A DNA stretch of 31,872 nt from Gammaproteobacteria bacterium (GTDB lineage: Bacteria > Pseudomonadota > Gammaproteobacteria > SZUA-229): contig JARFQK010000263.1 in NCBI GenBank assembly GCA_029287815.1, forward strand, positions 1 through 31,872. The letters run 5' to 3'. Below are positions 1-31,872 of the stretch, piece by piece. The notes under the pieces are model-generated. The model was not told the origin of the DNA and did not search any database. It saw only the letters and a list, made by a program, of their open reading frames with translations. The position numbers and the translations under genes were made by a program. How positions within the stretch are numbered: the stretch's first letter is position 1; every line of letters starts with the position of its first letter.

Positions 1-1
1 T

Positions 2-247
2 TTTGAAGACCTCGAGGAGCCCTATGTCGATGCCAACGGCGACGACATCTTCTCGGCCGGGGATACGATCATCGACGTCGTCAGTACGAATGATCCGAGC
101 GGCGTCAATGGCCAGCACGATATGGCCGACGGCTTTTTCAACGGCACGGGTTGCACGCATTCCACCTTGTGCGGAGTCAGGTCATCGATTGTAGTCTGGG
201 ATGACATCGTTCTAAAAATAGACGGCCCCGCAGAAACAACACCTTAA
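2..247 (+). CDS. 3' fragment of a probable Ig-like/invasin-domain surface protein (5'-truncated by the window edge)
   Basis: Not in the ORF track. Frame +2 is open from base 2 to TAA at 245-247: FEDLEEPYVDANGDDIFSAGDTIIDVVSTNDPSGVNGQHDMADGFFNGTGCTHSTLCGVRSSIVVWDDIVLKIDGPAETTP*. The DxNGD Ca-binding-like motif, Cys pair and position before aroK resemble Ig-like proteins I recall downstream of pilQ. Confidence 0.55.
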   Translation, partial: FEDLEEPYVDANGDDIFSAGDTIIDVVSTNDPSGVNGQHDMADGFFNGTGCTHSTLCGVRSSIVVWDDIVLKIDGPAETTP

Positions 248-266
248 TCTCGACCAAGCCTGCAAC

Positions 267-300
267 AATGCCCCGCCGGTTCCGAACCGGCGGGGCATTT
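267..300 (+). terminator. Intrinsic terminator-like hairpin after the first CDS
   Basis: Perfect 15-bp stem AATGCCCCGCCGGTT / AACCGGCGGGGCATT with a 3-nt loop and a short T tract. Confidence 0.65.
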
Positions 301-315
301 CGTCTGCACTCGCTA

Positions 316-321
316 TATAAT
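316..321 (+). promoter_or_regulatory. Possible sigma70 -10 box for the aroK operon
   Basis: Consensus TATAAT 35 nt before the aroK ATG; no good -35. Confidence 0.3.
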
Positions 322-355
322 GTAGCGTTCAATCCGCTGAAATAATCTTTTCGGT

Positions 356-901
356 ATGCCACAGCACAACAACATATTTCTGATCGGACCCATGGGTGCC
401 GGTAAGACCACGATTGGCCGACTGCTGGCGCGGGAATTAAACATGCCGTTTTTCGACAGTGATCGCTTCATAGAGGAGCAAACGGGCGCCAACATTCCGT
501 TGATTTTTGATCTGGAGGGCGAGGAGGGTTTTCGCAAACGAGAACAGGCCGCCATCGAGGCACTGACCAGCATGAATAATATCGTGCTTGCAACCGGCGG
601 CGGTGCCGTGCTGCGAAAAACCAACCGAAAATGCCTGACGGAACGCGGTACCACTTTCTATCTGTACACCGACCTGGAACGCCTGCTCGAGCGAACGCGC
701 AAGGACAGAAACAGGCCGCTGCTGCACGGCGAAGAAAGCCCCGAAGTCGTATTGACAAGTTTGATGCAGCAACGTGACCCGCTCTACCGCCAGACCGCTG
801 ACTACGTCGTTGACACCGGCAAAAGCTCGATACGCGGCGTGATTAAAGCTATTATTGGCTGCGTGAACAACCATCGCAAAGCCGATCACACGAAAGCATG
901 A
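356..901 (+). CDS. aroK: Shikimate kinase
   Basis: [15 protein letters not shown] Walker [21 protein letters not shown] and RPLL motifs; stop overlaps the aroB start. Confidence 0.97.
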
Positions 902-1980
902 TCACCCTGACCGTCGACCTGGGAGAACGCAGCTATCCGATTTACATCGGCAAAGGCCTGCTCGGTCGCGATGGGCTCCTGCTGCCACACATTCCCGGCA
1001 AAAACGTACTCGTCGTCAGCAACGAGACCGTGGCCCCGCTTTATCTCGACAAAACCCTGACGATGTTGTCCGGCAAACGGGTTGAGCATTGCATTCTGCC
1101 CGATGGCGAGGAATACAAAAACCTTCAGACCCTGAACACAATTTACGACGTTCTGCTGAGGAACCAACTTGATCGTAACACGACAATAATCGCACTCGGC
1201 GGTGGCGTTATCGGTGATATGGCCGGTTTTGCTGCCGCCAGTTATCAGCGAGGCGTTCATCTGGTCCAGATACCGACAACGCTGCTTGCTCAGGTGGATT
1301 CGTCTGTCGGGGGTAAGACTGCCGTCAACCACCCACTCGGCAAAAACATGATCGGTGCTTTCTATCAGCCGAGAGCAGTGATCGCCGATACTGCAACGCT
1401 CGACACACTGCCCGATCGCGAACTCAGCGCGGGAATTGCCGAAGTCATCAAATACGGGCTGATAAGGGACCGCTTGTTCTTCGACTGGCTCTCAGAGAAC
1501 ATAGCGCGACTCGTCGCACGCGAGGCCGATGCGCTCGCCCATGCAATCGAAGTCTCATGCCGCAATAAGGCTGAAGTGGTTGCAGCCGATGAAAAAGAGA
1601 GCGGCCAGCGTGCCTTGCTCAATCTTGGTCACACCTTCGGCCATGCGATCGAAGCCGGTCTGGGCTATGGCTGCTGGCTGCACGGTGAAGCGGTTGCAGC
1701 TGGCATGTGCATGGCGGCCATCATGTCCAAAAAGCTGGGCTGGCTGGATAGCGATGACGCCGACCGGATCAAGGGCATGATCGCGCAGGCTGGATTGCCA
1801 GTCAACGCACCACGCGAACTCAGCGTCGAACGCTTTCTTGAGCTGATGGCCGTCGACAAGAAAGTCATGGACGGTGTATTGCGCCTGGTTTTGCTCAACG
1901 CAATCGGCCACGCTGTTATCACCGACGACTACAAACCGGAACAGCTGGTCGATTCGATACGTGCCAGTTATGAGGCCTGA
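898..1980 (+). CDS. aroB: 3-dehydroquinate synthase
   Basis: [57 protein letters not shown] and HGEAVA motifs. Confidence 0.98.
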
Positions 1981-3169
1981 TTCCAACCTGAAAAATCATA
2001 TGCGAGACCTCGCCATCTTTGCCTGTTCAGACCACAATACCAGGGGTCGTGCCTACCCGGAAGACCGCCCGATATACCGCAATCAGTACCAACGTGATCG
2101 TGACAGAATCATCCACTCTGCCGCGTTTCGGCGACTGGAATACAAGACCCAGGTCTTTGTCAATCATGAGGGCGACCTGTTTCGTACGCGCCTGACCCAT
2201 TCACTCGAAGTCGCGCAAATCGCCCGCAGCATCGCCCGTGAGCTGAAATTGCATGAAGACCTTGCCGAGGCCATCGCGCTGTCGCACGATCTCGGCCATA
2301 CGCCTTTCGGTCACGCAGGACAAACCGCGCTGAACCAGTGCATGAAGGCCTACGGCGGCTTTGAGCATAACCAGCAGTCACTCCGTGTTGTCGACAAGCT
2401 GGAAACGAAGTATGCCGATTTTGACGGTCTGAATCTGATGTTTGAAACACGCGAAGGCATTCTGAAACACTGCTCAGCCAAGGCTGCGCGTCAGCTTGGC
2501 GACGTTGCACAGAGGTTTATCGACAACACCCAGCCCAGCCTGGAAGCACAGCTGGTCGACCTTTCAGACGAGACCGCCTACAGTAACCACGATATCGATG
2601 ACGGCCTGCGCTACGGTCTGATCGATTTCGATGATCTGCTCGGAATCAAGCTGTTTCGCAACCAGTATGACAAAGTGGTCGATCAATATCATATGATCAA
2701 CAAGCGCAGAATGATCCACGAAATCATCCGTCGCATGGTCAATGTGATGGTGGTCGACCTGATCGATACCAGCCGCGCCAACATTACAGCAGCCAATCCG
2801 CAGAGCCTGGACGGCGTTCGCAATCAGCCGAAACCGTTGATGTCGTTCAGCGAAGAAATGACAGCTCTGATTCTGGAGCTCAAACAGTTCCTGCGGCATA
2901 ACCTGTATCAGCATTACCGTGTCCACCGCATGAGCAGAAAAGCCTACGATATTCTCACCGCACTGTTTGACGCTTTCATAAATGACACCAAAATACTCCC
3001 CCCCGAAGCGCGCGAACAATGCCTGATCTTACAGGGCGAAAGTGGTGACGAGGGCGTTGCACGTGGTGTCGCAGACTATATCGCGGGGATGACAGACCGC
3101 TATGCGATTGTGGAGTACGAACGTATCTTCAACCCGAGACAGCTCTCGTTTGTCAACCTAATACCCTAA
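1970..3169 (+). CDS. dgt: Deoxyguanosinetriphosphate triphosphohydrolase (HD family)
   Basis: [53 protein letters not shown]. Start placed at ATG 1970 (overlapping the aroB end); ATG 2000 is an alternative. Confidence 0.93.
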
Positions 3170-3187
3170 CCCGCATTTCTCACCAGG
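3167..3187 (+). repeat. Dispersed 21-bp repeat end (family A), TAACCCGCATTTCTCACCAGG
   Basis: 20/21 identical to the copies at 10080-10100 and 31730-31750; its first 3 nt are the dgt stop codon. Confidence 0.85.
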
Positions 3188-3199
3188 CGTAACCCATCG

Positions 3200-4951
3200 A
3201 TGGCCGGCAGAATTCCACAATCATTCATTGATGAACTGATTGCGCGCAGTGATATCGTCGAAATCATCAATGCCCGGTTGCCGTTGAAGAAAAAGGGCCG
3301 CGAGTATACCGCATGCTGTCCGTTCCATAATGAGAAAACGCCCTCGTTTACTGTCAGCGAGACCAAACAGTTCTACCATTGTTTTGGCTGCGGCGCGCAC
3401 GGCAGCGTGATCGGCTTTCTGATGGACTATGAGCATCTCGATTTTGTCGATGCGGTCGAAACACTGGCAGCCGAATACCATCTCGAAGTACCCCATGAGC
3501 AGAGGCTGAATCGGGTCGGCTCGATCAAGGATCAGAAACAGCCGCTTTTCGAGCTGCTCGAACAGGCATCGCGTTTGTATCAGCAGCAATTACGCCAATC
3601 GAACAAAGCCATCGATTACCTGAAGCAGCGCGGTCTCAGCGGGGAAATCGCTAAACGTTATCGGCTGGGCTATGCCCCTGACAGCTGGAGTTTCCTGCTC
3701 GATAAACTCGGTGACAACCCTGGCAACATCAAACAGCTGAAAACGACCGGTATGGTCGTAGAGAAGTCCGCAACGAAACGTTATGACCGCTTTCGCGATC
3801 GCATCATGTTTCCGATCCTCGATCGGCGCGGCCACACGATCGCCTTTGGTGGCCGTATCATCGACAGTGGCGAGCCGAAATACCTGAATTCACCAGAGAC
3901 GCCGATTTTTCACAAAGGCGACGAGCTCTACGGCTTTTTTGAGGCGCGACGCGCTGTCAGAAACCTCAAACGTATCGTCGTCGTCGAAGGTTACATGGAT
4001 GTCGTGGCATTGGCGCAAAGTGGTATCGAATATGCGGTCGCCTCGCTCGGCACTGCGACAACCCGAGAACAGATTCAAAGACTGTTTCGTTCAGTCAGCG
4101 AACTCATTTTCTGCTATGACGGCGACGCTGCCGGCCACCAGGCCGCATGGCGCGCACTCGAGAACGCGCTGCCAGTGTTACGCGATGGCCTGGAAGCTCG
4201 ATTTCTTTTCCTGCCCGACGGCGAGGATCCCGATTCGCTGGTGCGCAAAGAAGGCAGCGAAGCCTTTGCAACACGCCTGAATAATGCCTTGCCTTTGTCG
4301 GAGTACTTGTTCGACAAGCTGAAAACCGAAATCGACACCAATTCGGTAGACGGAAAGGCACGACTTGCCAACGCTGCGAAACCATTACTCGCAAAGATTC
4401 CTGCGAGCGTATTCAGCGATCTGATGTATGAGCGCCTGGCACAGCTGGTCGGTATCAGCGCGTCGAAGCTGAACGATGAACAACCCGGAGCCGATACGCA
4501 AGACGCGCCGCGACCCAAGGCAACCTTCATCCCCGACAAGCGACAAATTCGACAAAATGCATTGCGCGATGCGATTGCGTTGCTGCTGCAGTATCCCGCC
4601 GTGGCTGAAGCCCGTGAAATTCCCGACTTTTTTGCGACCTCAAGTTTGCCGGGATATGCCCTGCTCTACGAACTCTACCAGACAGTGAAAAAAAATCCCG
4701 GCATTCCCCCCGCGGCGGTGATGGAACGCTGGCGCGATCAGGAAGAATTCGAAATATTGGAGAAGCTGCTCCTGAGAAATGTCTACGGCACTGAAGAGAG
4801 ATCCGGGCAAGCGAAGGTATTCAGCGATGCGGTGCAGCGGCTAATAGAGAAACATCAGCGCGCCCGCTTTGAAATACTCGAGCACAAGCTGGAACGGGGA
4901 GGCTTGAGTGAGAGCGAGCTCGAGGAATACAAATCGTTACTGTCGCGCTAA
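3200..4951 (+). CDS. dnaG: DNA primase
   Basis: Zn ribbon (CCPFHNEKTPSF, CFGC), RFRDRIMFPI, PKYLNSPET, TOPRIM VVEGYMDVV and YDGDAAG, DPDSL; C-terminal DnaB-interaction region. Confidence 0.98.
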   Translation: MAGRIPQSFIDELIARSDIVEIINARLPLKKKGREYTACCPFHNEKTPSFTVSETKQFYHCFGCGAHGSVIGFLMDYEHLDFVDAVETLAAEYHLEVPHEQRLNRVGSIKDQKQPLFELLEQASRLYQQQLRQSNKAIDYLKQRGLSGEIAKRYRLGYAPDSWSFLLDKLGDNPGNIKQLKTTGMVVEKSATKRYDRFRDRIMFPILDRRGHTIAFGGRIIDSGEPKYLNSPETPIFHKGDELYGFFEARRAVRNLKRIVVVEGYMDVVALAQSGIEYAVASLGTATTREQIQRLFRSVSELIFCYDGDAAGHQAAWRALENALPVLRDGLEARFLFLPDGEDPDSLVRKEGSEAFATRLNNALPLSEYLFDKLKTEIDTNSVDGKARLANAAKPLLAKIPASVFSDLMYERLAQLVGISASKLNDEQPGADTQDAPRPKATFIPDKRQIRQNALRDAIALLLQYPAVAEAREIPDFFATSSLPGYALLYELYQTVKKNPGIPPAAVMERWRDQEEFEILEKLLLRNVYGTEERSGQAKVFSDAVQRLIEKHQRARFEILEHKLERGGLSESELEEYKSLLSR

Positions 4952-4985
4952 CGGTTGAAAGCCTGATGATTTGGCGGCTGTTCTC

Positions 4986-5019
4986 AACGCAAAGACGCTA
5001 AGGCGCAGAGGACGCAAAG
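4986..5019 (+). repeat. 34-bp repeat (family B), left arm of an inverted pair
   Basis: AACGCAAAGACGCTAAGGCGCAGAGGACGCAAAG matches the reverse complement of 5206-5239 at 29/34; a shorter copy lies at 26578-26603. Confidence 0.85.
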
Positions 5020-5081
5020 GCATTCTTGTTTTTGTCTTTCGTGCATGATCTGCTCTTTTTCGATCGCGGCAACTGAGCCGA

Positions 5082-5109
5082 TGCTCATGATTACCTGGTG
5101 AATTCAGGC
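5082..5109 (-). repeat. Degenerate inverted family A-like end
   Basis: Reverse complement GCCTGAATTCACCAGGTAATCATGAGCA resembles GCCCGCATTTCTCACCAGGATCACGGGAGCA at 31732 onward (shared TCACCAGG...GAGCA). Confidence 0.4.
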
Positions 5110-5135
5110 CTTTGGTAGCCATCCACTGATTGTGG

Positions 5136-5189
5136 GTAGGACGACTTCAGTCGCGAACGCCCGCAATTCGCGACTGAAGTCGCTCCTAC
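5136..5189. repeat. GTAG-type REP doublet (REPIN-like)
   Basis: GTAGGACGACTTCAGTCGCGAA (5136-5157) and inverted TTCGCGACTGAAGTCGCTCCTAC (5167-5189); the left copy lacks one G. Confidence 0.85.
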
Positions 5190-5205
5190 GAATAACAAGT
5201 TCAAC

Positions 5206-5239
5206 CTCTGCGGTCTCTGCGCCTCCGCGTCTTTGCGTT
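5206..5239 (-). repeat. 34-bp repeat (family B), right arm
   Basis: CTCTGCGGTCTCTGCGCCTCCGCGTCTTTGCGTT is the inverted partner of 4986-5019. Confidence 0.85.
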
Positions 5240-5253
5240 AAAGAAAGCTCAAG

Positions 5254-5281
5254 TTGACAAGCCGTAAAATTACTGCATAAT
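5254..5281 (+). promoter_or_regulatory. sigma70 promoter for metK
   Basis: TTGACA (5254-5259), 16-nt spacer, CATAAT (5276-5281); the implied start lies just before the riboswitch. Confidence 0.65.
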
Positions 5282-5290
5282 TCTCCTTCC

Positions 5291-5346
5291 AAAGCGCCAA
5301 TTTGACTCAGATTGCGGGCGCTCAAGAAATGCAGCTAAAGCGAGTT
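5291..5346 (+). ncRNA. SAM-II (SAM-alpha) riboswitch aptamer
   Basis: P1 AGCGCC(5293-5298)/GGCGCT(5317-5322); loop AATTTGA...TTGCG; pseudoknot TTGCG with TGCAG; 3' CAGCTAAAG. Matches the SAM-II layout as I recall it and sits directly upstream of metK. Confidence 0.75.
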
Positions 5347-5364
5347 CCGATAGAATAATATCGC

Positions 5365-5403
5365 AAACCCGTCTTGAGCTGTGCTTAGACGGGTTTTTTA
5401 TTT
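5365..5403 (+). terminator. Intrinsic terminator in the metK leader (riboswitch expression platform)
   Basis: Stem AAACCCGTCT / AGACGGGTTT followed by TTTATTT, ending about 30 nt before the metK ATG. Confidence 0.8.
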
Positions 5404-5434
5404 GCCCAAAACAAGGCCACAAGCAGGTATTACA

Positions 5435-6598
5435 ATGAGCGAACATCTTTTCACATCCGAATCAGTTTCCGAAGGGCACCCAGACAAGGTTGCCGACCAA
5501 ATTTCGGATGCTGTTCTTGACGCAATTTTCAAACAGGACACTCGTGCTCGTGTAGCCTGCGAAACCATGGTCAACACCGGTATGGTTATCATATCCGGCG
5601 AGATCACGACGGAAGCCTGGGTCGATATGCAGGAAGTCGTCCGAGAAACCGTCAAAGGCATCGGTTACAACCATTCAGACATGGGTTTCGACTGGGAATC
5701 GTGCGCGGTGCTCACCTCCATCGACAAACAATCTGCTGACATCGCGATGGGCGTTGACGAATCAGATCAACACGAACAGGGTGCCGGCGATCAGGGATTG
5801 ATGTTTGGTTATGCCTGCAATGAAACTGACGTGTTGATGCCCGCCCCAATCACTTACGCGCATCGACTGGTCAAGCGTCAAGCCGAAATGCGCAAAAATG
5901 GTACGCTACCGTGGTTACGCCCGGATGCCAAGAGCCAGGTCACCTTCAGGTACAAGGCCGGCAAACCTGTCGGCATCGACGCTGTGGTGCTGTCAACGCA
6001 GCACGACCCAGGAATCGAATACAAGAATCTGCGTGAAGCCGTCATGGATGAAATCATCAAGCCGGTCCTGCCGGCTGAATGGTTGGATCAATGCCCACAG
6101 GAACGCATACATATCAATCCAACCGGCAAGTTCGTGATCGGCGGGCCCGTCGGCGACTGTGGCCTGACCGGACGAAAAATCATTGTGGATACCTATGGCG
6201 GCATGGCACGGCATGGCGGCGGCGCCTTTTCTGGCAAAGACCCCTCGAAAGTTGACCGTTCTGCCGCCTACGCCGGGCGTTACGTGGCCAAGAATATCGT
6301 CGCTGCGGGCCTGGCAGACAAGTGTGAGATCCAGGTTTCCTATGCCATCGGTGTTGCCGAACCAACCTCGATTTCCGTGCAAACCTTCGGCAGCGGCAAG
6401 ATCGAGGATGACAGAATTGTTGAACTTATTCGCGATCACTTCAATCTCAAACCCAGAGGTCTGATCGAGATGCTCGATTTGTTGCGCCCGATCTATCAGG
6501 CGACCGCGGCATACGGTCATTTCGGGCGCGAGGAACCGGAATTTACCTGGGAGAAGACCGACAAGGCCGCAGCACTCAAAGATGCCGCCGGCCTGTGA
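5435..6598 (+). CDS. metK: S-adenosylmethionine synthetase
   Basis: [56 protein letters not shown]. Start ATG 5435 with AGG upstream, not the GTG at 5381. Confidence 0.98.
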
Positions 6599-6651
6599 AG
6601 CGAGGTTCTCCCGGTACAAAACGGATCGAGATTAGGCTATACTTCAATATG

Positions 6652-6750
6652 TTCTGAGGAGCGTTGCAGCCTGACCCTATCTACAAGCGGTCAGGTCAGG
6701 CTCAGAAAGCAATAACGGCGCTCATTTCTTAACACCGCTTAGGAGATGAG
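6652..6750 (+). ncRNA. SAH riboswitch with translational expression platform
   Basis: TCTGAGGAGCGTTGCAG...CAGGCTCAGA...AACGGCGCTCA matches SAH-riboswitch hallmarks (P1 CTGAG/CTCAG, pseudoknot GAGCG/CGCTC). CTCATTTCTT (6721-6730) can pair with AGGAGATGAG (6741-6750, the SD). Confidence 0.88.
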
Positions 6751-6752
6751 AT

Positions 6753-8174
6753 ATGAGTGCAGTTATCGAGAGTAACTTTTCCGATTACAAGGTCGCCGAC
6801 CTTTCCCTGGCCGAATGGGGCCGCAAAGAAATCACCATTGCCGAAACCGAAATGCCCGGGTTGATGGCACTGCGCGAAGAATACGCTGACCAAAAGCCAC
6901 TCCTGGGTGCCCGGATCACCGGCAGCCTGCACATGACCATTCAAACTGCCGTACTGATCGAATCCCTGGTGGCTCTGGGGGCGCAGGTGCGCTGGGCATC
7001 GTGCAACATCTATTCGACCCAGGATCATGCAGCGGCCGCGATCGCTGCACAAGGGATTCCGGTTTTCGCCTGGAAAGGCGAGACCATAGAGGAATATTGG
7101 TGGTGCACCGAACAGGCGCTGACGTGGCCAGACGGTGGTACACCGAACATGATTCTCGACGATGGTGGTGATGCCACGCTTCTGGTGCACAAGGGTGCGG
7201 AATTCGAGAAAACTGGCACCGTTCCGGAGGCCGAGGACGACGACAACGAGGAATGGAAAGCGATTTTGAACCTGCTCAGGCGCACGATCACCGACGGTTC
7301 TGACAAATGGCGTCGAATCGCTGACAGCATCAAAGGCGTCACCGAGGAAACAACGACCGGCGTACACCGTCTTTACCAAATGCAAGAGAGCGGTGATCTG
7401 CTGTTTCCAGCAATGAACGTCAACGACTCGGTCACCAAATCGAAGTTCGACAATCTCTACGGTTGCCGTGAATCACTCATCGACGGCATCAAGCGTGCAA
7501 CCGACGTGATGATTGCTGGGAAAATTTGCGTTGTACTGGGTTACGGCGACGTCGGCAAAGGGTGCGCACAGGCTTTTCGCGGAATGGGCGCGACCGTCTG
7601 GGTAACCGAGATCGATCCAATTTGTGCGCTGCAGGCAACGATGGAAGGGTATCGCGTCGTCGACATGGATCAGGTGGCCAGCCAAGGCGATATTTTTGTG
7701 ACCACGACCGGCAACATAAACGTGATCACTCACGATCATATGGCTGCGATGAAAAACGAGGCTATCGTATCCAACATCGGTCATTTCGACTCCGAAATTG
7801 ATATTGCGTCGCTGGAAAAGTACCAGTGGGAGGAAATCAAACCCCAGGTTGACCATGTGATCTTTCCTGACGGCAAACGTATTATCGTTCTCGCGAAGGG
7901 CCGCCTGGTCAACCTTGGTTGTGCTACCGGCCACCCGAGTTTCGTGATGTCGGCATCGTTCACCAATCAGATCATGGCTCAGATCGAGTTTTTCACCAAC
8001 GGTGATGAATACCAGAACAAGGTTTATGTATTGCCGAAAATTTTGGATGAGAAAGTCGCACGCCTGCACCTGAAGAAGATCGGCGCTTCACTGACAAAAC
8101 TGAGCCAGCAACAGGCTGAATACATCAATGTGCCGGCAGAAGGACCGTACAAGCCCGAGCATTACCGTTACTAA
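6753..8174 (+). CDS. ahcY: Adenosylhomocysteinase (with the ~40-aa insertion)
   Basis: [81 protein letters not shown]. Confidence 0.98.
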
Positions 8175-8183
8175 CCACCGTTT

Positions 8184-8209
8184 CGGGGTGCCACCTATGT
8201 GGCACCCCG
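8184..8209. other. Stable intergenic hairpin between ahcY and metF
   Basis: Perfect 11-bp stem CGGGGTGCCAC / GTGGCACCCCG, CTAT loop, no U tract. Confidence 0.6.
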
Positions 8210-8236
8210 TATAGCCATCACGAACCTCTGACCGCG

Positions 8237-9085
8237 ATGATAACTACCTCGGACGCCAGCAATATCTACAGCTGTGAATTTTTTCCACCCAAGACCGACG
8301 CCGGCATGAAAAAACTTTTGCAGGCCCGTGATCACCTCGATCAAGTTATACAGCCCGCGTTCTATTCGGTCACCTTCGGCGCTGGCGGATCCAGCCGCGA
8401 CCGCACCGTCGAGACCGTTGATCAACTCAGTCAACACAATACGCCGGTAGCGCCGCATATCTCCTGTATTGGTTCGAGCCGCCAGCAAATCAGGCAAATG
8501 CTCGATCATTATATCGCCAGCGGCGTGACCCGACTGGTCACCCTGCGAGGTGACATGCCCGAGCAGAGTTCGACTGCGAACGACTTCAAACACGCCAGCG
8601 AGCTGGTCGAATTTATTCGCGCCGAAACCGGTGGACATTTTCAGATCGAGGTCGCAGCCTATCCCGAGTATCACCCCGAGTCTCACACACCCCAGTCCGA
8701 TTTCGAGTATTTCAAGCGCAAAGTCCAGGCCGGTGCCGACTCAGCTATCACCCAGTATTTTTACAATCTCGACGCGTATCTGCATTTCATGGACAACTGC
8801 GAGAAAGCGAATCTCGATGTGCCGGTCGTGCCTGGCGTGATGCCGATAACCAATTTCCAGGGCCTGGTGCGATTTTCGGACAACTGCGGTGCCGAAATAC
8901 CACGCTGGATCCGCAAGCAACTGGAAGCCTATCAGGATGATAACGACAGTCTGTTTGCATTCGGCATAGAGGTCGTGACCAGCTTGTGTTCACGCTTGCT
9001 CGAGCAAGGTGCGCCAGGATTGCATTTTTACACGCTGAACCAATCCAAAGCGACGACCGAAATCTGGCACAGACTGCGTATCTGA
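8237..9085 (+). CDS. metF: 5,10-methylenetetrahydrofolate reductase
   Basis: SCEFFPPKT, SVTFGAGGS, APHISCIG, LRGD, VAAYPEYHP, AITQYFY, PGVMPI, PGLHFYTLN. Confidence 0.96.
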   Translation: MITTSDASNIYSCEFFPPKTDAGMKKLLQARDHLDQVIQPAFYSVTFGAGGSSRDRTVETVDQLSQHNTPVAPHISCIGSSRQQIRQMLDHYIASGVTRLVTLRGDMPEQSSTANDFKHASELVEFIRAETGGHFQIEVAAYPEYHPESHTPQSDFEYFKRKVQAGADSAITQYFYNLDAYLHFMDNCEKANLDVPVVPGVMPITNFQGLVRFSDNCGAEIPRWIRKQLEAYQDDNDSLFAFGIEVVTSLCSRLLEQGAPGLHFYTLNQSKATTEIWHRLRI

Positions 9086-9152
9086 TTGTCTACGCCAACA
9101 CCGAACCGCCGATACAATTCTGATTCAACAGACGAAGTCAGGTCTGGCGACA

Positions 9153-9881
9153 TTGCGCATCACCCGAATCTACTACGCCGGCGACATCAATCCCGGTAAG
9201 ACAATCACGTTGTCGCCGAATGCGTCGAATCACTTGATTCGTGTGTTACGTTGTCGACAAGGCACGCCCTTGACCGTTTTCAATGGTGGCGGTGGCGAGT
9301 ACGCCGCTGTTCTGCTGGATCAGAATCCCAGGGCAGTCAGCGTTGGTATCAATGAATACACCGGCGCGAACCGCGAATCACCGCTGCAACTGGTACTGCT
9401 TCAGGGTATTTCCCGTAGCGACCATATGGACAGCACCATCCAGAAAGTAACCGAACTGGGCACGAGCGCGATCTATCCGGTGATCTGTGAGCGATCCCAC
9501 AGTGTCGGACAAGACCGCATCAGGAGAAAACACGATCGCTGGCAACAAATCATCATCAGTGCGTGCGAACAAAGCGGGAGAAACCGACTGCCCCAGCTGC
9601 ACGAGCCGGTATCACTCGATGCAGCCATAATCCGTGCTGCCAGTCCGAGCAGACTGGTGCTCGATCCGACCGCTGCCGACAGTATCAGGACCATTTCACA
9701 ACAGCCCAGGCAGGTAGCCGTGCTGTGCGGGCCGGAAGGCGGCCTGACTCAACAGGAGATCGAAACGGCATGTCGGGCGGGCTTCACCAGGATTTCATTC
9801 GGACCTCGAATACTGCGCACTGAAACGGCAGGTCCAGCTTTTATATCTGTTCTACAGGCCTTGTGGGGCGATATGGGCTAA
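9153..9881 (+). CDS. rsmE: 16S rRNA m3U1498 methyltransferase
   Basis: HLIRVLR, QKVTELG, ACEQSGR, GPEGGLT, FGPRILRTETAG; TTG start. Confidence 0.95.
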   Translation: MRITRIYYAGDINPGKTITLSPNASNHLIRVLRCRQGTPLTVFNGGGGEYAAVLLDQNPRAVSVGINEYTGANRESPLQLVLLQGISRSDHMDSTIQKVTELGTSAIYPVICERSHSVGQDRIRRKHDRWQQIIISACEQSGRNRLPQLHEPVSLDAAIIRAASPSRLVLDPTAADSIRTISQQPRQVAVLCGPEGGLTQQEIETACRAGFTRISFGPRILRTETAGPAFISVLQALWGDMG

Positions 9882-9923
9882 CCCTAATGCGACTCACCTA
9901 ATTAATAGCATCATTGCTATCTG

Positions 9924-10261
9924 TGTTGCGTAATTCGCTGGTGAAATAAGCCGCATCGGTCGTGCGTACCATCCTAGCGATCGAATTCGCTAGACTGGCA
10001 TCGATACGTACGACGCAACATGCTCATTTTAGTTGATCCACAGATGAACACCGATAAACGCAGAGATTTTGTCAACGCTTAGCCCGCATTTCTCACCAGG
10101 CGGACGCATCATCCGTTGAATCGTTTAAAGGGCTACCGTGCGGTTACGGTTTGTCATATCTGGTTTTAGGAACACGCTGGCGTAGCAACAACAAAACATA
10201 CGCGTTAATCTGCGTTCATCCGCGGACAAAAAAAAAGAATCTACCAACGAATTGCGTAACA
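9924..10261. repeat. Nested inverted-repeat complex between convergent rsmE and chpC
   Basis: Outer IR 9924-9942 / 10243-10261 (16/19); inner IR 10037-10064 / 10199-10226 (21/28); central family A copy at 10080-10100; small hairpin CTAGCGA/TCGCTAG near 9974-9993. Confidence 0.7.
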
Positions 10262-10353
10262 ACTCCACTAACGGTGGATTGACACGGCGTATGCTCGTAA
10301 ACACCAAACAGTGCGAATGTCTTTGTTAGAGGTCCGCCGTTGCCAAAGTCGGC

Positions 10354-10827
10354 TCATATTGCGGCCTGTAGCAGCATTTGCTCGATCGCTCTGATATCGA
10401 GAATTCCGGCTGCTGCTCCGTTGATTCTTACTTTCTTTGCGATCATTGGATGCTGCTCCGTGTCGTAATCGTCGGGTTTGACCTGGTCGCGAGAGAAAGT
10501 ACTGACATGGGGCACACCGTGCATCGCCAATCCGATGTACGGATACTCCGGCTCCTCGTCCTCGCTGGCCGAATAGATCACGGCGACCTGTGTGTTCAGA
10601 TTGACCGCTTGAGCCTGATCGCCAGCTGCAGCCTCATAGGAAACCACCGGCAACTCGACGCCACGCCAACGGGCTTTACCCAGCAGCCATCGCGGCGAGT
10701 TATCCGGTTGACGCACCTCCTGTACAGAGATAATCTCTGCGACCGCGGCGTTCGGAACCACCACCAGTTTGTTTTTCAGCGTCAGAATGATACTTTTTAT
10801 CAACCGATTGCTCTGTTCCACGATCAC
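10354..10827 (-). CDS. chpC: CheW-like coupling protein (ChpC type)
   Basis: VVPNAAVAEII, WLLGKARWRGVELPVVSYE; GTG start shares 1 nt with the chpA stop; typical last gene of Chp clusters. Confidence 0.85.
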   Translation of the reverse strand: MIVEQSNRLIKSIILTLKNKLVVVPNAAVAEIISVQEVRQPDNSPRWLLGKARWRGVELPVVSYEAAAGDQAQAVNLNTQVAVIYSASEDEEPEYPYIGLAMHGVPHVSTFSRDQVKPDDYDTEQHPMIAKKVRINGAAAGILDIRAIEQMLLQAAI

Positions 10828-13800
10828 TATGCCTGCAATATGTTATTGATATTTTTCAACAGTTCTTCTTCCTGATAAGGTTTGCCCAGATATTCGTTGA
10901 CGCCGATTTCCATCGCTTTTTCCTTGTGTTTTTCGCCCGTTCGGGACGTGATCATGATGATAGGAAGATCCTTCAGACGCTCGTCATTGCGGATGTACGA
11001 GGCCAGTTCAAAACCATCCATTCTGGGCATCTCGATATCCAGCAACATCAGATCCGGCTTGGTTTCGAGAAGCTGATTGGTCGCATCGATGCCATCTTTT
11101 GCGAGCAGAACAGTGATCCCATTTCGTTCGAGCATACGAGCGGTGACCTTGCGAATCGTGATCGAATCATCCACTACCATGATGGTTCTCTCTTCGGATT
11201 TCTGCTCAGCAACCGTTTCGACTTCCGCCTCGACCTGTTCCGCATCCCGGATCAGATTTTCGGTCACGACCAGGGCAGCCAGTTCAATGATCAACACCAC
11301 ACGGCCATCCGCGAGAATAGTCGCACCGGTAATACCTCTAACGCTGCCGAGCTGGTGACCGACCGGCTTGACGACGACTTCACGCCGGCCTACCAGCTCA
11401 TCGACGTGCAACGCATAATGGTAGTTACCAACCTGGGCAAGCAGCACCGGGAAAAGCCCGTAATATTCGCTGTAGTTAGGCCTCTGGCCGCTGAGCAGCT
11501 GTCCGAGGTGCTTCAGTTCATATTCAACGCCATTGAACGAGTAGCGTTGCTGGTCACTTTCGTAGAACCGCTGCAACTCGGCTCCGGTCACACGTACCAC
11601 GCCTTCGATACTCGCTAAAGGTATGGCGTAAATGTCCTCGGCTGCGCTCACCAGCAACGCCTGATTGATCGCCAGGGTCAGTGGTAGACGGATCGTGAAT
11701 TCGGTGCCTTTTCCCGGAAAAGTGTCGATTTCCAGCACGCCGCCGAGCTGTTTGAGTTCAGCATCGACGACGTCCATGCCGACACCGCGGCCAGCAACCT
11801 GGGATACCTTTTCCGCAGTACTAAACCCCGATTTGAGAATGAGCTGCAGAACCTCACGGTCACTGACTTTGCTGTCTGCATCGAGCAGGCCTTGCTGCAC
11901 CGCCTTCATGCGGATCGCGCCTGCATTGATGCCCGAGCCGTCGTCCTTGACCACCATCATGACGTCTCCACCCTGACGATCCACAACGATCGTGATTTTT
12001 CCAATTTCCGGTTTTCCTGCCGCGATTCGCTTGTCCGGCGCTTCGATGCCATGCGCGACCGCGTTGCGCAACATGTGCTCCAAGGGTGCAACGATTCGAT
12101 CCAGAATGGTACGGTCCAGCTCATTGCTGTCGCCGATGATTTCAAGTTCGACTTCTTTGCCCAGTTCCCGCGCAGTCTGGCGAATGATTCTGCGCAGACG
12201 CGTTGATAGCCCACCAAAACGCACCATGCGTGTGCGCATCAGGCCTTCCTGCAATTCCGTGCTGACACGCGACTCCTGCAACAGCAAGGTTTCAGAATCA
12301 CGCACAATTTCACTCAGAATCTCTCGGATACTCTCGACGTCGCCGGCTGTCTCGGTCAGACTTCGGGAAAGCTGCTGCATGGTCGAGTATCGGTCCATTT
12401 CCAATGGATCGAAGTCTTCATCATACTGGTTGGATTCCTTCTCGAACGAAGAGCGAATCTGTATTTCGGTTTCAATTTCCAGATTTCGCAGCTGTTGTTT
12501 CAGACGCACGACGGTCGATTCGAGTTCGTTCAGGTTGAAGCCTATGTCGCTCATCTGTTTGCCCATGCGAGCATGGTAGATATTGACCTCACCAGCGGAG
12601 TTGACGAGCTCGTTGAGCAGGTCTGCACGGACCCGAATCTGATCCTGGGCATCACGATAATTGGTGTCCGTCGCGCGCTCGCCCCATTGCGGCCTGTCGA
12701 TTTTGTCGGTCGCGCGACGACCCAGGTTAGGCCCAGGCTGATCTGACTTGGATTGCTCGATAACGCCCGGGGGTGCCTCTTTCGAACCTACCTGGTCGTT
12801 GGCCGCCGGCTCCTTGAGATCATCGAGCTCGAGGTCATAGCGTTCGATCGAACGCTTCTCGAGTACCCGTCCGCTCATCAATGCTTCGACCTGAGCGATG
12901 ATGTCACTCGCAGTATCGACCGGCGCCCGGTCTTTCACGTTTTTCAGCATCTCTGCGAGGCGGTCCACCGAAGCATTCAGCGTATCGAACAGCAGCCTGT
13001 TGGCCTCGACCTGTTTGTCTGCCACCTTGATGACGAGAGATTCAAGCAGGTGAGTCAGATCACCGACAGGCGCGAGTTCCGCCATACGCGCACCGCCCTT
13101 CAGGGTGTGCATATAGCGCTGCAATTGGTGAGTGCTCTCCTCATCATCAGGATTGCCAGTCAATTTCTGCAGCAGTTCTTCACAATTTTCGATCAGCTCG
13201 TCGGCTTCTTCGATAAAGATATCAATCAGATCGCTGTCAATATCACCATACGCAATCTCTGTTGTCGTGCGGACCGCTAACTCGGCAACGGGCTCGACGA
13301 CAGGCTCTTCAACCGGGGCCTCAACAGGCATTTCGGCACCATCGGTCGGCGGTTCCAGATCCACAGCGTCTGCAGCCACTGATTCGAACGCTTCGACAGC
13401 AGACGCGTCCGCTGCTTGATCATGATCCTGCTGAATTTCCGGTTCACTTTGGACACCACTTTCGTGCGAGGAGTGTTGCAACTGATGCTGCAACTCGATC
13501 TGCACTGCCCTGTTGATACGCTCCGCTAGTGCTTTGTCCGCAGCAGGCATCTGCCCCGACTTGATCTGCTCCAGCATCGAGCGGACGGTTTGCGCAACCT
13601 CCTCAAACAGCTGCACGACCGCGTCATCGATGGATAAATCCCGGCCTTCCTGCCTGATCTTTATGTATTTCTCGACTGCTCCACACAGTTCTGCGATTTG
13701 ATCAATTTCAGCCGTGCGTGCGCTGCCATAAAGCGTGTGAAACGCACGCACCAGATCCTTGCTGGCAGTCAGCGGCTGGGCGTTCTCTTTATGAGCGGTG

Positions 13801-16688
13801 AGTAATTCGTTGACGAGCTGCAGGTGCCCGATGCTCTCATCGTAGTAAATCTGGAACAACACCGGATCCATGCCCGCAGCAAGTTCATTGATGTCCGTTT
13901 TCGCCGCTTGCGCTTGTTGTTCGTCGATTTCAAAGGCCCACCCGTCCGCCAGTGCCGAATCGTCGAACTGCAAGCCATCGTCCTGATTAATCTCAACAGT
14001 ATCAACCGATTCTGCGGGCAATGGCCGGGCGGCATGGACACCATCATCGCCGGCCTCTGAGAGCTCAGCTGCTGTATGTGAGCTTGGCTGTTCAGCTTCA
14101 AATTCATCAAGATCTGGCCAACCGGCGTCGGGTTCATCGGCAGCGGGTTCGGTGTCTTCAACGCTGAACTCTTGATCGGCCGCGCGTTCCGCTTGATCGA
14201 GCGCGGCATTGGCCACCGCCAGGCTCTGCTCAACCGCGGTTGCAGCCGTACCCTGATCATCGTCAGCTTGGTCTGAGGCGGTCGCGCTGACAGGATGCGC
14301 GGCGAAATCGCCGGTTTCAGCGCCCTCAGGCAAATTATTCAGTTTTTTTTTGACCGTATCCTCGTTGGCTGCTGGAGGCGGCTTGCCTTCAGCCAGCGCG
14401 TGCGCGGTTGCCATCAAACGCGGAACCCTTGCGATCGGCTCGCGATTGCCCTGCAATTGTTCGATCAGTTGTGGCAGCACGGCCACAGCATCGTCGAGCG
14501 CACCAAACACCCTGGTGTCGGCTTCGATCTTCTTGTCAATCACGCGGTTGAGCATGTTTTCGAATTTCCACGCAAACTCGCCGATCAACTGGGCGCCGAT
14601 CAAACGACCGCTACCCTTAAGCGTATGAAAGCATCGACGCACGACACTCAGCGCCTGTTCGTCGGAAGTATTCGACTTCCACAGCGGCAGGTTGGTACTC
14701 AGCTCTGCGAGGACTTCCTGGGCTTCTTCAACAAAGATCTCGAGTATCTCAGCATCTGCATCATCACCAAGAATGTCGAAGTCGTCATATTCAGAGCCTA
14801 CGGACTCTACCGCAGGTTCGGGTGTTTGTATTTCGGGCTCCGCCTTCTCCGGCTCGCTCTCCCTTAGCGGTTGTTTGAATTCAACGATGTCGGCTTCGTG
14901 CGCCGTCGTTTCTGCGGACGTCGCTTCAGCCTCGACCTCGACCTGTTGATCAGCCATCTCATTGGACGCCGGTGTCGCAGCCGATGAGGCGAATCGCTCA
15001 CACACTTCGCTCAACGATGACAGTGCGTTCTCGCCGGTTCGCAGACCCTCCTCGACACCGGGGCGACCGTCCAGCATCGCTTCAAAGAAATATTCGATCG
15101 AGGTGACGACATCGGCAATCTTGTCCTGCTCCTGAACGTCAGGCTGGTGACCATTATCCAGCAATGCGACCTTGACATAGTGCTTCAACTTCGCCAGCAT
15201 GGTCTCGACCTGGGCCATCGACAGCATCATCGAAACGCCTCTGGTTTCTTCCAGCAGGTTCAGAACAGTCTGCAACGACTCTTGCTGAGCGTGACCGCTG
15301 ATGAATGACAAGATCGCATCTTTCGCATCAGTGAAGTTTTGCAATCCCTGACCCAGCGTCGTAGTCAGCACCTCGCGATACTCAGCAGCTGGCACCACCC
15401 GGTCTTCATCATCAGCCAGATCAGGAGCGCCGGTGCGCTTCGCCACGTAATTGTCGAGATCGGCCTCGGCGGACAACAATTCACCCGCTATGGTGAAGAC
15501 AAGCTCTTCGTCTGCCTCGGTGTTTTGCTCAGTGATGCTCTGGATCCTGTCCTTTTGTTCGAGCACTTTTTGCCTTGCTTCACCCAGACCCAGCATACCG
15601 TAAGTATCGCCTATTTTGACCAGTTGCTCGGTCAGTGGCGCGAGTTCCGCGACATTACGGTCACTGCTGTGAATGAACAACTCGAGGGCATCCTTGACCT
15701 GTGACAGATCCTCCTTGATTCCCTGGGATACGGTTGCAAACAGTTCGGCGTTCAGACCACCGACCGTCGATTCGGCCTGCTCCTGGGTCGAGCTGAGCAG
15801 TTCATTGAGGTTATAGATCTCTCTAACCCTACTGATGCGCTCCCCGGACGATTCGCTATGGGCGATGTAGTAGAGAGCGTTCTTCAGGAGTTCCTGCGAA
15901 TAACGGGTCGCAAAATCCTCCTCACCACAATCGATCACCAGCTTGATCTGGCGGTCCGCATGACCCAGCAACATCTTCACGCTAACGCCAGCGTCAATGC
16001 CATCGTCGCCCAAGCCCTCGAGCAGGGCTGCAATCACGGACCAGTAACGCCGGACAGACTGCTCGGCCGAAGCCTTGTGCAGCGCCACGATCACGGCGAG
16101 CATACGTTTTACGCCGGCATGTTTCTTGTCGTTTTTGAGCAGATCGAGCAAGCCAAGCTGAAAATGCATACGCAGCCGCTTCGCCTGGCCCTTGAGCTTA
16201 CCAGGTTCGATGACAGGTGCTTCAATCTCCTGCTCCTCGATCTCCGCTGCGTCCATATCCGGAAAGAAAAGCACGTTCTCTGACAGCAGGCTCTGTTTGC
16301 AAACGGCTCGCATGTCGTTCATCAATGGCAACAGGGCCATTGGCGTGTCTTTTTTGCCCGCCTGCAAACCCTCGAGATAGTCCGGCAGCTGCAGCAACGC
16401 CCGCATCAGCACATCGTAGGCGTCTTCTCTGCTCTCTGCCTGGCCCTCGAGTATCGCTCTGGCGGTATTCTCCATTTCCTCGGCAAGCATGGCCGCACCA
16501 AAAATCTCGACCATCTGCAAGGTACCGTAGACCAGACGCAATCCCTCGATGCAATCATGCATCAGACCTTCGTCATCGTTGTGCTCGATGTATTCTGACA
16601 AAGACGACTGCGCATCATTGATCACGGCGTCCAGCTGCGACTTGACCCAGCTCAGAGAGTTGTATTCTATCGTTCCGCTAGCCTTCAT
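10827..16688 (-). CDS. chpA: Pil-Chp hybrid histidine kinase (degenerate N-terminal Hpt region, three His-Hpt domains, CheA kinase, CheW, receiver)
   Basis: N-terminal EYNSLSWVK; HTLKGSG, HTLYGSA, HTLKGGA; EHMLRNAVAHGIE, DDGSGI, GFSTA..GRGVGMDVV; CheW domain; receiver VDDS..DIEMPRMDG..KPY. Confidence 0.95.
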   Translation of the reverse strand: MKASGTIEYNSLSWVKSQLDAVINDAQSSLSEYIEHNDDEGLMHDCIEGLRLVYGTLQMVEIFGAAMLAEEMENTARAILEGQAESREDAYDVLMRALLQLPDYLEGLQAGKKDTPMALLPLMNDMRAVCKQSLLSENVLFFPDMDAAEIEEQEIEAPVIEPGKLKGQAKRLRMHFQLGLLDLLKNDKKHAGVKRMLAVIVALHKASAEQSVRRYWSVIAALLEGLGDDGIDAGVSVKMLLGHADRQIKLVIDCGEEDFATRYSQELLKNALYYIAHSESSGERISRVREIYNLNELLSSTQEQAESTVGGLNAELFATVSQGIKEDLSQVKDALELFIHSSDRNVAELAPLTEQLVKIGDTYGMLGLGEARQKVLEQKDRIQSITEQNTEADEELVFTIAGELLSAEADLDNYVAKRTGAPDLADDEDRVVPAAEYREVLTTTLGQGLQNFTDAKDAILSFISGHAQQESLQTVLNLLEETRGVSMMLSMAQVETMLAKLKHYVKVALLDNGHQPDVQEQDKIADVVTSIEYFFEAMLDGRPGVEEGLRTGENALSSLSEVCERFASSAATPASNEMADQQVEVEAEATSAETTAHEADIVEFKQPLRESEPEKAEPEIQTPEPAVESVGSEYDDFDILGDDADAEILEIFVEEAQEVLAELSTNLPLWKSNTSDEQALSVVRRCFHTLKGSGRLIGAQLIGEFAWKFENMLNRVIDKKIEADTRVFGALDDAVAVLPQLIEQLQGNREPIARVPRLMATAHALAEGKPPPAANEDTVKKKLNNLPEGAETGDFAAHPVSATASDQADDDQGTAATAVEQSLAVANAALDQAERAADQEFSVEDTEPAADEPDAGWPDLDEFEAEQPSSHTAAELSEAGDDGVHAARPLPAESVDTVEINQDDGLQFDDSALADGWAFEIDEQQAQAAKTDINELAAGMDPVLFQIYYDESIGHLQLVNELLTAHKENAQPLTASKDLVRAFHTLYGSARTAEIDQIAELCGAVEKYIKIRQEGRDLSIDDAVVQLFEEVAQTVRSMLEQIKSGQMPAADKALAERINRAVQIELQHQLQHSSHESGVQSEPEIQQDHDQAADASAVEAFESVAADAVDLEPPTDGAEMPVEAPVEEPVVEPVAELAVRTTTEIAYGDIDSDLIDIFIEEADELIENCEELLQKLTGNPDDEESTHQLQRYMHTLKGGARMAELAPVGDLTHLLESLVIKVADKQVEANRLLFDTLNASVDRLAEMLKNVKDRAPVDTASDIIAQVEALMSGRVLEKRSIERYDLELDDLKEPAANDQVGSKEAPPGVIEQSKSDQPGPNLGRRATDKIDRPQWGERATDTNYRDAQDQIRVRADLLNELVNSAGEVNIYHARMGKQMSDIGFNLNELESTVVRLKQQLRNLEIETEIQIRSSFEKESNQYDEDFDPLEMDRYSTMQQLSRSLTETAGDVESIREILSEIVRDSETLLLQESRVSTELQEGLMRTRMVRFGGLSTRLRRIIRQTARELGKEVELEIIGDSNELDRTILDRIVAPLEHMLRNAVAHGIEAPDKRIAAGKPEIGKITIVVDRQGGDVMMVVKDDGSGINAGAIRMKAVQQGLLDADSKVSDREVLQLILKSGFSTAEKVSQVAGRGVGMDVVDAELKQLGGVLEIDTFPGKGTEFTIRLPLTLAINQALLVSAAEDIYAIPLASIEGVVRVTGAELQRFYESDQQRYSFNGVEYELKHLGQLLSGQRPNYSEYYGLFPVLLAQVGNYHYALHVDELVGRREVVVKPVGHQLGSVRGITGATILADGRVVLIIELAALVVTENLIRDAEQVEAEVETVAEQKSEERTIMVVDDSITIRKVTARMLERNGITVLLAKDGIDATNQLLETKPDLMLLDIEMPRMDGFELASYIRNDERLKDLPIIMITSRTGEKHKEKAMEIGVNEYLGKPYQEEELLKNINNILQA

Positions 16689-16738
16689 TTACAGCCTACC
16701 CAACTTGAATTGCCTTCTGGTTCAAACTCTTTGGTCAA

Positions 16739-18811
16739 CTAGCTATCGAGAACCACGGTCTCAAGCTTACCCGACTCTGTCGCCGGGAGCTTGAATCCGG
16801 ATACCGAACGTTGCAGCTCGTTGGCCAGTTCATTCAAGGAGTTCAGGGACGAAGAAGTCTCTTCAGTGCCCTCCGACGTCCTCAACGTAATCTCCTGAAT
16901 GACGTTCATGGTCTTGGAAACATCACTGGCGATTGTGGACTGTTTCTTTGCGGATTCTGAAATACCTTGAATAAGATTAGCCAGATTCGTTGACACTGTT
17001 TCAATTTCTCGCAGTGCCTCGCCAGCGTCCTCGGCCCGCTTGGCACCGTTGACCACACCAGCCGTACTCACTTCCATGGATGTGATGGCTTCGCTGGTGT
17101 CCGCCTGAATCGTATTGACCAGTGTCTCGATCTGCTTGGTCGCATTACCTGCGCGCTCAGCCAACCGCTGAACCTCATCCGCCACAACCGCGAAGCCACG
17201 GCCTGCATCACCGGCAGTCGAAGCCTGAATGGCCGCATTCAGCGCGAGAATATTGGTCTGATCGGCAATTTCAGTGATAAGCCCGACGATATCGCCGATC
17301 TCCTGTGAGGATTCCCCCAGACGTTTGATGCGTTTCGACGTCTCCTGAATGGTTTCGCGTATTGCCTCCATGCTGGTGATAGTTTCACGCACCACACCGG
17401 CACCCTTCTGCGCAATTTCCATCGATTGAAGCGCAACCTCTGCTGATTCGGCGGCCTCTTTGGTCACATTCTGCATTGAATCAGCCATATCGGTAATCGC
17501 CGCACTGGCAGAAGCAATCTCTCGGGCCTGGTGATTACTCGCCTCCGCGAGTGACAACGCGGTGCCCTGCGCGTGCGAGGTTGACGTCGTCACTTCGGTC
17601 GAGGTATTGTTGATCGTGGTCACCAGCGAACGCAGCGCATCGATCGCAAAATTCACAGAATCAGCTATTGCACCTGTAATTTCCTCGGTGACCGTTGTGT
17701 GTACGGTCAAATCACCATCTGCCAGATTCGCCATTTCGTCGAGCAGCCTGAGAATCGCACGCTGATTCCGACGGTTGTTTTCCAGCGCTTGCTCCTCTCT
17801 TGCTTTCGCATCACGCAACATCAAAAAGCCACCAATGACGATCAGCACGACAGCCAGCACACCGAAGCCGACACCAACGAGCTGAATGATATCGAGAATC
17901 TTTGTCTGGCCCGAAATCGCGCTCCTGAATGTCTCGAGATCGCCCAGCAAGTTCGCGCTACCGGTCGTAACCTGACTGGCGGCATCCTTGACTTCGAAGA
18001 GTTCAGGCGAAAGTTCGAGAATTCCGGCGATGTTATCGCTGACCGCGCTGATCAGCATGGCTACCTCGCGCAGCTTGGCAATGGCTTCTTTATCAGTCAC
18101 TTTCTCGATCCGCAAAGAATCCGAGCCTTTCAGCAATCCCTCGAGCACCCTGCCAAAAAGCGCTGCATCACGACCAAAACGGTCAGCTGCTGCAGCCGCT
18201 TGTTCACCGCCAGCAAGCACCTGGTTGAGGTTGTTCTTGATGCGTTGCGACAGCATCATCTGGCGGCTAGCCAGATAGATTTGTCGCGACGAGCCTTTCT
18301 TTTTCATCAACACACCGACCACTTCGTCAGAAAAGGTCAACAGCTGGGGAATGAAGCTGTCGATAACGGTGTACAGCTCACGCACTTCTGAGATCGACTT
18401 TCTACCGTTGATGATGATCGAAACGTCGTTATTGAAATTGCGCCAGGCCACTTCAACACGCTCCAATGGTGTTATCAGTTCCTGATGCAGCTGGGGTATC
18501 CCGCTCAGGCTGTTACCCGTGCGGTAGACGTCGAGAATTTCCTCGAAACGTCCGCGGCTCGCGATCAACGCTGTGAAGTCCGACTCCTTGCCGGACGATG
18601 CGCCCAAGGCCTGCGTGGCCATGCTCTGCGACAACAATCGCAGTTCGGAAGCCATTTCGACATGCTGCTGCTGGTTGGCACGTTTGTTACCCACGTACAA
18701 GAGACTTCCCAACATCACAAAAATCGATATGAACAGTGTAATGCCCAAAAGCAGCAACGGTTTGCTGACCGATCGCACTTGAGATGATGTTTTTTTCTTC
18801 TTAGCGCTCAT
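16739..18811 (-). CDS. pilJ: Pil-Chp methyl-accepting chemoreceptor
   Basis: Two TM segments around PilJ-type periplasmic domains, [55 protein letters not shown]. Confidence 0.95.
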
Positions 18812-18875
18812 ACCCTTATTTCTCCGAATAACTGCTCCACCTGTTCGCCCGGCACTATTTTGTTCACAGTTAAAT

Positions 18876-19421
18876 TTAGAGTGACGCCTGCGCTAGACGC
18901 TCATCTTGCGTCATGCTTTGGAAACTGAAGACCGGCCAGCTATCGCCCTCCTGATTGAAAGCCATGGCGACATATTTGGAGACATTCTCGTGGACAGCCG
19001 GTATCTGACTGGTCTGCTCCTTGTTCAAGAAATGCTTCATGCCGTAAACCTCTTCGACGACTACACCGGTATTGAAACCTTTGTAGTTGATCACGATGAC
19101 TTTTCCGTTTTTCCTCTGCTTGAGGTCCTCGCCAAGAATAAAGCCCTTCAAATCCATCAATGGCAACAAACCACCACGAACGTTGGCAACGCCCACCATC
19201 CATGATTTCACGCCGGGCACGTAGGTAAACTCCGGTAATTCAAGGATTTCCTCGATCTCGGACATCGGTGCAATCAGCTTGTCATCACCAAGCTTGAAGC
19301 CAATACCCACCCACTCGTCCTCGGTTTCATCCAATGTCGGCAAGCCTGCTGCATTTGCCTGACAACGCTGCTCAAGATCCAGCAAAAAATCAAACGGGTG
19401 GTTGATATCCATTGCAGTCAT
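18876..19421 (-). CDS. pilI: CheW-like protein
   Basis: [43 protein letters not shown]. Start uncertain (19427, 19421 or 19412). Confidence 0.9.
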
Positions 19422-19436
19422 GATCAAGTTTACAAA

Positions 19437-19802
19437 TTATCCGGACAACACCATGTTCACGTGTTCGATCAGGCCTTTCTCCTGAATCGGCTTGACGAGA
19501 TAATCCCGTGCACCCTGACGTTTGGCCCACACCTTGTCGGTTTCCTGATCCTTGGTGGTCACTATGATGACCGGAATGTTCGCGGTCTGTGACTGCTTGC
19601 TGAGCTGGCGCGTCGCCTGGAAGCCATTCATGCCCGGCATGACCACATCCATCAGCACCAGATCAGGCATGTTAGCCTGCGCTTTTTCGACGCCAGCCTC
19701 ACCAGAGTTCGCAACCAGAACCTGATGACCGTGCTTCTCGAGAATTTTCTGCAGTACATGCAGCTCCGTTGGAGAATCATCAACTATCAATATCTTCGCC
19801 AT
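19437..19802 (-). CDS. pilH: CheY-like response regulator
   Basis: KILIVDDSPTE, PDLVLMDVVMPGMNGFQATR, TTKDQETDKVW..RQGA..YLVKP. Confidence 0.95.
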   Translation of the reverse strand: MAKILIVDDSPTELHVLQKILEKHGHQVLVANSGEAGVEKAQANMPDLVLMDVVMPGMNGFQATRQLSKQSQTANIPVIIVTTKDQETDKVWAKRQGARDYLVKPIQEKGLIEHVNMVLSG

Positions 19803-19846
19803 CACCCACTCACTATCATCAACTGTGCCGTATTACGCCCGCATCG

Positions 19847-20260
19847 TTAACCGACCGAGGCGTGCTCTTTAATCGCGCCGATCAGGTCTTCCTTGGTAAA
19901 CGGCTTGGTCAAGTACTGCGTTGAGCCAACGATTCTGCCGCGCGCACGGTCGAAAATACTGTCCTTACTGGAGAGCATTATCACCGGGGTTTCACTGAAA
20001 GCCTTATTGTTCTTGATCAATGCACACGTCTGATAGCCATCCAAACGCGGCATCATGATGTCAACAAAGATTATATTTGGCTTGGTTTCAGCGATTTTTG
20101 ATAACGCCTCAAAACCGTCAACGGCCGTAACCACTTCACAGCCCTCTTTCTTCAGGAGGTTTTCGGCTGTTCGACGGATCGTCTTGCTGTCGTCGATGAC
20201 CATCACTTTGAGGTCACTTAACTCAGCAACTTGTCCTGCCATTGCTGCACCATCATTCAT
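19847..20260 (-). CDS. pilG: CheY-like response regulator
   Basis: KVMVIDDSKTIRRTAE, IFVDIMMPRLDGYQTCALIKNN, LSSKDSIFDRARGRIVGS..YLTKPF. Start uncertain (20302, 20260 or 20242). Confidence 0.95.
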   Translation of the reverse strand: MNDGAAMAGQVAELSDLKVMVIDDSKTIRRTAENLLKKEGCEVVTAVDGFEALSKIAETKPNIIFVDIMMPRLDGYQTCALIKNNKAFSETPVIMLSSKDSIFDRARGRIVGSTQYLTKPFTKEDLIGAIKEHASVG

Positions 20261-20406
20261 TATTAGCCCTAGAGAGGTGGATATATCCAGAATGTAGACC
20301 ATGATATTTGTATTCGCAATGAATCTTCGGCGATAAGACTTTGAATTGTGTGTGAACAGAAATTCATTTACATTTGTCTGGTCGATAACCAGGCCGCAGA
20401 AAACAG

Positions 20407-21354
20407 ATGACTTTGAAACTCGGAATAGTGATGGACCCGATTGAACACATCAATGTCGCCAAGGACAGCAGTTTCGCGATGATGCTAGCCGCCCAGCGCC
20501 GTGGCTGGGAAATCTACTATATGAACCAGCGCCATTTATATTCCGAAGGCGGTGTCACGCGCGCAACAACGCGGGTACTGCGGCTGAGTGACAACGCCAG
20601 CGACTGGTTCAGTATTGTGGGTGAGCAGGATATCGCCCTCGCCGAGCTCGACGCGGTGCTGATGCGCAAAGATCCGCCTTTTGACATCGAATATATCACA
20701 ACAACCTGGCTGCTTGACAGCGCCGAACGCAACGGTACGCTTGTCGTGAACAAGCCAGCGAGCTTGCGCGACGCCAATGAAAAGCTGTTCATCACCTGTT
20801 TTCCGCAGTGTTGCGTGCCGATGCTCGTTAGCGGCGAACCTTCGCGGATTCGTCACTTCGTCGCCCAGCACCAGGACGTTATCTTGAAGCCACTTGACAG
20901 CATGGGTGGGCATTCAATTTTTCGGGTGCAACCGGACAACCAGAATCTGTCGGTAATACTCGAGCTGATGACTTTGGGCGGACACAAGACCATCATGGCT
21001 CAGCGTTTCATTCCTGAAATCAACGCGGGTGACAAACGTATACTGCTGATCGACGGTGAGCCTGTGCCCTTCGCGCTGGCACGCGTGCCAGCGGCTGGCG
21101 AAACCAGAGGTAACCTCGTTGCTGGCGCGACGGGCGTTGGCGTCGCCTTGACAGAAAGAGACTTATGGATTTGCAGCCAGGTCGCGCCGGTACTGCGCGA
21201 GATGGGCATACTGTTCGCCGGACTCGATGTAATCGGTGAATATCTGACAGAAATCAATATCACCAGTCCGACGTGCATCAGAGAGTTGGACCACCAGTAC
21301 GATCTCGATATCGGCGCGCAACTCATGGCGTGTATCGAATCCCGTCTCGGGTAA
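20407..21354 (+). CDS. gshB: Glutathione synthetase
   Basis: GIVMDPI, KDSSFAMM, MRKDPPFD, DANEK, KPLDSMGG, GDKRI, RGNL, GLDVIG, EINITSPT; divergent from pilG. Confidence 0.97.
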   Translation: MTLKLGIVMDPIEHINVAKDSSFAMMLAAQRRGWEIYYMNQRHLYSEGGVTRATTRVLRLSDNASDWFSIVGEQDIALAELDAVLMRKDPPFDIEYITTTWLLDSAERNGTLVVNKPASLRDANEKLFITCFPQCCVPMLVSGEPSRIRHFVAQHQDVILKPLDSMGGHSIFRVQPDNQNLSVILELMTLGGHKTIMAQRFIPEINAGDKRILLIDGEPVPFALARVPAAGETRGNLVAGATGVGVALTERDLWICSQVAPVLREMGILFAGLDVIGEYLTEINITSPTCIRELDHQYDLDIGAQLMACIESRLG

Positions 21355-21404
21355 CACCAGTGACACGAAATACAAACGTTTACTGATGATTGAGCGTCGT
21401 TCTG

Positions 21405-21434
21405 TTCACATTGCCATCGGATAACCACTATAAT
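21405..21434 (+). promoter_or_regulatory. Possible sigma70 promoter for the tonB-yqgE-yqgF-pyr operon
   Basis: TTCACA (21405-21410), 18-nt spacer, TATAAT (21429-21434). Confidence 0.4.
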
Positions 21435-21472
21435 CGGATGGCTTGTACATCAAATGCGATCTCATACAACCC

Positions 21473-22351
21473 ATGACTGCAGCAACGCGGCCACCACAGA
21501 TCACCGATATTGATCGTTTGGGAATGACTATGTTCCTGGCTGCGGTTTTTCATGGTATCTTGATTCTTGGAGTGAGCTTCAGCCTGTCACCACCGCCAGA
21601 TAACGAATTATTCCCTACGCTGGATGTCATTCTGGTTCAGACACAGAAACCTGCCGAGGCCGAAGATGCCGAGTACCTGGCGCAGGTTTCACAACAAGGC
21701 GGCGGCATCAGCGAAGAATCGAGCCGGCCCACCGATCTATTCACCGCACCCAGTCTTTCGAAAAAATCGGGTATCACGATGACAACATCCGAACCACAGC
21801 AGGCCAGCCGGCAACAGGATGAAAAGGTCGCCTTGTTACACCAGGACAATGCCAGCCATCGTGTTGACACTGACGACAAAAAACAGAATCCTGATGACCT
21901 TACGGTCGCAGACGACAACGAGCAGCAGCACAATGATAAACTTGCGCGCCTGGCGCAAGAACTCAGTACACAGATCGTCCACGAGGCCAAGAAAACGCGC
22001 ACCAGATACCTGAATTCCAGCACCCGCGAGTTTTTGCCGGCAGCATATATGCGTCAATGGATAAACCGGGTCGAACGCATCGGCAATCTTAATTACCCGG
22101 ATCGAGCAAGGCGTGAACAACTCAGCGGCACGCTAATCCTCGATGTAGTGATCAACGCGGACGGCGAATTGGTCAAGACCGATCTGAGGCAATCCTCCGG
22201 GCATCAAATACTGGATGACGCCGCCAAGCGTATCGTCAAGCTTGCCGCACCGTATGCGCCATTTCCACCAGAACTGCGTGAGGAAGTCGATGTCATACAT
22301 ATCACCAGAAGCTGGGAATTCCTGAATGACAACCGCCTGCGCACGAATTGA
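21473..22351 (+). CDS. TonB family protein (TonB3-like)
   Basis: N-terminal TM (LAAVFHGILILGVSF), LDVILV, YLAQ..QQGGG, C-terminal W..RVERIGNLNYP..I..DG..SSG..ILD.AA..V..AAP. Start ATG 21473 preferred over 21443. Confidence 0.88.
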   Translation: MTAATRPPQITDIDRLGMTMFLAAVFHGILILGVSFSLSPPPDNELFPTLDVILVQTQKPAEAEDAEYLAQVSQQGGGISEESSRPTDLFTAPSLSKKSGITMTTSEPQQASRQQDEKVALLHQDNASHRVDTDDKKQNPDDLTVADDNEQQHNDKLARLAQELSTQIVHEAKKTRTRYLNSSTREFLPAAYMRQWINRVERIGNLNYPDRARREQLSGTLILDVVINADGELVKTDLRQSSGHQILDDAAKRIVKLAAPYAPFPPELREEVDVIHITRSWEFLNDNRLRTN

Positions 22352-22359
22352 TCACGAGT

Positions 22360-22914
22360 ATGAACCATCTCACTGACCACTTTCTGATCGCGATGCCGGG
22401 ACTTGCTGACGACAATTTCAATCAATCGGTCACGTACATCTGCGAGCACGACGAAAACGGTACCTTTGGCATCGTCATAAACCGAGAATCGTCGGTGACG
22501 CTCGACGACGTCATGCAGCAGATGAACATTCCCTATCGTGTTGACAGCGCTGATGCGAACCTGGTCTACAGCGGCGGCCCGGTGCAGTCAAACCGTGGCT
22601 TTATCCTGCACCGTCCCACCGGCAACTGGGATTCCAGTCTGGTCATCAACGACGATGTCGCATTAACGACATCGCGCGACATACTTGAAGCGATTGCCGA
22701 CAACAAAGGCCCGGCCGATACCATTATTGCGCTTGGCTATGCCGGATGGGCACCTGGTCAGCTGGAACAGGAGCTGGCCGCCAATGCCTGGCTCAGTTGT
22801 CCCGCAGATCAACAGATCATCTTCAACACGCCGCTGGAAAAACGCTGGCAGGCAGCCGCTGGCCTGATTGGCATCGATCTGCAACTTTTGAGCTCGGACG
22901 CTGGACATGCATGA
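22360..22914 (+). CDS. yqgE: YqgE/AlgH family protein
   Basis: HFLIAMP, YICEHDENGTFGIVINR, GGPVQ..RGFILH, LGYAGWAPGQLEQE..NAWL. Confidence 0.95.
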   Translation: MNHLTDHFLIAMPGLADDNFNQSVTYICEHDENGTFGIVINRESSVTLDDVMQQMNIPYRVDSADANLVYSGGPVQSNRGFILHRPTGNWDSSLVINDDVALTTSRDILEAIADNKGPADTIIALGYAGWAPGQLEQELAANAWLSCPADQQIIFNTPLEKRWQAAAGLIGIDLQLLSSDAGHA

Positions 22915-23336
22915 CGGCATCTGAAATACGTTGCGTGTTGGGCTTTGATTTTGGTCTCAAACGTATCGGCATAGCCACCGGACAAACCATCACTGGTACA
23001 GCGACACCGCTCACCACATTGCAGACGAGAAATAGTGCCCCGGATTGGGAGCGTATCGCCGCCCACATCAACCAGTGGCATCCAGACGCATTGATCGTCG
23101 GCCTGCCCTTTCTGCCCAATGGCGAAGAGAGCGATATCACGCGCGCGGCACGCAACTTCGGCAAGCAGTTGCGAAAACGCTTCGACCTTCCTGTGTTTAC
23201 TATCGACGAGAGTTATTCTTCGCTCGCTGCCGAACAAGCATTGAGCGCTGATTTAAAAATAACCAAGCACAATAAGCATCAGATTGATAAAATGGCCGCG
23301 GCCATCATCGTACAGAGCTGGCTCAATTCACGATAA
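22911..23336 (+). CDS. yqgF: YqgF/RuvX RNase H-fold nuclease
   Basis: LGFDFGLKRIGIATG, VGLP, DESYSS, ID.MAAAIIVQSW; ATGA overlap with yqgE. Confidence 0.95.
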   Translation: MTASEIRCVLGFDFGLKRIGIATGQTITGTATPLTTLQTRNSAPDWERIAAHINQWHPDALIVGLPFLPNGEESDITRAARNFGKQLRKRFDLPVFTIDESYSSLAAEQALSADLKITKHNKHQIDKMAAAIIVQSWLNSR

Positions 23337-23360
23337 GCGCATTCAACAGGGCTTGTAGCT

Positions 23361-23858
23361 ATGGATGACATTGCCAAACCGGATCGACTTCTGGAGAAAC
23401 TGGCAGTCGATCTCAGACAGCTACTCGAGGAGCGCCAAATCGAAGATCCGCTGATGGTTGGTATCCATACCGGGGGGGTCTGGATTGCAAGCGCCCTACA
23501 CACCAAGCTCGGGTTGCCGCGACCACTGGCTACGCTGGACATCAGCTTTTATCGTGACGACTTTTCCCGCATTGGCATGAATCCGAAAGTGAAACCATCG
23601 AGCCTGCCACCGCAGGTAGAAGACAAACACATTATCCTGGTCGATGATGTACTGCAGACAGGCCGCACGATTCGTGCCGCGATGAATGAGATCTTCGACT
23701 ACGGGCGTCCTGCCAGCATTTCGCTGGTTTGCCTGGTCGATCGCAGTGGCCGTGAGCTCCCGATACAAGCAGATCTTGTCGGCCAGCATCTCCAGCTCGG
23801 TCCCGAGCAACACATCAAACTCAGCGGCCCTGAGCCGCTGGCCTTCGTCGTGACCTGA
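23361..23858 (+). CDS. pyrR: PyrR regulator / uracil phosphoribosyltransferase
   Basis: GIHTGG, LDISFYRDDF, LVDDVLQTGRTIRAA, LVDRSGRELPIQAD. Confidence 0.95.
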   Translation: MDDIAKPDRLLEKLAVDLRQLLEERQIEDPLMVGIHTGGVWIASALHTKLGLPRPLATLDISFYRDDFSRIGMNPKVKPSSLPPQVEDKHIILVDDVLQTGRTIRAAMNEIFDYGRPASISLVCLVDRSGRELPIQADLVGQHLQLGPEQHIKLSGPEPLAFVVT

Positions 23859-23920
23859 GCACCGAGCTATGCCGACGATACCGCCAAACCTAAAGAAATG
23901 GAGCCCGACAAATCGATGCT

Positions 23921-24949
23921 ATGGCTAATAAACCAAGCCGACAAACTGATCCAATGATCGGCCAGGATAGCTGGAACATTCAACTCGACAGCAACGGCAG
24001 ATTGAAACACTTTCTGACCATCGAAGGTCTGGGCAGTCAGATATTGACCGAGATTCTCGATACCGCAGAAAGCTTCGCCAATGTGAATGAACAACGCATG
24101 AAGAAGGTGCCGTTGTTGCGTGGAAAGACCATCGTCAATCTTTTCTTTGAAGCGAGCACACGAACACGAACGACCTTTGAGCTGGCCGCAAAAAGACTCT
24201 CGGCCGACATTTTGAACATCAACATCAGCACATCCGCGACCAGCAAGGGCGAATCCCTGCTGGACACACTGCAGAACCTGCAGGCAATGCTGTGTGACAT
24301 GTTCATCGTACGCCACTGCGATTCCGGTGCGGCACATTTCATCGCGGGCAATGTCGCACCCCATATCAGCGTTATCAACGCCGGCGATGGCCGCCACGCT
24401 CACCCCACGCAGGCGATGCTCGACATCTTCACGATCCGTCGCAACAAAGGGCATGACTTTGGCAGACTGCGTGTCGCGATCGTTGGCGACATACTGCATT
24501 CAAGGGTCGCCCGTTCTCAAATTCACGCACTCAATACACTCAACACCGGCGACGTGCGCGTGATAGCGCCAAAGACACTGCTGCCGACCGATATCGAGGA
24601 TATGGGCGTGACCGTCTTCAATGATCTGCAAACTGGCATCCGGGACGCCGATGTCGTTATCATGCTGCGACTGCAAAAGGAGCGTATGCAAGGTGCGCTG
24701 CTGCCGAGCGAGCATGAATATTACAGCCTCTATGGCTTGACCGAGGAGCGCCTGAGCGCTGCCAAGGCTGATGTCATTGTCATGCATCCAGGGCCGATCA
24801 ACCGCGGCGTGGAAATCGAATCCCGAGTGGCCGACGGAAACCGTTCCGTCATCCTCGACCAGGTCACCTATGGAATCTCGGTACGCATGGCAGTCATGTC
24901 GATGGTACTGGGCCGTCAACCCGAGCCAAACGAGAGCGGAGCACACTGA
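23921..24949 (+). CDS. pyrB: Aspartate carbamoyltransferase catalytic subunit
   Basis: [66 protein letters not shown]. True start may be 23955. Confidence 0.97.
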
Positions 24950-26226
24950 TGGAACGCCTGTTGGTTTCAAACGGCCTGATCCTGGATCCGGTGACGCAAT
25001 CGGTGAGAACAAGCAGTATCTATATCGCTGACGGCAAGATTATCGCGATAGACTATCAACCTGACGGTTTTCAAGCCGATCAGACCATCGACGCCAGCGG
25101 TTTGATCGTCAGCGCAGGGCTGGTTGATTTGTGTGCCCGGCTACGTGAACCAGGCCTCGAGTTCAAAGCAGATATCTGCAGCGAGACGCGTGCAGCCGCC
25201 GCAAGCGGTATCACGACGCTGTGTTGCCCGCCCGACACTGATCCGGTGATCGATGAGCCTGCAGTTGTCGAATTGATTCACCGTAAGGCTGCCAAAGCAG
25301 CATCGACCCTTGTGCTGACTTTGGGCGCGTTGACCAATGGACTCAAAGGTCAGCTGCTGAGCCAGATGTCTGCACTGCGAGCAGCCGGCTGTGTCGGCAT
25401 CAGCAATGGCCGCAATCCCGTGCCGAACACACTGATTTTGCGTCGCGCCTATGCCTATGCGGCCAACTGCGGTTTAACGGTGTTTATCGAGCCTGACGAT
25501 CACTGGCTCAGCGCCGGTGGCTGCGCTCACGATGGCCCGGTCGCCACCCGGCTTGGACTCCAGGGGATCGCCGTATCGGCTGAAACCGTCGCGATATCGC
25601 GCGCCCTTGAACTCATCCTGGAAACTGGCGTTAAAGCCCATTTCGGGCGACTCTCATCAGCCCATGGTGTTGAACTGATACGCCGGGCAAAGGAGCGAGG
25701 CATGGATATCACCGCCGATGTCGCCGCCCATCAACTATTCCTGAACGAGATGGATATCGGCAGCTTCAACAGCATGTGTCACGTCCTGCCCCCGTTACGC
25801 AGCCAGCGCGACATGGAAGCCTTGCGTCAAGGCTTAAAGGAAGGCGTCATCGATGCGGTCTGCTCCGATCATCAGCCCCACGATCCCGATGCAAAGCAAG
25901 CGCCTTTCGCAAGCACCGAGCCCGGCATATCGGCGCTTGAAACTTTACTGCCATTGACCTTGCGACTTGTCGATCACCAGGTCGTACCCACCTTCAGCGC
26001 ATTGAGTCTGATTAGCAGCCGACCAGCCGAAATTTTGGGCATCAACGCTGGTGTGCTCGCGGTCAACAGGCCGGCCGACCTCTGCGTCTACGCTCCGGAA
26101 CAGGAATGGCAGCTTGACCCCGCCGCCATGTTGAGCCGGGGAAAAAACACACCCTTCGCAGGCTGGCATTTCTCCGGAAAAGTCCGTCATACGATCATAG
26201 GTGGACAAGTGGTCTACCGCACGTGA
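24949..26226 (+). CDS. pyrC': Dihydroorotase-like PyrC' (probably catalytically inactive ATCase partner)
   Basis: Amidohydrolase fold, but the metal-binding HxH reads DLCARLREPG instead of DxHxHxREPG. Inactive PyrC' next to pyrB is established in pseudomonads. Confidence 0.85.
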   Translation: MERLLVSNGLILDPVTQSVRTSSIYIADGKIIAIDYQPDGFQADQTIDASGLIVSAGLVDLCARLREPGLEFKADICSETRAAAASGITTLCCPPDTDPVIDEPAVVELIHRKAAKAASTLVLTLGALTNGLKGQLLSQMSALRAAGCVGISNGRNPVPNTLILRRAYAYAANCGLTVFIEPDDHWLSAGGCAHDGPVATRLGLQGIAVSAETVAISRALELILETGVKAHFGRLSSAHGVELIRRAKERGMDITADVAAHQLFLNEMDIGSFNSMCHVLPPLRSQRDMEALRQGLKEGVIDAVCSDHQPHDPDAKQAPFASTEPGISALETLLPLTLRLVDHQVVPTFSALSLISSRPAEILGINAGVLAVNRPADLCVYAPEQEWQLDPAAMLSRGKNTPFAGWHFSGKVRHTIIGGQVVYRT

Positions 26227-26228
26227 TA

Positions 26229-26549
26229 ATGCACGGCATGGATCAGCCACTGTTCTTTGTCGGCCAGCTCGTACATCATCTCAAATTCGACTATCGGGGC
26301 GTTGTTATCGATGTCGATGCTGAGTTCTCGGGTACCGAAGAATGGTATCAGCAGGTTGCATTGAGCCGCCCTCCGAAGGACAAACCCTGGTACCACGTAC
26401 TGGTCCATCAGAGCAACCAGTTGACCTATGTCGCCGAACGTCACCTGGAGCCCGATCCCAGCCATGAACCGATCAGCCATCCGGCTATCGAACACTATTT
26501 CGAAGGTTTCGAAAACGGCGTCTACACGCTGGGGATGAATAGACAGTAG
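26229..26549 (+). CDS. hspQ: Heat shock protein HspQ (YccV-like)
   Basis: FFVGQLVHH..FDYRGVVIDVD..F...EEWY, PWYHVLV, TYVAE..L, HP.I..YF. Start uncertain (26223, 26229 or 26238). Confidence 0.9.
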   Translation: MHGMDQPLFFVGQLVHHLKFDYRGVVIDVDAEFSGTEEWYQQVALSRPPKDKPWYHVLVHQSNQLTYVAERHLEPDPSHEPISHPAIEHYFEGFENGVYTLGMNRQ

Positions 26550-26571
26550 CCGACTGCTTCCAGAGGGGTGA

Positions 26572-26638
26572 TGTTTCAACGCAAAGACGCAGAGGACGCA
26601 AAGTCTGATTCCGCGCTTTGCTCTGCGCTCTGGAAACA
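26572..26638. repeat. Family B repeat copy folded with a partial inverted copy
   Basis: AACGCAAAGACGCAGAGGACGCAAAG (26578-26603) equals the 4986 copy minus one 8-nt unit. CGCAGAG/CTCTGCG, CAAAG/CTTTG and TGTTTC/GAAACA can pair. Confidence 0.7.
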
Positions 26639-26675
26639 CATGCTCGTAGGGGCCAGGGATCTGTTGCCGATTATT

Positions 26676-26698
26676 GTGGGAGCGGCTACAGCCGCGAA
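26676..26698 (+). repeat. Single REP-like element
   Basis: GTGGGAGCGGCTACAGCCGCGAA, same layout as the 5136-5189 REPs (tetranucleotide, GAGCG, palindromic core, CGCGAA). Confidence 0.65.
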
Positions 26699-26716
26699 CT
26701 TCTTGTAAGTACGCGG

Positions 26717-27847
26717 TTACAAGTCCGATGAAGTATTGGGGAATTGCAATGTCTCCGACTGATCTCCCTGCTCCTCGATATCCTTGAACCCGCCGCCGAA
26801 GTTGATACGCCACTCCAGGTCGCTACTGGAATCGGCATTGGCCAGCGCCGTTTTCAGATCGACCTTACCTGCCTTGAACAAGGTATACAGTGACTGGTCG
26901 AAAGTCTGCATACCGACATCAGAGCCCTTCTCCATCACCTCCTTGATGCCATGGAAGTTACCATCGCGGATCAACTGACTGATATATGGTGTATTCATCA
27001 GTACTTCAGTCGCGACGACACGCTTGCCATCCGCCGACGCGACCAGCCGCTGCGCCATGATCGCGTTCAGATTCAGCGACAGATCCATCAGGATCTGGTT
27101 ATGGGCGTCGCTAGGAAAGAAGTTCAGAATCCTGTCCAGCGTCTGGTTAGCATTAGTTGCGTGCAGCGAGGTCAGGCACAGGTGTCCGGTGTCGGCATAG
27201 CGCAATGCCGATTCGATCGTCGTGCGATCGCGCACCTCACCGATCATGATCACATCCGGTGCCTCGCGCATCGCTTCGCACAACGCATTATCAAACGACA
27301 AGGTATCCAGGCCTACTTCGCGCTGACCGATAATGCATTTCTTGTGATGGAACATGAACTCGATCGGGTCCTCGATCGTCAGGATATGACCGGTTTCGAG
27401 CGAATTGCGATAGTCCAGCATCGCCGCAAGTGAGGTTGATTTACCGGTACCGGTCGCACCGACGACCAGCACGAGCCCTTTCTTTCGCTTCATGATGCGT
27501 TTATAGACTTCCGGTAGCCGCAAGCTCTCGATCGACGGGATGTCGGCCTTGATATAGCGGATCACCATCGAGACTTCGCCACGCTGCAAGTACAGGTTGA
27601 TGCGGAAGCGACCCAGGTCGGTATATGACATACCCATGTTGAACTCGAGATTTTTCTCAAAGTCCTTGATTTGCGCCGGGGACAGCAAATCGTAGGCGAG
27701 TTTACGGGTCATACCCGGCGCGAGCATGCTCTTGCCGACAGGCCGGATCTTGCCCTCTATGCGTACGCTAACCGGCGCACCGGTCGTAAAGTACATGTCA
27801 GAGGCGTGTTGCTCTGACATCAGTTTGAGATAGGCTTGCAAATTCAT
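26717..27847 (-). CDS. Second PilU-like retraction ATPase
   Basis: ASDMYFTTGAP, GATGTGKSTS, TIEDPIEF, QREVG.DT, APDVIMIGEVRD, GHLCLTSLHATNANQTLDRILNFFP. Confidence 0.92.
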   Translation of the reverse strand: MNLQAYLKLMSEQHASDMYFTTGAPVSVRIEGKIRPVGKSMLAPGMTRKLAYDLLSPAQIKDFEKNLEFNMGMSYTDLGRFRINLYLQRGEVSMVIRYIKADIPSIESLRLPEVYKRIMKRKKGLVLVVGATGTGKSTSLAAMLDYRNSLETGHILTIEDPIEFMFHHKKCIIGQREVGLDTLSFDNALCEAMREAPDVIMIGEVRDRTTIESALRYADTGHLCLTSLHATNANQTLDRILNFFPSDAHNQILMDLSLNLNAIMAQRLVASADGKRVVATEVLMNTPYISQLIRDGNFHGIKEVMEKGSDVGMQTFDQSLYTLFKAGKVDLKTALANADSSSDLEWRINFGGGFKDIEEQGDQSETLQFPNTSSDL

Positions 27848-27868
27848 CGCTGTGGTTCAGGACGCGGA

Positions 27869-29041
27869 CTAGCGGAGCACGCTGGCATTGGTGTTATCCG
27901 AGGTGTCCTCGACAGATAGCTTGTCGAGTCCTGACATCAGGTCCTGTTTTTTCGAGCCCTTGCTTTCCAGCTTGATTCGCAGACGCAGGTCATTCAACGA
28001 ATCGGCATTGCGCAACGCGTCCTCGTAGCTAATCTGGCCGGATTCAAACAGATTGAATAATGCCTGGTCGAATGTCTGCATTCCAAGTTCATTCGACTTT
28101 GAGATCAGCTCTTTGATCTCGTGCACGTTGCCCTTGAAGATCAGATCGGACATCAGCGGTGTGTTCAGCATGACTTCGACAGCCGGCACGCGGCCCTGAC
28201 GATCAGCGCTCGGTATCAGGCGCTGGGAGATGATCCCCTTCAGGTTCAGGGACAAATCCATGAGCAGCTGCGCACGCCGCTCCTCCGGGAAGAAGTTGAT
28301 GATTCGGTCCAACGCCTGGTTGGTGCTATTGGCGTGCAGAGTCGAGAGACAGAGGTGGCCGGTTTCGGCAAATGCGATCGCGTAATCCATGGTTTCGCGA
28401 TCGCGGATCTCACCGATCAGAATCACATCGGGGGCCTGGCGCAAGGTATTCTTCAGCGCTACTTCGTACGATTCCGTATCGACACCGATTTCGCGCTGGG
28501 TCACGATGCAATTTCTGTGATTGTGGATAAATTCGATCGGGTCCTCGATCGTGATGATATGACCCTTGCTGTTTTCATTGCGATAGCCGACCATGGCCGC
28601 GAGCGAGGTCGATTTGCCGGAACCGGTGGCGCCAACAAATATCACCAGCCCACGCGAGGTCATCGCAACATCTTGCAGCACCGGCGGCAAATCCAGATCG
28701 GCGAACTCGGGTATATCCGAGCGAATCACACGCAAGACAACGCCGACCGAGCCGCGCTGGGTGAAAGCATTGACGCGAAAACGCGAGACTCCGGGCAGGC
28801 TGATCGCAAAATTACATTCCTGAGTGGAATCGAATTCGGCCATCTGCCTGTCATTCATGATTGAACGCACCAGCACCTGGGTATGCTGAGGGCTCAATGA
28901 CTGGTTCGACAACGGTGTCATCTTGCCATTGACTTTCATCGACGGAACGGCGCCAGCGGTAATGAAGAGATCTGATCCCTCTTTCTGCACCATCATGCGC
29001 AGCAGGTCATGCATGTAGCGTATGGCCTTATCGCGATCCAT
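27869..29041 (-). CDS. pilU: Type IV pilus retraction ATPase PilU
   Basis: GSDLFITAG, GATGSGKSTS, QAPDVILIGEIRD, LHANSTNQALDRIINFFPEE; start ATG 29041. Confidence 0.95.
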   Translation of the reverse strand: MDRDKAIRYMHDLLRMMVQKEGSDLFITAGAVPSMKVNGKMTPLSNQSLSPQHTQVLVRSIMNDRQMAEFDSTQECNFAISLPGVSRFRVNAFTQRGSVGVVLRVIRSDIPEFADLDLPPVLQDVAMTSRGLVIFVGATGSGKSTSLAAMVGYRNENSKGHIITIEDPIEFIHNHRNCIVTQREIGVDTESYEVALKNTLRQAPDVILIGEIRDRETMDYAIAFAETGHLCLSTLHANSTNQALDRIINFFPEERRAQLLMDLSLNLKGIISQRLIPSADRQGRVPAVEVMLNTPLMSDLIFKGNVHEIKELISKSNELGMQTFDQALFNLFESGQISYEDALRNADSLNDLRLRIKLESKGSKKQDLMSGLDKLSVEDTSDNTNASVLR

Positions 29042-29117
29042 CTCGCACCACCTCACTGAAATTGAGCATCATTAGAAAAGTATAGCCAGTCCACCACTGA
29101 ATTCATGATTCGACGGT

Positions 29118-30152
29118 TTAAAAAGCATCTTTGTTGGCTGCCTTCTTGATTGCCTCGTCTTTGTTGATCAAGCCCTTGGCGAGCAATTCCTGCAGATTCT
29201 GATCGAGCGTCTGCATACCTATAGACTGACCGGTCTGGATCGCAGAGTACATTTGAGCGATCTTGTTCTCTCGGATCAGGTTGCGAACGGCCGGCGTACC
29301 CAGCATGATTTCGTGTGCCGCGACGCGACCACCGCCGATTTTCTTCAGCAATGTCTGCGAAATCACTGCACGCAGCGACTCCGACAGCATCGAACGCACC
29401 ATCTCTTTTTCAGCTGCGGGAAACACATCGACGACACGGTCGATAGTTTTTGCTGCCGAGCTCGTGTGCAGCGTGCCGAAGACGAGATGCCCGGTTTCGG
29501 CGGCCGACAGCGCCAGCCGGATCGTCTCGAGGTCACGCATCTCACCGACCAGAATAACGTCTGGGTCCTCACGCAGCGCGGAACGCAAAGCCTCACTGAA
29601 TCCGAGAGTATCCCGGTGAACCTCGCGCTGGTTGATCAGGCACTTCTTGCTTTCATGCACAAACTCAATCGGATCCTCGATGGTCAAAACGTGGCCATAA
29701 TGATTTTCGTTGACATAGTTGATCATGCCCGCCAGTGTGGTCGATTTACCGGAGCCGGTGGGCCCGGTGACGAGCACGATACCGCGCGGCGTGTTTGAAA
29801 TATTCTCGAAAATTTTTGGTGCCTTCAGCTCTTCCAGGGTCAGAATCTTGGACGGGATAGTACGGAAGACGGCACCAGCGCCCCGGTTATGATTGAATGC
29901 GTTGACACGAAAACGCGCCAGGCCCGGTATTTCAAAGGAAAAGTCCGTTTCGAAATACTCCTCAAAGGCCTTGCGTTGTTTGTCGTTCATGATGTCATAG
30001 ACCATGCTGTGCACCATCTCATGATCCATCGGATCAACGTTGATGCGTCGCACATCGCCATCGACGCGGATCATCGGCGGCAAACCCGCGGATAAATGCA
30101 AGTCCGATGCACCATTCTTGACGCTGAACGCAAGCAACTGCGCGATATCCAT
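29118..30152 (-). CDS. pilT: Type IV pilus retraction ATPase PilT
   Basis: MDIAQLLAFSVKNGASDLHLSAG, GPTGSGKSTT, REDPDVILVGEMRD, FGTLHTSSA, AVRNLIRE. Start ATG 30152, not 30242. Confidence 0.98.
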   Translation of the reverse strand: MDIAQLLAFSVKNGASDLHLSAGLPPMIRVDGDVRRINVDPMDHEMVHSMVYDIMNDKQRKAFEEYFETDFSFEIPGLARFRVNAFNHNRGAGAVFRTIPSKILTLEELKAPKIFENISNTPRGIVLVTGPTGSGKSTTLAGMINYVNENHYGHVLTIEDPIEFVHESKKCLINQREVHRDTLGFSEALRSALREDPDVILVGEMRDLETIRLALSAAETGHLVFGTLHTSSAAKTIDRVVDVFPAAEKEMVRSMLSESLRAVISQTLLKKIGGGRVAAHEIMLGTPAVRNLIRENKIAQMYSAIQTGQSIGMQTLDQNLQELLAKGLINKDEAIKKAANKDAF

Positions 30153-30200
30153 ACCCCCCCCTCTGAGATCTGTTTGATGATGGAGTGACCTATAGCTGAT

Positions 30201-30229
30201 GTTATAGACCATCTCGGCGCAGACGTCAT
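30201..30229 (-). promoter_or_regulatory. Possible sigma70 promoter for pilT-pilU-pilU2
   Basis: Minus strand ATGACG (30229-30224), 17-nt spacer, TATAAC (30206-30201). Confidence 0.4.
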
Positions 30230-30353
30230 ACCGCCATAGCAAATATCATTCACATCTGCATTTGACTGCAGGTGGCCGAAAAGACATTCGCTTGGCGACA
30301 AAGCAGCTGTGGTAGACTTCGAACTTTCAGAAGTTCCCTGCGACTACAGGAAG

Positions 30354-31178
30354 ATGAACGCAACGACTGCATTTATCGGTGGCGGCAATATGGCGACCAG
30401 CCTGATCGGCGGTGTAATCGCCGGCGGCACCGATCCGTCGGCGATTCTGGTGGCCGAGCCTGATGCAAGACAGCGCGAACGGCTTTCCCAGCAGTTCGCC
30501 ATCACGGTTACGGACAATAATCTGGAAGCGTTGCGACGAGATGTGGTGGTGTTAGCCGTCAAGCCCCAGTTGCTGCAGCAGGTGTGCAATCAGCTGGCGC
30601 AGTCAGATAGAGCCAGCAGACCACTCTACGTGTCGATTGCTGCAGGCGTCAGAACCAGGGCTATCGAGCGTTGGCTCGGGGGTCATGCCGCGATTGTCCG
30701 ATGCATGCCAAATACGCCGGCATTGATCCGGTGTGGTGCCACAGCAATGTTTGCCAACCCGGTCGTGCAGGCTGCCCAACGTGAGCTGGCCGCGGGTATT
30801 CTTCAGGCCGCCGGCCTGACCGCCTGGGTAGCTGAGGAGGATCAGCTGGATGCGGTGACCGCTGTGTCCGGCAGCGGTCCCGCGTATTTCTTCCTGCTGA
30901 TCGAAGCCTTACAGAGAACGGCGGTCACTCTGGGGCTGGATCAGGAAACGGCGAATCAGCTGACCTTGCAAACAGCCCTGGGTGCAGCGCGCATGGCGAA
31001 CGAAAGCGGCTTGAGCGTTGAAGAATTGCGTGCGCGGGTAACCTCGAAGGGCGGCACCACGGCCGCAGCGATTGCCAGCTTTGAACACAACGAGTTTCAC
31101 CAACTGGTCAGCGAGGCAGTGCATGCGGCATTCGACCGTTCACGCGAACTGGCTGATGAATTCGGCAAAGACAAGTAA
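30354..31178 (+). CDS. proC: Pyrroline-5-carboxylate reductase
   Basis: FIGGGNMA, LAVKPQ, SIAAG, RCMPNTP, TAVSGSGPAYFF, VTSKGGTT; ATG 30354 preceded by AGGAAG. Confidence 0.97.
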   Translation: MNATTAFIGGGNMATSLIGGVIAGGTDPSAILVAEPDARQRERLSQQFAITVTDNNLEALRRDVVVLAVKPQLLQQVCNQLAQSDRASRPLYVSIAAGVRTRAIERWLGGHAAIVRCMPNTPALIRCGATAMFANPVVQAAQRELAAGILQAAGLTAWVAEEDQLDAVTAVSGSGPAYFFLLIEALQRTAVTLGLDQETANQLTLQTALGAARMANESGLSVEELRARVTSKGGTTAAAIASFEHNEFHQLVSEAVHAAFDRSRELADEFGKDK

Positions 31179-31180
31179 CC

Positions 31181-31732
31181 ATGGCACCAGAAAACCCGTT
31201 TATACTGCTCATAAGAACCCTCTTCGATCTGTATATCATCGTGCTGATGTTGCGCTTCATCCTGCAACAGGTGCGCGCGGATTTTTACAACCCGATATCT
31301 CAGTTCATCGTCAAGGTAACGGCGCCGGTGATAAATCCGGCGAAAAAGCTGATCCCAGGCCTTGGCGGCATCGACGTGGCTACGATCGTAGTCGTGATTG
31401 CAATCATTGCGATCAAGATCTATATCGTAGCACTGTTGTCAGGCTACTCACCAGGCCTTGGCACGCTGCTGCTGGTCGGTATCAAGGATTTCATCACGCT
31501 GGCTCTGAATGTATTCATCTTCGCGATCATCGTTCAGGCCATCCTGAGCTGGGTCAACCCGGACCCGTATAATCCGGTGACGGCTGTGTTGTTCAGCATC
31601 ACGAACCCGGTTCTGCAGCCGGTACGCCGCTGGATCAAGCCGATCGAAGGGCTGGATTTGTCACCCTTGTTCGCGATCATCGGCCTGATATTCATCCGGC
31701 AAGTAGTTGTCTACCTGTTCAGTGTGCTCTAG
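31181..31732 (+). CDS. yggT: YggT family membrane protein
   Basis: RFILQQVRADFYNPISQF.VKVT.P..P, ILSWVNP, DLSPLFAII; follows proC. Confidence 0.93.
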   Translation: MAPENPFILLIRTLFDLYIIVLMLRFILQQVRADFYNPISQFIVKVTAPVINPAKKLIPGLGGIDVATIVVVIAIIAIKIYIVALLSGYSPGLGTLLLVGIKDFITLALNVFIFAIIVQAILSWVNPDPYNPVTAVLFSITNPVLQPVRRWIKPIEGLDLSPLFAIIGLIFIRQVVVYLFSVL

Positions 31733-31872
31733 CCCGCATTTCTCACCAGGATCACGGGAGCAGGCGCAGGATTCGTGTTCGTAAGCGCCGCTCTGGAGCG
31801 AAAAGCATAGCCATAGCTACGGTTTGAGTGAAGAGCAAGCTTACGGACGCGAAGACCAGCCTGAACCGTGAT
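31730..31872 (+). mobile_element. MITE-like palindromic element beginning with a family A end (truncated by the window edge)
   Basis: TAGCCCGCATTTCTCACCAGG followed by a long fold-back: ATCACGG/CCGTGAT, CAGGC/GCCTG, TTCGTGTTCGTAAGC/GCTTACGGACGCGAA (G-U tolerant), GCTCT/AGAGC, apical TAGC-CATA-GCTA. No ORF; mobility is inferred. Confidence 0.55.

Follow-up and report, generated by a model that had tools for sequence, protein, structure and literature searches.

A conserved A9 run in chpA as a candidate slippage site for a second, kinase-less product

Does one chpA gene give rise to two proteins, the complete chemosensory kinase and a shorter form ending just after the first Hpt domain? The question is raised by a run of nine A residues inside chpA of a gammaproteobacterium, in the 31,872-nucleotide stretch of DNA analysed here (the window; coordinates below are those of the window, and all features named lie on its minus strand). 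The initial annotation had proposed that frameshifting or transcriptional slippage at this run produces a short isoform, and had remarked that no such report was known for ChpA; our literature search likewise found no paper linking ChpA to slippage. From sequence comparisons, we give about an even chance to the view that selection has maintained the A9 run as a slippage site, placed where the first Hpt domain gives way to the linker behind it and acting mainly through slippage of RNA polymerase.

The chpA locus and its A9 run

chpA (10827..16688) encodes a Pil-Chp hybrid histidine kinase of 1953 amino acids, as identified from the ORF, its translation and Pfam matches. The protein comprises a FimL-like N-terminus, three Hpt domains, HATPase_c, CheW and a receiver (Response_reg/REC), all of which except the FimL-like part were recognized by Pfam. 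Directly upstream of chpA is a pilJ-like MCP gene (16739..18811; Pfam PilJ and MCPsignal), and directly downstream is a chpC-like CheW gene (10354..10827; Pfam CheW), both in an operon context; the Pfam-assigned neighbours consist of a REC gene, a CheW gene, an MCP gene with a PilJ N-terminal domain and another CheW gene. By its several Hpt domains, C-terminal receiver and pilG/H-pilI-pilJ-chpA-chpC neighbourhood, this CheA-class hybrid kinase is the ChpA of a Pil-Chp system.

The FimL-like region (residues 1-600; 14889..16688) shows 65-78% identity across the genus. A local Pfam search with residues 1-640 returned no FimL model; precomputed FimL_2nd and FimL_C matches (PF26379 and PF27543) are present on near-identical and clade homologs (P0003, which is 95-98% identical, P0122, P0123 and P0125), and by these matches ChpA probably has a FimL-like N-terminus. 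Employing the N-terminal region as the query, we found no separate fimL-like paralog in the genus, either in carriers of the run or in non-carriers.

The first canonical Hpt domain (residues 647-744; 14457..14750) contains His688 in the sequence CFHTLKGSG and was matched by Pfam Hpt with an E value of 3e-15 in a search of residues 620-800. The conserved helix block ends at G769, and the A9 run starts 11 codons further on, at K780. The run is therefore placed just after the first His-bearing Hpt domain, as had been described, and this domain would be the last one left in the predicted short product.

The A9 run itself (14343..14351) forms the codons AAA AAA AAA of K780-K782 in the context GTC AAA AAA AAA CTG AAT AAT. 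It lies in an AT-rich island, as originally noted, with a local GC content of 0.48 versus ~0.6 on both flanks. Located on the sense strand of chpA, it is a run of at least nine A or T within coding sequence, and it includes, in phase, the heptamer A_AAA_AAA, which has the slippery form X_XXY_YYZ. The immediate stops claimed for both shifted frames are present. Read as A8 (or A11), the run leads to a TGA at 14339..14341 and a product ending in ...VKKN; read as A10, or with a -1 shift of the ribosome, it leads to a TAA at 14335..14337 and a product ending in ...KKKTE. In other words, the loss of one A gives KKN before the TGA, and the gain of one A gives KKKTE before the TAA.

Such runs are rare in this genome. 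In many bacteria, selection against slippage-prone A/T runs becomes evident at a length of nine, and the whole genome (3.08 Mb, 55% GC) has just 10 A/T runs of at least nine. Among 65 KKK triplets in its 1,369 long ORFs, only one, that of chpA, is written AAAAAAAAA, versus ~6.6 expected from the AAA share of 0.466. The sole other coding A9 in the genome occupies codons 3-5 of an lpd-like gene.

Conservation of the run within one clade

The initial annotation had pointed to the A run, the choice of AAA over AAG and the nearby out-of-frame stops; alignment of chpA homologs showed that all three are kept within a clade of seven lineages. AAA AAA AAA C was present in every lineage found: G000 (the genome of this chpA and the reference in pairwise comparisons), G001, G009, L050, L113, L115 and L117. 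These carriers form one clade inside the genus (support 100/100). The Lys codons of the run are AAA in 21 of 21 cases, and the next base is C in all. Synonymous sites are otherwise near saturation across the clade: G000 matches the others at 36-39% of four-fold sites (36-46% between the deeper lineages), and at conserved Lys positions it shares the same codon with them in only 53-59% of cases. Ranked by length among the invariant nucleotide blocks of the seven-way codon alignment, AAAAAAAAAC comes third, and it is the only long one situated in a region of low protein identity (0.28, versus 0.74-0.98 for the others). In the linker, 15 of 171 residues are invariant, and K780-782 make up three of the 15.

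The out-of-frame stops are retained as well. In all seven lineages, both shifted frames stop within 1-13 codons, so that the product would be cut just after the first Hpt domain. The run is followed by CTGA in G000, G001 and G009, with the stop found 4 codons later in the other four lineages, and the KKKTE-stop tail is common to five of the seven. Conservation of the candidate site at the nucleotide level is thus seen, within one clade only.

Such a pattern could also arise with no function at the nucleotide level, if the KKK patch were kept for the protein and the AAA codons persisted by descent and chance. KKK is indeed conserved as amino acids, and 5 of 38 conserved Lys columns other than the run are all-AAA too. 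Among all-Lys columns with AAA in G000, the run excluded, 5 of 19 are AAA in all seven lineages, from which the chance of three adjacent all-AAA columns is ~0.018. This codon-level value (p ~0.02) is modest, and the seven lineages are not independent, since four of them are fairly close to each other, with a four-fold identity of 0.63-0.77, and G001 is sister to G009, leaving effectively ~3 lineages. Against an absence of nucleotide-level function stand this conditional probability, the invariant base after the run, the avoidance of A9 in other KKK triplets (1 of 65 versus 6.6 expected) and an independent C8 run in very rare codons at the same boundary in genus g34 (see below), which would be left unexplained. 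We regard this explanation as quite unlikely; the choice of AAA at the run is unlikely to be neutral.

Proposed stimulators of ribosomal frameshifting did not show the same conservation. The site had been likened to E. coli dnaX, in which an internal SD, a slippery heptamer and a hairpin act as one cassette to stimulate a -1 ribosomal frameshift. All three elements can be found in this genome: the in-phase A_AAA_AAA, an SD-like GAGGA (14359..14363) 7 nt upstream of the run, present as had been reported, and a hairpin (14273..14329) starting 13 nt downstream. The hairpin folds as claimed, with -27.1 kcal/mol, but barely does better than shuffled sequences (z about -1.8 to -1.9, a stability matched by 10 of 200 shuffles) and disappears when a wider, 181-nt context is folded (z -0.2). 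GAGGA was seen only in G000 and near-identical strains; it is missing at the aligned position in G001, G009, L050, L113, L115 and L117. Downstream of the run, a counterpart of the hairpin is lacking, with unrelated folds at z 0.10 in G001, 0.06 in G009 and -0.72 in L050, and no conserved RNA structure was found either upstream or downstream of the run. The usual spacing between a frameshift site and its stimulatory hairpin is 5-9 nt, which the 13 nt seen here exceeds. As neither the SD-like motif nor a related hairpin recurs in the six other lineages, the likeness to the E. coli dnaX layout does not stand, and a frameshift stimulated by such a cassette is very improbable.

Homopolymer runs in other chpA genes of the family

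The clade carrying the chpA A9 belongs to genus g1. Of the 10 other species of the genus, 7 lack the run, as does most of the family, and therefore any function that it has is dispensable. It is a trait of particular lineages and not of ChpA in general.

A homopolymer tract within the ORF was found not only in this chpA but also in genus g34, as a C8 run at the same boundary after the first Hpt domain. The sequence C TCC CCC CCC GTT is invariant in all four species of g34, with a run length of exactly 8 in each, at four-fold identities among species of 0.33-0.40. The codons used are rare, CCC accounting for 9-22% of Pro codons and TCC for 5-7% of Ser codons. Nowhere else in the gene is a Pro column all-CCC, the block shares first place in length among the invariant ones, and C/G runs of at least eight number just ~4-20 per genome. 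C8 is not a classic motif for slippage of RNA polymerase, and the g34 site may work differently.

Other genera have runs at related positions: A9 after the first Hpt domain in g7, and A8 or A9 after the third in g3, g4, g5, g6 and g11. Among chpA genes of the family with a run of at least nine, 7 of 8 have it in the first ~45 codons after the first Hpt domain or in the matching window after the third (the latter window having been defined after the data were seen), against a background of ~3-4 internal sense-strand A9 runs per whole genome. The A runs after the third Hpt domain are completed by flanking codons in three different phases, and the A9 and C8 sites after the first are located 4-11 codons past the helix end. 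We tentatively suggest that chpA genes of this family may have repeatedly gained tracts after Hpt domains, at least two of which (A9 in the g1 clade, C8 in g34) have been retained without a single base change, as a general route to kinase-less isoforms that combine a FimL-like scaffold with one or three live Hpt domains.

AAA-Lys runs and Pro-Pro are both ribosome-stalling sequences. Accordingly, runs of either type could have been selected as a brake on translation or transcription (ribosome stalling or sliding, or pausing of RNA polymerase) that tunes ChpA dosage or co-translational folding, with truncated products being waste. The occurrence of A9 and C8 at the same domain boundary is compatible with such a role, as are the very short shifted-frame tails, which have no conserved new sequence. 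However, the rare TCC, which extends the C run, is fixed in g34 and the runs after the third Hpt domain occur in three phases; for these reasons, it is apparently the homopolymer length rather than the encoded residues that is kept. In addition, with only 4-11 codons between the helix end and the sites, the Hpt domain would presumably still be within the ribosome tunnel. A brake is thus quite unlikely.

Homopolymers within ORFs are also the classic motif of contingency loci. In Bordetella, a C-run frameshift in the sensor kinase gene bvgS leads to phase variation, and phase-variable tracts usually differ in length among strains. Slipped-strand mispairing at A9, or at C8 in g34, could, at the DNA level, turn chpA from ON, with the full kinase, to OFF, with a truncated N-terminal product, in part of the cells and generate heterogeneity in pilus signalling, which would explain the A and the C runs equally well; as pointed out by Baranov et al., slippage in replication and in transcription are inseparable by run conservation alone (PMC1088944). 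The lengths seen here are uniform, exactly 9 in the seven lineages and in all strain-level assemblies and contigs of the clade, and exactly 8 in the four g34 species, with no length variation at either run. A9 is in frame in every assembly or contig that spans the site, including a DNA contig from a strain of ~96.5% identity and two RNA-library contigs; the Logan contigs X15 and X20 (RNA) and X3 (DNA) have A9 as the consensus, in which, as in other assembled contigs, minority variants are hidden. No OFF allele or length variant was seen in these consensus assemblies, which would mask a minority of OFF cells. The protein collection yielded no truncated ORF of the clade, and a search for short N-terminal ORFs gave only partial ones at contig ends and others in error-ridden assemblies that look long-read-derived (names of the contig_N style). 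Phase variation is therefore an unlikely account of the run.

Predicted products and comparison with known systems

In the explanation that we favour, slippage on the run, faithful copying would yield the in-frame mRNA and the 1953-aa kinase, and some transcripts would gain or lose an A through slippage of RNA polymerase. The ribosome may contribute by slipping, without stimulators, on the in-phase A_AAA_AAA. Either shifted frame would stop within 1-2 codons in this chpA, giving a second product of ~782-784 aa with the FimL-like N-terminal scaffold and one phosphorylatable Hpt domain but without Hpt2, Hpt3, the kinase core, CheW and the receiver. We infer that slippage takes place at the RNA level and at a useful rate in these uncultured bacteria, which are represented by MAGs, and that the short protein would be functional, for example by serving as a FimL-like scaffold in free form or by supplying an Hpt in trans.

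The closest parallel is dnaX of Thermus thermophilus (tau/gamma), in which an A9 run leads to ~50% truncated product (PMC1088944). As in chpA, the run is an in-frame A9 on the sense strand; standard decoding produces the long protein, any run length other than a multiple of three gives a C-terminal truncation that ends within a few codons, and no RNA stimulators are needed (PMC1088944). The two genes differ in that chpA encodes a chemosensory kinase and dnaX a clamp-loader subunit, and in the position of the run, 40% into chpA but seven-eighths into dnaX; moreover, slippage in chpA is only predicted and its run is limited to one clade of a genus. In Shigella flexneri, spa33 and mxiA give truncated products through transcriptional slippage (PMC5009743). 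They resemble chpA, for which this is a prediction, as homopolymer-containing ORFs of a multi-protein machine that give truncated and full-length forms (PMC5009743), but they belong to virulence-plasmid type III secretion with no relation to two-component signalling, and the function of their truncated forms is itself unclear. With E. coli dnaX (A_AAA_AAG), chpA shares an in-phase heptamer, a truncated product (predicted in chpA) and, in this one genome, an SD-like motif and a hairpin; unlike in E. coli, the chpA stimulators are not conserved and the heptamer ends in AAA, not AAG.

At the protein level, the predicted short product would resemble FimL of Pseudomonas aeruginosa, a homolog of the ChpA N-terminus, as a putative kinase-less scaffold with FimL_2nd and FimL_C. 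Unlike FimL, it would come from chpA itself, not from a paralogous gene, and would retain a canonical His-bearing Hpt domain.

If slippage occurs, chpA would clearly exemplify its truncating, dnaX-like class. A genome-wide survey of A9/T9 runs set aside slippage that merely shortens the product, because such cases offer no new coding sequence to compare (PMC1088944), and truncating cases are under-counted for that reason. Gene callers take in-frame runs for ordinary codons, and such sites are therefore invisible in annotation. The C8 run of g34 and the A8 and A9 runs after Hpt domains provide an evolutionary handle, with several natural variants. For the bacteria themselves, slippage, if it occurs, would let one gene set the ratio of the full chemosensory kinase to a free scaffold/phosphotransfer module, the equivalent scaffold being encoded in Pseudomonas by a separate gene, fimL, and would give type IV pilus and cAMP signalling a further level of control.

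A nine-adenine run behind the first Hpt domain of chpA

On the minus strand of the window, chpA reads GTC AAA AAA AAA CTG AAT AAT, and its nine adenines (14351-14343) encode K780-K782 of a 1953-aa ChpA-type kinase (ORF 10827..16688, minus strand). A Pfam search identified three Hpt domains, HATPase_c, CheW and a receiver domain in the protein; precomputed matches for near-identical and clade homologs placed FimL_2nd and FimL_C in the N-terminal 600 residues. Neighbouring genes encode a REC protein, a CheW protein and an MCP whose N-terminal domain is PilJ; a further CheW gene lies downstream. The canonical first Hpt domain (Hpt1) spans residues 647-744, and the conserved block of its last helix extends to G769, 11 codons 5' of the run. 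Reading the run as A8 leads to KKN-stop, and reading it as A10 leads to KKKTE-stop. The run, the near stops in both shifted frames and the position after Hpt1, as described in the initial annotation, were all confirmed. Strain contigs showed 6- or 12-nt insertions (CCTCGA units) at 14929, in the acidic linker before Hpt1, and a 3-nt deletion at 14020, in the linker downstream of the run; all of these length polymorphisms keep the reading frame.

In many bacteria, selection against slippage-prone runs becomes apparent once a run reaches nine A's (PMC1088944). The assembly of this genome, G000 (3.08 Mb, 428 contigs, 55% GC), has ten A/T runs of at least nine genome-wide. AAA accounts for 47% of its Lys codons, and among 1,369 long ORFs only one of 65 KKK triplets, that of chpA, is written as nine A's, versus about 6.6 expected. 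The sole other coding A9 in the genome (contig C104, 4553-4561) forms codons 3-5 of an lpd-like flavoprotein gene (TTG AGC AAA AAA AAA TAT; KYDVVVIGAGPGGY), and the rest fall in frames that are short or non-coding. Whole genomes of G009, G016 and G020, relatives in the comparison, contain only about 3-4 internal sense-strand A9 runs each.

Other homopolymers were seen along the way. An A9 on the plus strand of the window (10228-10236) lies between a convergent rsmE-like gene (9153-9881) and chpC (10354-10827); a terminator scan found no terminator there. Six contigs of G000 (C42, C106, C145, C181, C233 and C349) carry poly-C/poly-G stretches of 17-56 bases, in several of them (C42, C106) at or near the contig end, and these are most likely sequencing artefacts of a fragmented MAG (428 contigs, 85% complete). 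In G020, a locus on its own contig C42 (L183) has paired A9 runs 20 nt apart within one 266-aa open frame (DKKKSALVKKN).

Conserved run and stops, non-conserved flanking elements

AAA AAA AAA CTG A occurs identically at the aligned codons in three of the 11 species of the genus (G000, G001 and G009), among which all codons flanking the run differ. An unbiased pattern scan of metagenome contigs, anchored at the Hpt end rather than at the run, yielded one more carrier (L050), and a protein search yielded three (P0122, P0123 and P0125, from loci L113, L115 and L117); AAA AAA AAA C was present in 4/4 of them. A first protein search had returned mostly multi-Hpt Marinobacter proteins and helped little. 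The single additional hit of the family-wide pattern scan, in G053 (aligned codons …GGT TAT TTT TGG TAC AAG GAT…), was unlike the chpA linker and was taken as a chance match. A ChpA tree covering four of the carrier lineages (G000 with the near-identical L042, G001, G009 and L050) placed them in one clade with support 100/100, and none of the tree's sequences outside this clade had the A9. L113, L115 and L117, found later and left out of the tree, are nearest to L050 (protein identity 0.83-0.88, four-fold identity 0.65-0.77).

Between G000 and the other carriers, only 36-39% of four-fold degenerate sites are identical, and the same codon is used at only 53-59% of conserved Lys positions. In the seven-way codon alignment of chpA, AAAAAAAAAC ranks third in length among the invariant nucleotide blocks, and it alone of these blocks falls where protein identity is low (0.28). 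K780-782 are among the 15 invariant residues of the 171-residue linker. Taking the A9 clade by itself, chance retention of AAA codons on a conserved KKK patch is an unlikely but possible reading (p about 0.02). For three adjacent conserved Lys columns to be AAA in all seven lineages, the chance is about 0.018, conditioned on the discovery genome, a value that is only modest because the seven lineages carry the weight of about three independent ones. The shifted-frame stops are common to all seven as well (KKN-stop or a 7-residue tail in one frame, KKKTE-stop in 5/7 in the other), so that the run with quick stops in both shifted frames is kept across the clade.

The signals proposed to stimulate shifting fared differently. 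The SD-like GAGGA and the hairpin were found in G000 at the positions reported; the hairpin was marginal against shuffled sequence (z -1.8) and was gone in a wider context. GAGGA was absent from the other six carrier lineages. When the 60 nt before the run and the 78 nt after it were folded in eight genes, no conserved RNA structure emerged on either side, and the folds of G001, G009 and L050 were no better than shuffled and mutually unrelated. Because neither GAGGA nor the folds are conserved, the E. coli dnaX-style layout is unsupported, and that cassette was set aside. Whereas E. coli dnaX has SD and hairpin stimulators, the chpA clade shares the run and quick stops alone, GAGGA and the hairpin being specific to G000.

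Homopolymers in chpA elsewhere in the family

We extended the comparison to 56 more chpA genes of the family, all full-length, in MAGs labelled Gammaproteobacteria, Thiotrichaceae or Thiotrichales; every organism in the comparison is uncultured. In the genus g34 (L109-L112, from G085-G088), all four species have an invariant C TCC CCC CCC GTT within chpA residues ~751-811, with the C8 located 4 codons past the end of Hpt1 and the shifted frames stopping after 4 and 11 codons. Four-fold sites of chpA are saturated in this genus (0.33-0.40), CCC and TCC are rare codons (9-22% of Pro and 5-7% of Ser, respectively), and C/G runs of at least eight number only ~4-20 per genome. The Pro columns of the C8 are the sole all-CCC Pro columns in chpA, and the block ties for its longest invariant block. 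At this post-Hpt1 boundary, the C8 of g34 adds an independent homopolymer to the A9, and statistically it is the much stronger case. In another genus, g7 (G016; L101 and L017), an A9 (GAA AAA AAA ATA) lies at chpA residue ~782, about 20 codons past Hpt1; its linker is unalignable, and a strong hairpin follows (z -2.7).

Directly past the third Hpt domain (Hpt3), chpA contains A9 or A8 in genera g3, g4, g5 and g11 and A8 in part of g6 (L104 of G020, L106 of G012, L090 of G013, L029 of G014, L107 of G041, and L099, L102 and L103 of g6), where the motif ...LRRGExxD is followed by KKN, KKK or EKK. Flanking codons complete these runs in three different codon phases, and at the A9 sites both shifted frames end within 4-20 codons. 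The g7 species has AAA AAG here, not an unbroken run. Seven of the eight chpA genes with a run of at least nine have it within the short post-Hpt1 or post-Hpt3 windows, the latter window having been set only after the data were seen. Most of the family lacks such runs: there are none in chpA of g13, g32 and g33 (G074 of g32 has an A9 elsewhere), and outside the family no run of at least eight follows Hpt1 in chpA of Marinobacter, Bacterioplanes, Moraxella and others. The recurrence of chpA homopolymers within the family is notable.

An element that causes pausing or sets dosage, with no functional short protein, is a possible explanation of the A9. The fixation of the rare TCC, which lengthens the C run, and the phase independence of the post-Hpt3 A runs point to homopolymer length, not amino acids, as the property maintained.

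Proposed slippage and a putative short ChpA

Phase variation at the DNA level would fit both the A9 and the C8. However, the tract is strictly 9 (or 8 in g34) across every lineage and every strain-level assembly, and A9 was the consensus in one DNA-library and two RNA-library contigs (all 24 sequencing runs were covered as Logan contigs, in which A8/A10 minorities are uncountable). A search for short ORFs matching residues 1-782 found no OFF alleles; the matches were contig-end partials or, in ENA assemblies, genes broken at several places. The latter assemblies have contig_N-style names and resemble error-prone long-read data, and no member of the A9 clade was among the broken genes. In two of them, L219 (ERZ25039508) and L220 (ERZ25039591), chpA is in 3 and >6 pieces, respectively, and the first break of L219 falls outside any homopolymer; indel errors of the assembly, not recoding, look responsible for the breaks. 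A gap over the A9 in the X1 contigs was discarded as uninformative because gaps occur everywhere at their ~3x depth.

In Thermus dnaX, an A9 run gives about half truncated product (PMC1088944). Truncated products of Shigella spa33 and mxiA are made likewise (PMC5009743). We found no paper joining ChpA and transcriptional slippage, and a search that also covered FimL gave no account of a frameshift or isoform of ChpA; CheA, chemotaxis and histidine kinase go unmentioned in the accessible portion of a 2016 recoding review. None of the genomes of the genus yielded a separate fimL-like gene or a second copy with the query used, so this comparison does not separate run-bearing from runless species.

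Judged from sequence comparison, the reading of the chpA A9 as a slippage site is partly supported, in that the conservation of the run holds and the dnaX cassette fails. Most economically, RNA polymerase would slip on the run, and ribosomes slipping without stimulators at the in-phase A_AAA_AAA heptamer may add to this. A share of chpA expression would then end just past Hpt1, yielding a FimL-like scaffold that keeps one phosphorylatable Hpt (His688) but lacks the kinase core. We infer that such a short ChpA may act as a free scaffold or a trans-acting Hpt; as a candidate role, it could supply the fimL function.

What the first reader, a model, noticed from the sequence alone, without database searches (positions are those of the whole stretch)
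14343..16688. The predicted short ChpA isoform would be a FimL-like scaffold carrying one phosphorylatable Hpt
Seen: residues ~1-560 contain helical Hpt-like repeats without the HTLKG histidine (LRLVYGTLQMVE, LVKIGDTYGMLG, LEETRGVSMMLS). One canonical Hpt follows (His688, CFHTLKGSG), ending just before the A9 site. Established: P. aeruginosa FimL is a separate protein homologous to the ChpA N-terminus that links Pil-Chp to PilG/FimV. Inference: this lineage could generate its FimL equivalent, or a free Hpt phosphate sink, from chpA itself at a ratio set by recoding. No fimL is present in this window, but it could lie elsewhere.
Basis: inference. Interest (0 to 1): 0.65.

Follow-up and report, generated by a model that had tools for sequence, protein, structure and literature searches.

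The report
Slippery chpA gene making FimL-like protein
In a genus of marine-sediment bacteria that has no separate fimL gene, the pilus-control kinase gene chpA always keeps a 'slippery' run of adenines just after its FimL-like front part, so one gene probably makes both the kinase and a short scaffold protein; this is inferred from sequence conservation and has not been measured.

Summary
Observation confirmed. Residues 5-560 are a FimL-type domain (19-26% identical to stand-alone FimLs) with three His-less Hpt-like bundles; His688 is a canonical Hpt; the A9 (K780-782) has stops in both shifted frames.

New here: every chpA of the genus with both linkers readable (21/21) keeps a slippery site. 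Sixteen carry a dnaX-type A_AAA_AAG right behind the FimL domain, predicting a ~590-aa, Hpt-free, FimL-sized product. One clade gained the A9 after Hpt1; its basal member has both sites, and the rest (this genome included) lost the first. Lys runs at the two sites are slippery-coded 23/23, against 1/26 elsewhere in the same genes, although 4-fold sites differ by up to 65%.

No stand-alone fimL was found in 97 family genomes (control: 5/5 Pseudomonadales). But 65 of 102 family genes lack both sites, so the proposed anticorrelation is only one-sided. Stand-alone FimL+Hpt genes (757 and 742 aa) exist in other lineages.

Verdict: selected recoding is likely (~0.7), a FimL role is plausible (~0.4), and the Hpt looks incidental. 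There is no RNA or protein evidence. The scan noted this A9 earlier on this window; I found no note of it on other DNA and no paper.

The parts
10827..16688 (-). chpA, 1953-aa hybrid CheA-like kinase (FimL domain, three His-Hpt, dimerisation, HATPase, CheW, receiver)
15009..16676 (-). FimL-type domain, residues 5-560, with three Hpt-like bundles lacking the His (motifs at residues 50, 356, 479)
14931..14939 (-). Decayed ancestral slippery site 1: GAG GTC GAG (E584-E586) where sister species have xxA AAA AAG
14439..14753 (-). First canonical Hpt, residues about 646-750; His688 codon at 14627-14625
14359..14363 (-). SD-like GAGGA upstream of the A9; not conserved in the other A9 species
14343..14351 (-). 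A9 slippery run (site 2), K780-K782, kept at the same codon in five species
14339..14341 (-). TGA reached if one A is lost (782-aa product)
14335..14337 (-). TAA reached if one A is gained or after a -1 shift (784-aa product)
16739..18811 (-). pilJ (MCP), directly upstream; no pilK between pilJ and chpA
18876..19427 (-). pilI (CheW)
19437..19805 (-). pilH (receiver)
19847..20302 (-). pilG (receiver), expected partner of a FimL-like product
10354..10827 (-). chpC (CheW), directly downstream; no chpB between

Best explanation
chpA in this genus is a dnaX/copA-type two-product gene. SHOWN: an A-rich slippery sequence is held by selection in the acidic linker behind the FimL domain. Ancestrally it is A_AAA_AAG with an upstream GAGG and a -1 stop about 6 codons on. 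In this genome's clade it is an A9 placed one domain later. INFERRED: a share of transcripts or ribosomes slips there (RNA-polymerase slippage on A9, as in Thermus dnaX, and/or a -1 ribosomal shift; -1 shifting at A_AAA_AAG in the sister species) and stops within a few codons. That releases an N-terminal protein of 782-784 aa (86 kDa) here and about 590 aa in most of the genus, beside full-length ChpA. INFERRED, weaker: this product serves as the lineage's FimL, a kinase-free polar scaffold for PilG/FimV made at a fixed ratio to ChpA. The attached Hpt in this clade is a tolerated passenger that might relay phosphate in trans to PilG. Odds: recoding selected ~0.7; product acts as FimL ~0.4 overall.
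For: Site 2 sits at the identical codon in five species whose flanks match at only 2-11 of 30 residues and whose 4-fold sites differ by 49-64% in all pairs but one. Conserved Lys columns elsewhere are all-AAA in 6 of 40, so three in a row is about 0.3%. Lys is 0.4% of the rest of that linker. At site 1, 16/16 runs read A_AAA_AAG although the preceding residue changes (E, V, A, K, L), and the Glu three codons before is GAG in 14/14 against 44% in the linker. Elsewhere in the same genes 1 of 26 Lys runs is slippery. Tree: site 1 is ancestral, site 2 arose in a 99%-supported clade, the basal member has both, and site 1 was lost only where site 2 exists. No fimL in 97 family genomes; the same profile finds it in 5/5 Pseudomonadales. 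A stand-alone 757-aa FimL+His-Hpt gene in three assemblies aligns to residues 7-769, in a genome with a separate full chpA. In another family a 742/743-aa FimL+Hpt ORF ends at a true stop, and the kinase ORF is joined only by a shift at an A10, in two assemblies 88% identical. Precedents: dnaX (PMC5009743; PMC3711429) and copA (PMC9548414).
Against: There is no RNA, ribosome or protein evidence; four contig sets, one of them RNA, show no indel at the A9 (contigs hide minor forms). There is no conserved 3' stimulator at site 1 and no significant fold after the A9. The GAGG is 7 nt from the heptamer, shorter than the ~10 nt I recall for dnaX. Eight of ten sister genomes and this one have tRNA-Lys(CUU), expected to weaken A_AAA_AAG shifting. 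Most of the family (65/102 genes) and class have neither site nor fimL, so a free FimL is dispensable in relatives. Species are related, so the counts overstate independence. The genome is 85% complete.
Confidence: 0.45

Rival explanations
1. Recoding is real but only lowers the dose of full-length kinase (or leaves an unstable by-product); the fragment has no FimL role.
For: The site moved by about 200 codons without loss, so exact product length is not critical. A third A-run cluster lies after Hpt3 in other genera. Most relatives need no free FimL.
Against: Both sites fall just outside folded domains, never inside, which leaves intact modules. The same two architectures exist as real stand-alone genes. 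Dose could be set more cheaply at initiation (inference).
Confidence: 0.17
2. No recoding: a short lysine patch is selected at the protein level (for example a protease site or a basic contact in an acidic linker), and its codons are inherited by descent.
For: A basic pair follows Hpt3 in the whole family (KR or KK). The species are related. No transcript variant was seen. Proteolysis is a known third route to the short DnaX.
Against: Protein selection does not fix synonymous positions: 23/23 slippery against 1/26; the A before the Lys pair survives several amino-acid changes; AAA AAA AAA is avoided genome-wide, 2/77.
Confidence: 0.18
3. The fragment's purpose is the free Hpt, as a phosphate sink or trans-acting donor for PilG/PilH.
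For: His688 is canonical. In P. aeruginosa Hpt2 and Hpt3 are loaded from the ChpA receiver and are the main donors to PilG/PilH (PMC5812489); His688 matches Hpt2 by position (my inference). FimL+Hpt stand-alone genes keep the His. Site-2-like A-runs recur in other genera.
Against: Sixteen genus genes have a site before the Hpt and would release no His-Hpt. Site 2 is the derived state.
Confidence: 0.12
4. The A9 is a DNA-level phase-variation switch that turns full-length ChpA on and off in a subpopulation.
For: Poly-A runs slip in replication, and pilus genes are often phase variable (PMC3711429). Both shifted frames stop.
Against: Every copy has exactly nine A (six genes; contigs of X1, X2 and X4). 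The ancestral site has only 6-7 A in a fixed reading phase, which points to translation. The frameshifted family copies I checked are not at A-runs.
Confidence: 0.08

Closest known systems
E. coli dnaX (-1 shift at A_AAA_AAG) and Thermus thermophilus dnaX (transcriptional slippage at A9)
   Same: The same two motifs, used in different lineages of one gene to cut an N-terminal isoform from an intact ORF; stops follow closely (PMC5009743; PMC3711429).
   Different: A signalling kinase, not a replisome gene. The two sites lie at different domain borders. There is no conserved 3' hairpin. dnaX of this genus has no slippery site in the three genomes read. Not shown by experiment.
E. coli copA giving a short N-terminal product by frameshifting (Meydan 2017, as cited in PMC9548414)
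   Same: An N-terminal module that other bacteria encode as a separate gene is released from a longer gene by recoding (frameshift confirmed; the separate-gene point is from my own knowledge).
   Different: Different motif and protein family; the product here is 590-780 aa, far larger; no ribosome-profiling support.
Pseudomonas aeruginosa and Acinetobacter baylyi FimL
   Same: Homologous to the first ~563 residues of ChpA, with no His at the Hpt-like sites (PMC3019171). Partners PilG and FimV are present here.
   Different: FimL is a separate, diverged gene (about 20-26% identical). The predicted product is an exact copy of ChpA's own N-terminus and, in this clade, carries a His-Hpt.
E. coli CheA-short (own knowledge, not checked here)
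   Same: A second isoform from a CheA-family gene.
   Different: It arises by internal initiation and keeps the kinase while losing the His; the product here keeps the N-terminus and loses the kinase.

Membership tests
FimL | Full-length homology to the ~560-aa FimL fold (FimL_2nd + FimL_C) | tested here: met
FimL | Hpt-like repeats without the phospho-accepting His | tested here: met
   residues 1-560 have no H-x-x-K-G type motif
FimL | Free protein of about 560 aa from its own gene, with no canonical Hpt | tested here: not met
   part of chpA; the predicted product is 782-784 aa with His688. Sister-species product of about 590 aa would meet the size
FimL | Binds PilG and FimV, polar localisation | not testable with these tools
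   needs experiment; see Tried and rejected for the one modelling job
dnaX-type -1 ribosomal frameshift | In-phase A_AAA_AAG heptamer | tested here: not met
   the window has A_AAA_AAA within the A9; A_AAA_AAG is met in 16 sister genes at site 1
dnaX-type -1 ribosomal frameshift | Conserved upstream SD-like stimulator | tested here: inconclusive
   GAGG 7 nt upstream in 14/16 site-1 genes; at the A9 only in this species
dnaX-type -1 ribosomal frameshift | Conserved 3' stem-loop | tested here: not met
   no consensus fold or covariation above shuffles; single hairpins with z of -2.5 or lower in 6 of 14 core site-1 genes
Programmed transcriptional slippage (Thermus dnaX type) | Run of 9 or more A/T in an intact ORF with nearby stops in both other frames | tested here: met
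Programmed transcriptional slippage (Thermus dnaX type) | Run conserved beyond protein need | tested here: met
Programmed transcriptional slippage (Thermus dnaX type) | mRNA length heterogeneity at the run | tested here: inconclusive
   only assembled contigs were available; no indel seen
ChpA (Pil-Chp kinase) | Multiple Hpt + HATPase + CheW + receiver in a pilGHIJ-chpA-chpC cluster | tested here: met

The most novel reading that the evidence does not exclude
ChpA kinases of several Gammaproteobacterial lineages use recoding at A-runs placed at domain borders to issue their N-terminal modules as free proteins. This replaces the separate fimL gene of Pseudomonadales. The cut point can move between borders (FimL alone, or FimL+Hpt), and in one lineage the logic is reversed so that the kinase itself needs the shift.
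Probability: 0.35. Interest if true: 0.85.

Novelty: new variant of a known kind. Interest (0 to 1): 0.7.

Why it matters
Productive recoding in ordinary chromosomal bacterial genes is known from only a handful of cases (prfB, dnaX, copA, cso2 and a few more). I found no report of it in a chemosensory kinase. If true, it adds a signalling gene to that list and shows an evolutionary hand-over from one slippery site to another, with an intermediate species holding both. It also bears on an open question in pilus biology: why FimL duplicates the ChpA N-terminus and how FimL-less lineages manage (PMC10519157). Short cassettes make it directly testable in a reporter.

Tried and rejected
Complex prediction of the FimL domain with PilG gave no verdict (score 0.19, mark 0.32) and is not used either way.

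Reads laid on 13400-15400 were contigs only and show no indel at the A9; the RNA contig covers the run with fewer than 31 flanking bases on one side, so it does not formally bridge it.

The idea that the switch to A9 followed gain of tRNA-Lys(CUU) is rejected: the tRNA is in site-1 and site-2 species alike.

A conserved 3' stimulator was not found. No promoter-like match lies in 13500-17000, and no terminator-like match lies on the coding strand near the A9.

dnaX could not calibrate the mechanism: it was not found in this assembly and has no slippery site in three sister genomes.

Apparent free FimL proteins among close homologues were contig-end fragments or errors. P0003 (609 aa) lacks a short stretch that its 1908-aa cluster mate has. 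The G085 frameshift is not at an A-run. One short family ORF (G014, 587 aa) was not checked for a contig end.

Nearby stops are weak evidence on their own: a -1 stop within 10 codons occurs at 120 of 165 linker positions, though stops within 3 codons in both frames occur at only 1 of 165.

PF26379 was not in the searchable library. The primary papers of Silversmith 2016, Inclan 2016, Leech 2006 and Meydan 2017 were not held, so they are cited through reviews. P. aeruginosa FimL itself was not available; Pseudomonadales FimLs were used instead.
Full report
Observation. The window holds a gshB-divergent pilG-pilH-pilI-pilJ-chpA-chpC cluster. chpA is an intact 1953-aa ORF at 16688-10827. The A9 at 14343-14351 codes K780-K782. 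One A fewer gives 782 aa and one more gives 784 aa, both about 86 kDa. Close relatives are uncultured marine-sediment Gammaproteobacteria, some labelled Thiotrichales.

Is the N-terminus FimL? Yes, by homology. A 31-row profile matches residues 5-560. Homologues carry Pfam FimL_2nd and FimL_C there. Stand-alone FimL-sized proteins of Marinobacter, Bacterioplanes, Halioxenophilus, Moraxella and others align at 19-26% identity over nearly their whole length. The model is all helical, with parts that superpose on CheA P1 (E-values not significant). This much is ordinary: P. aeruginosa FimL is known to match the first 563 residues of ChpA (PMC3019171).

Is there a separate fimL? Not in this assembly (six-frame profile search, next hit E 0.15; 85% complete). 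None was seen in 97 family genomes, 44 of them high quality, where the only full matches are the chpA N-termini. The same profile finds a second, stand-alone gene in 5 of 5 Pseudomonadales. Across the class, one genome per family, only about 3 of 70 positive genomes show a stand-alone copy beside chpA. So lacking fimL is the normal state. FimV is present in this genome.

Is the A9 more than chance? The genome has ten A/T runs of 9 or more, and 2 of 77 KKK are AAA AAA AAA. The A9 is at the same codon in five species (G000 with L104, G001, G009, L105, L106). Their flanks are mostly unalignable, and their 4-fold sites differ by 49-64% in all pairs but one. Other conserved Lys columns are AAA in all four full-length species in 6 of 40 cases, which gives about 0.3% for three in a row. 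Lys is 0.4% of the remaining linker. Contigs from three DNA runs of near relatives also keep the run without an indel.

The main new result. Mapping A-rich heptamers along 105 family genes gave peaks in the linker after the FimL domain and after Hpt1. Sixteen genus genes carry an in-phase A_AAA_AAG about 25-45 codons past the FimL domain. Fourteen have GAGG 7 nt upstream and a -1 stop 5-7 codons later, predicting about 590 aa with no His-Hpt. The A before the Lys pair survives changes of that residue among E, V, A, K and L, and the Glu three codons earlier is GAG in 14/14 against 44% in the linker. In these same genes Lys runs are slippery-coded 16/16 at site 1, 7/7 at site 2 and 1/26 elsewhere (rows are related, so the Fisher values overstate). 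On the tree site 1 is ancestral in the genus. The A9 marks a 99%-supported clade whose basal member L105 has both sites; the five rows that lost site 1, this genome among them, all have site 2. In the window the old site reads GAG GTC GAG at 14939-14931. All 21 genus genes with both linkers readable have at least one site.

Outside the genus the signal is patchy. 65 of 102 family genes have neither site. Site-2-zone Lys runs in other genera are slippery in 9 of 14 against 48 of 260 elsewhere. A third cluster follows Hpt3 in A+T-richer genera, where a basic pair is also conserved in the protein. Outside the family 3 of about 74 chpA loci have such a heptamer in the 330 codons after the FimL domain, two of them at positions equivalent to site 1 and site 2. 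I saw none in the named Pseudomonadales loci, five of which were shown to have fimL.

Would the product be viable? Two lineages encode the same architecture as real ORFs. G236 has a stand-alone 757-aa FimL+His-Hpt gene outside the chp cluster, seen in three assemblies. It aligns to residues 7-769 (31%), and the genome has a separate full chpA. G057 and a Logan contig 88% identical to it both split chpA into three pieces: a 742/743-aa FimL+Hpt ORF, a 141-aa Hpt ORF ending in an A10, and a kinase frame that starts in -1 at that run with no ATG at the junction. G058 has a 556-aa FimL-only ORF followed by the kinase gene.

Mechanism. The two motifs are those of dnaX: A_AAA_AAG for -1 ribosomal shifting in E. 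coli, and nine A for polymerase slippage in Thermus. For this window I favour slippage on A9, perhaps with -1 shifting, because no 3' structure is significant and the SD-like word is not shared by the other A9 species. For site 1 a -1 shift is favoured, but no consensus hairpin was found, and tRNA-Lys(CUU), which should dampen it, is present in most of the genus. Efficiency may therefore be modest. In P. aeruginosa, FimL and ChpA both recruit PilG to the pole (PMC10519157), and Hpt2/3 are loaded from the ChpA receiver and feed PilG/PilH (PMC5812489). A kinase-free copy of the N-terminus would most simply act as FimL. Since the ancestral product has no Hpt, the Hpt of this clade looks incidental, though it could relay phosphate in trans. 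These functional steps are inference.

Novelty and verdict. The FimL homology is known, and the recoding types are known. Their use in chpA, and the hand-over between sites, were not found in the searched literature or in scan notes on other DNA. New variant of a known kind. Selected recoding about 0.7, FimL role about 0.4, interest 0.7. Nothing here shows the isoform directly.

Noticed in passing
L043 (G057:C3, minus strand) and L294:3445-8871: chpA in three pieces in two assemblies 88% identical: FimL+Hpt ORF (742/743 aa), a 141-aa Hpt ORF ending in an A10, and the kinase frame in -1 at that run. This is a candidate obligatory frameshift in another family.
   Followed up: partly
L233:939-3212 (G236), L290-L292: Stand-alone 757-aa FimL+His-Hpt gene outside the chp cluster, 40% identical to the N-terminus of the genome's own full chpA.
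   Followed up: yes
L053:1257-2927 (G058): chpA split into a 556-aa FimL-only ORF and, about 360 nt later, a 1211-aa kinase ORF starting at the first Hpt.
   Followed up: partly
L026, L056, L057, L072, L023, L078, L021, L186, L188, L027, L028 (about 25-30 codons after Hpt3): A third cluster of A8/A9/A_AAA_AAG in other genera of the family; could be a further recoding site or a conserved basic pair in A+T-rich genes.
   Followed up: partly
L201 (G261) and L248 (G268): A8 with A_AAA_AAG at His+91, and A9 at 37 codons after the FimL domain, in two unrelated families; positions match site 2 and site 1.
   Followed up: no
window 14931-14945; L104; L012: Where site 1 decayed, short repeats expanded: GTCGAG x2 here and x5 in L104; a 9-nt VDE repeat in G001.
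   Followed up: no
window 6650-6730: SAH riboswitch (RF01057, 60.6 bits) upstream of the 473-aa ORF at 6753.
   Followed up: no
window 10354-20302: Pil-Chp cluster has no pilK or chpB between pilJ, chpA and chpC; not searched elsewhere in the genome.
   Followed up: no
G000 C104 and C124: Two other long ORFs hold an A9, both near codon 44; conservation not checked.
   Followed up: no
window 10228-10236: A second A9 in the window, between ORFs.
   Followed up: no
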